This document shows, in pieces, positions 1 to 64,000 of a stretch of DNA of 64,000 bases (the stretch's first letter is position 1; every line of letters starts with the position of its first letter). Below the pieces are notes generated by a model, which saw nothing but the letters and a program-made list of their open reading frames with translations, was not told the DNA's origin and made no database searches. The stretch covers positions 576,001-640,000 of the forward strand of contig CAVTQK010000021.1 of NCBI GenBank assembly GCA_963736855.1. The letters run 5' to 3'. The position numbers and the translations under genes are program-made. This stretch comes from an uncultured delta proteobacterium. GTDB taxonomy: Bacteria > Desulfobacterota > Desulfobacteria > Desulfobacterales > UBA2156.

Positions 1-615
1 AAAAAAAATCGGGTAATGAATTCAAAAGAGAAAGAAATCGTATCTTTTCACGAGTCCGGGCATGCGATCGTGGCTGAATCTGTTGACCATGCCGACCCGG
101 TGCACAAAGTCTCCATTATTCCACGCGGGATTGCGGCTCTCGGATATACTCAACAGCGACCTACTGAGGACCGCTACTTGATGACTCGTTCGGAGCTGCT
201 GGACCGACTGGCCGTTCTGCTGGGTGGCCGGGTAGCGGAGGAACTGGTTTTTAATGAAATCTCCACCGGGGCTCAGAACGACCTGCAACGCGCTACGGAT
301 ATTGTACGATCCATGGTCACGGAATATGGCATGAGCGATCGTATGGGGTTAGTAACATATGAACGCACTCGCCAACCCATGTTCCTCCCGGGAAATTTTA
401 CCCAGAGTAATACCTACAGTGAAGAGAAAGCCGCCCAAATTGATGAGGAAATCGCTCGGTTCATCGAGGAGGCCCATCAACGGGTGAAAAAAATCCTCTC
501 GGAGCGGCGTAAGATCCTGGATGAGTTGGCACATCTCCTTTCGGAGAAGGAAAGCGTTCAGGGAGAGGAACTCAGAAAGATGTTGTCCGAATCCAAGCTC
601 GAAATAGTGAATTGA
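1..615 (+). CDS. ftsH: ATP-dependent zinc metalloprotease FtsH, C-terminal M41 protease domain (5'-partial)
   Basis: HESGH zinc motif, VHKVSIIPRGIAALGYT, LLGGRVAEE, STGAQNDL; frame is open from position 1. Confidence 0.95.
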   Translation, partial: KKNRVMNSKEKEIVSFHESGHAIVAESVDHADPVHKVSIIPRGIAALGYTQQRPTEDRYLMTRSELLDRLAVLLGGRVAEELVFNEISTGAQNDLQRATDIVRSMVTEYGMSDRMGLVTYERTRQPMFLPGNFTQSNTYSEEKAAQIDEEIARFIEEAHQRVKKILSERRKILDELAHLLSEKESVQGEELRKMLSESKLEIVN

Positions 616-944
616 TCATCCTGGAACAAACAGAACACTGAATGCTTTAACCGGATAGTTCGCGAGCTGAGTTGGCCTATCTTCTTTCACAGAAGGAAAT
701 TATTCAGTGGGATGCCCTCAGAGATCCGTCGCCCAAGCCTCCGTTCAAACTCTTGACTTGCCGTCTGGAATCAAGGGGTTTTAATGAAAAGTTCGATCCT
801 TCTTGGTGGTTCCCTCCACATCTGGAGGTTCCACCAAATATTGAGGCCAAACCAATCGAATCATCCTTCTCCACTTTCCACTCATGTTACTCTAATCCAT
901 TGTTATTAAAGAGTGATTCCAGCTTTATGGTTTTCACGGTCTTC

Positions 945-960
945 TGGCAAGCCATTTGCA
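945..960 (+). promoter_or_regulatory. Putative sigma54 (-24/-12) promoter
   Basis: TGGCAAGCCATTTGCA matches TGGCACG-N4-TTGCW with exact spacing, about 90 nt upstream of the small-protein cluster. Confidence 0.6.
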
Positions 961-1048
961 GTGATTACTTGCATGATCCTTGATACCAAGGGCCCAGAAG
1001 GTAAATTTATATGGAAAGACGAATTGAATCGTCAGAAAGGAGGCGAAC

Positions 1049-1198
1049 ATGCTTTGGACCATATTAGTGATTCTCTTAGTTTTGTGGCTTGCTGGATTAA
1101 TGAGCGGCTACACGTTGGGCGGAATCATTCATATCTTGCTGATCATTGCCGTCATCGTGTTGGTGGTCCAACTTATTCAGGGACGAAAAATATTGTAA
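1049..1198 (+). CDS. Small membrane protein, lmo0937/DUF5670-like (49 aa; not in ORF track)
   Basis: AAAGGAGG RBS; MLWTILVILLVLWLAGLMSGYTLGGIIHILLIIAVIVLVVQLIQGRKIL. Confidence 0.85.
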   Translation: MLWTILVILLVLWLAGLMSGYTLGGIIHILLIIAVIVLVVQLIQGRKIL

Positions 1199-1307
1199 CC
1201 GGTACATAATTCCGGATACACCCGCGGCATTTTAAAATACAAACTTTGCCTGAGGCCATCTTGGAGAAATCGAAACACATACTAAGTTAGAAAGGAGGCC
1301 AGTTGCC

Positions 1308-1442
1308 ATGCAAATGAGTCTATCGCCACAGCCGATAGTTTCCTTAATCGCGGGAATCTTGATTCTCCTTGTCCCGAGGCTGCTGAATTACATCGTTGCC
1401 ATCTATCTTATTATATTTGGCATCCTCGGATTGATTCGCTGA
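1308..1442 (+). CDS. Small membrane protein, DUF3096-like (44 aa; not in ORF track)
   Basis: AAAGGAGG RBS; MQMSLSPQPIVSLIAGILILLVPRLLNYIVAIYLIIFGILGLIR. Confidence 0.85.
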   Translation: MQMSLSPQPIVSLIAGILILLVPRLLNYIVAIYLIIFGILGLIR

Positions 1443-1512
1443 ATGGCGCGAGAATGTAGAAAAGGTCTTATAATCAACCAATTCACTACAAACCCAAAAA
1501 GGAGTAACCGCA

Positions 1513-1812
1513 ATGAAAAAGAGAAATGTCTTTATCCACTGTTTACTAGTTCTTATGCTGATCGGCACTCTTGCAGCCTGTGCATCGACATCCACCCGGG
1601 AAAGTACAGGGGAATACGTCGACGATTCGGTCATCACGACCAAGGTAAAATCTCTGCTTGCCGGAGATGATTTTCTCAAGTCATTCCAGATTGGTGTCGA
1701 AACTTACAAGGGCGTCGTTCAACTGAGCGGTTTTGTGAACACTAAAGAAGCCTCCAATAAAGCGGCTCAAATCGCCGGCGGCGTCAAAGGAGTCAAATCC
1801 GTTAAAGAATGA
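1513..1812 (+). CDS. BON-domain (OsmY-like) lipoprotein; the last codons appear frameshifted (expected end ...VKNDLVVK, stop at 1828)
   Basis: Lipobox LAAC; STGEYVDDSVITTKVK...VETYKGVVQLSGFV BON signature; one extra A in gttaaagaat. Confidence 0.9.
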   Translation: MKKRNVFIHCLLVLMLIGTLAACASTSTRESTGEYVDDSVITTKVKSLLAGDDFLKSFQIGVETYKGVVQLSGFVNTKEASNKAAQIAGGVKGVKSVKE

Positions 1813-2272
1813 TCTGGTCGTGAAATAGCGACCGGCATCCCTTACCGGATGGAATATGGCAAAACCTGTTCACCCAAAACCTGGATTTCAATGAGATTCG
1901 GTTTGGAGGAGAAATGCATAAAAATAAACAATTACAGAGAATCCGTCCGGTTCAGAACCCTCAGATCAAAAAATGATCGGGATAGGAGAGGGTTTGATTC
2001 CCCTCTCCTTCCCATGCTGGATATTGTATGGATTCTTAATCATTAAAGGAAAACATCGTACCCGTTTTGAAAAGATCTTGTCATCAATACGTGATTAATA
2101 GTAGAATCCCCGCCACAAAACCAAGTACTTGATCCGCAATGCCAGGATACCCGCGATGCTTCAGCCGTGCTGTGAAGCTGGTGTTTGAATTCCCACGCTT
2201 TGCGATCCAATCACCGGAAAGATATTTGTAAAAGATAAGTCAAGATGAAGCACTCATCACCCTTAGGGCCTC

Positions 2273-2301
2273 TTGACGCGATCTCTGCTCAAAGTTAGGA
2301 T
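2273..2301 (+). promoter_or_regulatory. Putative sigma70 promoter of ygiQ
   Basis: TTGACG-17 nt-TAGGAT. Confidence 0.4.
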
Positions 2302-2329
2302 GCCTTAATTATCAATTGCAGATAATGAT

Positions 2330-4078
2330 ATGGACCCTGTCACCCAACCCCCGAATTTTATCCCCACCCTGCCGCAGGAAGTCGCACTTGCCGGATGGGA
2401 TCGGCTGGATGTGATCCTGGTCAGTGGAGATACATATTTCGATTCGCCTTATATCGGCACGTCGGTTATCGCCCGGGTGCTTGCCCATGCGGGCTATCGC
2501 GTCGGCATCATCGCCCAGCCGGACGTCCGGAGTGAAGGGGACATCACCCGCCTGGGGCAACCCGCCCTTTTCTGGGGCGTCACCGCCGGCAGCGTGGACT
2601 CCATGGTCGCCAACTACACGGCCTCGGGTAGGCGGCGTAAGAGCGACGACCTGACCCCCGGGGGGCAAAACACCAAGCGTCCGGACCGCGCCGTGATCGC
2701 TTACAGCAATCTCATCCGGCGTTTTTTTAAAAACACGGTGCCCATTGTTTTAGGCGGCATCGAGGCCAGCCTGCGCCGCATCTCGCACTACGATGTTTGG
2801 TCCGATGCGGTGCGGCGCTCGATCCTGTTCGATGCCAAGGCCGATCTTCTGGTATACGGCATGGCTGAGCAGAGCATCCTGGAATTGGCAGAAAGGTTCA
2901 GGCTCAGGCAGGAGTTCCGCTCGATCCGGGGGATTTGCTACATCAGCCCTCAAATCCCTCCGATGGCGGCTGAATTCGACGGGCCGGACATCGAGCTTCC
3001 CGATTATCGCTCGGTATCCAAGGACAAAGCCGAGTTTATGCGCATGTTCGAGATCTTTTACGCAAACTCGGACCCGTTCACGGCCAAACGCCTCTTCCAG
3101 CGCCAGGACACCCGCTACCTGGTCCACAATCCGCCCCAGCCGCCCCTGTCGAGCGCCGCCCTGGACCGCATTTATGAACTGCCGTTTACCCGCGATGTGC
3201 ACCCTTTTTATCAAAAAGATGGCTGCGTAAAGGCTTTGGACACCATCCGCTTCAGTCTTACCACCCATCGCGGCTGCTACGGTGAATGCCGCTTTTGCGC
3301 CATCTCGGTCCATCAGGGCCGGCACATCGTTTCGCGCAGCGAGGATTCGCTTCTGCGTGAAGCGGCTGCTTTTACAGCCCATCCCGATTTTAAGGGTATC
3401 ATCGCCGATGTGGGCGGTCCCACAGCCAACATGTATGCCATCGTGTGCGGCCGCAAGCTCAGCCAAGGGGCCTGCGCAACCAAGGCTTGTCTTTTTCCCA
3501 AGGTTTGCAAACATCTTGCTGCGGATCACAGCCGCCAGATCGCTTTACTGAAAAAGCTGCGCAGTCTTCCAGGGGTACGCAAGGTCTTTGTCGCCTCCGG
3601 CATCCGCTATGATTTGATCCTGGCCGACGTCAAGGCCGGGGCGGCCTACCTGCAAGAACTGCTGCAGCACCACGTCTCGGGCCACCTCAAGATCGCCCCC
3701 GAGCACGTCCAGGACGCGGTGCTGAACCTGATGGGAAAACCCGACCGTAAGTCTCTGGAAACGTTCATGCGCCTTTTCGACCGGCTCAAGCCCAAGAAGG
3801 CCGGGAAGATCTTTCTGACCTATTATCTGATGGCCGCCCATCCGGGATGCACCCTGGCCGATATGCACGCGCTGAGAGCCTATGCCGTCGACAAGCTGCG
3901 CCTTTTGCCCGAGCAGGTGCAGATCTTTACGCCATCCCCCTCCACCTACGCCACCCTGATGTACTACACCGGGATCGATCCTTTCACGGGTGAGAAGATT
4001 TTCGTGGAAAGAGATCTGCGGCGCAAAGTAGAGCAAAAGGCCGTCATCACGGGCAAGCGGCGCCCGAAAGCGCAATAG
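2330..4078 (+). CDS. ygiQ: YgiQ/UPF0313 family radical SAM protein
   Basis: GWDRLDVILVSGDTY, GGIEASLRR, HRGCYGECRFC (CxxxCxxC), DVGGPTANMY, LKIAPEH, QVQIFTPSP. Confidence 0.93.
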   Translation: MDPVTQPPNFIPTLPQEVALAGWDRLDVILVSGDTYFDSPYIGTSVIARVLAHAGYRVGIIAQPDVRSEGDITRLGQPALFWGVTAGSVDSMVANYTASGRRRKSDDLTPGGQNTKRPDRAVIAYSNLIRRFFKNTVPIVLGGIEASLRRISHYDVWSDAVRRSILFDAKADLLVYGMAEQSILELAERFRLRQEFRSIRGICYISPQIPPMAAEFDGPDIELPDYRSVSKDKAEFMRMFEIFYANSDPFTAKRLFQRQDTRYLVHNPPQPPLSSAALDRIYELPFTRDVHPFYQKDGCVKALDTIRFSLTTHRGCYGECRFCAISVHQGRHIVSRSEDSLLREAAAFTAHPDFKGIIADVGGPTANMYAIVCGRKLSQGACATKACLFPKVCKHLAADHSRQIALLKKLRSLPGVRKVFVASGIRYDLILADVKAGAAYLQELLQHHVSGHLKIAPEHVQDAVLNLMGKPDRKSLETFMRLFDRLKPKKAGKIFLTYYLMAAHPGCTLADMHALRAYAVDKLRLLPEQVQIFTPSPSTYATLMYYTGIDPFTGEKIFVERDLRRKVEQKAVITGKRRPKAQ

Positions 4079-4170
4079 TCAAACAGCGCGGTACGGCGGC
4101 AAAGATTTCGTCTTCGACACCTCCGTTGCCCGTTTGCCTCGCCCGGTTTTTTCTTGATTTATCTCCATTT

Positions 4171-4222
4171 CTGTCGCCGAGCTGACGCCAAATGGTAACA
4201 ACCCTATTGCTACCCGAAACAT
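4171..4222 (+). promoter_or_regulatory. Candidate PHO-box-like direct repeats upstream of the phoU-pst operon
   Basis: GTCGC (4173), GACGC (4184) and GTAAC (4195) at 11-nt spacing, then GAAAC at 4216. Confidence 0.4.
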
Positions 4223-4369
4223 TTCCTGCTAATTGCACAGTCGATTGTGTTCACGGACGCGGACCGGGATGGCCGCCGGCACCATCGGGATTTCATCCCG
4301 GAATGGATCCATTAGGATGCATCGGCCGGTGATTCTGCGGCTATGCGCGGCTTGGAACGGAGGTGGGAG

Positions 4370-5485
4370 ATGCCGTCTCGCTTTGATGAGAGCTTAAAAA
4401 GGGATATTGAACGGATTCGTCTGGCGGTCATCAGAATGGGAACACTCGTAGAGGGTGCGCTCAGGGCGAGTCTGCACACGCTGACCGAGAATGATCGTCA
4501 ACTCGCCTATTCGGTCATCTTTCGAGATCACTATATCGACGACCTCGAGATGGAGCTGGACCGTCTGTGTCAGGAGTTTCTGCTGCGCCAACAGCCGGCA
4601 GCAGGGCATTTGCGCTTTGTCTATGCCGTCATCAAGATCAACAACGAATTGGAGCGCGTCGGCGACTATGCCGAGAGCATCGCACGTCACTTCCTTGCAC
4701 TCAGTTCCCTGGATCCACAGCCTTCTTTTCAGACCATTGAAGAGATTGCTCATCAGTCCATTCCGATGTTTCGTAATGCGCTTCAGGCCTTTGCGGATAG
4801 GGATCCGCAACTGGCCAAGGCGACGATGGAAATGGAGGAAAAGGTTGACAATATCCGCTGGGTGATCACGAACCAGATGAACGCTCTTCTGGAGGGATGC
4901 AAACTGCCGTCCGAGACCTTCCAATCCCTCATGATTATCGCCAATCGGTTTGAGCGTGTGGCTGATCGGGCATGCAATATTTGCGAGGAAGTGCTGTATA
5001 TGTGTACGGGCGAGAACATCAAACACAAAGACAAAGATGCCTTTCGCGTGCTGTTTGTGGACGAACACGACGCCTGCCGGGGGCAGATGGCCAAAGGGAT
5101 AGGGATATCCCTGGGATTGGAAAGGTTCAGATTTGAAAGCGCCGGAATCTCGCCAAAACCCTTGGACCCCAGGGCCGTGAGTTTTATGGCTGAAAAAGGT
5201 ATCGACATTTCCCAGGCAAGAACCAGATACCTTAACCAGGTTGCGAATTTAAAAGATTATCACATCTTTGTCGGTCTTTGCAAAGAAGCGGAAGAGGCCT
5301 TCCCACCGCCGCCGACAAAGATGATCGATGTCCATTGGGAGATAGAGAACCCTTCTAAGCTTATAGGAACGGAGGAAGAGATTCGGGCTGCCTACGAAAA
5401 GACTTATGAGGTTTTGGAATCTCACATCAAAGACCTTGTCGAAGCGATCATCGGGAAAAACATCGGGAAGGAGGAAAACGCATAA
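4370..5485 (+). CDS. phoU: PhoU fused to a C-terminal low-molecular-weight phosphatase/ArsC-like domain
   Basis: Two PhoU repeats (ELERVGDYAESIA, FERVADRACNICE), then RVLFVDEHDACRGQMA...ESAG...MAEKGIDIS...HWEIENP; GGAGG RBS before ATG 4370. Confidence 0.9.
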   Translation: MPSRFDESLKRDIERIRLAVIRMGTLVEGALRASLHTLTENDRQLAYSVIFRDHYIDDLEMELDRLCQEFLLRQQPAAGHLRFVYAVIKINNELERVGDYAESIARHFLALSSLDPQPSFQTIEEIAHQSIPMFRNALQAFADRDPQLAKATMEMEEKVDNIRWVITNQMNALLEGCKLPSETFQSLMIIANRFERVADRACNICEEVLYMCTGENIKHKDKDAFRVLFVDEHDACRGQMAKGIGISLGLERFRFESAGISPKPLDPRAVSFMAEKGIDISQARTRYLNQVANLKDYHIFVGLCKEAEEAFPPPPTKMIDVHWEIENPSKLIGTEEEIRAAYEKTYEVLESHIKDLVEAIIGKNIGKEENA

Positions 5486-6423
5486 TGCGGCATCATAAAA
5501 AAACCATAACGACCTTGCAGGCGGTCATATCGGTCACGGTCCTTTTCTGCTCGTTCCTGACCGGATGTTCCGAAAAAAGCAAAGAACCGGGCAAGCCTTC
5601 TACCGGAAGGTTCGTGATTCAGAACGCCGGGTCCGATACCATGGTCAATGTAGCCCAGGCTTGGGCGGAAGAGTATGCAAAACTTGAGCCCTCCGTCTCA
5701 GTGGAGGTCTCTGGAGGAGGATCGGGGACCGGGATAGCGGCGTTGATCAACGGGACGGTGGACATCGCCAATTGCAGCCGGCGGATGAAGCAGGAGGAAA
5801 TCGACAGGGCAAGACAGAATACCGGCAAGGAACCGAAAGAATTTGTAGTCGGCCATGACGCACTTGCCATCTATGTTCACAAAGACAATCCGCTTAATGA
5901 AATTACTCTCGAGCAACTGGCAAAAATCTACGGCAAGGGTGGAAAAATCGAAAAGTGGTCACAACTCGGCATTGCAAACCCTAAATGCAAAAACGATGAG
6001 ATTATCCGTATCAGCCGGCAGTCCAACTCCGGGACGTACCACTATTTTCGCGACGCATTGCTGGGAGACCAAGGGGATTTCAAGTTGGGATCGAGAGACC
6101 TTCATGGGTCCAAAGACGTCGTGGAATTGGTGGAACGAACGCCCTGTGCCATCGGCTACAGCGGAATGGGATACGCCACGGAACGCGTTAAAAAGCTCAA
6201 GGTGGCTAAAAAAGCCGGGGATCCTGTGTATGAGCCTATCGTCGAGACCACGCTTAACGGCACCTATCCCATTGCCCGGCCGCTCTTGATGTATTCGCTG
6301 GGTGAACCCGCGGGAGAAGTCAAAAAGTATCTCGATTGGATATATTCCGAAACCGGTCAGAAAATAGTTGGAGAGACGGGATACGTGCCGCTTCCCAAAC
6401 CACAAGGTTCCACAGGCAAATAG
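5485..6423 (+). CDS. pstS: Phosphate ABC transporter substrate-binding lipoprotein
   Basis: Lipobox LTGC; GSDTM, GGGSGTGIAAL, SRQSNSGT, YPIARPL. Confidence 0.95.
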   Translation: MRHHKKTITTLQAVISVTVLFCSFLTGCSEKSKEPGKPSTGRFVIQNAGSDTMVNVAQAWAEEYAKLEPSVSVEVSGGGSGTGIAALINGTVDIANCSRRMKQEEIDRARQNTGKEPKEFVVGHDALAIYVHKDNPLNEITLEQLAKIYGKGGKIEKWSQLGIANPKCKNDEIIRISRQSNSGTYHYFRDALLGDQGDFKLGSRDLHGSKDVVELVERTPCAIGYSGMGYATERVKKLKVAKKAGDPVYEPIVETTLNGTYPIARPLLMYSLGEPAGEVKKYLDWIYSETGQKIVGETGYVPLPKPQGSTGK

Positions 6424-6444
6424 GCTCCCGGAGAATCCTCATAG

Positions 6445-7338
6445 ATGAGTCTTCGACATCGCCTGGACACAGCCACCGAGCCTGTCATTGAAAGAATCAT
6501 TCAGCTTTGTGGGATCAGTGCCATTGTCTTTGTTTTTGGTATCTTTTTTTTCGTATTTCGGGAGGGTTCGGATCTGCTCTTTCGGGGCTTCGATCTCGTC
6601 GAATTTTTAACGAGCCCGCAATGGTATCCCGATTCGGTCGGACACAAGCGTTACGGTGCGCTGGCTCTCATCGCGGGAACGACCAGCGTGACTTTACTGG
6701 CTATGGCCATTGCAGTCCCCTTCGGCCTCGGGGCAGCTATCTTTATCTCAGAATTCTGCAGTCCCAAGCTCAGAGAGACATTCAAGATCGTCATCGAACT
6801 GCTCGCCGCCATTCCTTCGGTTGTCTGGGGATTTATCGGGCTGACTTTGATGAACGAGCTGATCATTACCCTTTTTGATGCACCCATAGGGCTTACGGTC
6901 CTAAACGGCGGCGTCATTCTTGCGCTCATGAGCGTACCTGTCATCGTGTCTATAGGCGAAGATTCCCTCAAGGCGGTCCCTGATTCCTATCGCGAAGCAG
7001 CCGAAGCCCTCGGCGCAACGCGCTGGCAGATCATTTACCGGGTCCTCCTGCCTTCGGCCAAGAATGGGTTGCTGGCCGCCGTCCTGCTGGGAGTCGCTCG
7101 CGGAATCGGAGAAACCATGGCAGTACTCATGGCCACCGGCCATGCCGTCAAGATCCCACACAGCGTGCTTGATTCGGTCAGAACCCTGACGGCAACGATT
7201 GCTGCCGAACTGGGTGAGGCCCCGGTGCATTCAGACCACTACCAGGTATTGTTTCTGATTGGAGTCTTGCTTTTTACCATCAGCTTCTTCGTTAATCTTG
7301 CCGCCGATTTGATCATAAAAGGAATTAAACGCAAATAG
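6445..7338 (+). CDS. pstC: Phosphate ABC transporter permease
   Basis: IELLAAIPSVVWG, EAA loop REAAEALGAT, ARGIGETMAVLM. Confidence 0.95.
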   Translation: MSLRHRLDTATEPVIERIIQLCGISAIVFVFGIFFFVFREGSDLLFRGFDLVEFLTSPQWYPDSVGHKRYGALALIAGTTSVTLLAMAIAVPFGLGAAIFISEFCSPKLRETFKIVIELLAAIPSVVWGFIGLTLMNELIITLFDAPIGLTVLNGGVILALMSVPVIVSIGEDSLKAVPDSYREAAEALGATRWQIIYRVLLPSAKNGLLAAVLLGVARGIGETMAVLMATGHAVKIPHSVLDSVRTLTATIAAELGEAPVHSDHYQVLFLIGVLLFTISFFVNLAADLIIKGIKRK

Positions 7339-7350
7339 GGTACAAGGAGG

Positions 7351-8331
7351 ATGAAGGGACAGGCCGTGGCCACCAACGAGTCGAATCCTGCAAGTCTTGG
7401 TGCAAACCCCGGGTTATCAGCAACCCCAGGTTACGGAAGCCGGGACCTGTTTACAGAGACGCCCTTTGTGCGCAAAAAAAGGCGTATAGAGTACCTGGTC
7501 GGGGCACTCTTTCTTTTGATGACCCTTCTGATGGTTGTTCCTCTTATTTTTATCATCTGTTACCTCTTCTACAGAGCCGCCCCGGCCTTATCTATTGACT
7601 TCCTATTCTCCGCTCCCACATCAGGCATGCGTGGCGGCGGCATCTGGCCTGCATTGTTGGGTACGCTCTATCTGGTTATCCTTTCTCTGCTTGTTTCCGC
7701 CCCGATTGGAGTACTGGCGGCTGTATACCTGAATGAGTATTCGCGAGACAACTGGTTGACGCGTATCATCAACCTGGCCGTGGTGAATCTCGCCGGAGTC
7801 CCCAGCATTGTTCATGCCCTGTTTGGCGTGGGCGCTTTTGTCCTGTTTGCAAGAATGGGCCGCTCAATCCTCGCAGCATCGCTCACCCTGGCGATCATGA
7901 CCCTTCCGGTCATCATTGCGGCGACTAAAGAAGCCCTTTCCGCCGTACCCATGGCTTTTCGAGAGGCGTGCTGGAACGTGGGTGCATCGCGCTGGCAGAC
8001 CATCCGTGGAATTGTACTGCCTAATTCGATAAGCGGTATCTTGACCGGCATCATCCTGCAGGTGTCGCGGGCCGCCGGTGAGACCGCCCCCATTATGTTT
8101 ACCGGCGCGGTGTTCTACAAGGCCATATCCGAAGGAGACATCTTTGCATACGGCCTGTTTGACCAGTGCATGGCCCTTTCCATGCACCTTTTTACCATAT
8201 CCACCCAGGTCCCCAATGTGCCTGAGGCGATAACGTACGGGACCGCGGTCGTGCTGCTCGGCACTGTCTTGCTGGTGAATATGCTGGCGATTGTCTTTCG
8301 CGTATACCTGCGTTCCCGAAAAAAGTGGTAG
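7351..8331 (+). CDS. pstA: Phosphate ABC transporter permease
   Basis: GGIWPALLGT, NLAGVPSIV, RAAGETAPI; AAGGAGG RBS. Confidence 0.95.
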   Translation: MKGQAVATNESNPASLGANPGLSATPGYGSRDLFTETPFVRKKRRIEYLVGALFLLMTLLMVVPLIFIICYLFYRAAPALSIDFLFSAPTSGMRGGGIWPALLGTLYLVILSLLVSAPIGVLAAVYLNEYSRDNWLTRIINLAVVNLAGVPSIVHALFGVGAFVLFARMGRSILAASLTLAIMTLPVIIAATKEALSAVPMAFREACWNVGASRWQTIRGIVLPNSISGILTGIILQVSRAAGETAPIMFTGAVFYKAISEGDIFAYGLFDQCMALSMHLFTISTQVPNVPEAITYGTAVVLLGTVLLVNMLAIVFRVYLRSRKKW

Positions 8332-8337
8332 GCATTT

Positions 8338-9102
8338 GTGGAAATGTTAAAGAAGAAGATCGAGATTTCGAACTTGAGGGTCGGATACGGCAACGAGCAA
8401 GCGCTCAAAGGGATCTCCCTTGACGTCTACGAGAACGAGATCCTCGCGATCATCGGGCCGGCGCAGTCTGGAAAGACGACCCTGCTGAAGGTCATCAACC
8501 GTACCGTAGAATTCATCCCCGGGGTTCGGGTTGAGGGTTCGGTGAAGATCGACGGGCAGGACGTGCTCGATGTCAAGAACGTTTATGAACTGCGCCGCAA
8601 GATCGGGATGGTATTTCCACTCCCCGTCGGCTTGCCGTTGTCTATATATGATAATGTGGCCTTCGCACCTCGGGCTGCCGGTGTTTACGACTCTACTAAG
8701 CTCGATGAGCTTGTCGAGCGTTGCTTGAAGCAGGCGGCCCTTTGGGAGGAAGTCAAAGATCGCCTGAGCAGTCTGGGCACCAGGCTATCCGGGGGACAGC
8801 AACAACGACTCACCATCGCCCGGGCCCTGTCTCATCAACCGGAGATCCTGTGCCTGGACGAGTTTTCCATCGCGGTCGACCCGGTGACGACCATGCGCAT
8901 CGAGGACGTTTTGAGAGAACTGCGCTCGCAGGTCACTATTATTCTGGTTACCAACCTCGTGCAGCAGGCCCGGCGTCTGGCAGACCGCACCGCCTTTCTC
9001 TTTAATGGCGAACTCATCGAGATCGACTCAAATGACATTATTTTTTCGAACTCCCCCGCCAACAGAGTGACTTATGACTATGTGATGGGGAATTTCGGAT
9101 GA
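8338..9102 (+). CDS. pstB: Phosphate ABC transporter ATPase, copy 1
   Basis: Walker A GPAQSGKT, signature LSGGQQQR, Walker B LCLDE; H-loop reads VTN. Confidence 0.92.
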   Translation: MEMLKKKIEISNLRVGYGNEQALKGISLDVYENEILAIIGPAQSGKTTLLKVINRTVEFIPGVRVEGSVKIDGQDVLDVKNVYELRRKIGMVFPLPVGLPLSIYDNVAFAPRAAGVYDSTKLDELVERCLKQAALWEEVKDRLSSLGTRLSGGQQQRLTIARALSHQPEILCLDEFSIAVDPVTTMRIEDVLRELRSQVTIILVTNLVQQARRLADRTAFLFNGELIEIDSNDIIFSNSPANRVTYDYVMGNFG

Positions 9103-9875
9103 TTGCGCCTGCAAAGTTCAGTATTGAAACCGAGAAACTCAACCTCTGGTACGGCGATTTCCAGGCGTTGATGAATGTGAGCGTCAAAATGAAGGACGGC
9201 CTGATTACCGGCCTCATTGGGCCCTCGGGCTGCGGTAAGACCACCTTGCTGCGCTGTTTCAACCGTGTGAACGAACGGTATGGCAATGTCACGACAACAG
9301 GGCAGATCAAGATCCTCGGAAAGAACATATACGATCCGGACGTCTCACTGCCGGAGATGCGCAAAGCGGTCGGCATGGTGTTTCAGCGCCCCAATCCATT
9401 GCCGATTTCCGTGTACGAAAATATCGTGTTCGGATTGAGAATACACTCGGAGCGGGCGTCCCTAAAGAAATCAGCTGCGGATGAGATCGTAGAGAAATCG
9501 CTGACGGAAGTTTTTCTTTGGGACGACCTGAAAGACAAGCTCAAGAAGAAAGCCACTGCGTTGCAACTTGAACAGCAGCAGAAGCTGTGTATCGCCCGTC
9601 TCCTGCCTTTAAAGCCGCAAGTTATTCTGATGGACGAACCGTGCTCCTCATTGGACGCCGAATCGACCCGGGCTATTGAAGAGATGATGTTGAATCTGGC
9701 GGGACGTTACACTATGGTGATCGTAACGCACAACATGGCGCAGGCTCGGCGTGTCAGTGATGAGTGTATTTTTATGTTGATGGGAGAAGTCATCGAGCAA
9801 AGGCGTACCCAGAGCCTTTTCTTGACTCCCAGAGATTCGAGAACTGCGGACTATATCGAAGGACGGTACGGCTGA
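9099..9875 (+). CDS. pstB: Phosphate ABC transporter ATPase, copy 2
   Basis: Walker A GPSGCGKT, GMVFQRPNP, degenerate signature LQLEQQQK, LMDEP, VTHNM, C-terminal YIEGRYG. Confidence 0.92.
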   Translation: MIAPAKFSIETEKLNLWYGDFQALMNVSVKMKDGLITGLIGPSGCGKTTLLRCFNRVNERYGNVTTTGQIKILGKNIYDPDVSLPEMRKAVGMVFQRPNPLPISVYENIVFGLRIHSERASLKKSAADEIVEKSLTEVFLWDDLKDKLKKKATALQLEQQQKLCIARLLPLKPQVILMDEPCSSLDAESTRAIEEMMLNLAGRYTMVIVTHNMAQARRVSDECIFMLMGEVIEQRRTQSLFLTPRDSRTADYIEGRYG

Positions 9876-10117
9876 TATCATTTCTCCCGGTTCCGGCCAC
9901 AAGCGATGCCCATGACCTTCTTTTCGCCCCCAAAAACATCAGGATACCATCTGAATTGACCCCGTTTCTGAAATCCGTTCGCATCATGTTCACCTGTTCC
10001 GCGGCCGACCCCGACAAACATGAAGATCGGCCCCGTAATGCTGACCAGCGATTCCCCTTTTCGCTCTGGGTGCCGTTGGAGCGCTTTCGCCACAGCACGG
10101 CAAACCGCAGCACCAGC

Positions 10118-10210
10118 GGATCATGATTGTGGGTTGCCCAAAGGCTAAGAGGCCTTATTATCTTTTTGATGATCCGGTCGTCCTCTATAAATGCGATGAT
10201 CCTCATGAGT
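10118..10210 (-). mobile_element. Short remnant of an IS91-like transposase C-terminus
   Basis: MRIIAFIEDDRIIKKIIRPLSLW resembles MRVVAFIEDPDVIRKILKHLNLW encoded at 40891-40959. Confidence 0.65.
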
Positions 10211-10518
10211 TTTCGTTCCATCTTCTCAGGAAACAGTCTTATGGTAAAATGCGTCAGGATTTCAGAGACACAACACAACCCTTCATAATGATCGACCGCG
10301 GATAACGCCGAAAAATTTCTTGAAAAATCAATTGGCTTCCGTTATTTTTCATTCAAAGATAAATCAGGAAGCCTCAAGATCGAAACCAACGAGAAGATGA
10401 TTCCATTTTACCGGGGCAGGATGCTGCTCCCTTGTTATCCTTGCGAAGAGCACTCCATCGATATTCAGATCGCGGAAGACAGGGAGATTGAGAGTCTAAA
10501 GTAAATCGAGGTAGAACC

Positions 10519-10827
10519 ATGAACCCAAAAATATCATCAATCCCCAAAGATACCCTTGCCGCATTTTGCCAAGCGCGTGGCATCCGGCGGCTGGCGTTTT
10601 TCGGTTCGGCGCTGCGTGACGATTTCCGCCCGGACAGCGACATCGACGTGCTGGTCGAGTTCGAACCCGACCGCATCCCCGGCCTGTTCGGAATTGCATG
10701 CATGGAGCGAGAGCTATCCGTGTTGCTGGGCGGCCGTAAAGTCGATATGCGCACATCTGAAGATCTCAGCCGGTATTTTCGTAAGCGAGTCCTCGCTGAA
10801 GCAGAGGTTCAGTATGCGGCCGGATGA
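10519..10827 (+). CDS. mntA: MNT-family nucleotidyltransferase antitoxin
   Basis: [22 protein letters not shown] (GSx10DxD motif). Confidence 0.88.
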
Positions 10828-11158
10828 TCTGATCCGGTTGCGCCACATTCTGGATGCCGCGCACGAGGTTATCGGTTTTGTCCATGGCCGCTCCCGTGAC
10901 GATCTTGGTTGCGACCGTCAACTCGTTTTGGCGCTGGTCAAGGCGATCGAAATTATTGGCGAAGCTGCACATCAGATGGACCCAGCCTCCAGAGCTGAGG
11001 TGCCGGGCATCCCATGGGATGACATAATCGGTATGCGCCACCGATTGGTGCATGCCTATTTTGAAATCAACCTGGACATCCTATGGAAAACCATACAAGG
11101 TGATTTGCCTCCGCTGATCGCAACCCTGGAACCCTTTGTGCCACCTGAGGAAACATAA
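10814..11158 (+). CDS. hepT: HepT-like (DUF86/HEPN) RNase toxin
   Basis: Overlaps the antitoxin stop; [22 protein letters not shown] (Rx4HxY). Confidence 0.88.
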
Positions 11159-11300
11159 TGTTCTGCACCATCATTGAGCATCTTATAATCTAAACACCAC
11201 AAATCATGTCTGTCTTCCCTACCTCTCTTCCCTTTATACGCTAATTTTCCATCCTGAATGCCCACACTAAATTAACGAAATAAAAAAATTGGAAATATAT

Positions 11301-11339
11301 CATTTACATTTACATTGACATTTACATTTTTATATGTCA
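11301..11339 (+). promoter_or_regulatory. Promoter/operator region of the lexA cassette: five CATT(T/G)(A/T) hexamers and a TGACAT-N12-ATGTCA inverted repeat overlapping a TTGACA -35
   Basis: CATTTA CATTTA CATTGA CATTTA CATTTT TATATGTCA; TTGACA at 11315-11320. Confidence 0.55.
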
Positions 11340-11380
11340 TTTTCGGAAAACAAAAAAACTGAAACGATCGGGAGGCGTTT

Positions 11381-12022
11381 TTGATGCCGACGGAATTTAC
11401 ACAAAAACAGCAGCGGCTTCTCGACTATCTCAAAGAGGCAGCGTCCAAAACCGGGGGGACGCCCAGTCTGCGCCGGGCGGCGGATCATCTCGGTGTCAGC
11501 CATGCCGCCGTGTCCCAGATGATCCGGGCCCTCGAAAAAAAGGGGGCACTACACCGGGAGGGGCGTTACGGCCGCACCGTTCATCTTCTCAATCGTATGG
11601 GGCAGCCGACAGGAGTTTCACGCTGGCGGGAAATCCCCGTGGTGGGGAATATCGCCGCCGGGTTGCCTCTGTACGCCCAGCAGGAGTGGGGAGGAAGCCT
11701 GGTGGTGGACGCGGACCTGTACGGCGGGGCGAATTTGTTCGCCCTTACGGTCCGGGGGGATTCCATGAAAGACGCCGGGATCCTGGACGGGGACCTGGCC
11801 GTGTGCGAGCCAAGACAGTTCGCCGAAAACGGGGAGATCGTGGCGGTTTTGATCCGGCAGGAGGAAGCCACGGTGAAGCGCTTTTTCCTTCGAAAAAAAC
11901 ACATCGAACTGCGGCCTGAAAATACCGCGCATCGTCCCATGATCTGCGGATTCGATGAAGTCCTGGTCCAGGGAAAAGTCATCGGCATCCAACGGGGACC
12001 CGATGTCATGAAACGAGTGTAA
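11381..12022 (+). CDS. lexA: LexA repressor
   Basis: Winged-HTH N-terminus, Ala-Gly cleavage site (IAAG), catalytic Ser (GDSM) and Lys (TVKR); GGAGG RBS. Confidence 0.92.
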   Translation: MMPTEFTQKQQRLLDYLKEAASKTGGTPSLRRAADHLGVSHAAVSQMIRALEKKGALHREGRYGRTVHLLNRMGQPTGVSRWREIPVVGNIAAGLPLYAQQEWGGSLVVDADLYGGANLFALTVRGDSMKDAGILDGDLAVCEPRQFAENGEIVAVLIRQEEATVKRFFLRKKHIELRPENTAHRPMICGFDEVLVQGKVIGIQRGPDVMKRV

Positions 12023-12031
12023 GGATCCGCC

Positions 12032-12844
12032 ATGCCCGGTTGCACCCTTTTCGTCGGCACCAGCGGCTATTCCTACACCGAGTGGGTGGAGGCCGGATTC
12101 TATCCGGAAGGAACCCCGTCCGGGCGGATGCTTCCCTTGTATGCCCTGGAATTTTCCATCACCGAACTCAACTACACCTGGTATCAGATGCCCAAGGCCG
12201 AAGCCGTGGAACGCCAGCGGTCCCTGGCGCCGCCCGGTTTTTTGTTTGCCGCCAAACTCACGCGCACCCTGACCCATGAAATCGATCCGGAAACCTGGAA
12301 AAAGGACGCCGCATCTTACCGGGACGGCATCACCCCCCTCCTCCAGGCCGGACAGCTCGCCGCGGTCCTGATCCAGTTTCCCCCTTCATTTACCCGCACG
12401 CCCGAACACCGGAAACACCTGGCCGCCCTCATCGCCGAGCTGGACGGGCTTCCATTGGCCGTGGAATTCCGCCACCGGTCCTGGAACGACGAGCGGGTCT
12501 TTACGGAACTGAAAAAGCGCCGGGTCACCCTGGTGAATGTCGATGCGCCGGATCTTCCGGGGCTTTTCCCGGCCCTGAATGTGGTCACCCGTCCCGACCT
12601 GTTTTATGTCCGGTTCCACGGCCGCAACGCCAAAGGGTGGCGGTCCGGGAAGATGCATCTCCAGTTCGATTACAGTTACAGCGATGACGAATTAAAGGAC
12701 TGGATCGGAAACCGGATCGCGCCCATGGCTTCACAGGCCCGGCGAGGCATCCTCTTTTTCAACAACCACGTCCGGGCCCAGGCCCCGGAAAACGCCAAAC
12801 GGTTCATCCGTCTTCTCAAGGAACACGGGCTTTCCACGGCGTAA
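12032..12844 (+). CDS. DUF72 (YecE-like) TIM-barrel protein
   Basis: VGTSGYSY..W...FYP, ELNYTWY, LIQFPPSF, VEFRH.SW, YVRFHGRN, FFNNH. Confidence 0.9.
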   Translation: MPGCTLFVGTSGYSYTEWVEAGFYPEGTPSGRMLPLYALEFSITELNYTWYQMPKAEAVERQRSLAPPGFLFAAKLTRTLTHEIDPETWKKDAASYRDGITPLLQAGQLAAVLIQFPPSFTRTPEHRKHLAALIAELDGLPLAVEFRHRSWNDERVFTELKKRRVTLVNVDAPDLPGLFPALNVVTRPDLFYVRFHGRNAKGWRSGKMHLQFDYSYSDDELKDWIGNRIAPMASQARRGILFFNNHVRAQAPENAKRFIRLLKEHGLSTA

Positions 12845-12845
12845 C

Positions 12846-14024
12846 ATGCGGGAGCGGTTCATCATCCATTTCAACGTGGCCGATTTCGCCTCGGCGGTGG
12901 AGCGTGTCCTGGAGCCCCGGCTCCAGGGACGTCCCCTTCTCATCGCGCCTGAAGGAAGCCCCCGGGCCGTCGTGTACGACATGAGCGAGGAGGCTTACCG
13001 GCACGGGATCCGCAAAGGGATGCCTATCCGCAAGGCCCTGCGGCGCTGCCCCGGCGCCACGGTCCTCCCGCCCCACCCGGACCGGTATGAACGGGCCATG
13101 CGGGCTTTCCTAGAGCACGCCCTCCCCTACTCCCCCCTCATTGAAATCACGGACTGTCAGGGACATCTCTTTCTCGACGTGACCGGAACCGGGAGGCTCT
13201 TCGGCCCTCCGCCGGATCTTGCCTGGCGCATCCGAAAAACCGTGCGGTCCGGCATGGGACTGAATCCCATCTGGTCCGTGGCTCCCAATAAATTAACGGC
13301 CAAGGTGGCGACCCGGATAGTCAAGCCTGTAGGCGAGTACATCATCGGCGCCGGCGAAGAAGAAGCGTTTCTGGCGCCTTTGCCCCTGCACCTGATTCCC
13401 GGGATCGAATCGGAGGACCTGAAGCGATTTTCCGACTTCAATCTGACGCATGTGCGGGAGGCGGCCCGTCTTTCCGAGGAACATCTTATCCTTCTTTTCG
13501 ATCGACGGGGAACAACCCTTCACGAGGCCCTCCACGGCATCGATCCGTCGCCGGTACGCCCCTTTACCCACGGGCCTCCCGTAGTGACCGTGGATCACGT
13601 CTTCGAAGAGGATGCGCATTCCCCGGCGTATCTCGATCAGGCTCTGTTTCAGCTTGTGGAACAGGCCGGGATCCGCCTGCGCAAACAACGGCTGGCCGCA
13701 GGTCGGATCCGCGTGGCCCTCGACTATTCCGACGGGATTCGGGCAGCCCGGCAAGCGGCTGTCGATCCGGCATCCGCCAACGACTTTTGCCTCTTCCCGG
13801 CGGCTCGGACGCTTTTACGGCACGCCTGGAAACGCCGGGTCCGGGTGCGCCGTCTGGCCCTGGTCTGCGACCGGCTTACCTATCCGCCGCCGCTCCAGCA
13901 GGACCTGTTTGCCGAAGACACCCGGGAAAAAATCGCCCAGGAAAGACTGGTTTCCGCCATGGACGCCATTCGAGACCGCTTCGGAGCGGGTGCCGTCCGG
14001 ACCGGACGGGTGCTGGCTGCCTGA
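12846..14024 (+). CDS. imuB: Y-family polymerase homolog, probably catalytically inactive (ImuB-like)
   Basis: DinB fold, but HFNVADF replaces HxDxDxF and the SIDE motif is absent (EITDCQGHLFLD); clamp-binding QQDLF; C-terminal MDAIRDRFG. Confidence 0.8.
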   Translation: MRERFIIHFNVADFASAVERVLEPRLQGRPLLIAPEGSPRAVVYDMSEEAYRHGIRKGMPIRKALRRCPGATVLPPHPDRYERAMRAFLEHALPYSPLIEITDCQGHLFLDVTGTGRLFGPPPDLAWRIRKTVRSGMGLNPIWSVAPNKLTAKVATRIVKPVGEYIIGAGEEEAFLAPLPLHLIPGIESEDLKRFSDFNLTHVREAARLSEEHLILLFDRRGTTLHEALHGIDPSPVRPFTHGPPVVTVDHVFEEDAHSPAYLDQALFQLVEQAGIRLRKQRLAAGRIRVALDYSDGIRAARQAAVDPASANDFCLFPAARTLLRHAWKRRVRVRRLALVCDRLTYPPPLQQDLFAEDTREKIAQERLVSAMDAIRDRFGAGAVRTGRVLAA

Positions 14025-14026
14025 CC

Positions 14027-17018
14027 ATGATCCCCCTTTGCGTCCATTCGCATTTTTCCCTGATGGAAGGGACCGCCTCACCGAAACAGCTTTGTCAAAA
14101 AGCGCGGGCATTGGGATACCGTCGCCTGGCGCTGACCGACACGGACAACCTCTATGGCCTGTGGCCTTTTCTCGAAGGCTGCCGGGAGGAAGGGATTACC
14201 CCCATCGTCGGCGCCGCAGTGACGGATCCGAAGTCCAAGCACCGGATCGTCTGCCTGGTGGAAAACGATTCCGGATACCGCAATCTCTGTCGTCTCATCA
14301 CCCGCCGCCGCTGCGATAAGGCCTTTGACCTGAAAACCGCCCTTCCCTGTTTCAGCACAGGACTTGCGGTCCTGACATCGGCTCCAGAATGGCTTGCCTT
14401 CTGGCACGAGGCCGGCGTGACCGTGGCGGCGGCCCTGTTCCACAGTCCCGATGCCGCGGGATTGACGCTGCGAAACCTTTCCCGGCGCCTTGGGATTCCC
14501 TTTGTGGCTGCACCGGAAACCTTTCTTTGCGACCCGGAAGCGTTTGCCATCCACCGGTTGCTTCGGGCCATCGCCAAAAACACCTCCTTTTCCCGGTTGT
14601 CCGCTGCGGATACGGTTTCGCCCGACGCCTCTTTATCCCCTCCATCCGTTTATGCCCAACGATTTCATCTGTGGCCCGAGACCTTGGCCGCCGCCGACAC
14701 CCTGGCCGAGCGCCTCACATTTACCGGCCCGGATTTCGGTCTGGTGCTGCCTCCCTGGTCCGACCCCCGGGGGCGCCCCGCTGCTTGTGCCCTGAGGGAA
14801 TCGGCCTATACAGGCGCCCGAAGTCGCTACGGCGAAGACCTTCCGGAAACCGTGGTGGAGCGCCTGGAGCACGAGCTTTCCATTATCGAGACCATGGGGT
14901 TTTCAGCTTACTTTCTGATTGTGCAGGATATCGTGAAAAAAAGCCCCCGCATCTGCGGCCGGGGAAGCGGAGCCGCATCGCTTACAGCGTATGCCCTGGG
15001 GATCACCAACGTTTGCCCGATCAAATATAACCTGTACTTCGAGCGGTTCCTGAATCCGGGGCGGAAAGACCCGCCGGACATCGACGTGGATTTTGCCTGG
15101 GACGAACGGGATGCCGTCATTGAAGCTGTTTTGAAACAATATGCCGGACACAGCGCCATGGTATGCAACCATGTCGCCTTTCAGCCGCGGATGGCGGTCC
15201 GGGAAACGGCGAAGGTGTTCGGGCTTACAGAGGCAGAGATCGGCCGGGTTTCCAAACGCCTCCCCTGGTTCTGGCGGATGGAGGATGCCGCGGAAGACCT
15301 CCTGGTAAAAATCCGGAACATGCCCGAACTCCGGAGCCTCGAATTTCCGGATCCCTGGCCGGAAATCCTCTACTTCGCCCAAAAAATCATCGGAACCCCG
15401 CGCCACATCTCTGTGCATTCGGGAGGGGTGGTGATTACTCCCCATCCCATCGAAGACTATGTTCCCATCGAAATAGCCCCCAAGGGGGTACCCATCATCC
15501 AGTGGGAAAAGGAGGGCGCCGAGGCCGGCGGCATGGTCAAGATCGATCTTCTGGGAAACCGCAGCCTGGGCGTGATTCGGGACGCTATAGCCAACCTCTC
15601 TGAAAACGGCACCCCACTGGATGAAGCCCGCTGGAATCCGGAAGACGACCCGGCAACCCAAAAAAGTGTGGCCGAAGGAAAGACCATGGGGTGCTTTTAC
15701 ATCGAAAGTCCGGCCATGCGCCTGCTCCAAAAAAAGGCCGGTACAGGAGATTTCGAGCACCTGGTGATCCACAGCAGCATCATCCGGCCGGCGGCAAACG
15801 AATTCATCCGGGAGTACCTGCGTCGTCTCCACGGCGCCCCCTGGAAACCCTTTCATCCCCTCCTGAACGATGTCCTCGATGAAACTTTCGGGATCCTGGT
15901 GTACCAGGAGGACGTCTCCAAGACGGCGGTGGCCCTGGCCGGCTTCTCCCACGCCGAAGCGGACGGGCTGCGCAAAATCCTGTCCAAAAAAGATAAGGCA
16001 AGACGTCTCAAAGACTATCAGGAGCGCTTTTTTGACGGAGCTTTCCGCCAGGGGGTTTCCAAGGAGTGCATCGAAGCGGTCTGGAACATGATGTCAAGCT
16101 TTGACGGGTATTCTTTCTGCAAGCCCCACAGCGCCAGCTACGCCCGGGTCTCCTTCCAGGCCGCGTATCTGAAAACCCATTTTCCGGCCGAATTCATGGC
16201 CGCCGTCATCAGCAACCAGGGCGGATTTTACAGCCCTCTTTGCCTATGTTTCGGAAGCCCGGCGTATGGGGGTGGCTATCCTTGGCCCGGATGTCAACCA
16301 AAGTGAAATCCGGTGGAAAGGAAAAGAAAAATCCATGCGCGTGGGACTGCTTTCCATTTCAGGGCTAAGCCGGGCCACCCGGGAAAAAATCGTGGAAAAG
16401 CGAAAGACGAGCCCTTACCAGAGTCTCAAGGACTTCCTGAACAGGGTCCGTCCGGATGCTTCCGAGGCGAGCCATTTGATCCACGCCGGGGCTTTCGATG
16501 CCCTTCATCCCCGTGAAAGCCGGGCCGCTTTGCTGTGGGAGCTGGCCGTATGGCAAAAAAACCGGCTTCCGAAAACAGATCTTTTCTCAAGCGTCCATCC
16601 GTCCGAAAGACCGGATTTTCCGAATGACTCCGAAAAGAGTCGTCTCAGAAACACCTACGCCGCCCTGGGTTTTCTCTGTGACCGGCACCCTATGGTTCTT
16701 TTTTCCGAAACGCTTAAAAATAAAGGGATCATCAAAGCCGAAAACATGCATCGATACGCCGGAAAACCAGTACAAACCGCCGGCTTGCTGATAACCGGAA
16801 AAGTCGTCCACACCAAACATGGGGAGCCCATGGAGTTTTTAACCTTCGAGGATGAAACCGGCCTTATGGAAACCGTCTTTTTCCCCGAGGCTTACCGTCG
16901 GTTCTGCACCATCCTGGATAAATCCCGGCCCTTTGTTCTTTCCGGAAAGGTCGAAGAAGAATTCGGGGCAGCGACACTGACGGTCAATCGTGTATCGGCG
17001 CTTCCTAAAACGGATTAA
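14027..17018 (+). CDS. dnaE2: Error-prone DNA polymerase III alpha (DnaE2/ImuC); single frameshift near 16236
   Basis: PHP domain HSHFS, GRGSGA.S, PPDIDVDF, KIDLLG, YSFCKPHS; QGGFYSP|FAYVSEARRMGV is restored by removing one base; C-terminal OB fold FLTFEDETG. Confidence 0.9.
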
Positions 17019-17056
17019 GGCATGGCTTTGGCCACTTTAAGGTTCGTTGTCGGAAG

Positions 17057-17085
17057 TTGCAATTTTGTGGAAGAGGTATTATACT
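17057..17085 (+). promoter_or_regulatory. Putative sigma70 promoter of htpX
   Basis: TTGCAA-17 nt-TATACT. Confidence 0.5.
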
Positions 17086-17133
17086 ACTGAAAAATCAAAG
17101 ACGCCGACGATTCACCGGAGGAGATAGACATTC

Positions 17134-18063
17134 ATGGGAAATCAGATTCGCACCGTATTGCTGCTTTCCGTATTGACCGTACTGATTGTCCTTTTCGGAC
17201 AGTTCATGGGAGGACGCCAGGGGATGGTCATCGCGCTGCTTTTTGCGGCCGGGATGAACTTTTTCAGTTACTGGTTTTCAGATAAAATTGTCTTGAAAAT
17301 GTACGGCGCCCGGGAGGTGGATTCCCGGGAAGCCCCTGAGCTTCACGAGATCGTTTCCACCCTCACTCAGCGGGCGGGACTTCCCATGCCCCGGATTTAC
17401 ATCATTCCCAAGGACTCGCCCAATGCATTCGCAACAGGCCGGAATCCGGAGCATGCCGCCGTAGCCGTCACCGAAGGGCTCTTAAAGATCATGAACCGGG
17501 AAGAAGTCATGGGAGTTCTGGCCCACGAAATGGCCCATGTCAATAACCGAGACATCCTGATCGGGACCGTAGCCGCCACCATGGCCGGAGCCATCATGAT
17601 GTTGGCCAATATGGCCCGGTGGGGCGCCATGTTCGGGGGCGGTGGCCGGGACCGGGAAGGCGGAGGCGGCAACGCCTTAGCGATGATCGCCATGTCCATC
17701 ATCGCGCCTCTGGCCGCCATGATCATTCAAATGGCCATCTCCCGTTCCCGGGAATACTTGGCCGACGCCACGGGTGCCCGTTTTGCGCAGAGTCCGGAAG
17801 GGCTGGCCCGGGCTTTGGAAAAACTGCAGGCTTATTCCCAGAAAATCCCCATGAACGCCAGTCCGTCTACGGCCCACATGTTCATCGTAAATCCCCTTTC
17901 CGGAAGGAGTCTCATGGCCCTTTTTTCCACGCATCCGCCGGTGGAAGAACGGATTGCGAGACTTCGGGGCGGCTTCATCACGCCTTCCGGAAATACTCGG
18001 GAAAGCTCCGGCAACGATGTCGCTGAAAAAGGAAAGGCTTTCTGGGATCGGCTGTCCCGGTAG
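17134..18063 (+). CDS. htpX: Zinc metalloprotease HtpX
   Basis: [31 protein letters not shown]. Confidence 0.95.
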
Positions 18064-18120
18064 ATACCTCAATCATGCCCCCTCTCTCCTTAAAAAGGCA
18101 TTTTTTCTCTTTTCAGCGTC

Positions 18121-20082
18121 ATGCAGGATAATAATCCCGTCGCTACCCTCCGGTCTTTGCGCCGAGGTATCTCGAATATGGCGCGGATCCTGTGTATTGA
18201 AGACCCACAGATCGATTCATGGATCCGTGCGCTGGACTTGAAGCTTTTTCCCCGGGTGGATCCGGATTTTCCATTAATTGCCGCAATCTGTGGGGGAGGC
18301 TCTTCTGGAAAATCGACCCTGTTCAATACCCTGATCGGATCCAGGATCTCTCCCACCGGCGGCCGCGCCGGCATGAATCGACGTGTTTTCATGGCTCTTC
18401 CCGAAAATATCGCTTCGAGAAAAGACTTTCTATTTTCCCTATACGAACCCTTCGGGGTTGTCCCGGAGCAACTGCGGGATCCACAAACCCTTGAGGAGCC
18501 GGGGGCCCCTTTGTATATGATCAGCAATGCGGTTCCCAAGAACCTGATTCTTCTAGACACACCGGATTTCGATACAGGTTCCAGGGGCGTCTACGCGAAT
18601 CGGCAAGAAGCAGAGAACGCCCTCGAGACGGCGGACGTCTTTATCTACGTCTTCACCAATTCCAATTATAACAACCGGGACAACACCGATTTTATTTCCC
18701 GGATGTTGACAGGCATCGGCATGCGCAAGGCCTTTTTGGTCTATCGGGCCTACCCCGGCTTCACCGATGCGGAAGTCTGCGAGCATGCCATGACGGTTGC
18801 TAAAAACATCTATGGGGAAAATGCCGAAAAGTATATTTTAGGAATATACCGCGCCGATGAAAACAACGCCGTAGCAGCCGGAAAGGCCTTTCTTTCCCTC
18901 GATCCTGCTCATACTCAATACCTTCCGTTTCATGAAGCCATCGATGCCATCGATCCGTTAATACTCCGTAAAGATATGCTGGATTCGGTGGCAACCGACG
19001 CCGGCAGGAAAGCCCGGCCTCTCGCAGAAGGACTCGAGCAGTCCTATGAAAAGCTTCTCCGATACACGAAGCTCCTGAAAGCCATACAAGACACTCAAAT
19101 CCGGGCAAGCCTTCGCCATTTCCCTACGGACCGGGTCCTGAAACGATTCACAAAAATCTGGATGACCCTGGATCCGCCCTTCATCCGCACCCTTCGAAAG
19201 ACCGGTCAGCTCATGGAGATCCCATTCAAACTACTTGTAAAAGCAGCAAAATGGTTGGGCAGATCAAGCGATTCAGAGTCCTCTGCAAAGGATACCGGGG
19301 CCTTCGAACATCAAGTGGAATCCGATCTGCTCCATGCCGCCCATGAGCTCTTTTCGGCCGCCCTTGCCGAACATCTCTCCGTCGCTGTAACCCATGGAGA
19401 TATCCCCGGACACGACTCCGGGACTCCTCACGAAACGAGAAAAACTGCCCAACCGACATCGCCCCAGGAAACCTTTCAGGCATTGGACGTCTTGGCACAT
19501 TCCGTAGTCTTTCCAGAGCAAAACGCCCTGTCTGCTATCGGCTGGCAAACCACACGGGATGCCATCCTCGCCCGGAAAGAGGCGATTGTGGCCTTTTCAA
19601 ACCAAATGGATATGGAGCTGATTCGAATCGCCGGGGATTTCCGAAAACGGATGCGCCCGATAGATCGGATCCGTCAGTCTCTTTCGGCTGCATTGAACAT
19701 CCTGCCCGCCACCCTAGCCGTAACCTACGTCCTTCACACCGGAGATCCCGTGGGCGCCGTGGGGATCAAAGTCAAACTGGCAAGCCTTCTCGGGGCCAAG
19801 GACCTCTATGCGCTGCTCGCCATTCCTGCAACGGCCGGTCTCAAGGCTGCGGACATGAAGCAGCTTCAGGAAATGCTGGAACCCCTGGCCCGATCCTGGT
19901 TTGAAAATAAATATAAAGAAACTGCAAAGATCTTTGAATCCCATATCACCGGCAGGATATTCGATCGTGCCGATGAAGCGCTTTCACAATCCGGCTTACT
20001 GATGAAAAAAATCCAGGAAGATCTTGAGGCGATGGAGTCGGGTATCCTTGAAAACAGACCGGGACATAACGATCGTGTCTAA
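18121..20082 (+). CDS. Dynamin-like/TRAFAC GTPase with a long helical C-terminus (protein A)
   Basis: G1 GGGSSGKST, G3 DTPDFD, G4 not canonical (YRAY); hydrophobic segment near the C-terminus. Confidence 0.75.
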   Translation: MQDNNPVATLRSLRRGISNMARILCIEDPQIDSWIRALDLKLFPRVDPDFPLIAAICGGGSSGKSTLFNTLIGSRISPTGGRAGMNRRVFMALPENIASRKDFLFSLYEPFGVVPEQLRDPQTLEEPGAPLYMISNAVPKNLILLDTPDFDTGSRGVYANRQEAENALETADVFIYVFTNSNYNNRDNTDFISRMLTGIGMRKAFLVYRAYPGFTDAEVCEHAMTVAKNIYGENAEKYILGIYRADENNAVAAGKAFLSLDPAHTQYLPFHEAIDAIDPLILRKDMLDSVATDAGRKARPLAEGLEQSYEKLLRYTKLLKAIQDTQIRASLRHFPTDRVLKRFTKIWMTLDPPFIRTLRKTGQLMEIPFKLLVKAAKWLGRSSDSESSAKDTGAFEHQVESDLLHAAHELFSAALAEHLSVAVTHGDIPGHDSGTPHETRKTAQPTSPQETFQALDVLAHSVVFPEQNALSAIGWQTTRDAILARKEAIVAFSNQMDMELIRIAGDFRKRMRPIDRIRQSLSAALNILPATLAVTYVLHTGDPVGAVGIKVKLASLLGAKDLYALLAIPATAGLKAADMKQLQEMLEPLARSWFENKYKETAKIFESHITGRIFDRADEALSQSGLLMKKIQEDLEAMESGILENRPGHNDRV

Positions 20083-21841
20083 AAAAGAAATCTTACGAAT
20101 CCAGGGTATCGGGAAAATTGAAGGGTATCTAACCGATATCCGACGTCTCGAAAATACTTTGGGTCAAGCATCCCTTTGGACTCCGGGTGCTTCATTGATC
20201 CGGGAGTGCCGTGAAGCGTTTCATCTGATCAGCTCCCTGAAAGAGCGTTTCGAACGCAAGCTCATCATCACCCTTATCGGTGCATCCGGCTCCGGAAAAT
20301 CCACACTTTTCAATGCCCTTTCCGGTGTGGACGATCTCTCGGAAACCGGATTGAAACGCCCGACAACGAGAAAGATTGTCCTCCTCTCACAAGCCGGAAC
20401 AGATGCCGGGGACCTCATCCGGGAGCTCGGAAGCGAACATGTGCAAATTCGACACATTCCTGAAACCTCTTTTTTGGAAAATGCGGTGCTCATCGATACA
20501 CCCGACACGGACAGCACCCTTCTCGAGGAACACCGTATCCTCATCCATAAGGCGATCGCTTTTTCCGATGTTCTCATCTGCCTGTTTGATGCCCAAAATC
20601 CGAAAAGAAAAGACCATGCCGATTTTCTTGCCTCTTATGTCCACCGATTCGACGGAGAATCCCTCATCGCGGTATTGAATAAATGCGATCGGTTGGAAAA
20701 AGAAGAACTGATCACGACCATCGTTCCCGAATTTTTGGGATACATTCAGGATTCATGGGAAAAGCCGGCCGAAGCGCTCTATTGTATATCCGGTCGGAAT
20801 CATCTGAAAAATCCCGGATGGGATCCGTCTGCGAGCCCCCTTCATGAGTTCGATCAATTCGATACGCTCAAAGAAAAGATCCTGCTGGCATCCGCCTATG
20901 AAGGGGCTCTTTTCGACCGCCGCCTGAAGAATGCCCAAGAGATTCTGGACTATCTTTTCAAGCAAGTGAAAACCGAAGCATCAAAGGATCGGGAAACCCT
21001 GTCACATGCCCTGAATCAAATCCGGGATCTCGAAAAGAAGGCTGCCGACAGTGCAATGGCTGTCCTTCAATCCAATGATTCTCCTTCTCTTTTTTCACTA
21101 TCGACCCGCATCTATCAGGAACTGGTCCAACGCTGGACAGGGCCTGTGGGTTGGCTCATCGCCCTCTGGTGCCGGCTGCTCTCATTTGGAAGCGGGATTG
21201 CATCTCTTTTCCGCTTACCCAAGTCGGTTCGGCATATCAAGGATCGAATTACGTCTTTTCATCGCCCAGTCAGTGCCGAAATGAAGCCTTTTTCAGCAAC
21301 CGGTGGGGAATCCAACGGCCTGGCCCTGAAGGAATATCGTTTGGTGATCGTCAGACACTGGGGGGATATTGCAGCAGCACTGATCAAAGGACGCTTCGAC
21401 CCTTCCACGCGGCAAATCGACACGCTCGTCCAAGGGAGGGAAGCATTGGAAGATTATCTTTCATCCGTTTGGAACACGGCCCTTGCCGAAGAAATCAGGG
21501 AGACTGCCGACCGTCTCAGCGGCTTTTTCATACAGTTTTTATTTAATTTGCCGATACTGGGGATATCGGGTTACGCGGCATGGTTAACCATCAGGGACTT
21601 TATTCAGGGGAAGATACTTCCTTTCGATTTTTTTCTGCACGCCTTCTTTGCCATTGGCGTCACCCTTTTTTTGAGTTTTTTCGCATTCCAGGCTTGGGTC
21701 CGGTTCTTCGCGAAAAAGCGTCGCATTGAAGCGCGCGCACTCCAGGCAACACATCGAACGACCGGCCCCGACGGTTGGCTCGGGGAGAGCGCCATCGCCG
21801 GCCAGGTCGCAACAGTCCTTACATTCACACAAAGTGTCTGA
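20075..21841 (+). CDS. Dynamin-like GTPase with a C-terminal transmembrane hairpin (protein B)
   Basis: GTG start overlapping the upstream stop; G1 GASGSGKST, G2 RPTT, G3 DTPDTDS, G4 NKCD; two TM segments. Confidence 0.78.
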   Translation: MSKKEILRIQGIGKIEGYLTDIRRLENTLGQASLWTPGASLIRECREAFHLISSLKERFERKLIITLIGASGSGKSTLFNALSGVDDLSETGLKRPTTRKIVLLSQAGTDAGDLIRELGSEHVQIRHIPETSFLENAVLIDTPDTDSTLLEEHRILIHKAIAFSDVLICLFDAQNPKRKDHADFLASYVHRFDGESLIAVLNKCDRLEKEELITTIVPEFLGYIQDSWEKPAEALYCISGRNHLKNPGWDPSASPLHEFDQFDTLKEKILLASAYEGALFDRRLKNAQEILDYLFKQVKTEASKDRETLSHALNQIRDLEKKAADSAMAVLQSNDSPSLFSLSTRIYQELVQRWTGPVGWLIALWCRLLSFGSGIASLFRLPKSVRHIKDRITSFHRPVSAEMKPFSATGGESNGLALKEYRLVIVRHWGDIAAALIKGRFDPSTRQIDTLVQGREALEDYLSSVWNTALAEEIRETADRLSGFFIQFLFNLPILGISGYAAWLTIRDFIQGKILPFDFFLHAFFAIGVTLFLSFFAFQAWVRFFAKKRRIEARALQATHRTTGPDGWLGESAIAGQVATVLTFTQSV

Positions 21842-21940
21842 TATAAGCCCTCCTGCCCTACACGTTCTTTTTCAATGCCGGAGGGAAGATAATGAATCCT
21901 CATCCGCTCACAGCCCTCCGGCATCCCATCAAGATACTTT

Positions 21941-22558
21941 TCATAATGCGGCTTGACCGAGTGCCACAGTTTTTGGAACTCCTTCATAGGGTGTCCGCTT
22001 TTTGGATTTTAGAGAGCGGGGGTCGCGCAACGTCTTGAGGATTTCAATGCTGGCCTTGAGCCCTTTGGCATACCGGCAATTTTCGATGGCCATACCGGCA
22101 ATCTGGGCCACAGCCTGAACAAAGTTAACATCTTCCAGTGCAAACTCCCACGGCTCAGAAGTATAGATCCTCAGAACACCGATAACGTTGTTGTGAATCA
22201 CTATGGGCACCGACATGATGGAAGCGATCCCCTCCTTCTTTGCCGCATCGGGATATTGGATCCTTGGGTCGTCTGTGACGTCGTATATGGCTACCGGACC
22301 CTCCTCAAGGGAGGCGGCTATGGATTTGAGTGCGCTGAGTGTTCCCTTATTCAGGTATTCATCGCTCAAACCGTGAGCTCCGGCCAGCTTTAACTCGTTG
22401 TTTTTTTTATCGATCAAAAACAGCGCACACCCTTTTACCCCCATGGCGGTCTTGATTCCTTCAACCGTGAGCATGATCACATCTTCCGCATCCATGGTCA
22501 TAGACATGTTGCGGGTGATCTTGAGTATCGTCTCGTAATTGATCTGATACTTTTTCAT
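21941..22558 (-). CDS. Stand-alone GAF-domain protein
   Basis: LAGAHGLSDEYL, DPRIQYPDAAKKEGIASIMSVPI...IGVLRIY...AGMAIEN; AAAGGAGG RBS. Confidence 0.85.
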   Translation of the reverse strand: MKKYQINYETILKITRNMSMTMDAEDVIMLTVEGIKTAMGVKGCALFLIDKKNNELKLAGAHGLSDEYLNKGTLSALKSIAASLEEGPVAIYDVTDDPRIQYPDAAKKEGIASIMSVPIVIHNNVIGVLRIYTSEPWEFALEDVNFVQAVAQIAGMAIENCRYAKGLKASIEILKTLRDPRSLKSKKRTPYEGVPKTVALGQAAL

Positions 22559-22883
22559 AGCAATACCTCCTTTAGCGCATCTGAGTTAAAGAATCCTCTG
22601 CTTATCGGCGGGCATCCCCCAACTCAAAAAGGGGCAAATCCAATACGAGCAGCGCGTCTCTACTCCCGACGGATATCCCGCCGGGAGGCAGCTATGCACA
22701 ATTTGAGAAGCTTTCTCATGGGTCACACTAAAACTGTGTCGAAAACCGCTAAAATATCAGCCGCTGACACCAAAAATCAGGCAAGAATGCGAAGGAAACC
22801 AGAATGTGATTGAGTGCAGAGATGGAAATATCGACGTTGAGATCGTGGTCAAAATTTGATAACAGAAGTTATCTTTTGGCATT

Positions 22884-22912
22884 AATTTAACGGAAAATTA
22901 AACCCATGTCAA
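22884..22912 (-). promoter_or_regulatory. Putative sigma70 promoter giving a ~320-nt leader for the GAF gene
   Basis: Minus strand TTGACA-17 nt-TAAATT. Confidence 0.55.
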
Positions 22913-22957
22913 ATGAAATCTTTTCTTTGGTAAATAGCATTTAAGGTCTCTTGCCGT

Positions 22958-23392
22958 TTACTTAAGACTCAATATTTTCTGGTGTTGATCCAGGATCCGC
23001 TCTTCCCAGGACGGTTCTCCTTTAAGATATGTCTGAGCCAGGCGATGGAAAGACAACGCTCTCTGAGGGTCCTTTTTCAGGATCCATGCGTCGGCGAGCA
23101 GAAAATATCCTTCCCCATTGTAGGGGTGCAATGCCACGGATCGTTCCAGGACCCGGATGGCCGACTCTGCGTTTCCGGACTCCAAAAATCGCCTCGCCTG
23201 ATCCGTCAGTTGTAGGGAAGCCAGCTCCCCCGGGCTCTTTGGAGACACCGGAATCTCCGGGCCAGCGGGGCGTTCTACGGTCTGCTCCTTGGAAACATCG
23301 CCTGCAGGCACACTGCGGATCACCTGACGCGCACACGCCGCCGGTATCAAGAAAAAGATGCATAAAAGAATTCTAACAGACCTCTTTGACAT
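22958..23392 (-). CDS. TPR-containing lipoprotein (LpoP-like candidate PBP1B activator)
   Basis: Signal peptide ending PAAC, Pro-rich linker, TPR motifs (AIRVLERSVALHPYNGEGYFLLA); 1 nt after the mrcB stop. Confidence 0.7.
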   Translation of the reverse strand: MSKRSVRILLCIFFLIPAACARQVIRSVPAGDVSKEQTVERPAGPEIPVSPKSPGELASLQLTDQARRFLESGNAESAIRVLERSVALHPYNGEGYFLLADAWILKKDPQRALSFHRLAQTYLKGEPSWEERILDQHQKILSLK

Positions 23393-23393
23393 G

Positions 23394-25694
23394 CTAGGGC
23401 CCGTCTTGTCTGTCAGAATAATGCCTATAGTCAGTTGTGTGGAGTGTACATTCTCTTTCCGGTAGATTTTCTTCAAGAAAAACCTCTTCCTCGATGGTGG
23501 GGCAAAAGCCGGGAACGGCCAGTTCGCCGCTTTCGACACATATATTTTTTTTCACCACGCCTTCCGGGACTTTGAACATGTTTCCTGAGATTCTGTGCTT
23601 GATCGACGACATCAATTCCGCCCAGATGGGGAGCGCCGCCTCGGCACCGGTAAGTCCGGTGGACCTATTGTCGTCAAAGCCCACCCAGACAAGCGCCAGG
23701 ATCTCCGGAGTATATCCGACAAACCAGGCATCCCGGTAAGCATTGGTGGTTCCGGTTTTTCCGGCGGTTGGAAATGATATGCCAAACCTTGACAGGGAGC
23801 GGGCGGTGCCGTGTGTTACGGCAAATTCCAGCATGGAAGTCATGAGGTAGGCTTTCGATTGAGAAACCACCGGTAACAGGGTCATGTATTTTCGTTGAAG
23901 CGTTTTTCCCTTTTCATCATAGACTTCTTTTAGGGAAAGGGGAAAGGGCATCTCACCATCGCCGGCAAAAACACAGTAGGCCGTGGCAAGCTCCAGGGGG
24001 ATCACCTCAAAAGCACCCAGCGAAACAGCCGGATAAGGGAGAATCGGTGTCGAAAACCCGAATTTTCGGATCGTTTCCACCACCTTTTTGATGCCGACCC
24101 TCATGGCCAAATCCACGGTGGCCAGATTCACAGACTCCGCCAATGCTTCTTTTAGTCGAAATTGGCGCCGGAAAACCGGATTGTAGTTTTTCGGCTGCCA
24201 TTCATGACCGTCAATCGTGAAAGTTTTAGGCTCGTTGGACAATAGGGAAGCAGGCGTCAGAGAATCCAGAGCACTCAAGTAGACAAAGGGCTTGATGGTG
24301 CTTCCGGGCTGTCGCCTGGCCTGAGTAATCCGGTTGAACTGACTGCTGCCGTAATCCCGCCCCCCTACCATGGCAAGGATGGCGCCGGTTTTCGGATGCA
24401 TGACGATAAGCCCTCCTTGAAGATGCTCGGTCGGCTTTACGCGTTTCAGCTCCGGGTGGATTTTCTCCAGGCGTTTCAAGCCGTCGTCAAGAGCCTTTTC
24501 CGCGGCGCATTGAACCTGGGTGTCCAGAGTAGTATGAATGGCAAACCCCGATCCGGATAAAACTTCCTTGGGGTAAAGGAGGGCCAGTTGCTCTGAAACA
24601 TGGTCCATAAAATAGGGGGCTCTTTTCCCATATCGCGTAACGCTTGCAGCTCTTATCGGAAGCGATTCGGTCTCTTTTTGCTGCTTTTCCGTGATCCATC
24701 CTTCTTTGAACATGGCCAAAAGAACTTGATTTCTTCGGATCCGGGCCATTTCAGGATGGGCATGGGGCGAGTATCGATTGGGGGCTTTGATTAGCCCGGC
24801 CAAAACAGCGGACTCGTTGAGCGAAAGGAGATCGACTGATTTCCCAAAATAAAAATCCGCCGCCTCCCCGATCCCATTAATCGATATCGAACCTTTCTGT
24901 CCGAAATAGATCTCGTTGAGATAGATTTCCAGAATGGTTTTTTTGTCATAAAGGGCTTCCATGGTGAGAGCAAACAGGAGTTCTTTGATCTTCCGGGACA
25001 GGGTCCGTTCCGGTGTGAGAAAATAATTTTTGGCAAGTTGCTGACTCAGCGTGGACCCTCCCTGCCGGATAGTGCCGGAACGCAAATTTGCCAGAAGCGC
25101 ACGGATTATTCCGATGGGGTCGACACCTGGATGTCGAAAAAAACGATTGTCTTCGATGGCTAAAATCGCGTGGACCAGATGCTCCGGAACCTGATCAATG
25201 GATACCAGCCGCCGTTGTTCCCTCTCGGGTCCGAAAAAATGCATCAGCTCTTCAGCTTCTATCTCCAAAAGAGGAATAGATTCCCTGAGATCCGCGCGAT
25301 CAATGGAAATAATCCGATCCGCGTCGAATCGGATCATGACCGGGAAGCCCTCTCGTTTTGCCCCTGTCTCCTGGATATCTTTCAAAAAAACAGTCAAGGC
25401 CGCAGGCAGGATATGCATCTGTCCCGACAATTCAGGTTGCCGGGTAACTTCTTGATATCCCAAATCTTTCAGTTTCGTAATAAACAGCGTCTTATTGATT
25501 CGCTGTCCTGGAAAAAGGAGGGTCACATCCGAAAATACCCGGGAAGGAATCTGCCAACGCCGCCCTGAAAAGCGTTTTTCGATTTCAAAAGACAAATAAA
25601 AACAGTACCCCACTATTACGATGCCGGCCAACAATGCGATCAGCAGGCTTACTAGCGCCGCCGTCTTATAAGGCCGGGATTTGTTCACCATCAT
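23394..25694 (-). CDS. mrcB: Penicillin-binding protein 1B (bifunctional transglycosylase/transpeptidase)
   Basis: N-terminal TM, UB2H-like insert, EDNRFF.H.G, QGGSTLSQQL, SxxK (STIK), SxN (SVN), KTG. Confidence 0.92.
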   Translation of the reverse strand: MMVNKSRPYKTAALVSLLIALLAGIVIVGYCFYLSFEIEKRFSGRRWQIPSRVFSDVTLLFPGQRINKTLFITKLKDLGYQEVTRQPELSGQMHILPAALTVFLKDIQETGAKREGFPVMIRFDADRIISIDRADLRESIPLLEIEAEELMHFFGPEREQRRLVSIDQVPEHLVHAILAIEDNRFFRHPGVDPIGIIRALLANLRSGTIRQGGSTLSQQLAKNYFLTPERTLSRKIKELLFALTMEALYDKKTILEIYLNEIYFGQKGSISINGIGEAADFYFGKSVDLLSLNESAVLAGLIKAPNRYSPHAHPEMARIRRNQVLLAMFKEGWITEKQQKETESLPIRAASVTRYGKRAPYFMDHVSEQLALLYPKEVLSGSGFAIHTTLDTQVQCAAEKALDDGLKRLEKIHPELKRVKPTEHLQGGLIVMHPKTGAILAMVGGRDYGSSQFNRITQARRQPGSTIKPFVYLSALDSLTPASLLSNEPKTFTIDGHEWQPKNYNPVFRRQFRLKEALAESVNLATVDLAMRVGIKKVVETIRKFGFSTPILPYPAVSLGAFEVIPLELATAYCVFAGDGEMPFPLSLKEVYDEKGKTLQRKYMTLLPVVSQSKAYLMTSMLEFAVTHGTARSLSRFGISFPTAGKTGTTNAYRDAWFVGYTPEILALVWVGFDDNRSTGLTGAEAALPIWAELMSSIKHRISGNMFKVPEGVVKKNICVESGELAVPGFCPTIEEEVFLEENLPERECTLHTTDYRHYSDRQDGP

Positions 25695-25937
25695 TTCGGG
25701 GTTACCTTCACGACTGTACGATAGAAACGCTGACTTTCATCCGCTTTCATGGATCTCCTGGATGTTCAATCGATTGGCCTTAAACTATTTGCTTTTATTG
25801 TAACCGATCCCGGATGTTCGAGCAATCCATTCCCCTAATAAATAAAGGGGAGGGCCCGTGATGACCGGACGGCTCACACCCGCCTTTAAACAGGAACTTA
25901 AATTAGAATCTGAATGAGTTAACTAAGTATTAACTCT

Positions 25938-25993
25938 AAAAAAACGGGGCTGTCGGAGGCCCCGAAGGACCTCCGACAGCCCCAATCATTTTT
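25938..25993. terminator. Rho-independent terminator (U-tract on the minus strand, possibly bidirectional)
   Basis: 14-bp stem GGGGCTGTCGGAGG/CCTCCGACAGCCCC flanked by A- and T-tracts. Confidence 0.8.
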
Positions 25994-26028
25994 CTTTTAG
26001 ACAGGCCGAGGTTACCGACTATTCACCC

Positions 26029-26424
26029 TCATCTGTCACACAAGCGATAGCGCCTTTCTTCCCAGTGGCCCGGAGAAATCAACCGTTTCTCCCAGTATCC
26101 CGGAACCCAACAGCCTCTATGATCATGGTGATCTGGAATCCACACCCAATCATACTGAGGGGGAACCCATTCCCGCCTCACTTCCCAGCTATCACAGTCC
26201 GGCCTTGGGTGATACGGGGGATGATGGTAAAACGGCGGCGGCGCAGGTCTGTGATGATAAGGAGGACAAAATAAGGCGCTTCCTATAATTGCGGCGCCGA
26301 CCCCGATGGCCACTCCTTCCCACCGATATCGCTGGGGACTCTTTGCGTATGCACTGGAAACACTCAAGAGTGCCAAACAGGTAATTGTAACCACGGTGAT
26401 CATGAGAAAGCTTTTTTTATTCAT
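26029..26424 (-). CDS. Secreted His/Pro-rich protein with WxxGxW-type repeats
   Basis: Signal peptide ending AYA, glycine-zipper-like GVAIGVGAAIIG, WVPGYW/PGHW repeats; AAGGAGG RBS. Confidence 0.75.
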   Translation of the reverse strand: MNKKSFLMITVVTITCLALLSVSSAYAKSPQRYRWEGVAIGVGAAIIGSALFCPPYHHRPAPPPFYHHPPYHPRPDCDSWEVRREWVPPQYDWVWIPDHHDHRGCWVPGYWEKRLISPGHWEERRYRLCDR

Positions 26425-26577
26425 GGGATACCTCCTTTTTTCTTCAGTTTAACCCTTAAAGACGTCCCAGGTTCATATTTAGTCTACAATTTACATACCG
26501 ATAAGGAAATAATCCCTGCTTTCGAGCTTTACATAAGAATATGGAGCCTCTATTATAAAAGGAGAAAGGCTCACAGG

Positions 26578-26976
26578 ATGGTCATTTTTTGGGAAAACCG
26601 GGGAAATTGGACCTTTTTCTCACGCATACTAATTCTTGCATGGATCTTTTCGGCCATGGCAATCCCCCCGGTTTATGGCTTTCGCTGCGGTACACGCCTG
26701 GTTTCCATAGGAGACAGAGCAATAGATGTTAGGAGAAACTGTGGGGCTCCCGATGATATTCAGGCATGGGAAGAAGAACGCGTTATGCGAGATTTTGGTA
26801 CTTACCGGGATGACGGGAGCCGATACCCGACCCGGGAACCGATCTTTGTAAAAGTTCATGTAAAGGTTGAAGAATGGATTTATAACTTAGGTCCACATAT
26901 GTTTATTAGGATACTAAGATTCGAAAATGGAAGGCTTGTGGAAATCAACACCGGCGATCGCGGTTATCCAAAGTAG
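26578..26976 (+). CDS. DUF2845-like secreted protein
   Basis: FRCGTRLVSIGD...CGAP...VEEWIYNLGP...LRFENGRL. Confidence 0.75.
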   Translation: MVIFWENRGNWTFFSRILILAWIFSAMAIPPVYGFRCGTRLVSIGDRAIDVRRNCGAPDDIQAWEEERVMRDFGTYRDDGSRYPTREPIFVKVHVKVEEWIYNLGPHMFIRILRFENGRLVEINTGDRGYPK

Positions 26977-27303
26977 CTTACCATTGGATTTATCGACATC
27001 CTAAATTCCGTATTTTTGTTGATATAGATACATTGTCGGATGATCATGGATATTTTTTTGACATTCGATCCTTCGCCAATGAAAATGGATTTCTCGGCCG
27101 GCACCGGCCGTGGTCCATCTCTTAATAAAATCTGAAAATGTGAAACGACAAAGAAAAACTTCATGTCGGCTGAAGTCGGCCGCATTAGAGGTCAAGGGTT
27201 CAGAGGTTTAACTCAAAGTCATTCTTATATGTTTTTCTAATCTTGAACCCTTTCAGAACAATGATCGAAGTTAAATCTTCATCTTAATACAAGATTTTTT
27301 TAT

Positions 27304-28803
27304 ATGGCGCATTCTGCTTCATGTCCAATCGAAACTCCTCTTGAACCGTGCATATTTGTTATCATGGGGGCCACCGGGGATCTCGCCAACCGAAAGCTTC
27401 TACCGGCCCTTTTCAATCTTTTCAAAAACAAGGCGTTGCCGGATCCCTTGACCATTGTCGGCTGCGGTCGCACCGAAATAAGCCTGGAGGCTTTTCGGAA
27501 TCAAACACAGACCGCATTGAAAAATGCCGGGATATTTGATGCGGTAAAGTGGAATGATTTTTCAAGAACCCTTGCCTACCAGAGGCTTTCCTATGAAGAT
27601 GCCGAATCCGGAAAAGTGCTTGCAAAAGCACTCCGGTCTCTGGATCGACAAAGGAAACTATCCGAAAACAGGATCTTTTATCTTGCCCTCCCCCCGGATC
27701 TTTATGCCCCTACCGTCAACCTCCTTGGAGGTGCCGGGCTCGGAGTTGAGAAGTCGGAAGGTTCGGGATGGTCCAGGTTGGTCGTGGAAAAGCCTTTCGG
27801 CTATGACCTGGAAAGCGCCATGGCGCTTGATCGACTGATTCATTCCCATTTCAGGGAGCATCAGATTTTCAGGATCGACCACTATCTTGCCAAAGAAACC
27901 GTTCAGAACATCCTGATCTTTCGGTTCGCCAATGCTGTTTTTGAGCCGATATGGGACAGAAGATATATCGATTCGATTCACATCACAGCCATCGAAAAGC
28001 TGGGGGTGGAGCATCGGGCCGGGTACTACGACCAGGCCGGTGTGATTCGAGACATGTTCCAAAACCACATGATGCAGTTGTTGGCTATGACGACAATGGA
28101 ACCCCCTTCCCGATTCGAATCCGAATCGGTCCGGGATGAAAAAACAAAAGTCTTTCGTTCTCTTAGGCCTTTTCCGGTGGATAATCTCCGGACATTTCTC
28201 ATCCTGGGACAGTATGCACGCGGATCCTCGGCCGGAAAAGCCTTACCGGCTTATCAGGAAGAACCTGGAGTGCGGTCCGGATCGCTGACACCTACCTATG
28301 CCCTGATGAAGGTCTTCATCGACAACTGGCGATGGCAAGGTATACCGATCTTCATGGAATCCGGGAAGCGTCTTTCGGAAAAACGAACGGAAATCGTAAT
28401 CACTTTCAAGAATGTGCCTCACTGTATGTTTCGAAAAACTTTCGATGAGGCCATTTCTCCCAATCGATTGGTACTCGGCATCTACCCCGAAGAACACATT
28501 CAGTTGAACTTCCAGACCAAAAAAGCCGGGGCAAAAATGTGCCTCGGAAGCGCCGTTCTGGATTTCAAATACCATCAAGATGCCGGAGAACCTCTTTTGG
28601 GTGCCTATGAAAAGGTCCTCAACGATTGCATGACCGGCGACCAGATGCTCTTCTGGCGGCAAGACGGTGTCGAGGCCTGCTGGTCTTTTTTGACGCCGAT
28701 TTTGAACGCGTGTGAACAATGTGCCTTCCGGAAGGAAATGCTGTATTCATACCCCGCGGGAGGACCCGGACCGGATACAGCCCGAGCATTTTTAGATGAT
28801 TGA
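27304..28803 (+). CDS. zwf: Glucose-6-phosphate 1-dehydrogenase
   Basis: GATGDL..RKL.P, EKPFG, RIDHYLAKE, RDMFQNH, DNWRWQG. Confidence 0.96.
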   Translation: MAHSASCPIETPLEPCIFVIMGATGDLANRKLLPALFNLFKNKALPDPLTIVGCGRTEISLEAFRNQTQTALKNAGIFDAVKWNDFSRTLAYQRLSYEDAESGKVLAKALRSLDRQRKLSENRIFYLALPPDLYAPTVNLLGGAGLGVEKSEGSGWSRLVVEKPFGYDLESAMALDRLIHSHFREHQIFRIDHYLAKETVQNILIFRFANAVFEPIWDRRYIDSIHITAIEKLGVEHRAGYYDQAGVIRDMFQNHMMQLLAMTTMEPPSRFESESVRDEKTKVFRSLRPFPVDNLRTFLILGQYARGSSAGKALPAYQEEPGVRSGSLTPTYALMKVFIDNWRWQGIPIFMESGKRLSEKRTEIVITFKNVPHCMFRKTFDEAISPNRLVLGIYPEEHIQLNFQTKKAGAKMCLGSAVLDFKYHQDAGEPLLGAYEKVLNDCMTGDQMLFWRQDGVEACWSFLTPILNACEQCAFRKEMLYSYPAGGPGPDTARAFLDD

Positions 28804-29617
28804 AATGCTTCAATCCTCCCTTTATACTCAAACCGCTAACTATAAAATCCTGGTCGCCGGAAACTTATCCGAATTTTCAGAAAAAGGGGCTGCATTGTTT
28901 ATGGAGGCTGCCTCAAGAAGCGTTCATGTGAAAGGTTGGTTTGCCGCAGCCCTTTCAGGTGGAAGCACCCCACGCCCTGTTTATCGACGGTTGAGCCGGG
29001 AACCTTATCTTTCCGGCATTCCCTGGGATCGTACCCACCTGTTCTGGGTTGATGAACGTATGTTGGACTATTCAGATGTATCCAGCAACTTCGGCACGGC
29101 GCGGCAGGACCTTTTACAGCATGTCCCGATTCCCGGGGATCAACTCCACCCCATGCCTGTGTCAGGACCCTTAGAGACACGGACGGATCGATATGAATCC
29201 GAACTTCGCTTCTTTCATGATCGATTCGGTAAAGGAGGCCTTCTCTTTGATCTTGTCTTTCTCGGCTTAGGCGCCGACGGACATGTGGCCTCTCTATTTG
29301 GGGAAACCATCGATTCCGAAACCCCAAGACGCTGGACCACTCTGGCTCAGGGTGGAGACCCAAAAACCTGGCGTCTCAGCCTGACCTTCGAAGCAATCAA
29401 TGCAACACGGCACTTATGTTTCCTGGTCTTCGGCAGACAAAAAGCATCCATCGTCGCCCGGGTGATCCTGAACCCAGAACCTGAACTTCCGGCTCAACGG
29501 ATCCGTCCTCAAGGCGGCGAGATAGTGTATTTATTGGACAGGGAAGCAGCAACCTTGCTTACGCCCGCGCTTGAGGATCCAATACAAGATCCCGGTGGGA
29601 ACCTACTGGAATCCTAA
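28796..29617 (+). CDS. pgl: 6-phosphogluconolactonase
   Basis: LSGGSTP, FWVDER, LGLGADGHVASLF; follows zwf. Confidence 0.93.
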   Translation: MIEMLQSSLYTQTANYKILVAGNLSEFSEKGAALFMEAASRSVHVKGWFAAALSGGSTPRPVYRRLSREPYLSGIPWDRTHLFWVDERMLDYSDVSSNFGTARQDLLQHVPIPGDQLHPMPVSGPLETRTDRYESELRFFHDRFGKGGLLFDLVFLGLGADGHVASLFGETIDSETPRRWTTLAQGGDPKTWRLSLTFEAINATRHLCFLVFGRQKASIVARVILNPEPELPAQRIRPQGGEIVYLLDREAATLLTPALEDPIQDPGGNLLES

Positions 29618-29626
29618 GAACCGGAA

Positions 29627-30133
29627 TCATAGCCCCGATGGACGCTCGAACTCCTGATCAAAAATTTTAGCTCCCCATTGATGAATCTCCTGTTCTTCGA
29701 CGAGTCGGAACCCCTCGCCTTCGTATAATCTTCTGGCCGAGTCAAGTCCCCTGAAGGTGAATAAAAATATTTTCCGTATCCCCTTTTCGATGGTGCAAAA
29801 TTCTACGGCCTTCCGGAGCAAAAAACGCCCCAGGCCTTTGCCTTGATATTCAGGGCTCACGATAAACCAACGGATCCTTGCCCCTAAAGTTTCTCTCAGC
29901 CTGCCATCCAGTGCGATGCAACCTGCAAAAGCGTCACCCGCCCGGGCCGCCCAGAATCCATCTCTTTTTGCGTCAAAATTTTCCAGGAAATCCGCCGCCT
30001 CTCTGGCTACCTGGATTTCAAAAGACACGTCGAATCCCCATTGCAGGTGGTAATAAACAGCATGGAGCTCGGTTACCTTTCCGATAACCCCCGGATAATA
30101 TCCTGAAATCGTAAATCCTTCCGGCAGTTCCAT
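29627..30133 (-). CDS. GNAT-family N-acetyltransferase
   Basis: RWFIVSPEYQGKGLGR acetyl-CoA motif; ARRLYE..GF. Confidence 0.88.
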   Translation of the reverse strand: MELPEGFTISGYYPGVIGKVTELHAVYYHLQWGFDVSFEIQVAREAADFLENFDAKRDGFWAARAGDAFAGCIALDGRLRETLGARIRWFIVSPEYQGKGLGRFLLRKAVEFCTIEKGIRKIFLFTFRGLDSARRLYEGEGFRLVEEQEIHQWGAKIFDQEFERPSGL

Positions 30134-30151
30134 GATTCCTCCCTTCCGTCG

Positions 30152-31258
30152 TCACATCCTGTTCCGGCGTCCGCCGACATGACAGCCGGCACCGATCCTT
30201 TCGAAAAAAGCCTCCAAGCGGTCATACAATGCCTGAATGCTGGAAATAACGACATGTTCATCTCTGCTGTGGGCACTCTGTTCACCGTCTGCCCCCCACA
30301 CCACACCGGGGATACCGAACTCGGAAAGAAACCGGGCATCACTGGCCCCATGCTCGAAAGTAATTTTACTTCCCGGGCTAACCTCCAGCAACAAATCGAC
30401 GAAAGGAGAGTTTCCGCCGATAAAGATCGGCTCTTTTCTGATGATCTGCAGATCCCCATGCACCGAGCCCCGCATCATTTTATACAGCTCTTCGCTATCG
30501 TCATTTTCTGTGTAGCGGATGTCGAAAACCGCCTCTGCAACTTCAGGAACCTGGTTAAATGATTTCCCGGCGGAAACAATGTTGAAACTCATGGTTCGAT
30601 GCCAATGATCGCCTTCAGGATTCGGAAAAAGCGATTTGAGCCTATGATAATCTTCGATAAGAATATCAATGGCGTTTTTTCCCAGCCATGGACGGGAACC
30701 GTGAGCGGCTTTCCCTTCCGTTATCAGTTTCAGAGTCAACAGCCCCTTCTCCTTGGCCACGATTTGATCAACGTTTCCGCCGTCTAATGCGATGCCGAAA
30801 TCCGCCTGAATCTTTTCCAGGGCCTTTTTAGCTCCGTTTTGTCCGCCGAGCTCTTCGTCTCCGGTGATCAGAACTCCCATCGCCGCATGGTTTTGGTCTA
30901 AACCTTCTCTTTTCAAACGGGCCATATGACGAAGCATCAGTACCAAAGACAATGCCACGGCATATTTGTCGTCTATGCTCCCACGTCCGTATAGCCTGCC
31001 ATCGCGGACGCTGGGTTCAAAAACTTCGGCGGAGCCATCCACCACGTCCAGGTGACTCATGAGTAAAACAGGTACTCTCCGATTTGGGGGCATGATCCAG
31101 ATTGAAGGAACACCTTCATGCTCCATACGCTCAAATAAAACTCTATGCGTTTTAAGGTAGTTCTCAATAAACGAAGCACACCGCTGAATCTCATCGGGTT
31201 TGGATTGGACCGTTTGAAACCGGATCAGCGTTTTGGTCAATTCTAGGATCTCTTCCAT
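30152..31258 (-). CDS. M20/DapE-ArgE family metallo-hydrolase
   Basis: SHLDVV, GRGSIDDK, DEE.GG, AHGSRPW, GASDAR, AHSRDE. Confidence 0.88.
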   Translation of the reverse strand: MEEILELTKTLIRFQTVQSKPDEIQRCASFIENYLKTHRVLFERMEHEGVPSIWIMPPNRRVPVLLMSHLDVVDGSAEVFEPSVRDGRLYGRGSIDDKYAVALSLVLMLRHMARLKREGLDQNHAAMGVLITGDEELGGQNGAKKALEKIQADFGIALDGGNVDQIVAKEKGLLTLKLITEGKAAHGSRPWLGKNAIDILIEDYHRLKSLFPNPEGDHWHRTMSFNIVSAGKSFNQVPEVAEAVFDIRYTENDDSEELYKMMRGSVHGDLQIIRKEPIFIGGNSPFVDLLLEVSPGSKITFEHGASDARFLSEFGIPGVVWGADGEQSAHSRDEHVVISSIQALYDRLEAFFERIGAGCHVGGRRNRM

Positions 31259-31440
31259 ACAATTTGTCCTTTGGGGTTTTATGACCCTGCTAATCGCTGG
31301 GAAATGGTGAACACGGGGAAGAAACGCGTCACGGCGCATCTGAAAGGCGGGGAAAAACGGCAATATACGAAAACGGCTTATTTCGGTTCTGAAGCGATAT
31401 GCGAGAGAGTCCCCTTGAGCTTTTTGAACCGTTCTGGAAT

Positions 31441-31788
31441 TTACACCGGTGCCAGCTTCTGTAAGTGCTGCACAAGGGATACGATGGAAAAGGGCTTCGC
31501 TAAGACTGAATCGAAATCGGCTATCTCCAGAAGCCAGGGTGTCCCCGATATTCCGATGACCGGCGTACGGCTCTGCTCGGATTCCCGGATGTGACGGATT
31601 ACCTCTTTTCCGTCCAACCCGGGCATCACCAGGTCGGTGATGACCGCGTCAAAATGGGCGGCATTGAATTTCTTCACCCCTTCTTCCCCACTGGCTGCAA
31701 CCTCTACGCGGTGTCCGTAAGCCTCCAATGCCATCTGAAGCATTTTCAAGATGTTTTTTTCGTCATCAATCACCAAGATGGTTCCCAT
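31441..31788 (-). CDS. Single-domain response regulator (receiver)
   Basis: ILVIDDE, ITDLVMP, KPF. Confidence 0.88.
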   Translation of the reverse strand: MGTILVIDDEKNILKMLQMALEAYGHRVEVAASGEEGVKKFNAAHFDAVITDLVMPGLDGKEVIRHIRESEQSRTPVIGISGTPWLLEIADFDSVLAKPFSIVSLVQHLQKLAPV

Positions 31789-31835
31789 GGCTGCCTCTTC
31801 GCGTTGATGCATCCCGACATCGTGTTTTCAGTTTG

Positions 31836-31850
31836 GCAGCTTACATTCCA
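31836..31850 (-). promoter_or_regulatory. Possible sigma54 promoter of the receiver gene
   Basis: Minus strand TGGAATG-TAAG-CTGC keeps the GG/GC spacing but has three mismatches; AT-rich upstream. Confidence 0.3.
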
Positions 31851-31988
31851 AGAAACCTCTTGTCAACTACATATTGTATCTTTTTTTAATCAGACACCTA
31901 TATGCTGTATTAAATAAGAGTATGATGGGAACATTTTCGACGTTTTTCCATGCAATTTAAAGCCGTTAATATATATGGAATGGGGATG

Positions 31989-33359
31989 TCATTTCATTGC
32001 AAATGGGGCTTGCGTGGCATATTTGAATAAAAAGGGGTCCCCTGCGGCCAAGGCAATGTCAAGATACGCCGTATTCCCTCCGGTACCGGTCAAAGGAAGA
32101 TGGTCAACCGCTCCAGTGAGTTTATTCAGGCTTATTATCTTAGACCGATCGACTCCCGAAGGCGCCCTGGAAAAATCAAACGCGATGCGTATTGTTCCGG
32201 GGTCCTCCCGATTGATGGGAATATCCCCGTGGGTGTGCCGGACGTTTTGAACCATGACGTAAAACTCTCCGGAATCGTCTCTAAAAAATCCTGCCAGAAT
32301 TTCAAGATATTCATGACCGGGTGCAGGTGCGATGTCGGTGACATACGGATCGCCTCCGGCGCCCCGCGACCATGGCACCGCGCCGGGAGGGATATAATAG
32401 CTGGTGGTGGGAACATACCGGACGTCGGTACTGGTCATCTGTGTGATGGCCCTCCCTAAGCGGGTCATCTCCACGTTGATCTGAGCCGCAATCGCCCACA
32501 GGCTGGTCTTGGGTGCATTGAAATCGGCTTGCCTGGTGAAAAAAATCGGATCGAGTACATCGTTTTCTGCGATCTGGTAGATAAACCAGGTATGGCCGGT
32601 ATATCCATAAACAAGCCCCATGAATGCCTCCCATCGCAAATCCGATTCCGAAATCACATCTTCCCGGTCCGAATAATGGGAATAAAGATAGCGCCAATAG
32701 GGTTTGTTGAACCTCAGGCCGGCCCGACGGAATTTTGCAAGATGTTGATATACGCTGCTGGTCCAGGTATAAACATCGTGGCTGATCACATCACCGTCCA
32801 TATTCTGCCCATAATATTCGATCATCTGGTCGACCTCCGGTGCCAGAAAAGAAAAATTCATAATCAAAAGAGCGTCTGGGTCATAGGCTCTGATGGCATT
32901 GATTCCCGTTTCGCACTGGAAGAATTCGGCCAGGGTCATGGGTTCATCTCCGATCTGGTAACCAATCCTGCCTGCGGCATTTGCAGGATACCCCCCGACC
33001 AACATTCCGTTGGACCGACTGGTGCCGTCCGGTTGCATCCAAGAGACGAAACGAAAACTCGGATTTCCCACGGCAGCCCATGCGTCCATCTCTTCGGGAA
33101 CGCCGTCTTCCCACAGGTGGACGGCATTGGCATAAAACCCGTTGAAATAGTCGTTGACGAAGCGCGCCGGCGGCGGCCCCATGGAAACAGTGAGGCCGCT
33201 GATGAGCATGGGGTTATTTCGGATCCACCGGATTCCGCGGGTGAGTGTCGGCGGTGACCATGGGTCCTCTGATGGGGGGTCATATTCGGTTTCAATGCAT
33301 CCCAAAACTGTCAAAGCAGCCAGCAGAATAGTTGCTTTTATTAAAAACGTTCGAATCAT
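31989..33359 (-). CDS. Uncharacterised lipoprotein, possible glycoside-hydrolase-like TIM barrel
   Basis: Lipobox VLGC; YQIGDEP, DVISHDVY, LVYGYTGHTWFIY. Confidence 0.65.
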   Translation of the reverse strand: MIRTFLIKATILLAALTVLGCIETEYDPPSEDPWSPPTLTRGIRWIRNNPMLISGLTVSMGPPPARFVNDYFNGFYANAVHLWEDGVPEEMDAWAAVGNPSFRFVSWMQPDGTSRSNGMLVGGYPANAAGRIGYQIGDEPMTLAEFFQCETGINAIRAYDPDALLIMNFSFLAPEVDQMIEYYGQNMDGDVISHDVYTWTSSVYQHLAKFRRAGLRFNKPYWRYLYSHYSDREDVISESDLRWEAFMGLVYGYTGHTWFIYQIAENDVLDPIFFTRQADFNAPKTSLWAIAAQINVEMTRLGRAITQMTSTDVRYVPTTSYYIPPGAVPWSRGAGGDPYVTDIAPAPGHEYLEILAGFFRDDSGEFYVMVQNVRHTHGDIPINREDPGTIRIAFDFSRAPSGVDRSKIISLNKLTGAVDHLPLTGTGGNTAYLDIALAAGDPFLFKYATQAPFAMK

Positions 33360-33391
33360 CTTATCTCCCATATTCTTTTAGGTGCCGAATT

Positions 33392-33548
33392 TTGATGAAA
33401 TCGCAAAAACTCAAAATTCGGATGGCAAAGCAAAAAGTTCAAGTTCAAGGCGTCGCAAATCCCGTGTGATGAGGCGTACTTATCGTACGTCGAAATCGCA
33501 ACGGGATGAAGCGCAACGCAGAAATTGGACTTTTTACGAAGCCATCAA
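33392..33548. repeat. MITE/REPIN-like element with imperfect terminal inverted repeats
   Basis: TTGATGAAATCGCAAAAA ... CTTTTTACGAAGCCATCAA; second internal end GATGGCAAAGCAAAAAG at 33421; ends shared with 62328-62519. Confidence 0.7.
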
Positions 33549-33550
33549 TT

Positions 33551-36232
33551 TTAAAGAGTCGTTGAGCTCAAGTCGATGGTCAAATCGTACACTCCGGATT
33601 CCCGATTGTATTCCATCGCAAATCCCATCTTTTTTCCAAGTCGCTGCATGTGAATATTTTCCTGCAGAACACCACCCCACACCTTCTCGATGGATCGGCC
33701 CTTGGCAACGCGCAGCGCATGCTCCAGGAGAACGGCACCGATTCCTTTCCCCTGCCATTGATCGGCGATGACGATGGCAAACTCAGCCTGCTTTCCGTCC
33801 GGATGGGAAATAATCCTGGCCACCCCGAGAATCCTCTCCTCTTGTTCTTTTTTTTCCAAAGCCACCAGGGCAACTTCTCTATCGTAGTCGATCTGCGTCA
33901 GTTTTGCCAGCATTTCAGGAGTAATGGTCTTCATATGATAGAAAAACCGATAGTAAATGGTGTTCGGTGAAAGTCTATAAAATAAAGCCTCCAGCAGCGG
34001 GGCATCTTCTGGTATGATGGGCCGAATGAAAAGGGGAATGCCGGTCCGGGTGGTTATGGAGGCCTCCTGATCCTGCGGATACGGACTGATGACCAGATGC
34101 ATCGGCGAAGGTTTGGTGCTTCGTTTCAACACCAGACGGGCATCCAGGGCGTAAGGGATTCCGTCTTTAACCGCCACAGGGTTCATATCGAGTTCGGCGA
34201 TATCAGGAAAATCCATGACGAGCTGGGCCAGCCTTACAAGCATCTCCTCCAAAAGGGCCATGTCTGCAGGAGGGCGATTCCGATAACCTTGCAACAGTCG
34301 GTATGCCCGAGTCTCCTCCATCAGCCTTCGGGCCAGGAGACGATTAAGGGGTGGAAGGCCGATGGCGCGATCCTTGAGGATTTCGGTGAAGATGCCGCCC
34401 AAACCGAACAGGATCACCGGACCGAAATTTTCATCCCGTTTGGCGCCAATCAAGAGTTCGTAATCCGGGCGTACAATGTACGGCTGCAAAGAGACGCCCA
34501 TGACACGGGCATCGGGGTTATAGGCTTTGGCGCCTTGCATGATACGGTGATAGCTCTTCCGGATCTCTTCCGGGCTGTTTAAATCAAGATGAACGCCGTC
34601 GGCTTCCGTTTTGTGAGTGATATCCGGTGAGATCAGCTTCATGACTAAAGGATACCCCAGACTTTCGGCTCTGGATACGGCCTCTGATTCCGACAAAGCG
34701 AACTGTACGGGAGTGACTCGGATGCCGTAAGCCTCCAGAACAGCCTTGGAAGCATCTTCCGTCAGCGTTGGACCCGGGCCGTTCAGGCCGGCGGCAATGA
34801 GGTCGGCAGCCCGATCCTTGTCGCAGGAAATCCTTTTTAAAAAACGCGGCGGGATTTCCATTAGCGTTTCGAGGTTCCTGGAATAGGCAACCATATAAAG
34901 AAACGCTCGGACGGCTTTTTCCGGTGTATCGTAGGTCGGTATGCCGGCCTGGTTCAGGATTTCGATCCCCTTCTCGACACCCTTTCCTCCCATCCACGAC
35001 GTGAAGACCGGGACCTTTTTACCGGAAAGGCTTGTCGCCACCTTTTTTGCAACATCGGCGGGATCGGACAGGGCCAGGGGAACCATAATGACAAGAATAC
35101 CGCCCGGGCTTTCTTCTTTCAGGCAGATTTTCAGAGTTTTCTCGTAGAGGTCTGCAGTGGCATCCCCGATCATGTCGATGGGGTTGTTCCGGCTCCACAA
35201 TGGAGGCAGAACGTCATCCAGCGCTTTCAGGGTCTCAGTACTCATGGAAGCAGGCTCGATACCGTACTGGGCAAGCGCATCGGCAGCCATCACACCCGGT
35301 CCTCCGCCGTTGGTGATGATGACCAGATCGGAACTCCGGGGCCGAACTTGCTTGGCCATCAATTCCGCACAATCGAACAGCTCCTCGAAGGTATCCACCC
35401 GGACAATCCCCGCCCGCTTGAACGCCGCATCGTAGACGGCATCTTCTCCTGCCATGGCGCCGGTGTGGGATGCCGCCGCCCGTGCTCCTGCGGCACTGCG
35501 TCCGGATTTAAGCGCCACAATGGGCTTCACCCGGGATACCGCCCTCGCCGCGCTCATGAACTTCCTGAAGTGGGTCAAGCTTTCGATGTAAAGGAGAATG
35601 CTTTTGACCTTGGGATCGTTTCCCAGATAATCGATGCAGTCTCCGAAATCCACGTCCAGCATGGAACCGATGCTGATAAAATGACTAAAACCGAAGTTTT
35701 CCTGAATGGCCGCATCAAGAATGGCGGCACATAGCGCGCCACTTTGAGAGATAAAAGCAAGGTTCCCGGACTTGGGCATTCCCAAGCTGAAGCTGGCGTT
35801 GAGGTTGAGCGATGGAATGATTATACCGACGCAGTTGGGACCCACGATGCGAAGGTTCCCTTTCCTTGCTTTTTCCCAGATTTTTCCTTCAAGAGCTTCC
35901 CCTTTTTGACCGATTTCTTTTCCTCCCGCCGAAACGATGACCGCCCCTTTCACACCTGCCGTGACACAGGCATCGATCACATCCGGGACGGTTTGCATCG
36001 GAGAAGCGATCAGGGCCATGTCCACAGAGAAACCGATATCCGTGACATTCGGAACGGCTTCTTTTCCAAAAATGGATCGGTGGTTGGGATTGACGGGGAT
36101 CACCGTCCCTTGATATCCACCTTCAATCAGATTTTTCATCAAGGCCCATCCGATTCTCCCTTCCCTTTCGCTGGCACCGACCACGGCGATAGATTCGGGT
36201 TCAAATGTCCGATCCAGGTTAGAAATGCTCAC
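33551..36232 (-). CDS. Acetate-CoA ligase-like/GNAT fusion (Pat/PatZ-type protein lysine acetyltransferase)
   Basis: CoA-binding AVVGAS, GPNCVG, SQSGA, ATP-grasp HKTEADGV, C-terminal GNAT QGKGIG. Confidence 0.9.
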   Translation of the reverse strand: MSISNLDRTFEPESIAVVGASEREGRIGWALMKNLIEGGYQGTVIPVNPNHRSIFGKEAVPNVTDIGFSVDMALIASPMQTVPDVIDACVTAGVKGAVIVSAGGKEIGQKGEALEGKIWEKARKGNLRIVGPNCVGIIIPSLNLNASFSLGMPKSGNLAFISQSGALCAAILDAAIQENFGFSHFISIGSMLDVDFGDCIDYLGNDPKVKSILLYIESLTHFRKFMSAARAVSRVKPIVALKSGRSAAGARAAASHTGAMAGEDAVYDAAFKRAGIVRVDTFEELFDCAELMAKQVRPRSSDLVIITNGGGPGVMAADALAQYGIEPASMSTETLKALDDVLPPLWSRNNPIDMIGDATADLYEKTLKICLKEESPGGILVIMVPLALSDPADVAKKVATSLSGKKVPVFTSWMGGKGVEKGIEILNQAGIPTYDTPEKAVRAFLYMVAYSRNLETLMEIPPRFLKRISCDKDRAADLIAAGLNGPGPTLTEDASKAVLEAYGIRVTPVQFALSESEAVSRAESLGYPLVMKLISPDITHKTEADGVHLDLNSPEEIRKSYHRIMQGAKAYNPDARVMGVSLQPYIVRPDYELLIGAKRDENFGPVILFGLGGIFTEILKDRAIGLPPLNRLLARRLMEETRAYRLLQGYRNRPPADMALLEEMLVRLAQLVMDFPDIAELDMNPVAVKDGIPYALDARLVLKRSTKPSPMHLVISPYPQDQEASITTRTGIPLFIRPIIPEDAPLLEALFYRLSPNTIYYRFFYHMKTITPEMLAKLTQIDYDREVALVALEKKEQEERILGVARIISHPDGKQAEFAIVIADQWQGKGIGAVLLEHALRVAKGRSIEKVWGGVLQENIHMQRLGKKMGFAMEYNRESGVYDLTIDLSSTTL

Positions 36233-36424
36233 GCTTTTTTCCTCCGTATTGATTTAACCGGAATATTTCCTCGGCCTGTAAAAATTAGGCACCGCTTCAG
36301 GAACATGTCAAATGTTCTGTTTCGCGTCAAGGGATTCCCTTCTTGTCCCAGCTTTAAAAAAAAGATATGGAAAACACATTGGTTTACAAAAGAACTCATT
36401 CGTTCACGCTTCTGGGGTAATCGT

Positions 36425-38119
36425 ATGGAGTTGTGGTCGGTTCTAGCTGAAATTCTTCTTCTGGTAGGACTTGCCCTTGCCTTTGGCACGCTTTCCAAAA
36501 GGCTCCGGCAAAGCCCCATCATCGGCTACTTGGCTGCCGGTGTCGTCGCCGGCCCCATCCTCTTTAATAAAGACGCCGTCACCACCATGGCAGAACTCGG
36601 TATCGATTTGATGCTCTTTTCCATCGGGTTGGAATTTTCCGTTAACCGCCTGAAAGCCATGGGCTCCCGGATCCTCGGTGCCGGTGTCTTACAGATCGTC
36701 CTGACGTCCCTGCTCTTTGTCCCATTGCTTTTTCTGGCCTTCCCCCTGGGCCTATCCTTGACGCTGGGCATCCTCTTGTCGTTCAGTTCAACGGCTGTTG
36801 TGCTCAGAGTCCTGATTGAAAACACCATGCTGGATTCGGTTCGCGGAAGAATCGCATTGGCCATTCTTCTGGTTCAGGACCTGGCAGTGGTACCGTTTCT
36901 GCTGATCTTGTCATTTTTCAGCCCTGCATCCCAGGAAAGCTATGTCCTGATTCAGGCGGCAAAGACTGTTGCCGGTGCCGCGGGCCTGATTTTCATATTT
37001 TATCTTGCGTTTTACCAGATGATACCGAAACTCATGATGACCCGCGGGTTTTTTACGGAACGCGAGTTGGTGGTGCTCCTGGCGATCCTTTCAGCCTTAG
37101 GGGCCATCTGGGGTGCCCACGCCCTCGGCTTATCAGCGGCTTTGGGTGCGTTCATTGCCGGTATGCTGCTGGGGGAATCTCCCTTTGCTTCCCAGATCCG
37201 TTCGGATATCGGATCCATCCGTATCCTGTTTTTGACACTCTTTTTTACTTCCATCGGTATGTTACTCGATCCCCGCTGGATGCTCTCTCATATCCATCTG
37301 GTTGCGATTTCGACCCTCCTCATTTTTTTTATTAAGACCCTTGCGGCCTCCGGAAGCGCCCTTTTCGCCGGCCTCACCCGGAGCCAGGCTCTGGCTACCG
37401 GGATCACTCTGGCTCAGATCGGTGAATTTTCGCTGGTCGCCGCCTCTACTGCTGCTCAAAATCGGATCATCGGGGAAGAGACCCTCACATTTGTCGTCGG
37501 CGTGACCGTCCTGTCTTTGTTCCTGACACCTTATATGGTGGTCTATGCCCAGCCTCTTGCCGGCTTTTTAATAAAAAGTCTCGCCGGTGAAAGATCTATA
37601 CCTGAAGAAGAATCCCGATCCGGCGCACCTGATATGATTTGCGGTATCTGCATTATCGGCTTCGGGCCTGCCGGCCGGCGTGTCGCCGAGGCGCTGATGA
37701 AAAAAAACCGGCATCCGGAGATCATCGAGCTGAACCCCAACAGCGCCAAGAAAGCTCAAGATATGGGATTAATTGTCCATCAGGGAGACGCCACTTCCTT
37801 AGATTTCGTTAAACATTGCAGAATCGAGGGGTTCCGGGTGGTGGTCATCGCCATTCCCGATCCGTCCTCGGCGCAGACCCTCATCCGCCATGTGCGGACC
37901 CTTTCTTCCGACTGCATCATCGTCGTGCGCGCCCGGTACGACATCAGCTGCCAGTCCCTTAAAGCGGCCGGAGCCGATGTCCTGGTCAATGAAGAACATC
38001 TTGTCGGGGAAAAGTTGGCCGAAGCGCTATCAGCCGTTATGGAGAAAGACGGGGCGTGGGAAATGGCCTGTGGCATCGCCGGATCGCATGCGGGACCAAA
38101 GCCTTCTCAGGAGAACTGA
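36425..38119 (+). CDS. CPA2 cation:proton antiporter (Kef-like) with TrkA-N/KTN domain
   Basis: LFSIGLEFS, SSTAVV, LLVQDL, LAQIGEFS, IIGFGPAG, GDAT. Confidence 0.9.
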   Translation: MELWSVLAEILLLVGLALAFGTLSKRLRQSPIIGYLAAGVVAGPILFNKDAVTTMAELGIDLMLFSIGLEFSVNRLKAMGSRILGAGVLQIVLTSLLFVPLLFLAFPLGLSLTLGILLSFSSTAVVLRVLIENTMLDSVRGRIALAILLVQDLAVVPFLLILSFFSPASQESYVLIQAAKTVAGAAGLIFIFYLAFYQMIPKLMMTRGFFTERELVVLLAILSALGAIWGAHALGLSAALGAFIAGMLLGESPFASQIRSDIGSIRILFLTLFFTSIGMLLDPRWMLSHIHLVAISTLLIFFIKTLAASGSALFAGLTRSQALATGITLAQIGEFSLVAASTAAQNRIIGEETLTFVVGVTVLSLFLTPYMVVYAQPLAGFLIKSLAGERSIPEEESRSGAPDMICGICIIGFGPAGRRVAEALMKKNRHPEIIELNPNSAKKAQDMGLIVHQGDATSLDFVKHCRIEGFRVVVIAIPDPSSAQTLIRHVRTLSSDCIIVVRARYDISCQSLKAAGADVLVNEEHLVGEKLAEALSAVMEKDGAWEMACGIAGSHAGPKPSQEN

Positions 38120-38139
38120 AGGCGAGCTCCTGAAAAGAT

Positions 38140-39381
38140 TTAATCCGCTTTTGAGAGATGGTCGCGGATGTTTCCCATCCCTTCCAGTCGAAATCTCTTT
38201 TTGCGGCCATAGGTTTCTACCATATCACAAGCTATCCGATTCTTTTCGATTTGTTCCGGAGCGATTTCGGTCCGGAAACCGACGTAAAACGGCCCCAGCT
38301 TTATGGCTTTGCCCCGGTATGTCTCATGAATCTGGGTGAACGGATGGGCGAAAAGCCAGCGCATCTGCATGGCTTCCAGCGAGCCTTCAGGCATTTTGTC
38401 GAAAAACTCCTCCAGTTCCCGAATATCTTCATCGATGAGGTTGTCCCATCCGAGTATAAAATTTCCATTGACCCGGATTCCATGTGAAACACAAAGCTGT
38501 AAGGTTTCGATCATTTCCTCTTTATCGAATCCTTTCCTCATATAACGCAGCATCCGATTGGAAGGAAATTCCACCCCGATACCGACCATCATATCGGGAA
38601 ATTCCCTTGTTGCGCTATCCAAAACCTCTTTCAGGGCAATATTCTCCGGCCTTGCAGGCCGCATAAATACCCGATATTCCAAGTCGTTCCTTACTGGAAG
38701 CTTCGGGAAAAGGGTGCGGATATGGGCGGGAGTCAGAGATCCCGTATTCAATCGGATGATCTTCTTTCCTGCATGATCAATCTCTTTGAATTCGAAATTA
38801 AAAATATCTCTTTTTCTCGCTAAGGTGCTGTCATGATGGGCAATGTTGCAATAGATGCACTTCCGCCAGTAGCAACGGTTGTCCAAGGTGTACGATAAAT
38901 AGATCGGACTGGTCGTCGGCACCGCCTCGGGGACGTCCAGTCTCCATTTTCCGGAAAAATTGGGGACGTCGAACCAATCTTCCACGCTCTTTCCGGTGAT
39001 GGTGAGGTTGGTTGGAAATACCGTTCCGGGTTCCAACTGAAAGTATATGGGATCCCACCCATTGCGTCCGCTGCATTGTTCGGCTGCCACGGGTCCCCCC
39101 ACCACGAAGCGGATCTTCGGATAAAGCCCGGCCCATACATGCGCCTGGTAGAGATGGTTCAGGTATACGGCCGAAATATAGACCGTTCCCTCATCGATGG
39201 GAAGCGCTCTTCCTGTATAGGTGGACTCATCATACCATTGATCGATATCGTTTTCATGGGTCATCCAGAAAAAAACTCCACGAGCCTTGCAAATGTCATA
39301 GGCGTCTGAAAATCCATTGCACAGGTCATAGTATGAATCCTTGACCGGATTATAAAATTGCAAAAAAATCATTTCGTTCAT
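38140..39381 (-). CDS. Radical SAM protein with a possible N-terminal cobalamin-binding-like domain
   Basis: CYWRKCIYC cluster motif, IRFVVGGP, GVEFPSNRMLRYMRKG. Confidence 0.75.
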   Translation of the reverse strand: MNEMIFLQFYNPVKDSYYDLCNGFSDAYDICKARGVFFWMTHENDIDQWYDESTYTGRALPIDEGTVYISAVYLNHLYQAHVWAGLYPKIRFVVGGPVAAEQCSGRNGWDPIYFQLEPGTVFPTNLTITGKSVEDWFDVPNFSGKWRLDVPEAVPTTSPIYLSYTLDNRCYWRKCIYCNIAHHDSTLARKRDIFNFEFKEIDHAGKKIIRLNTGSLTPAHIRTLFPKLPVRNDLEYRVFMRPARPENIALKEVLDSATREFPDMMVGIGVEFPSNRMLRYMRKGFDKEEMIETLQLCVSHGIRVNGNFILGWDNLIDEDIRELEEFFDKMPEGSLEAMQMRWLFAHPFTQIHETYRGKAIKLGPFYVGFRTEIAPEQIEKNRIACDMVETYGRKKRFRLEGMGNIRDHLSKAD

Positions 39382-39570
39382 CCGTTGATTTCCTTTCTTT
39401 GAGCATTAACATACACACTAATGACGCAATAAACCGAATCAAGTCAATTTTAAAAAAATAGAGGGAAAAAGAATAATGAACCATTCCCCTATGATCAGAG
39501 CCGAACTGGCCGTAACATGGGCAGAAAAGGATGCCGCGCATCGGGATCGAACCTTTGTTCGCACAATCAA

Positions 39571-39867
39571 TTTCTGATCCGTCCCATCGAGGTCTTTTCA
39601 GATATCGCCCGTATCCTGAAACCGGGGGGAATTTTCGTGAATACGTTTTCGGATCGATGGTTTTCGCCCAAGGTGATCACCCTCTGGGAAGAATTGCATC
39701 CCTTCGAACGGATGGGACTTATCCTTGAATACATGAGAAAAACCGGCCGATTTTTCGATCTTCATACCGAATCTATCCGAGGTGACATTCGGCCTCCGGA
39801 TGATAAATACGCCGGCGTCAAGGCAGACTCCGATCCGGTCTTTGCCGTATGGGGAAAACGCAAATAG
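39571..39867 (+). pseudogene. 3' fragment of a class I SAM methyltransferase
   Basis: LIRPIEVF..IARILKPGG...TFSDRWF; no N-terminal SAM-binding motif or credible start. Confidence 0.7.
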
Positions 39868-40118
39868 CCCTATGGGGCTCCGGATTTCTTCCGAACGCCC
39901 CGGTATTTCAGCATGAGAGAGGATCTGAAGTCGGAGCCCACAGGCATTTGGTCAACCTGGAAAAAGACGACTCTAGAATCACTTCGGCTGTCTCCAGCGC
40001 TTCACGAGACTTGAATCCAGACCCCAGAGCCTGAAAAAGGGCATCGTGCCGGGATACAGCACACCCCAGTTTCTCATATGCAATCGGATTTCATGGCTTT
40101 CACCGCCCCGGAATTTTC
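39680..40118 (+). repeat. Imperfect direct repeat, copy 1 (partner 44402-44934); lacks ~95 nt present in copy 2
   Basis: Near-identical text from CCCTCTGGGAAGAA to CCCCGGAATTTTC with scattered substitutions and small indels. Confidence 0.95.
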
Positions 40119-40128
40119 ATGTCCAGTT

Positions 40129-40297
40129 GGTTGAGAAGCCGGCCTGACAAAGTTAGCCGACCGTCAGAATAGAGTTTTGCATTCATTCGGGTACCATATG
40201 AGTGAAGCGTAAACAGGGTGACAGCAGGCCGTAATGCGAAATGGGTGAAGGCGTTCAGCCTCGAAAACGTTTATGTTGTGGAGTAAGCCCAAGTGAT
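40129..40297 (+). mobile_element. Probable group II intron 5' (domain I) remnant
   Basis: Non-coding; AAGTTAGCC, GAAGCGTAAACAGG...GCAGGCCGTAA and TTCAGCCTCGAAA resemble bacterial group II domain I; no GUGYG start seen. Confidence 0.5.
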
Positions 40298-40445
40298 TAA
40301 GAACACTGACCAAACCAACCTGAAATATCGCTGTTGCAATTCAACCGGCTACGCAGGTGGTTTGTCGAAACGGTGAATTGTATCGGATATTGAAGGCCTT
40401 TATATCAAAAAAGCCGCCTCTTTGTAAGAAACGAGTTGCGAGGAA

Positions 40446-41310
40446 TTTATCGACATCCGGGCTTTGGAACGGCTTTTCCGGCACCATGTGCTTACGATGC
40501 TTCTGGACAAAGGCAAGATCACAAAAGACATGATTGCCCTGTTGAATAAATGGCGGCATACCGGATTCAACGTGTACGGCGGCCCGAAAATCCTCCCCTG
40601 GCAAAAGGTGTCCATGGAAAACCTGGCCCGGTACATCATCCGGGCATCGTTTTCCCAAAAGCGCATGACCTATGTTCCGGAAGCGGGGACGGTGATCTAT
40701 CAATCCAAAGACGGCCGACACACAAAGCAACGCATCCCGCGGCTTGCGCAAAAAAGCCGGGGTGGATGAGATCATCCCTTCCCTGCTCGAGCCCGAAATG
40801 ACCGATAGGGCGTTTCGGAAAAATTGGCCACGCCTGATTCGGAAGGTCTATGAAGTCGATCCGCTGATCTGTCCCAAATGTCAAGGACGAATGCGGGTGG
40901 TCGCGTTCATAGAAGATCCGGATGTGATCCGAAAAATACTCAAACACTTAAACTTGTGGGATCTGAAACGACCACCCAGGCCCGTTGCCCATGCCCCGCC
41001 GTCGGAGGTAAGCCCGACATACGACGAACCCCTCGCACCTTCCACCGATGATTATATCATCGATCCGGTTTATCCCCTGGATTCCTATTTGTAAAAAAAA
41101 CGGCGAAAGATGAAGCGCCGATCTATGCCCGAATCTGCCAAATTAACGGCCATTTCCTGGTTAAATTCCGATTGACAGCTCATCCTCTTTCCGATAATTA
41201 AAACCCGTCCGTCATAAGAAATGCATGCCCCCATATCTTGGGTCGCAGATGATGCCAATATACAATTTATTTTTCCGCTTAATCCGCTTGGAAAAAACGA
41301 CTTCTTATCA
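40446..41310 (+). mobile_element. Truncated IS91-like (HUH/Y2) transposase with internal deletion, plus its 3' non-coding end
   Basis: WRHTGFNV, ENLARYIIRASFS, W.RLIRKVYEVDPLICPKC.GRMRVVAFIED; frame break after DGRHTK. Confidence 0.8.
40531..40838 (+). repeat. 308-bp direct repeat, copy 1 (IS91-like fragment; partner 43746-44053)
   Basis: Identical apart from about 2 substitutions seen by eye. Confidence 0.95.
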
Positions 41311-42111
41311 TTTCATTATATCGCCTTTCTCTATTTCATGCGCCTGGAGCAGGGACGGATCTTCTTTGTGCTGGATTCGGATGAAAGCGGCGAGCAGGCT
41401 CTGCCGGGACGCGTATACGCCGATGTGCCCACCCTGATGCGTGCCGGGTTTATGGAGCCGGCCGTGGACGACAAGCCCAGTCAGGACGAATGGGGCGTAT
41501 TTTTATCCGGCTATGCACCGCTGCTGAATGGTGAGGGCAAATACCTTCTGGGAATCGATATGAATGCCGAAGAGGTGGACAAAAAGCTCTCTTCCCTGCG
41601 CTTAACCGGCATGATCTCGCTTATCGGCTCAATCCTTCTGGCCCTTTTGTTTGCCCTTGCCCTTTCCCGCGGGCTGGGCTAGCGCATTGCGGTGCTGACA
41701 TCGCGCTGCCGCCACATTACCGCCGGCCGATTCGAGGAAAAGCTTGAGATGCGCACCCATGACGAGTTCGAGAACCTGATCGAAGCCTTCAACACCATGA
41801 GTGATGGGCTGGGCCTTGCCCGCGGCCAGGCCGAAAAAGCCATTGCGCAATTGAGCGATGCCCGGGACAACCTGGAAACCCGTGTCCGGGAGCGGACCCG
41901 TGAACTCGAGCAAGCCCTGGAAAAGGTCCAGGTGCTAAGCGTCATGCTGCCCATCTGCTGTTCGTGCAAGAAGATCCGTAACGACCAGGGATACTGGCAG
42001 CGGGTGGAGCAATTCATGGAATTGCACACCAGCGCGCGCTTTACCCATGGGTTGTGTCCGGAGTGCGCTGTCCTGCTTTACGTAGACATCTTGTCCAAAC
42101 CCAAAACTTGA
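41311..42111 (+). pseudogene. 5'-truncated membrane sensor (periplasmic Cache-like + TM + HAMP + Cys-rich tail) with an in-frame TAG at 41680-41682
   Basis: DEWGVFLSGYAPL, TM helix, RGLG*RIAVL, HAMP DEFENLIEAFNTM, LPICCSCKKIR...FTHGLCPEC. Confidence 0.8.
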
Positions 42112-42156
42112 CTTAAATCAAAGACAGCGAACTTGTCTTTGCGCTATCCATAGACC

Positions 42157-42747
42157 ATGTCAAATTCAACTGTTACGACAACCCAACCCATGATCCAGCT
42201 CAAGGGAAACCCCCTTAATCTTTCCCGGATGATCCGGGATCGCACGGGAGTGAATCCGAATCTGTGCTTTCATTGCCTGTGCTGCGCCAGCGGGTGCCCC
42301 TTTATCGGGGCCATGGACTTACACCCCAACCAGGTGATCCGCCTGGTGCAGCTGGGCCAGACCCACGAGGTTCTGCGCTGCTCGGCCATCTGGGCCTGCG
42401 TGGGTTGCCATACCTGCTCTTGCCTGTGTCCCATGGCCATTGACATGTCGGCCGTCATGGACGCCCTGCGGCAGATCGCTATCGAAAACGGTATCATACC
42501 GGCCCAACCCCAGGTGCTGGCCTTTCACCAGGAGGTGCTCGCCTCCATCGAGCGCTACGGCCGGACCCATAAGCTGGAAATCATGCTGCGATTTAAGGCC
42601 CGCACGGGAGATTGGTTCAAAGATATCGACGTGGGGCTGAAAATGCTGGCCAAGCGCAAACTCGACCTTACGCCCTCGCGGGTGAAAGCCATTGCCGAGA
42701 TCAGGCAAATCTACCAGCAGAGCCGCAAGGAGTGGCCCCATGGCTGA
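42157..42747 (+). CDS. hdrC: Heterodisulfide reductase subunit C-like (2x[4Fe-4S])
   Basis: CFHCLCCASGCP and IWACVGCHTCSCLCP. Confidence 0.9.
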   Translation: MSNSTVTTTQPMIQLKGNPLNLSRMIRDRTGVNPNLCFHCLCCASGCPFIGAMDLHPNQVIRLVQLGQTHEVLRCSAIWACVGCHTCSCLCPMAIDMSAVMDALRQIAIENGIIPAQPQVLAFHQEVLASIERYGRTHKLEIMLRFKARTGDWFKDIDVGLKMLAKRKLDLTPSRVKAIAEIRQIYQQSRKEWPHG

Positions 42748-43597
42748 CAACCCGGCAAAAACCTATTCCTATTTTCCCGGCTGTTCCCTGGCCACCTCGG
42801 CCAAGGAGAACAACCAGTCCCTGATCCAATTCTGCCGCCGGCTGGGCATCGAACTGGTGGAACTGACCGATTGGAACTGCTGCGGCAGTTCATCGGCCCA
42901 CAGCATCAACTCCAGCCTGGCCGCTCTCCTTTCAAACCGCAACCTGGCCCTCGCTCCCAGCGGCCGGCCCTTGCTGGTAGCCTGTCCAAGCTGCATGCTG
43001 CGCCTTACGGAAGCCAAGCTGCATTTGCAAAACGACCCTGTCGCCCGAAGGAATTACGAGCAAGCCTGGGGCCGGAAAGTGGATGATTCCCTGGAGATCA
43101 TCCATTTCTTCGAGCTATTTGACCGCCTGGGGTTTTCAAACTTGATTCCGGGCGCCGAGCAGAGTCTTTCCGGGCTCAAGATCGCCCCCTACTATGGCTG
43201 TATGCTGGCCCGTCCCCCGCATATGCGTCACCTGCCCAACCACTACGGCCTGATGGAACGCGTATTGGGTCAATTGGGCACCGAAACGGTTTCCTGGAGC
43301 TATGCCGCGCGCTGCTGCGGGACATTTTTATCCGTGGCGCGGCCCGATGTGGTCAGCCCCCTGGTGGATCAGATCGTCGATGGGGCCTCTGCGGCCGGGG
43401 CGGATTGCATCGTCACAGCCTGCGCCATGTGCCACCTGAATCTTGAGGTGCGCTGCACGCGTAAACAACCGCTGCCCACCTTTCATTTCTCCGAAATCCT
43501 GGCCCTGGCCCTGGGCGCCACTGCCCACAACCACTGGTTTACCCGCCACCTGGTCGACCCGCGGCCCATGCTCAAAGCCAAAGGCTTGATCAGCTGA
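42740..43597 (+). CDS. hdrB: Heterodisulfide reductase subunit B-like (two CCG domains)
   Basis: YFPGCSL, DWNCCG, ACPSC, PYYGC, CCG, TACAMCHLNL. Confidence 0.92.
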   Translation: MADNPAKTYSYFPGCSLATSAKENNQSLIQFCRRLGIELVELTDWNCCGSSSAHSINSSLAALLSNRNLALAPSGRPLLVACPSCMLRLTEAKLHLQNDPVARRNYEQAWGRKVDDSLEIIHFFELFDRLGFSNLIPGAEQSLSGLKIAPYYGCMLARPPHMRHLPNHYGLMERVLGQLGTETVSWSYAARCCGTFLSVARPDVVSPLVDQIVDGASAAGADCIVTACAMCHLNLEVRCTRKQPLPTFHFSEILALALGATAHNHWFTRHLVDPRPMLKAKGLIS

Positions 43598-43745
43598 AAA
43601 GCCACATCGTACAAAAAGAAAACAGTTACCCGGGAACATCCCGGTTAACCGTTTAGGAGGAGAACAGATGCAAGAATGATTAGGCTGGCATTTATAGGAG
43701 CAAATCGTATGCCAGGCGAGGCCAAAATGCCGGGGTAGTGGTTGT

Positions 43746-44053
43746 TGATTGCCCTGTTAAATAAATGGCGGCATACCGGATTCAACGTGTACGGCGGCCC
43801 GAGAATCCTCCCCTGGCAAAAGGTGTCCATGGAAAACCTGGCCCGGTACATCATCCGGGCATCGTTTTCCCAAAAGCGCATGACCTATGTTCCGGAAGCG
43901 GGGACGGTGATCTATCAATCCAAAGACGGCCGACACACAAAGCAACGCATCCCGCGGCTTGCGCAAAAAAGCCGGGGTGGATGAGATCATCCCTTCCCTG
44001 CTCGAGCCCGAAATGACCGATAGGGCGTTTCGGAAAAATTGGCCACGCCTGAT
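43746..44053 (+). repeat. 308-bp direct repeat, copy 2 (IS91-like transposase fragment)
   Basis: Begins and ends with TGAT; matches 40531-40838 including the same internal deletion. Confidence 0.95.
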
Positions 44054-44054
44054 G

Positions 44055-44378
44055 TTGAAATCCCACCAACGCGGGATGGAGGGAAGGGGTTGACAGGCAA
44101 GTGTATCGAGGAGGGGAAACAATGCAGGACACAGAGCCTATAAGAGCATTGTCAACGGAACTGAATCGACTATCGGAGATTGCGGCAAGAGATTCACTCT
44201 TGGATTTATGCCGCAGGTATGTGAACCTGCTTGAAGAGTCCCGCCAAGGCGGGATTCTGTGAGGGGCCGGGGCCAACGGATACATGGTTGAAATAGAGTG
44301 GCACCGCCGGGAAACCAGGCGGCAAACAGAGAAAACAAACCTCAACCTGTAGTATCGGGAGAATCCGGTCTACTCGAC
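44055..44378 (+). mobile_element. Group II intron 3' remnant: start of domain IV/RT N-terminus, damaged domain V, extended domain VI
   Basis: LSTELNRLSEIAARD resembles an RT N-terminus; GAAGAG...TTCTGTGAGGGG domain V frame; ends CTACTCGAC. Confidence 0.7.
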
Positions 44379-44401
44379 TCATTATCATTCATTTTATCAT
44401 T

Positions 44402-44934
44402 CCCTCTGGGAAGAACTGCATCCCTTTGAACGGATGGGGCTTATCCTTGAATACATGAGGAAAAGCGGTCGATTTCTCGATCTTCATACCGAATCGATCC
44501 GGGGTGATATTCGGCCTTCGGATGATAAATACGCCGGCGTCAAGGCAGACTCCGATCCGGTCTTTGCCGTATGGGGAAAACGCAAATAGCCCTATGGGGC
44601 TCCGGATTTCTCCGAACGCCCCGGTATTTCAGCATGAGAGAGGATCTGAAGTCGGAGCCCACAGGCATTTGGTCAACCTGGAAAAAGACGACTCTAGAAT
44701 CACTTCGGCTGTCTCCAGCGCTTCACGAGACTTGAATCCCGACCCCAGAGCCTGAAAAAGGGCATCGTGCCGGGATACAGCACACCCCAGTTTCTCATAT
44801 TCAATCGGAATCGGCGGATACGTTGCATCTTTGAAAAAATAGGTCCCAGGTCCTTTCCACCCGACCGCCCTGAACGACCAGCTTTGTCGGAGGTCAAAAA
44901 AGAATTTCATGGCTTTCGCCGCCCCGGAATTTTC
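44402..44934 (+). repeat. Imperfect direct repeat, copy 2 (methyltransferase 3' end plus 3' end of the 44629-45534 gene)
   Basis: Matches 39680-40118. Confidence 0.95.
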
Positions 44935-45534
44935 CTGTATCTCTTTGAGGTGCAGGTTCCTTCCCAACCGGCGATCGACTTCTGAACAAACGGCATCGAG
45001 AAATGCAGCATCTGTGATCACAAGTCCATAGAGATACCAGTCGGTACATACTGCCCTGACGATCTCTTTACGATCGGCGGAAAGGTTTCGGCAGGGCGGG
45101 CAGAAGTATTCCCGACATGCCAGACCGCCGTAAAAACTCAGCCCTCTGAAATCGATTCCCCGGTTTCCATCCGATAGAGGATGCAGCAGGCACCCCACTC
45201 GAGAACGCTGCTTTCCGACAAGACCCAAAAAAGGACAGCGATAAAAATCCGGATAGATACCCGGATCCGATTCCAGATGCTCCATTCGGAGCCGAAACGC
45301 CTCGATGGCATCTGCAGCGCGGGGAATCTCCTGGAATTCCCGGGTTCGAAAGGAAAGGATTTTAAGGAGTGTTTCCCGGGAGGCATCCGCACGATTGTAA
45401 AGTCCGCAACAGGCTCCGCAGGATACAGATTCTGAAACCTGGCAAAGATACACACCCCCTGGAACCGTTGCTTCAGGGTGTTGAAAAACCGACCTACGCT
45501 TTTCCACGACGCCTTGACCATTCATAAAGGGCAA
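44629..45534 (-). CDS. Cys-rich hypothetical protein (possible metal/Fe-S binding)
   Basis: SCGACCGLYN, CPFLG...VGCLLHP, CREYFCPPC. Confidence 0.75.
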   Translation of the reverse strand: MPFMNGQGVVEKRRSVFQHPEATVPGGVYLCQVSESVSCGACCGLYNRADASRETLLKILSFRTREFQEIPRAADAIEAFRLRMEHLESDPGIYPDFYRCPFLGLVGKQRSRVGCLLHPLSDGNRGIDFRGLSFYGGLACREYFCPPCRNLSADRKEIVRAVCTDWYLYGLVITDAAFLDAVCSEVDRRLGRNLHLKEIQENSGAAKAMKFFFDLRQSWSFRAVGWKGPGTYFFKDATYPPIPIEYEKLGCAVSRHDALFQALGSGFKSREALETAEVILESSFSRLTKCLWAPTSDPLSC

Positions 45535-46969
45535 CGGCCATCGCCACCGCCGCGTTTAAAGAGTCGATCCCCTGCTCCATAGGGATGGAAACGGCGCGAT
45601 CTCGTAAGCCTTCAGGCAATCCCTGGCCCTCCATTCCGGCCAGCAGCCCGAAAGCTTCCGGAAAACGGATTTTACGCAGATCCCGACCTTCAGCCGACAG
45701 GGCGATGACCGGGATATCCGGCGGGACTGCTTCCAGCGCCGGTCCCTCTTTTAACGGCAAGGTGAGGGCGGCACCCCCCGAAGCCCGCAGCGCCTTGGGA
45801 TGAAACGGGTGCGCGCTCTCCTGAAGCAGGATCCCCTGAGATGCCCCGAAGGCTGCCGCAGACCGAATGGCGGCCCCGACATTCTCCGGATCCTGGAAAG
45901 GCAGGAGCACGCTGCATCCTGGGGGAAAACCTTCTTCCGGTTGCCAGAGGGGTATCTCCGGCACACGGATCACCAATAGCGGGCTGCGGGTCCCATAGGC
46001 ATCCAGTACATCGAACAGGTCCGGGGCAAGGCAATACCATTTCATTAAAGCCGGTGCCCTCGGAGGAGGCGGCGTCCGGTCCCCACGGCTGATCCATGCT
46101 TCACATCTGTCCGGATGTTTTTGAAGAATTTCTAGGACTTGTCGGGTACCGCAAGCCAGGGCCTTCCCCGCTTTCCTCACCCCCCTGCTGGTCAAAAGCT
46201 TTTTGAGATCAATGAAAATCGGATTTTGGGGACTCGAAATAGCGTGCAGGGTGTTTTGGGCCGATGCGCTTTGCCGTACCGCGCAAACCGGGGCGTCAAG
46301 CCTTCGAAAAATCACCAAACGTCGCTGGTGCCGAATTTCGGGGAGGGTATAGGCTTTGTCGAAAAAAAGGGCATAGGCGTCCTTGAAACGCTTTGTCGCA
46401 CGCGCCACTTCCGCCTCAGAGCCCGGTCCCTTCATGAAGATGGCCATCCCTCCCTGATTCAAGGATCCCCGGATGCGATCGAGGGTCTCGTCGATGGGTT
46501 CTACGGCCCGGGTGATGACGGCTTCCACCGGTATTTCGGTCCGTTCTGAAATGCTGCCCGCATGTACCCGGATTCCCTTCAATCCCAGCAGGGCAATGGC
46601 CTGATTTAAAAACAAAACGCGCTTTCCCCGGCTTTCCGCCAAAATGACCTCAAGGTTTGGCCGAAAAATCTTCAAGGGTATCCCCGGCATCCCGGGCCCG
46701 GTACCCAGGTCGAGAAGTGGAGATGGAAGATCGATCATCGTAGCGGGAAAAAAGGAATCGACGTAGAGCTTCAATATCATATTGGTGAAATTGTGAACCC
46801 GTGTGAGGTTCAATTCGGAATTGCGGTCCCTCAAGAGGGTGTGATAAGTCCACAGCTGCCGGAGCTGGGGAGCGGAAAGCGTAATCCCGCAGCCTTGCAA
46901 AAGGGTATCCATCCTTTCTACGGTGGCCGTCTTTTCAGGTTCGGCAACAAAACGGTGCATCTTACTCAT
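45494..46969 (-). CDS. rsmG: 16S rRNA m7G527 methyltransferase RsmG fused to a TrmH/SpoU-family methyltransferase (start uncertain)
   Basis: NLTR, LDLGTGPGMPGIPL, TRAV, MKG; then QDPENVGAAIRSAAAFG, GMEGQGL, DSLNAAVA. Confidence 0.88.
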   Translation of the reverse strand: MSKMHRFVAEPEKTATVERMDTLLQGCGITLSAPQLRQLWTYHTLLRDRNSELNLTRVHNFTNMILKLYVDSFFPATMIDLPSPLLDLGTGPGMPGIPLKIFRPNLEVILAESRGKRVLFLNQAIALLGLKGIRVHAGSISERTEIPVEAVITRAVEPIDETLDRIRGSLNQGGMAIFMKGPGSEAEVARATKRFKDAYALFFDKAYTLPEIRHQRRLVIFRRLDAPVCAVRQSASAQNTLHAISSPQNPIFIDLKKLLTSRGVRKAGKALACGTRQVLEILQKHPDRCEAWISRGDRTPPPPRAPALMKWYCLAPDLFDVLDAYGTRSPLLVIRVPEIPLWQPEEGFPPGCSVLLPFQDPENVGAAIRSAAAFGASQGILLQESAHPFHPKALRASGGAALTLPLKEGPALEAVPPDIPVIALSAEGRDLRKIRFPEAFGLLAGMEGQGLPEGLRDRAVSIPMEQGIDSLNAAVAMAVALYEWSRRRGKA

Positions 46970-47018
46970 ATCGCAGTCCATAGGTCGGAGATGACGCGGT
47001 CTTGCGCGATGCGCCTTT

Positions 47019-47786
47019 ATGAAAGGGTTCCCATCGGTGACTTCGATGCATTTTTTCCACCATCGCTGGCCTGTTTTTTTCGAAGACAACCATGTTCTCT
47101 CCCTTTACAAACCGGCCGGTCTTCTCATGCAGGGAGACCGAAGCGGTGCGCCGTGCATTCTCGATCTGGCCCGATCCTGGATCAAAGAGCGTCATCACAA
47201 GCCGGGACGGGTCTTTCTCGGGCTGGTCCACCGCCTGGACCGCCCCGTGGCCGGTATTGTGCTTTTCGCCCGCACCTCTAAGGCCGCATCCCGACTCAGC
47301 GCCCGGATTCGCGAGGGGCGGATTAGAAAAGCTTATATTGCCATCCTGGAAGGAATACCCCCCTCACCTTCAGGAGACCTGGTTCACTTCTTTGAATGCG
47401 TGAAGGGAAAAAACCGCATTCAAAGCATGCCGGGAAAAGGCATCAAGGAAGCCCGCCTTAGCTTTAAGGTTCTGGAAAGCGCCGGTAAACAAACTCTTGT
47501 AAAAATCAATCTGCAAACCGGACGCAAACACCAGATCCGTCTTCAGTTCGCCCAAATCGGATGCCCGGTGGTGGGGGACGTGCGTTATGGCGCTTCAGCA
47601 CCCCTTTCCGGCCGCCAAATCGCTCTCTTTTCCCAAGAAATCGCTTTTCAGCATCCCACACGGCCGGAGGAAATTACCCTGTCATCCCCCCTGCCGGAAG
47701 GATGGCCCTGGGGTTCCGGTATCGCTGCGACGGATGCGCCGCTTTGGAATTGGGATGATTTTGCCCTTCCCATTATTTCCGGGTAA
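47019..47786 (+). CDS. RluA-family RNA pseudouridine synthase (start uncertain)
   Basis: KPAGL, VHRLDRPVAG, TGRKHQIR, PVVGDVRYG. Confidence 0.9.
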   Translation: MKGFPSVTSMHFFHHRWPVFFEDNHVLSLYKPAGLLMQGDRSGAPCILDLARSWIKERHHKPGRVFLGLVHRLDRPVAGIVLFARTSKAASRLSARIREGRIRKAYIAILEGIPPSPSGDLVHFFECVKGKNRIQSMPGKGIKEARLSFKVLESAGKQTLVKINLQTGRKHQIRLQFAQIGCPVVGDVRYGASAPLSGRQIALFSQEIAFQHPTRPEEITLSSPLPEGWPWGSGIAATDAPLWNWDDFALPIISG

Positions 47787-49458
47787 GCTGCCGGTATCGG
47801 ATGCGACGGGGTATCTCGGCCGCAGTCCCTAAGCGTTTGCGCCGGTCGGTCTCATAATCCGAATAATTTCCCTCAAACCAGGCTACCCGGCTTTCGCCTT
47901 CAAAGGCAAGGATATGAGTGGCGATCCGGTCGAGAAACCACCGGTCGTGGGTGATAACCACCGCGCACCCCGCAAAGTTTTCGAGCGCCTCCTCAAGGGC
48001 CCGCAGAGTGTTCACATCCAGGTCGTTGGTGGGCTCATCCAGAAGCAGCAGGTTGGCCCCGGATTTGAGCATCCGGGCCAAATGGACTCGGTTGCGTTCC
48101 CCCCCGGACAGCATTCCCACCTTCTTTTGCTGATCGTTTCCGGAAAAGGCGAACCTTGCCACGTAGGCCCTGGATTTAACCTGTACTTTTCCCAATTCGA
48201 GGATGTCTTTACCATCCGAAATCACTTCCCAAACGGTTTTTTCAGGATTCAGACTTTCCCGGCTCTGATCGACATACGCTATTTTCACCGTTTCCCCGAA
48301 CCGGAATGCGCCCGAATCCGGCTCTTCCTGCCCGGTAATCATTTTAAACAATGTGGTTTTACCCGCGCCGTTAGGCCCGATAACTCCTACAATGCCCCCG
48401 GGAGGCAGAGAGAAAGACACATTCTCCATGAGGAGCCGATCCTTGAACCCCTTGGTCACGCTGTTGGCTTCCACCACCAGGTTCCCCAGGCGGGGGCCTG
48501 GAGGGATATAGATCTCCAAGTCTTCCTGGCGCTGGATGCTGTCCTGGGAAAGGAGTTTTTCATATGCGCCGATCCTGGCCTTGGATTTGGCTTGTCGCGC
48601 CTTTGGACTCATTCGGATCCATTCCAGTTCACGCTCCAGCGTCTTCCGGCGTTTGCTTTCGCCTTTTTCCTCCACTGCCAGACGGGCTTTTTTTTGTTCG
48701 AGCCAGGACGAATAATTTCCCTTCCAGGGGATGCCGCGCCCTCGGTCGAGTTCCAGGATCCAGCCGGCCACGTTATCAAGGAAATAGCGGTCATGGGTTA
48801 CGGCGATGACGGTTCCTTCGTAGTTTTGCAGGTGATGCTCCAGCCATGCGACGGTCTCTGCATCCAGATGATTTGTCGGTTCGTCCAGCAGCAAAATGTC
48901 CGGTTTTTGGAGCAGAAGACGGCACAGAGCCGCGCGCCGGCGCTCGCCCCCTGAAATGACTTTGACCGGCGTGTTTCCTTCAGGACACCGCAAAGCATCC
49001 ATAGCCATTTCCAGGCGGGAATCGATATCCCATGCATTCAAGGCGTCGAGTTTTTCCTGGATCACCCCCTGGCGCTCGATGAGACGGTTCATCTCGTCAT
49101 CCGAAAGGGGTGCAGCCAATGCTTCGCTGATCCGGTTGAATTCCTTCATGAGATTCACGGTTTCCCGAACCCCTTCCTCGACGATTTCCCTAACGGTCTT
49201 GGTCTCGTCCAGAACCGGCTCCTGCTCCAGAAAACCCACTGTATGACCCGGAGAAATGACGGTTTTACCCAAAAATTCGGTGTCAATGCCGGCCAGAATC
49301 CGCAACAGGGAGCTCTTTCCGGAGCCGTTAAGCCCGATAACACCGATCTTTGCGCCGTAAAAATAGGAAAGGGAAATGTCTTGAAGGATTGGACGTTTGT
49401 CATAGTACTTACTGACTCCGATCATGGAATAGATGATTTTATCCAACTGCTCACCCAT
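47773..49458 (-). CDS. ettA: Energy-dependent translational throttle protein (ABC-F)
   Basis: YFYGAKIGVIG.NGSGKS, two ABC domains, ELEWIRMSPKARQAKSKARI, C-terminal RIRYRQL. Confidence 0.96.
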   Translation of the reverse strand: MGEQLDKIIYSMIGVSKYYDKRPILQDISLSYFYGAKIGVIGLNGSGKSSLLRILAGIDTEFLGKTVISPGHTVGFLEQEPVLDETKTVREIVEEGVRETVNLMKEFNRISEALAAPLSDDEMNRLIERQGVIQEKLDALNAWDIDSRLEMAMDALRCPEGNTPVKVISGGERRRAALCRLLLQKPDILLLDEPTNHLDAETVAWLEHHLQNYEGTVIAVTHDRYFLDNVAGWILELDRGRGIPWKGNYSSWLEQKKARLAVEEKGESKRRKTLERELEWIRMSPKARQAKSKARIGAYEKLLSQDSIQRQEDLEIYIPPGPRLGNLVVEANSVTKGFKDRLLMENVSFSLPPGGIVGVIGPNGAGKTTLFKMITGQEEPDSGAFRFGETVKIAYVDQSRESLNPEKTVWEVISDGKDILELGKVQVKSRAYVARFAFSGNDQQKKVGMLSGGERNRVHLARMLKSGANLLLLDEPTNDLDVNTLRALEEALENFAGCAVVITHDRWFLDRIATHILAFEGESRVAWFEGNYSDYETDRRKRLGTAAEIPRRIRYRQLTRK

Positions 49459-49584
49459 CTGTCGTCATCTCCTTTTTTGATCAGTGGAAGAATTCGAGAG
49501 TTATCTTGATACACGATGTCATACGACGGATCAACAGGATCATTCCGCTGGGTCGTAAAACGATCTGTGGATTGAAAAGCGTCA

Positions 49585-49613
49585 TTGACATGTCATGAGG
49601 ATTAGCATAAATT
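49585..49613 (+). promoter_or_regulatory. Putative sigma70 promoter with an overlapping TGACATGTCA palindrome
   Basis: TTGACA-17 nt-TAAATT. Confidence 0.5.
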
Positions 49614-49673
49614 TTTTAATTCTTTTTTAAATAGAAAAGGGCGTTTCCCCCCAGACAACAGAAGCAAAGCTAT

Positions 49674-50375
49674 ATGATCATGGCCGGAAAAAATCCGTCT
49701 GAAGACTCCAACACCGTCGATGCCCTCATCGCCAAAAGCGGTATCATCAACAGACAGATTTTGAAATTCTATCGATATATGCGGTCAAGCGGATCGGGAG
49801 AAATCCCCTCCTCGAACGCCTCTCGTCTGGAACGGACGCACGATATAGTCCGCCGATACTTTGCGGCGGTTCGGATAAATACCCTTGCCGACCTCTTATA
49901 CACCTATTACCTTGGCGGTTCTCTCACCCGCCAGGATCAATTGACCTTCGCGAAAATTCACGGAATGGAGCATCGGGCCTATTTCCTAACCGGTTTCAAT
50001 GCCCTTTGCTGCGGAATTCCCACCGCGGCGATATATTTCCTGGTGGGTGAAGGATTTCAGATCCTCTCGCGGGTTCACTCCTTAACCGAGTTGCCCGCCC
50101 TGTTCGTCGGAAACGCCTCCTTCGGAATCGGTGGAATCAGTTTGGCCGTAGATCTTTTTCGGATGTTCGATGCCTTCTGGAACAAACGTTGCTGGGCACC
50201 CTTCGGCTTTCTTCCCGCGTTCATTAATTTCCCTACCTATCTCAAGATCGGCTATAACAGGATCAAGGCCGGGCGGACTGCAAAAGGGGCTTGCGAAAAG
50301 ACAAAGGCTGATACCCGATTGCCGGGATCGGTACCCGACCGGATATTTACAGGACAAGGAAATAGACATGAGTAA
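49674..50375 (+). CDS. Hypothetical membrane protein, first gene of the oadGB unit
   Basis: 233-aa ORF with 2-3 hydrophobic segments; overlaps the start of the next gene. Confidence 0.6.
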   Translation: MIMAGKNPSEDSNTVDALIAKSGIINRQILKFYRYMRSSGSGEIPSSNASRLERTHDIVRRYFAAVRINTLADLLYTYYLGGSLTRQDQLTFAKIHGMEHRAYFLTGFNALCCGIPTAAIYFLVGEGFQILSRVHSLTELPALFVGNASFGIGGISLAVDLFRMFDAFWNKRCWAPFGFLPAFINFPTYLKIGYNRIKAGRTAKGACEKTKADTRLPGSVPDRIFTGQGNRHE

Positions 50376-50514
50376 TTTGACCTTCGGTTTGACAATGATC
50401 GTCTTCGGCATGGGGGGCACGGTGCTAGCTCTTGCCTTGTTCAGTATGCTGATGACGGTCCTGAAAAAGGTTTTTCCCTTTGAAAAAGAGGATACGAAAA
50501 AAGGGAATGCGTAA
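50368..50514 (+). CDS. oadG: OadG-family small subunit of a Na+-translocating decarboxylase
   Basis: 48 aa; GLTMIVFGMGGTV single TM; AAGGA RBS; precedes the beta subunit. Confidence 0.78.
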   Translation: MSNLTFGLTMIVFGMGGTVLALALFSMLMTVLKKVFPFEKEDTKKGNA

Positions 50515-50550
50515 TATATACAAACACCTAACTTGCATGCGGGTGGAAAC

Positions 50551-51690
50551 ATGTTTCAAGCGATGATCGATGGACTCTTCGGACTCACGACGGGTTTTAC
50601 CAGCCTTCACTGGTCAAACCCGGTAATGATCGCCGTCGGCGGTCTTCTTCTGTATTTAGGAATTAAAAAAGATATCGAACCCCTCCTGTTGGTACCTATC
50701 GGTTTCGGCGCCATCCTCATCAACATCCCCGCAGCCGGACTCATGGAAGAAGAGGGATTCCTGAGGGTGATTTACAATATGGGCATCGCCACCGAGCTTT
50801 TTCCGCTTTTAATCTTTATCGGTATAGGTGCCATGACGGATTTCGGTCCTTTACTGGAAAATCCGAAGATCTTTCTTCTGGGTGCCGCGGGACAATTCGG
50901 CATTTTTTTGACCATCGGGCTGGCCCTGCTCTTTGGGTTTTCCCAACTGGATGCGGTAGCTATCGGCATCATCGGCGCCTGTGACGGTCCCACGGCCATC
51001 TATGTTTCATCCAAATACGCCCCCCATCTGCTAGGGGCCGTTTCAGTGGCTGCCTATTCTTACATGAGCCTGGTGCCGATCATCCAGCCCCCGATCATGC
51101 GGGCATTGACCACCCAGAAAGAGCGAATCGTCCGCATGGACGTCGAGACGACGCCTGCCTCCAAAACCGCAAGGATCCTGTTTCCCATTGTCGTAACCAT
51201 TGTCGGCGGGCTCATTGCCCCCCAGGGGCTTCCGCTTTTGGGAACGATCATGCTGGGGAATCTGATGAAGGAATCAGGGGCCGTCGCCCGGCTGAGCAAG
51301 GCTTCCGAAAATGAGATCGCCAACGTGGTCACCTTACTCCTCGGTATTTCCATTGGCGCCACCATGGAGGGGAAAGCTTTTTTGAAGTTCCAGACCCTGC
51401 TCATTCTTGCGTTTGGATTTCTGGCCATCTGCCTCGATACGGTTTGTGGCGTACTTTTTGGAAGGCTCATGTGTGCCATGACAGGGGGAAAGATCAACCC
51501 TCTCATCGGTGCTGCCGGAATTTCCGCCTACCCCATGGCCGCCCGCGTGGTTCAGCGGGAAGGGGTGAAGTATGATAAACACAACTTCCTCCTCATGCAT
51601 GCCGTCGGAGCCAATACCGGCGGCCAGGTAGGTTCGGTGATGGCCGCAGCCATCATGCTGTCGGTATTGAAAGGTATAGGCATTATCTAA
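50551..51690 (+). CDS. oadB: Na+-translocating decarboxylase beta subunit (OadB/MmdB/GcdB family)
   Basis: EPLLLVPIGFG, GAMTDFGPL, IGACDGPT, YSYMSLVPIIQPP, NFLLMHA. Confidence 0.93.
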   Translation: MFQAMIDGLFGLTTGFTSLHWSNPVMIAVGGLLLYLGIKKDIEPLLLVPIGFGAILINIPAAGLMEEEGFLRVIYNMGIATELFPLLIFIGIGAMTDFGPLLENPKIFLLGAAGQFGIFLTIGLALLFGFSQLDAVAIGIIGACDGPTAIYVSSKYAPHLLGAVSVAAYSYMSLVPIIQPPIMRALTTQKERIVRMDVETTPASKTARILFPIVVTIVGGLIAPQGLPLLGTIMLGNLMKESGAVARLSKASENEIANVVTLLLGISIGATMEGKAFLKFQTLLILAFGFLAICLDTVCGVLFGRLMCAMTGGKINPLIGAAGISAYPMAARVVQREGVKYDKHNFLLMHAVGANTGGQVGSVMAAAIMLSVLKGIGII

Positions 51691-51764
51691 AATCGTTTAG
51701 GGATCCATCGTTCGTCCATCTTGCAAGTCCTCAAGAAGGCTCTATCGGATGAAGGGGAATCCGT

Positions 51765-51793
51765 TTGACAGGGATTCAGGTTAACTTTATAAT
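51765..51793 (+). promoter_or_regulatory. Consensus sigma70 promoter of the TAXI-TRAP operon
   Basis: TTGACA-17 nt-TATAAT, a perfect consensus. Confidence 0.8.
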
Positions 51794-51843
51794 TCGTTAT
51801 GCTTTGGGTTCTATTCAATCTATCTGAGAAAAGGAGGATCACA

Positions 51844-52824
51844 ATGAAAAAAACTTGGCTGGGTGTGGGTCTTTTGCTGATACTGCTTGTGTTTGTTTCG
51901 GCGCCTTTAGCCGCGGATAAGGCTGGGTGGCCCAAAGGGGTAACCATAGGAGCGGCTCCGGTCGGCGGCACATATTACATCTGGGCTGGCGGTTATGCAA
52001 AACTGCTTCACGATAAAATGGGAATCCCGGGCAACGTGGAAGTAACCGGCGGCCCGGTGCACAACACCCAATTGGTCGATCTCAAAAAGCTGGACTTCGG
52101 CATGGTCACCGCAGGCCCGGTGTGGGAAGGATTCCATGGAGAGGGTTGGGCCAAAGGGAAAAAGCACGAAAATGTCCGGGTGATTTTTCCCATGTATACC
52201 ACTTACTTCCAGATGTATTCCCTGAGTAAAACCGGTATTAAAAGCATTCTGGACCTGAACGGAAAAAGTGTCGGCGTAGGTCCTGTCGGCGGGACACCGG
52301 CAACGTACTGGCCGATCATTTTTGAGGCGGGCGGTATCAAGCCGGGAAGGATCGTCAACGCCGGATCGGCGGACCTGAATTCGCAGTTAAAAGACGGAAT
52401 GCTCGATGCCAATGGGCAGTCAGTGGGTTTGCCCTGGGTGACGATTACCGAAATCGAAACCACTCATGATGTGAATGCCTATGGCGTTCCGGCAAATGTT
52501 GCCGACAATTTCGTTAAAAAATATCCATACTTCTCCAAAGGATTCATTCCCAAAGGAACTTACAAGAGCAATAAAGACAAGGACATCGAAACGTTGACCG
52601 TGTGGAATTTCATGACCGTGCATAAAGATACTCCGGACGATTTCGTTTATGCTGTTTTGGATGCGACATTTAAAAATGTGGACATCCTGATCGCAACCCA
52701 CCCATCGGCTTCGGAAACAAAGGCGGAAAACATCGTCTTCAGCCCGGTCCCGCTTCATCCCGGCGCAGTGAAGTACTACAAAGAAAAAGGAATCAAGCTT
52801 CCCGATCAGCTGCTTGCCAAATAA
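51844..52824 (+). CDS. TAXI-family TRAP transporter solute receptor
   Basis: Signal peptide; GGTYY, VTGGPVHN, PLHPGAVKYY. Confidence 0.92.
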   Translation: MKKTWLGVGLLLILLVFVSAPLAADKAGWPKGVTIGAAPVGGTYYIWAGGYAKLLHDKMGIPGNVEVTGGPVHNTQLVDLKKLDFGMVTAGPVWEGFHGEGWAKGKKHENVRVIFPMYTTYFQMYSLSKTGIKSILDLNGKSVGVGPVGGTPATYWPIIFEAGGIKPGRIVNAGSADLNSQLKDGMLDANGQSVGLPWVTITEIETTHDVNAYGVPANVADNFVKKYPYFSKGFIPKGTYKSNKDKDIETLTVWNFMTVHKDTPDDFVYAVLDATFKNVDILIATHPSASETKAENIVFSPVPLHPGAVKYYKEKGIKLPDQLLAK

Positions 52825-52965
52825 TCGCTTGCAGAAAAATCGGGAGCAACAAAGCGTGCGGATGTCCACATAACAAGGGGGGCCATCCGCACTTTTTTCT
52901 TGTAAGCGATTTGCTAAGCCACGGAAATGCCTTAGATACCTGGACCCGTAAAAAGGAGAGAACCC

Positions 52966-54915
52966 GTGCCTGATGTCCAACCAGTAGATCTCAAGGAAGT
53001 CGAAAAGAAACTCGAGGAGATGCATATCAAGGACCTCGAGATCGGCGGGAAAAGGGAGCTCAAAGGTCCCCTCGCGGCCGCCGTTTTCATCATCGGCATC
53101 CTCATGAGCCTGTTTCACATTTATGTTCTCACCATACGACCCATCGATCCCTGGTATTTTCGCTCCATGCATGTGGTCTTTGCCGGCATGCTGGTCTTCG
53201 CCCTTGTGCCCGGGTGGAAAGGAGCCGGAAAAAACAGAATGCATATCCTCGACTATGTGTTGATCCTCATGCTGATCGTGCCTGTGGTCTACATTTTTAT
53301 CGATTTCGACGACTGGATTTATCGTGTGGGAGTTGTCCCTACTTCCTGGGATTTCTTCTTTTCCACGCTCTTTGTGATCGCGGTCTGGGAAATGGCAAGA
53401 AGAACAACGGGATGGTCTCTCGCCATCTTGTCCGCCGTTTTCATTCTCTACGGACATTTCGGAAATTACATGCCCGGACTCTTTTACCATAAAGGGTATG
53501 CCTTTGACCGGATGATGACCTATCTCTTCAGCCTGGACGGTATCTTCAGCCTCCCGGTACTCGCCTCCGCCCATTATATTTTCCTTTTCGTCCTTTTCGG
53601 CGCCTTTGTGGAAGCGTCGGGCGCAGGAAAATTTTTCGTCGATTTCGCCCGCTGTGCCGCCGGTCGCCTTCGGGGTGGGCCTGCCAAGGTGTCCATCATT
53701 TCCAGTGCCTTGATCGGTACAGCCTCTGGATCCTCCGTCGCCAATGTGGTGGTAGACGGCGTGTTCAATATCCCCCTGATGAAGGCCAGCGGCTTCAAAT
53801 CCTCCGTGGCCGGTGCCATAGAAGCAATGAACTCCAGCGGCGGACAGATCGTTCCCCCGGTCATGGGCGCCGGTGCATTTCTTATGGCTGAAATCCTGGG
53901 AGTACCTTATTCTCAGGTGGCCTTGGCCGCCATCATCCCGGCCGTTTTGTATTATGTGTCCGCATACTGGATGATCGATTTTTACGCCGCCTCGGAAGGA
54001 TTGGTGGGACTGCGTAAGGAAGAGCTGCCGGTTTTTCGGAAAATCATGGCCGAAAAAGGGTACCTCCTGGCGCCCATCGTAATCTTGCTGTTCTGCCTCA
54101 TGGTATTGATGTATTCTCCCTACCGCAGCGCCCTTTACGGAATTATTTCACTGATCATAGCCAGCTGGATCCGGAAAAGCACCCGGATGAGCCTCAAGGA
54201 CATCATCAAGACCCTTTCCGATGGGGCCAAAGGATCCATGGAGATCGCGGCCACCTGCGCTACAGCGGGAATTATCGTCGGGGTTCTGACCCAGACCGGT
54301 CTGGGTCAGAAGTTCGCCATGATCATTTTCAGTTACTCCGGCGGCTATCTTTTACTGGGCCTAATTTTCACTATGATCATCGCCGTCGTCCTGGGTATGG
54401 GGATGCCGACGACCGCGGCGTACGCCATTTCAGCCTCAGTTCTGGCGCCCGCACTGATCCGGGAATTCCATGTGGCTCCAATGGCTGCCCATATGTTCAT
54501 CTTCTATTTTGCTTGTCTATCCGCTCTGACCCCTCCTGTTGCACTGGCTTCATTTGCCGCTGCGGCCATTGCCTCGGCAAGACTCTGGGATGTGGGATGG
54601 ATGGGAATGAAATTCGCACTGGCGGGATTCCTGATTCCCTTTATGTTCGTCTATGGTCCGTCCATGGTGTTGGTGGGTTCTGGAACCGAAATCACGCTGA
54701 CCATCATCACCGGCATAATCGGAGTAACCGCACTCGCTGCAGCGGTTCAAGGCTACCTCTTGAAAAGAGCGAACCTGCTGGAGCGAATCCTTCTTCTGAT
54801 CGCAGCTCTGGCTCTCATCAAGCCCGGATGGATGACCGATATGGCCGGCGCAGCGATTTTGATCGTCGTTGTAGTATTTCAATTCATTAAGCGAAGACAG
54901 GCTACTGGAGCGTAA
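52966..54915 (+). CDS. TRAP transporter 4TM/12TM fusion permease
   Basis: GGPAKV, SGSSVANV, GGQIVPPVMGAGAF, LGMGMPT, TPPVALA. Confidence 0.93.
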   Translation: MPDVQPVDLKEVEKKLEEMHIKDLEIGGKRELKGPLAAAVFIIGILMSLFHIYVLTIRPIDPWYFRSMHVVFAGMLVFALVPGWKGAGKNRMHILDYVLILMLIVPVVYIFIDFDDWIYRVGVVPTSWDFFFSTLFVIAVWEMARRTTGWSLAILSAVFILYGHFGNYMPGLFYHKGYAFDRMMTYLFSLDGIFSLPVLASAHYIFLFVLFGAFVEASGAGKFFVDFARCAAGRLRGGPAKVSIISSALIGTASGSSVANVVVDGVFNIPLMKASGFKSSVAGAIEAMNSSGGQIVPPVMGAGAFLMAEILGVPYSQVALAAIIPAVLYYVSAYWMIDFYAASEGLVGLRKEELPVFRKIMAEKGYLLAPIVILLFCLMVLMYSPYRSALYGIISLIIASWIRKSTRMSLKDIIKTLSDGAKGSMEIAATCATAGIIVGVLTQTGLGQKFAMIIFSYSGGYLLLGLIFTMIIAVVLGMGMPTTAAYAISASVLAPALIREFHVAPMAAHMFIFYFACLSALTPPVALASFAAAAIASARLWDVGWMGMKFALAGFLIPFMFVYGPSMVLVGSGTEITLTIITGIIGVTALAAAVQGYLLKRANLLERILLLIAALALIKPGWMTDMAGAAILIVVVVFQFIKRRQATGA

Positions 54916-54916
54916 A

Positions 54917-55990
54917 TTGGCCGGATCGTATCGAATCGCCGTCATCCCCGGCGATGGGATTGGAAAAGAAGTCGTCTCCATCGGCATCGACTGTCTGAAA
55001 ACCATCCAGGAGCTGCTCGGCTCCATAAAGTTCGAGTTCGTCTATTTTCCGTGGGGTAGCGAGTTTTTCCTGAAACACGGCAGAATGATGCCTGACGACG
55101 GGCTGAAAACGTTGGCTGTCTTTCAGTCCATCTATTTAGGCGCAGTGGGAGACCCCCGAGTTCCGGATCACGTCACGCTCCATGGTCTTTTGATCCCCAT
55201 CAAGATGGGCTTTGATCTCTATGCCGGACTGCGACCCGCTTTTCTTTTCCCTGGTGTTGAAAGCCCTCTGGTACATGCCTCGGAAACAGGGATCGATATT
55301 GTGGTGATCCGGGAAAACAGCGAAGGAGAGTATTGTCCCATCGGGGGCAGACACGGCCGGATGGAACACCACCTGGCGGTCCAGACCGCCCTGTTTACCA
55401 GGATCGGCTGTGAACGCATCATCACCTATGCCTTCGAGTATGCCAGGACGAAAAAGAGAAAAAAGGTGACCTCCATCACCAAATCCAATGCCCAAATCTA
55501 TGGAATGGTCCTTTGGGATGAAATTTTTAAAGAAACGGCCGCCAGGTTTCCGGATATTTCAACGGAATCGAAACTTGTCGATGCCGCCTGCCACGATGTG
55601 GTTCGAAAACCGGAATCATTTGATGTCATCGTCGCCTCCAACCTCTTTGCAGACATACTTTCCGATCTCACCGCGGCGATTGTCGGGGGCCTGGGGATTG
55701 CCCCCGGTGGAAGTTTCAACCCCAAGGATCAGAGTCTCCCCGGACTCTTTGATCCCGTACATGGGTCCGCTCCGGACATTGCCGGGAAATGGATCGCCAA
55801 TCCTCTGGGAGCCGTACTGACCGCCTCAATGATGCTGGAGCAACTGGGGGAGACAGAGGCGGCAGGACTCATTTACAAGGCGGTGCGCATAAACTTAGGC
55901 GAAAAAAAAGTGAGAACCCGGGATCTGGGGGGAAAATCCGGCACCAAAGAAGTCGGCAAAGACCTTATTCGCATCCTGAAATCCTTTTGA
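54917..55990 (+). CDS. Tartrate/D-malate-type beta-decarboxylating dehydrogenase (isocitrate/isopropylmalate DH family)
   Basis: IPGDGIGKEV, RENSEGEY, TKSN, NLFADILSDL, HGSAPDIAGK. Confidence 0.85.
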   Translation: MAGSYRIAVIPGDGIGKEVVSIGIDCLKTIQELLGSIKFEFVYFPWGSEFFLKHGRMMPDDGLKTLAVFQSIYLGAVGDPRVPDHVTLHGLLIPIKMGFDLYAGLRPAFLFPGVESPLVHASETGIDIVVIRENSEGEYCPIGGRHGRMEHHLAVQTALFTRIGCERIITYAFEYARTKKRKKVTSITKSNAQIYGMVLWDEIFKETAARFPDISTESKLVDAACHDVVRKPESFDVIVASNLFADILSDLTAAIVGGLGIAPGGSFNPKDQSLPGLFDPVHGSAPDIAGKWIANPLGAVLTASMMLEQLGETEAAGLIYKAVRINLGEKKVRTRDLGGKSGTKEVGKDLIRILKSF

Positions 55991-56027
55991 TCGAACCGCA
56001 CGAAACCAAAATTGTGTAGGGACTTCG

Positions 56028-57435
56028 ATGGGTATTTTGGCCATCGATCAGGGAACCCACGCCACCCGGGCAATGCTTCTGGACGACCGGGGTGCTGTCC
56101 TGGCCTCCCGTTTTATCCCGGTTTCCCTTTGCCGTCAGGGACGCAACCGAGTGGAACAGGACCCGACGGAGATCGCCGAATCCGTTCGCATTGCAATCAA
56201 GAAATCTCCTTTCGATTCGCAGCGTTCGATCCCATGAAATTGCAGCAGCCGGGATGGCCACCCAGCGATCCAGCATCGTGGCATGGGACCGAAGGAACGG
56301 AAATCCTCTCTCTCCGGTCTTAAGCTGGCAGGATCATCGCCGCGCCGTATGGCTCAATAAGATTCGCACTCATTCCGAAAAAATTAAAACCATCAACGGT
56401 CTTCACCTGACTCCCTACTATGGCGCCAGCAAAATGCGATGGTGCTTAGAAAACCTTCCGAAAGTCCGCCTGGCATACAGAAACGGTTATCTGGCCATAG
56501 GTCCCCTTGCCAGCTTTCTGATCTTCCATTTGCTCAAATCAAATCCCGTAGTCGTGGATCATGCCAATGCCCAGCGTACGCAGCTTTTTTCCCTGAAAAG
56601 CCTGAACTGGGATCCGTGGCTTTGCTCTCTTTTCGGCGTTCCTGTGGAACTCCTTCCCCGCTGTCTTCCCATTTGTCATAACTATGGAATCCTCAAGCAT
56701 GCACAGATTCCGCTCTTGACCGTCAACGGCGATCAGACCGCCGCTTTCTTCTCCCGCGGCAAACCTCAATGCAATACCGCCGTCATCAACATCGGAAGCG
56801 GAGCCTTTGTCCTGAAATCCACGAGGAATCGGCTGATCGCGGATCCGGAGCTTCTTTCCGGCATCGCCGACAGTACTTTCGGAAAAGTAGAATACGTCAT
56901 GGAAGGAACCGTCAACGGTGCCTCTTCCGCTTTGGCGTGGGCTGTAAAAAAATGGAACCTTCCAGATCCCGAAAAGAACTTGGACTCTTGGCTGACGCAA
57001 TCCGGAGAGGTCCCTATATTCATCAACACCATCGGAGGCTTAGGTTCGCCGTGGTGGAAACCCGGTCCGCCGGCATATCTTGTGGGTCCCGAAGCACCTT
57101 GGCAGGTCGCTGCGGGTGTGTTGGAAAGCATCCTCTTCATGCTCATGGTCAACATGGAAAGGATAGCCCAAACCGGCAAGGCTTTCCGACGGATTCAGAT
57201 CAGCGGCGGGTTATCCGGCTCTGACGGTGTATGCCGGCGCCTTTCCGACCTGACGCAACTTCCGGTTTACCGTCCTGCAGAAACCGAAGCCACCGCCAGG
57301 GGAATTGCTTGGCTGGCCCTTAGACGACCGCCCCGGTGGCCAGAACCCGGGCGCGGAAAATGGTTCCACCCTCACCCGAATCCGCATATACAGGAGCGCT
57401 TCCGAAAATTTAGGTACCTGATGGATGCCCTCTAG
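56028..57435 (+). CDS. FGGY-family (glycerol kinase-like) carbohydrate kinase; frameshift near 56203
   Basis: ILAIDQGT...VEQDP in one frame; ATQRSS..WD, SWQD, GDQ.AA, EGTV, GLGSPWW in the next. Confidence 0.85.
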
Positions 57436-57436
57436 G

Positions 57437-58522
57437 CTACCGGGAACCAATCTGCTTTTGGCTGTCTTTATCGAAGAGATGGATATGCTGAGGAGAAACG
57501 GAAAGGTGCAATTCCGCACCTTTTTCCACGCGGACGTTCTCGGTGAGGCGAACCGTCAGCGGGGAGTCAGCCTCCAAGAGCCGACCGTGCACCAAGGTAT
57601 CCGCACCGAGCATCTCCGCGTGGTCTACTTTGAATCGGATGGGGCCTGAAGGATCCGCGGCAAGCTTCAGGTGTTCCGGGCGCATCCCCACGATGACCGT
57701 TTTTTCCCGGTATTCCGGAATTCCCTTTTCCGGCAGTGGTAGAAAGAGATTTCCCGAAAGCACCACCGCTTTTCCATCTCCGGTCACCCTTGCATCGAAA
57801 AAATTCATGGCCGGAGAGCCGATGAATCCTGCCACGAATGTATTGGCCGGCAATCCATAAATCTCCAGAGGTGATCCGATCTGCTCGGCGGAACCGTTTT
57901 CCATGATCAGGAGGCGATCTCCCAGGGTCATGGCCTCCACCTGGTCGTGTGTGACATAGATGCTCGTAATGTGCAGGTCTTCGTGGAGTCTGCGGATCTC
58001 CAGCCGCATTTGGACCCTTAACTTGGCATCCAGGTTGCTCAGGGGCTCGTCGAATAAAAAAGCCTTGGGCTCCCTCACGATGCAACGTCCCATGGCCACC
58101 CGTTGTCTCTGCCCTCCGGAAAGCTCCCTCGGTTTTCGATTCAACAATTCAGTCAGTTCCAGAACCCTTGCGGCAGCAAGAACCCGTTTTTGAATCTCGG
58201 GTTTGGGCATCCGCCGGATCTTGAGCCCGTAAGCCATATTGTTGAATACGGTCATGTGGGGATAGAGAGCATAAGTTTGAAAAACCATGGCGATATCCCG
58301 GGCAGCCGGCTCCAGGTCGTTGACCCGTTTTTCGTCGATTAAGATTTCCCCTGAAGTGACCGCTTCCAGCCCGGCGATCATCCTCAGCACCGTCGACTTC
58401 CCGCATCCGGAAGGCCCCAGAATCACCAGGAATTCACCATCGGCGATATCGCAGGAGATGCCATGGATGATCTCGGTTTTACCGAAGGACTTGCGTATAT
58501 CTTTCAAGTTGATTCGGGCCAT
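57437..58522 (-). CDS. ugpC: sn-glycerol-3-phosphate ABC transporter ATPase
   Basis: GPSGCGKST, LSGGQRQRVAMGR, NLDAKLRVQMRLEI. Confidence 0.93.
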   Translation of the reverse strand: MARINLKDIRKSFGKTEIIHGISCDIADGEFLVILGPSGCGKSTVLRMIAGLEAVTSGEILIDEKRVNDLEPAARDIAMVFQTYALYPHMTVFNNMAYGLKIRRMPKPEIQKRVLAAARVLELTELLNRKPRELSGGQRQRVAMGRCIVREPKAFLFDEPLSNLDAKLRVQMRLEIRRLHEDLHITSIYVTHDQVEAMTLGDRLLIMENGSAEQIGSPLEIYGLPANTFVAGFIGSPAMNFFDARVTGDGKAVVLSGNLFLPLPEKGIPEYREKTVIVGMRPEHLKLAADPSGPIRFKVDHAEMLGADTLVHGRLLEADSPLTVRLTENVRVEKGAELHLSVSPQHIHLFDKDSQKQIGSR

Positions 58523-58531
58523 AGCACACCC

Positions 58532-59374
58532 TCATTTTTCCGTTTCGGTGATGCCTCGGACGAACTGCTTTTGCATGAAGATGACGATGAGCACCGGCGG
58601 CAGCATAGCCAGCATGGTTGAAGCCATGATGATATGCCATTCCGCCTGCCCTTCCCCCACATCCAGCATGCGTTTGATCCCGATCAACAGGGTATAATAG
58701 CGTTCGTCGGTGGTGATCAGAAGCGGCCATAAATATTGGTTCCAGCCGTAGATGAAGAGAATGACGAAAAGCGCTGCAATGGATGTTTTCGACATGGGAA
58801 GGAGGATATCGAAAAAAAACCGCAGCGGCCCTCCCCCGTCGATGCGATGGGCTTCACACAGCTCGTCGGGAACGGTCAAGAAAAACTGCCGGAATAAAAA
58901 GGTGGCGGTTGCCGATGCGATCAATGGGAGAATGAGGCCGGTGTAGGAATCGAGGATCTTGAGATCCGAAGCCACCTTATAGGTCGGCAGAATTCGAACT
59001 TCTACCGGGAGCATCAACGTAATAAAAATCATCCAGAAAAAAAACATGCGCAAGCGGAATCGAAAATAGACCACCGCGAAGGCGGCAAAAAGCGAGATAA
59101 CGATTTTCCCGATTGTGATTCCCAGCGCCATGATCAGGCTGTTAAGCATCATGGCGCCGACGGTTACGCCTACGTCTCTCGGACCCACGGTAATGGCCCG
59201 AAGATAATTTTGAACCAGGTGCCGTCCAGGGAGCAGGGGGAAGGATCCGGTGATCTCATCGAGAGTGTGAGTCGAGGCGACGAAGGTCACATATATGGGG
59301 AAGGCCACCACCACGATTCCGGCGATGAGCACGGCATGGGTAAAAAGGGTCAGCCAGGGGCGACGCTCGACCAT
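58532..59374 (-). CDS. ugpE: sn-glycerol-3-phosphate ABC transporter permease
   Basis: MVERRPWL, TLMLPVEVRI, ASATATFLFRQFF, WNQYLWPLL. Confidence 0.95.
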   Translation of the reverse strand: MVERRPWLTLFTHAVLIAGIVVVAFPIYVTFVASTHTLDEITGSFPLLPGRHLVQNYLRAITVGPRDVGVTVGAMMLNSLIMALGITIGKIVISLFAAFAVVYFRFRLRMFFFWMIFITLMLPVEVRILPTYKVASDLKILDSYTGLILPLIASATATFLFRQFFLTVPDELCEAHRIDGGGPLRFFFDILLPMSKTSIAALFVILFIYGWNQYLWPLLITTDERYYTLLIGIKRMLDVGEGQAEWHIIMASTMLAMLPPVLIVIFMQKQFVRGITETEK

Positions 59375-59375
59375 T

Positions 59376-60257
59376 TCAGTAGTGCACCTTTCGCTCGATG
59401 TACCGAAACTGGATGACCGTAAGCCCGATGACGATGACCATCAGTATCACGGATTGCGCGGCGGACCCGCCCAGATCCAAATTCAAAAATCCGTCGTGAT
59501 AGACTTTGAAGACCAGAATGTTGGTGGCTTGGTTTGGACCTCCTCTCGTGAGGGCATGCACCACCCCGAAGGTGTCGAAAAAGGCGTACACGATATTGAC
59601 CACGACAAGAAAAAAGGCCGTGGGTGAAAGAAGTGGAAAGACGATGGTCCAAAACCGTCTAAACGGACGGGCTCCGTCCATGGCCGCCGCCTCGATGAGG
59701 GATTTGGGAATGGCCTGCAGGCCGGCTAGAAAAAAAAGAAAATTATAAGATATTTCCCGCCATGCCGCCGCAAGGATTACCAGCAGGAGGGCCTGTCCTC
59801 CATTGAGCGTGTGGTTCCACTGGTAGCCCAGCTTCTCCAGATAGAAGGTCACGATCCCGACAGTAGGGTTAAAGAGGAAAAACCATAAGGCCGCCGCCAC
59901 TACCGGGGCCACGGCATAAGGCCATATGATGAGGGCCTTGTAAACCGTAGCTCTCTTGATGACGCGATCCGCCATTACCGCCAGAAACAAGGCCATGGAC
60001 ATAGCCGTGGCAGCCACGGAAAAACTGAAGATTACGGTGACGCGGATGGAGTGAAGGTATATCGGATCATTGAAAATATCGATAAAGTTTTTCAACCCGA
60101 CGAACCGGGAGGAAAGCCCGAACGGATCTTCCTGCAATACACTCTGAAAAAGGGCTTGGGAAGCAGGCCAGAAAAAAAAGACCGCCGTGATGAGAATCTG
60201 TGGGGCGACCAAAAAATACGGAAGCACCCGGTTGTCGAAGACGACGCGCTTTTCCAT
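59376..60257 (-). CDS. ugpA: sn-glycerol-3-phosphate ABC transporter permease
   Basis: [40 protein letters not shown]. Confidence 0.95.
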
Positions 60258-60284
60258 TCCGGTTCTGGATTCCTATCTATAGGA

Positions 60285-60320
60285 CCGGATCCCCTCCCCG
60301 GATCGGGGGTGAGGATCCGG
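60285..60320. repeat. GC-rich intergenic hairpin between ugpB and ugpA
   Basis: CCGGATCC.CTCCCCG/CGGGGGTG.GGATCCGG; typical position for an mRNA stabiliser or attenuator. Confidence 0.6.
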
Positions 60321-60380
60321 ATCGTTGAGTGAATCAAGCTTCCCGGATTATCAGCCAGGTAAAATCAGACCATGCTTTTA

Positions 60381-61706
60381 CTATTTGTTGGCCTGCTCGA
60401 ATTTTTCCAACAGTCTGTTCCCCTCGGCCACGGCATCATCGAGTCCCTGCTTGGCGCTCTTCTTCCCGACAAATATGGCTTCCAGTTCGCCGTCGATAAT
60501 ATCTCGCACCTGAGCATGGTTTCCGAACCGCAGTCCCTTGGAATTTTCTGTAGGAGCATTTAGAGTCATCTGTTTCAGGGCGGTTTCCATACCGGGATTT
60601 TTCTCGTAAAAGCCTTGATTTTTCGTCAATTCATAGGCCGCCAGGGTGATGGGGAGATACCCCGTGAACTGGTGCCAATCCGCTTGAACTTCGGGTTTGG
60701 ACAGATAATTAAAGAAGGCGGCCACCCCTTTGTATTCTTCAGGTTTATGTCCGGTCATCACCCACAGGCAGGCGCCGCCGATGATGGTGTTTTGAGGAGC
60801 CCCTTTGACATCCGGCCAGTAGGGAAGCGTGCTCGTCCCGAATTCAAACTTGCTGGTGCTTTTAAAACCGGCATATCCGGCCGACGACTCCGTATACATG
60901 GCAACCTCTCCGGAAGAAAATTTTGCATTTCCAAGATTCGCCCTGCCGCCATAAACGAAGATGTTGTCCTTCTGCCATTCCGAAAGTTTCTCGACGTGCT
61001 TGACATGAAGGGGGCTGTTGAAAGCGTAACGGGCATCCATTCCCCCGAAACCGTTGGATTTGGTTCCAAGAGGGATGTTATGCCAGGCACTGAGGTTTTC
61101 CACGTGGATCCATGAGATCCAGGCAGTGGAAAACCCTGACTTGCAGACCCCGGCTTTGACGAGTTTCTTGGCGGCGTCCTCCATCTCGGGCCAGGTTTTT
61201 GGGGGTTTGTTCGGATCGAGTCCGGCCTTCTTGAACATATCAATATTATAATATAAAATCGGGGTGCTGCTGTTGAAAGGCATAGAGAGCATTTTGCCGT
61301 CCGCCGTGGTATAATATCCGGTTACCGCCGGCAAATAGGCCTTCGGATCGAAGGGCAGACCCGATTCGGCCATGACCTCATAAACCGGCTTTATGGCTCC
61401 TTTAGCAGCCATCATGGTGGCCGTGCCGACTTCGAAGACTTGCAGGACATGGGGTGGGTTCTTCGACCGGAAGGCCGCGATCCCTGCGGTCATGGTATCA
61501 GCGTAATTGCCCTTGTAAGTACCGATCACCTTATAAGCGGTCTGGGACTTATTGAAATCTTCAACGTAACCGCTGAGTTTTTCGCCGAGTTTGCCCCCTA
61601 ATGCATGCCACAAATTAATTGCGACGGGTTCGGCAAAAACTGAAAAGGGGAAGAACACCAGAACTGCGATCACCCATGCCAATTTAAATTTTTTCAAAGC
61701 GACCAT
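60381..61706 (-). CDS. ugpB: sn-glycerol-3-phosphate ABC transporter substrate-binding protein
   Basis: QVFEVGTATMM, SMPFNSSTP, APQNTIIGGA.LW, TGYLPIT; AAAGGAGG RBS before 61706. Confidence 0.95.
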   Translation of the reverse strand: MVALKKFKLAWVIAVLVFFPFSVFAEPVAINLWHALGGKLGEKLSGYVEDFNKSQTAYKVIGTYKGNYADTMTAGIAAFRSKNPPHVLQVFEVGTATMMAAKGAIKPVYEVMAESGLPFDPKAYLPAVTGYYTTADGKMLSMPFNSSTPILYYNIDMFKKAGLDPNKPPKTWPEMEDAAKKLVKAGVCKSGFSTAWISWIHVENLSAWHNIPLGTKSNGFGGMDARYAFNSPLHVKHVEKLSEWQKDNIFVYGGRANLGNAKFSSGEVAMYTESSAGYAGFKSTSKFEFGTSTLPYWPDVKGAPQNTIIGGACLWVMTGHKPEEYKGVAAFFNYLSKPEVQADWHQFTGYLPITLAAYELTKNQGFYEKNPGMETALKQMTLNAPTENSKGLRFGNHAQVRDIIDGELEAIFVGKKSAKQGLDDAVAEGNRLLEKFEQANK

Positions 61707-62327
61707 AGAGCCTCCTTTCACATTATCCATTGTTTCGTTTTCATGTTTGGAGTTTCCGGAACCTACCCGTACGGAGGTTAAAACCGTATTAAGATCAATT
61801 GAGGAAATGATTCGGTTTACCTTGGATCCAACATTTGTCTTTTAACCTGAGAAACATAAACAGGTGATTATTCCCTATCAAAAAGCGCTTTCCGGGTCAA
61901 TGAAACCTTTTTCCCCGTTTCCAGCACCTTTCTTCAGGATGTAGTTTGACGCGGGTATGTTTGGAGGCGTTTTCGCGCCACCCCGATCGGCAGCAAGACG
62001 GTGAGGAAATGGCGGTGTGCAGATACCAGATTGGAATAGTCGATCAATAATAGGAAGGCGGCCCGTTTTGAACTTTAGCTATAGCGTTGGGATCCTGGAG
62101 GGAGGATTGTTTTCGCTTAAAGCTGAATCGGGCCGCCCACATCAAACTGCCAAGAGATACGGCAAGTCTATTATCGGAATTTGCTTAACCTGTTCTTTAA
62201 AAATTAGGACTTTAAAATCATATTCGATATTATTTGTCAATATTTTCTTTAAAAGATATTCATGTTTATTTTTTTATTCTATTTAAAACCATAAATTACT
62301 ATAAATAACTTTTTTTTGAATAAATTA

Positions 62328-62519
62328 TGATGGCTTCGTAAAAAGGTTTTATGAGCGCCATCCAAGTCTTTTCGGAAAAAGAGAGGCAAAGGGTTGAGCG
62401 TTAAAAATCTCAAGCTGTTTGAGGCATTTGTGCCGAGTTCTTGAGATTTAGCGAAACCCTTTGGATCTTCCGAAAAGACTTGCGGCGTGAGAAAAATAGG
62501 CCTTTTTACGATTTCATCA
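62328..62519. repeat. MITE/REPIN-like long hairpin element
   Basis: Ends TGATGGCTTCGTAAAAAGG / CCTTTTTACGATTTCATCA; nested stems AAGTCTTTTCGGAA/TTCCGAAAAGACTT, AAAGGGTT/AACCCTTT, AAATCTCAAG/CTTGAGATTT. Confidence 0.8.
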
Positions 62520-62567
62520 ATTATGGATATCAGGTTTAATTTCCTCAAGGAAAAAGCAAAGCTTGGG

Positions 62568-63788
62568 CTATCGTGTAAGAGGATTGTCGCTTTTGGAAAT
62601 AAATGCTGAAAGAAAGCCACCGCTTGCGATCAAAAGACCCACGACGCCAAATGCGATTTCAAAAGAAGCGACCTCTCCTAGGGTGCCGATCAGAGTCGGA
62701 ATAATCCCTCCCCCGGTTAAGATTGCTATCGGAACTGTCATGGAAATAACCACGTTCCGGAGATCCGGGGGGCTATTCAGAGAAAGCACCGCAAAACCCG
62801 CGGGGAAAAAGCATACCGCGATGACGGGTTGTAGAAAAATCAGCAAAACCATGTAAGAGCAGGGTGCCAGACCGATGAGCATCGTTGTTGCTCCGCTGAG
62901 AATAAAGACCGTAATCATAATGCGTTTTGGCCCCAGCCGGTCCGTCAGCCACCCGCCCCAAAATACCACAACAGCGCCGGCGATCCGGGACATAGAAACC
63001 AACAAGTTCGCCGCGCTTCTTTCGAAACCATGGGAGCTGACTAGAAAAACCGGAAGCATTGCAAAAAGCCCCATGGTACCGCTGATGCCGAGCCCGAAAA
63101 GCAAAACCATCAGCCAAAAAGAGGGTTTCGAGAGGATCGTCTTAAGAGAAGAAAAGTTCGGGGGGTTGCCACAAAAATCACCGCCGCGGCCGAATTTCAA
63201 AAAGAGGCCCATCTGCACCAGAGACGTCAGGCCTAAAATAAAAAAAACTCCCCGCCACGAAAAGTACCTCATCACGGCTTCAGAAATAAAAGGGGCGGCT
63301 ACAAAGCCGATATTGGGGGCCAATTCATGGATGGCAATCGCCTTTCCCCAATGTCGGCTATGGAATGTGGAAGTTATCATCACGATGGCGGAAGGAAGGT
63401 AAAGCCCTGCTCCCAACCCGATAAAAAACAGGGCGATGCGGGTCCCGTCAAAACCCAAGCTTATGGAAGTTCCGATAAGGGCTACACCTACCGCGCTCCC
63501 GGAGACCAAAACAGTCTGCCGGTGGGAAAACCTCGCCGAAAAAAAGCTCGAACCTAGAAGTGAAACAAAGTATCCTGAAGAAATGAACAAGAAAAGGGAG
63601 CCGGCCTGGGAATGGCTTATGTCCAAGTCTGCTTCGACGTCCGGAAGCAGGGGGGACAGAACAATTCTGGCCATGAAATTGATAAAAAAAATCGAGGTCA
63701 GCAGGAATAGAAAACCGATGCGCGCATAAAAACGTTCAGACGGCTCGTCTTGTGCAACATTTATGGAATCTTTTCTATGCATCGGCAA
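62568..63788 (-). CDS. MFS transporter
   Basis: About 12 hydrophobic segments; GWLTDRLGPK motif. Confidence 0.88.
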   Translation of the reverse strand: MPMHRKDSINVAQDEPSERFYARIGFLFLLTSIFFINFMARIVLSPLLPDVEADLDISHSQAGSLFLFISSGYFVSLLGSSFFSARFSHRQTVLVSGSAVGVALIGTSISLGFDGTRIALFFIGLGAGLYLPSAIVMITSTFHSRHWGKAIAIHELAPNIGFVAAPFISEAVMRYFSWRGVFFILGLTSLVQMGLFLKFGRGGDFCGNPPNFSSLKTILSKPSFWLMVLLFGLGISGTMGLFAMLPVFLVSSHGFERSAANLLVSMSRIAGAVVVFWGGWLTDRLGPKRIMITVFILSGATTMLIGLAPCSYMVLLIFLQPVIAVCFFPAGFAVLSLNSPPDLRNVVISMTVPIAILTGGGIIPTLIGTLGEVASFEIAFGVVGLLIASGGFLSAFISKSDNPLTR

Positions 63789-63890
63789 TCAATCTATTTT
63801 CCTTGCCGATCCCGTTTTCGATCACCTGGATCGGATTCACTATTGATGTTCGAAGTGAATGGCCGGGAAAGGTGCCCGACGTGCCACGGG

Positions 63891-64000
63891 TCAGTCAGCG
63901 GGTGGAATCAGCAGTGTCGGAAAAATCGATTTGACCGCCAGTGCCATAGGAATGGTGCCGATGAGTCGTTCCTTCCAGGAGGCTTGGGTCGAAGATCCCA
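63891..64000 (-). CDS. Universal stress protein, C-terminus (partial; not in ORF track)
   Basis: GSSTQASWKERLIGTIPMALAVKSIFPTLLIPPAD* fits the USP C-terminal pattern. Confidence 0.7.
   Translation of the reverse strand, partial: GSSTQASWKERLIGTIPMALAVKSIFPTLLIPPAD

Follow-up and report, generated by a model that had tools for sequence, protein, structure and literature searches.

An ImuA-less, lexA-led cassette in Desulfobacterales pairs a DUF72 TIM-barrel protein with an inactive Y-family polymerase on which it is predicted to dock

What does a DUF72 protein do in an error-prone polymerase operon of a sulfate reducer, in the slot that imuA fills in the canonical (lexA)-imuA-imuB-dnaE2 mutasome? 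A reading of the sequence alone had proposed that it is a dedicated component of a variant mutasome, either replacing ImuA or supplying a nuclease step. We analyzed the whole 64,000-nucleotide stretch (the window), in which no Rfam family was matched, and found the four-gene cassette lexA-DUF72-Y-family gene-dnaE2 to be real, with gaps of 9, 1 and 2 nt. Its features are as follows.

11303-11328, + strand: hexamer repeats ahead of lexA, a candidate LexA operator / -35 region
11384-12022, + strand: lexA (TIGR00498 above cut-off)
12032-12844, + strand: DUF72 (Pfam match to PF01904, E 4e-56)
12846-14024, + strand: inactive Y-family scaffold, gbDinB2-like iPolY, not a canonical ImuB
13224-13226, + strand: codon of iPolY W127, the lowest-error co-fold contact, lost preferentially with DUF72 loss
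13896-13910, + strand: QQDLF, iPolY residues 351-355, from sequence and conservation, which we take to be a beta-clamp-binding motif
13929-14009, + strand: RecA-NT-like motif at the iPolY C-terminus (hhalign)
14027-17018, + strand: dnaE2, catalytic D351, D353 and D507 present, frameshift-interrupted in the assembly
16234-16238, + strand: extra base in dnaE2, an assembly error or strain-specific lesion

The third gene had been read as imuB. Its product is a dead Y-family protein, with the catalytic acids lost as described (DinB D8 to N; D103-E104 to G-H) and the QxxLF clamp motif retained (Q351 invariant, L354 and F355 in at least 90% of 75 sequences). It is, however, not a canonical ImuB, as the best NCBIfam models were DNA pol IV, no ImuB model was among the NCBIfam matches, and the protein ends about 4 residues past the RecA-NT motif without an ImuB-C domain. 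A profile of this tail (58 sequences) matched the N-terminus of the genome's own RecA in hhalign (E 3.9e-5, probability 70.6%); only this profile-profile comparison found the match, and because plain HMM searches with the tail did not recover RecA, we regard support for the motif as moderate. From signature stretches and an operon layout in common with published Desulfobacterales rows, compared by eye, we assign the protein to the gbDinB2-like iPolY group, and the label DnaE2B for its partner follows the published gbDinB2-DnaE2B pairing (PMC6511836; PMC12926913).

The cassette resembles the DnaE2B-iPolY-RecA module of Timinskas & Venclovas (PMC6511836; PMC12926913) in its inactive PolY close to PolY-core, its RecA-NT tail and its adjacent dnaE2; both also lack ImuB-C and imuA, and a lexA often leads the module. 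Desulfococcus oleovorans and Desulfocapsa sulfexigens are entered with the arrangement 'LexA->{1}->iPolY->DnaE2' in Supplementary Table S4 of PMC6511836. The inserted gene is unnamed there, no fourth enzymatic subunit is proposed, and the module is itself a model. The term DUF72 occurs 0 times in that supplement, and 0 times in the text and accessible part of the supplement of the 2026 paper PMC12926913.

We then considered whether DUF72 stands in for ImuA and supplies its job, perhaps as a DNA-processing activity. DUF72 occupies the same gene position, and the genome (100% complete) has no imuA, in line with the earlier proposal: genome-wide searches with PF00154, PF03846 and NF033429 found RecA, a RadA-like protein and, beyond these, nothing but weak P-loop matches (in 0 of 14 control genomes did NF033429 attain its cut-off). 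In addition, M. smegmatis ImuA is reported, in the available part of a preprint (10.64898/2026.08.14.744951), to act as a helicase and 5' exonuclease, which makes a loose functional analogy to DUF72 possible. Against this, the protein is a TIM barrel that falls within Pfam family PF01904, no RecA-fold protein was among its best 50 fold-search matches, and it is predicted to sit on the iPolY palm/thumb rather than on the RecA-NT tail that binds ImuA. Published work describes this class of iPolY as working with RecA and without ImuA, and RecA likely fills the ImuA slot. Furthermore, ImuA is essential in its own system (accessible part of PMC6511836), whereas DUF72 is dispensable: it has disappeared in about nine lineages that retain iPolY-dnaE2, and DUF72 matches are absent from 12 within-order iPolY-dnaE2 cassettes and from 4 of the 5 tested genomes of family f49, which have iPolY-dnaE2. 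Given the different fold, the likely presence of RecA in the slot and these losses, we conclude that DUF72 is not a replacement for ImuA, and we consider that half of the earlier proposal highly improbable.

The remaining claims about the gene pair fared better. DUF72 and iPolY are adjacent in 106 of 251 Desulfobacterales genomes (113 with both, 15 with iPolY only, 8 with DUF72 only), so that the synteny is conserved, and the cassette DUF72 proteins form the anticipated clade of their own (FastTree support 99). The DUF72-iPolY-dnaE2 triad is also found in Planctomycetota, to which it moved as a block, beside a different lexA. Cassettes of iPolY-dnaE2 without DUF72 occur in deeper gbDinB2-like branches as well. 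Repeated loss would be expected if DUF72 were a passenger that landed once behind lexA and plays no part in tolerating damage, and most sister DUF72 genes do have unrelated neighbors: 15 of 17 non-clade loci lacked an SOS or polymerase neighbor among the ORFs scanned (39/63), with sister-clade contexts drawn from one phylum only, a result that also counts against docking. A passenger, however, would not be so seldom kept without iPolY (8 of 121 DUF72 genomes, several of these near contig ends) or be retained through cross-phylum transfer, and other DUF72 branches have reached SOS-type contexts independently, adjoining PolY, DnaE, LexA or polB2 (PMC11791011) and in one branch fused to the SOS-linked DUF4130. 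We therefore regard the passenger explanation as improbable.

The co-folding of DUF72 with the inactive PolY, which had been suggested as a check, predicted binding. The pair scored 0.80 (runs 0.81, 0.80 and 0.80) versus 0.43 for the best of 3 controls, with contacts agreeing in at least 97% and a partner pLDDT of at least 91; among solved pairs 116 of 157 attain the mark used, and among mismatched pairs 2 of 215, a calibration that is only rough with the alignments used here. The predicted interface places iPolY W127, Y165 and I166, on the palm/thumb face, against DUF72 Y48, Y51, Q52 and R78, and the predicted iPolY-binding loops of DUF72 span residues 14-17, 29-32, 48-61, 78 and 207-209. Residues A169, F175 and L179 of iPolY align to P166, F172 and L176 of E. 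coli DinB, which the accessible part of PMC4564189 reports as UmuD contacts, so the predicted DUF72 site overlaps the UmuD-binding patch of DinB.

Retention of W127, scored on sequences outside the co-fold model, is consistent with this interface. The residue is kept in 92 of 103 DUF72-adjacent iPolYs and in both of the two iPolYs whose DUF72 has relocated elsewhere in the genome, versus 3 of 12 within-order copies without DUF72, and it ranks first among 326 columns for loss with DUF72. Interface columns lose consensus 1.9-fold faster on branches without DUF72, whereas the 153 conserved columns taken together do so 1.28-fold faster (permutation p 0.037); the figure for the five top-contact columns, a subset picked after the model was seen, is 3.1-fold (p 0.012). 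The tree holds 9 changes of DUF72 state, and across 8 independent pairs W127 changed in the same direction in 4.6 on average and in the opposite direction in 0.0. Several results count against the interface. The phylogenetic sign test falls short of significance (median p 0.0625). W127 is kept in 7 of 12 copies from the DUF72-less family f49 and falls to 6th among 131 columns if that family is scored as a loss, and the non-interface columns G58, D256, I7, L108 and R80 also speed up. On the DUF72 side, contact residues are unchanged in 10 of 10 clade members whose locus lacks iPolY, 2 of them from genomes with no iPolY match. As Y51 is conserved family-wide and has been proposed to insert into DNA (accessible part of PMC3828134), the co-fold may have placed an aromatic loop of the active site against an exposed tryptophan.

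These same observations bear on a rival view of DUF72 as a free-standing enzyme of repair or detoxification, one that shares only a LexA-controlled transcript with the polymerase genes and makes no mutasome contact. Its dispensability, the lexA-DUF72 pairs without iPolY at loci L297 and L298, where contact residues are unchanged, and its occurrence beside unrelated polymerases, including polB2, would all fit such an enzyme; the co-fold score above controls, the tendency of W127, Y165 and I166 to be lost preferentially once DUF72 is gone, and transfer of the triad without its own lexA speak against it. We consider a free-standing enzyme unlikely, though it is the rival we take most seriously. 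What is new here, the co-fold support for DUF72-iPolY binding and the W127 loss pattern, supports predicted contact.

Synteny, the lack of imuA, a clade of its own and predicted PolY binding together lend support to the 'dedicated component' part of the sequence-only reading, without the ImuA replacement. We favor, at slightly better than an even chance, an ImuA-less and likely LexA-repressed iPolY-DnaE2 operon in which DUF72 is predicted to dock on the inactive PolY as an optional fourth subunit and would act on damaged DNA for DnaE2. DNA damage activates RecA, and LexA proteins then cleave themselves. The cassette LexA, the sole LexA of the genome, has the A92-G93 cleavage site and the catalytic residues S127/K165; its self-cleavage would free a candidate direct-repeat operator suggested by conservation. 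This consists of the hexamers TTTACA-TTTACA-TTGACA-TTTACA, with a core of TTTACAT-N5-TTTACAT and a 12-bp period. In 52 of 74 relatives the core lies ahead of lexA at up to 3 mismatches, matches in the window number 3 versus 0.15 expected, and a copy lies ahead of iPolY-dnaE2 where these genes are split from lexA-DUF72 (loci L300 and L303). We rejected it as a genome-wide SOS box, as the repeat was not found at recA and the 2 other strong genome sites are not ahead of SOS or repair genes; this LexA looks dedicated to the cassette. An element upstream of recA and beside dinB, considered as an SOS signal, is a dispersed mobile repeat, and our literature search found no published Desulfobacterales LexA motif.

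Once expressed, iPolY would use QQDLF to bind the beta clamp and its tail to bind RecA, and would recruit DnaE2, in keeping with the motifs present; an iPolY-DnaE2-RecA complex has been modeled in PMC12926913. DUF72 would bind the palm/thumb around W127, Y165 and I166, the UmuD face of DinB, as predicted by the co-fold and backed by residue loss, and would most likely nick, trim or sense the lesion by the primer end. A nuclease step is plausible, and we put nuclease chemistry itself at about even. The family-conserved polar residues are intact (E45, K75, H82, Q115, E145, R147, D171, R194, H196, R198, N244 and N245), and TM1631 (PDB 1vpq), for which the accessible part of PMC3828134 proposes an endonuclease function in silico, has the same fold (Z 32.6). 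Among the matches listed in the fold search, endonuclease IV (Z 14.1, rmsd 3.6, 224 aligned) and UVDE (Z 12.7, rmsd 4.2, 225 aligned) are level with or below MbnB (Z 16.0) and sugar epimerases (14.6), with sugar isomerases and MbnB spanning Z 13-16, so nucleases are not singled out. In a more specific form, DUF72, iPolY, DnaE2B and RecA would make up a four-protein mutasome in which a lesion endonuclease sits on the UmuD-type face of the dead scaffold, physically coupling incision to error-prone fill-in. This form is doubtful but worth stating: it would make DUF72 a family of lesion nucleases that associate with mutasomes and that PolY, DnaE2 and PolB2 systems have repeatedly recruited.

The favored docking arrangement differs from known systems. 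It shares a LexA-led operon, a dead Y-family scaffold with a clamp motif and the error-prone DnaE2 with the canonical mutasome, but has neither ImuA nor ImuB-C and carries a dispensable TIM-barrel gene in the first slot. E. coli DinB-UmuD-RecA likewise joins a PolY and RecA to an accessory protein, bound at P166/F172/L176 of DinB, the face that aligns to the predicted DUF72 site; DinB, however, is active and UmuD is small and LexA-like, whereas the cassette has a dead PolY and, as accessory protein, what looks like an intact enzyme. The accessible part of PMC11791011 describes DUF72 enriched beside polB2 mutasome operons (119 DUF72 matches versus 1823 PolB2), again next to a damage-inducible polymerase, although of a different family; in the accessible parts of that paper and PMC3828134 we found no proposal that DUF72 binds a mutasome. 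Those two and PMC4939058 were the only relevant papers on DUF72 with dnaE2, imuB or mutasomes in our literature search (most subscription journals lay outside its coverage), which returned no demonstrated DUF72 function, though solved structures exist. The accessory subunits described for such complexes, in sources available in part (UmuD', YqjX/YolD, ImuB-C, SRAP-like proteins and RecA/ImuA), all differ from DUF72, and a TIM-barrel enzyme subunit would therefore be a new architecture in bacterial error-prone replication. If docking holds, a large orphan family (8,528 representatives match the cassette DUF72 at 50% clustering) gains a concrete role in DNA-damage tolerance, and the predicted partner, named interface and natural knock-out lineages make its function directly approachable.

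A separate observation concerns dnaE2. In this assembly a +1 frameshift, located around 16234-16238, divides the gene into ORFs 14027-16306 and 16266-17018, which counts against a functional mutasome. The frameshift is seen in this assembly only: contigs of 4 of 4 runs have one base fewer at the site, and each of the 69 related loci in which both flanks were matched has a spacing of 30 nt across it, compared with 31 here. As the dnaE2 genes of relatives are uninterrupted, we rejected a programmed frameshift. The replicative dnaE lies elsewhere than the cassette: the genome has a second dnaE, on C24, with 31% identity to the cassette dnaE2.

The four cassette genes lie on the forward strand, and their coordinates, their intergenic gaps (9, 1 and 2 nt) and their domains agree with the tightly coupled arrangement described in the sequence-only reading.

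11384-12022, + strand: lexA (Pfam and NCBIfam LexA)
12032-12844, + strand: DUF72 (Pfam and NCBIfam DUF72)
12846-14024, + strand: Y-family gene, iPolY (Pfam and NCBIfam IMS/IMS_C)
14027-17018, + strand: dnaE (dnaE2; Pfam and NCBIfam Pol III alpha domains)

One extra base near 16234-16238 breaks dnaE2 into two ORFs. This base is absent in contigs from 4/4 runs (strains mostly 95-99% alike, not the exact source) and dnaE2 is uninterrupted in 69/69 related loci with both flanking matches; the break reflects either an error in the assembly or a lesion specific to this strain. The source genome (3.9 Mb, 100% complete) carries lexA and DUF72 as single copies; outside the cassette it also encodes a DinB whose catalytic motifs are intact and a further dnaE. 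A nucleotidyltransferase and HepT-like RNase pair of the MNT-HEPN toxin-antitoxin type (10519-11158) lies immediately 5' of the cassette, and two overlapping ORFs of ~600-650 aa (18121-21841) with a P-loop GTPase motif near each N-terminus, by eye a putative dynamin-like pair, lie 3' of htpX.

In the Y-family protein, as had been noted from the sequence, the catalytic acids are gone and a clamp motif (QQDLF) is retained. The name imuB proved unsuitable, as ImuB-C is absent and the signatures, compared by eye, are those of a gbDinB2-like inactive PolY (iPolY), a group that in PMC6511836 includes Desulfobacterales proteins with the same signatures; Table S4 of that paper gives their operon as LexA->{1}->iPolY->DnaE2, with gene {1} unnamed. 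The cassette iPolY terminates directly after a helix-strand motif resembling the RecA N-terminus (E 3.9e-5), which plain HMM searches did not recover. The sequence-only reading had suggested an imuA search, a synteny survey, a DUF72 tree and a co-fold of DUF72 with the scaffold. We found no imuA in searches of the complete source genome. The gbDinB2-like iPolY, RecA-like tail and lack of imuA are shared with the DnaE2B-iPolY-RecA module (PMC6511836; PMC12926913, 2026), described as ImuA-less in the latter, and the cassette is an already known mutasome type, proposed from models. Because its iPolY class belongs to this module, the missing ImuA is accounted for without DUF72; as iPolY-dnaE2 also persists after repeated DUF72 loss, we rejected the earlier proposal that DUF72 replaces ImuA. 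The sections of these two papers that were searched do not name the DUF72 gene.

Among 80 loci selected by DUF72 similarity, with counts restricted to those with enough sequence, iPolY was downstream of DUF72 in 70/73, lexA upstream in 61/67 and dnaE2 downstream in 53/59. Across 251 Desulfobacterales genomes sampled without selection, where related genomes are non-independent, we found this iPolY in 128, this DUF72 in 121 and both in 113, adjacent within 1 kb in 106 of the latter. Fifteen genomes had iPolY without DUF72 (12 DUF72-less cassettes, 1 broken DUF72 and 2 contig-end fragments) and eight had DUF72 without iPolY; lexA was ≤700 nt from iPolY in 11/12 DUF72-less cassettes. Family f49 had iPolY in 16/35 genomes and DUF72 in no such locus, and no DUF72 anywhere in 4/5 genomes tested. 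Within a phylum sample, DUF72 adjoined 5/34 non-own matches, four of these five being active-type DinB, and deeper iPolYs (32-39% identity) had no adjacent DUF72. Because DUF72-less copies are nested in the iPolY tree (quick IQ-TREE, rooted with deeper sequences, 3 contig-end rows removed), with nine changes of DUF72 state, DUF72 entered one branch of the module and was then repeatedly lost. Cassettes L286 and L304 had multiple frameshifts spread over DUF72, iPolY and dnaE2, owing either to decay or to long-read error. The lexA-iPolY gap of distant cassettes holds foreign genes, namely a four-helix 23S-IVP protein gene (L164, L165) or a BsuBI/PstI-type restriction-modification pair (L167).

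Using 75-row alignments of DUF72-linked cassettes only, the co-fold of iPolY with DUF72 scored 0.80 versus 0.43 for the best control, on a scale whose mark is reached by 116/157 solved and 2/215 mismatched pairs and transfers only roughly to custom alignments. Runs had ≥97% of contacts in common, with partner pLDDT ≥91. Recall of a solved complex is an unlikely source of this score, since PDB sequence searches returned DUF72 solely as lone hypothetical proteins. The predicted interface joins iPolY 116-127 and 163-178 to DUF72 loops 14-17, 29-32, 48-61, 78 and 207-209, with W127-Y51 the best contact pair. The iPolY patch aligns to P166/F172/L176 of E. coli DinB, reported as UmuD contacts in PMC4564189 (citing Godoy et al.).

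Natural DUF72 losses provided a test set outside the co-fold input. W127 was kept in 92/103 DUF72-adjacent iPolYs versus 3/12 within-order losses, in 2/2 iPolYs whose DUF72 had relocated elsewhere and in 7/12 from f49. Within the order it was the top-ranking column of 326, with or without identity matching. The tree-aware tests of W127 loss are weaker than these counts: eight independent pairs gave 4.6 in the same direction and 0.0 in the opposite (median p 0.0625), and among 131 columns with f49 included, Y165 ranked 4th, W127 6th (first without f49) and I166 10th. The interface column set showed 1.9-fold acceleration versus 1.28 overall (p 0.037; p 0.012 for top-contact columns, a post hoc choice). 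Of 109 cassette copies, 105-109 retained DUF72 residues Q52, M53, R61 and R78, versus 2-11 of 33 sister sequences; these residues are non-discriminating, because they were unaltered in 10/10 clade copies without iPolY in the locus. Outside the predicted interface, conservation of iPolY G58, D256, R230, R80, I7 and L108 also falls in DUF72-less lineages, possibly marking a second contact or DNA path.

The DUF72 model (pLDDT 93.8) folds as a TIM barrel whose best structural matches are TM1631 (Z 32.6) and EF0366 (Z 31.0), followed by MbnB, sugar epimerases, endonuclease IV and UVDE (Z 12-16, no clear leader). DUF72 looks like an active enzyme, because the acidic, His and Arg residues conserved across the family are all present. 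An endonuclease role was proposed in silico for TM1631 (PMC3828134; PMC4939058), and from genomic context and fold we infer that DUF72 may be a nuclease. We consider it most likely, at slightly better than even confidence, that DUF72 is an optional, physically docked enzyme subunit of the mutasome.

Cassette DUF72s form one clade (FastTree, 99 rows, support 99). In Planctomycetota (the phylum of genome G338) this DUF72 occurred in 4/251 genomes; three loci examined were all DUF72-iPolY-dnaE2 (50-67% identity), two standing behind a different lexA (31-33%). Other DUF72 branches contained lexA-PolY-dnaE2-DUF72, active PolY-DUF72, lexA-dnaE-OB-DUF72 and lexA-OB-DUF72, and 15/17 non-clade loci had none of these SOS/polymerase neighbors among the ORFs scanned. 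Loci L183 (lexA-dnaE of 883 aa-small OB-fold gene-DUF72) and L181 (lexA-OB-DUF72) represent another type of cassette, in which DUF72 is distant (25-28%) and a gene of its own encodes the OB domain. Domain fusions of DUF72 occurred in two single sequences (P0227, P0233), the partners being DUF4130 and an RNA pseudouridylate synthase domain; PMC3765255 links DUF4130 to SOS, and PMC11791011 places DUF72 near polB2.

About 55-75 nt 5' of lexA in the window is the repeat TTTACATTGACATTTACAT, which includes a TTGACA hexamer and recurs within 3 mismatches 5' of lexA in 52/74 relatives (130-nt windows). Similar repeats precede iPolY-dnaE2 separated from lexA-DUF72 (L300, L303), are missing where lexA is of another type or absent, and were not found at recA. 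We read this repeat as a putative cassette-specific LexA operator; a literature search found no paper on a similar LexA motif. Two more strong matches (26847-26864, - strand, and G000:C9:52826 of the source genome) do not precede recognizable repair genes. Separately, a ~160-bp MITE-like repeat (33389-33548) gave 97 genomic blastn matches, which fall into two sub-families of about 97% and 78% identity, with copies upstream of recA and beside dinB. This repeat is mobile, because one contig of sequencing run X3 precisely skips it, leaving an exact empty site.
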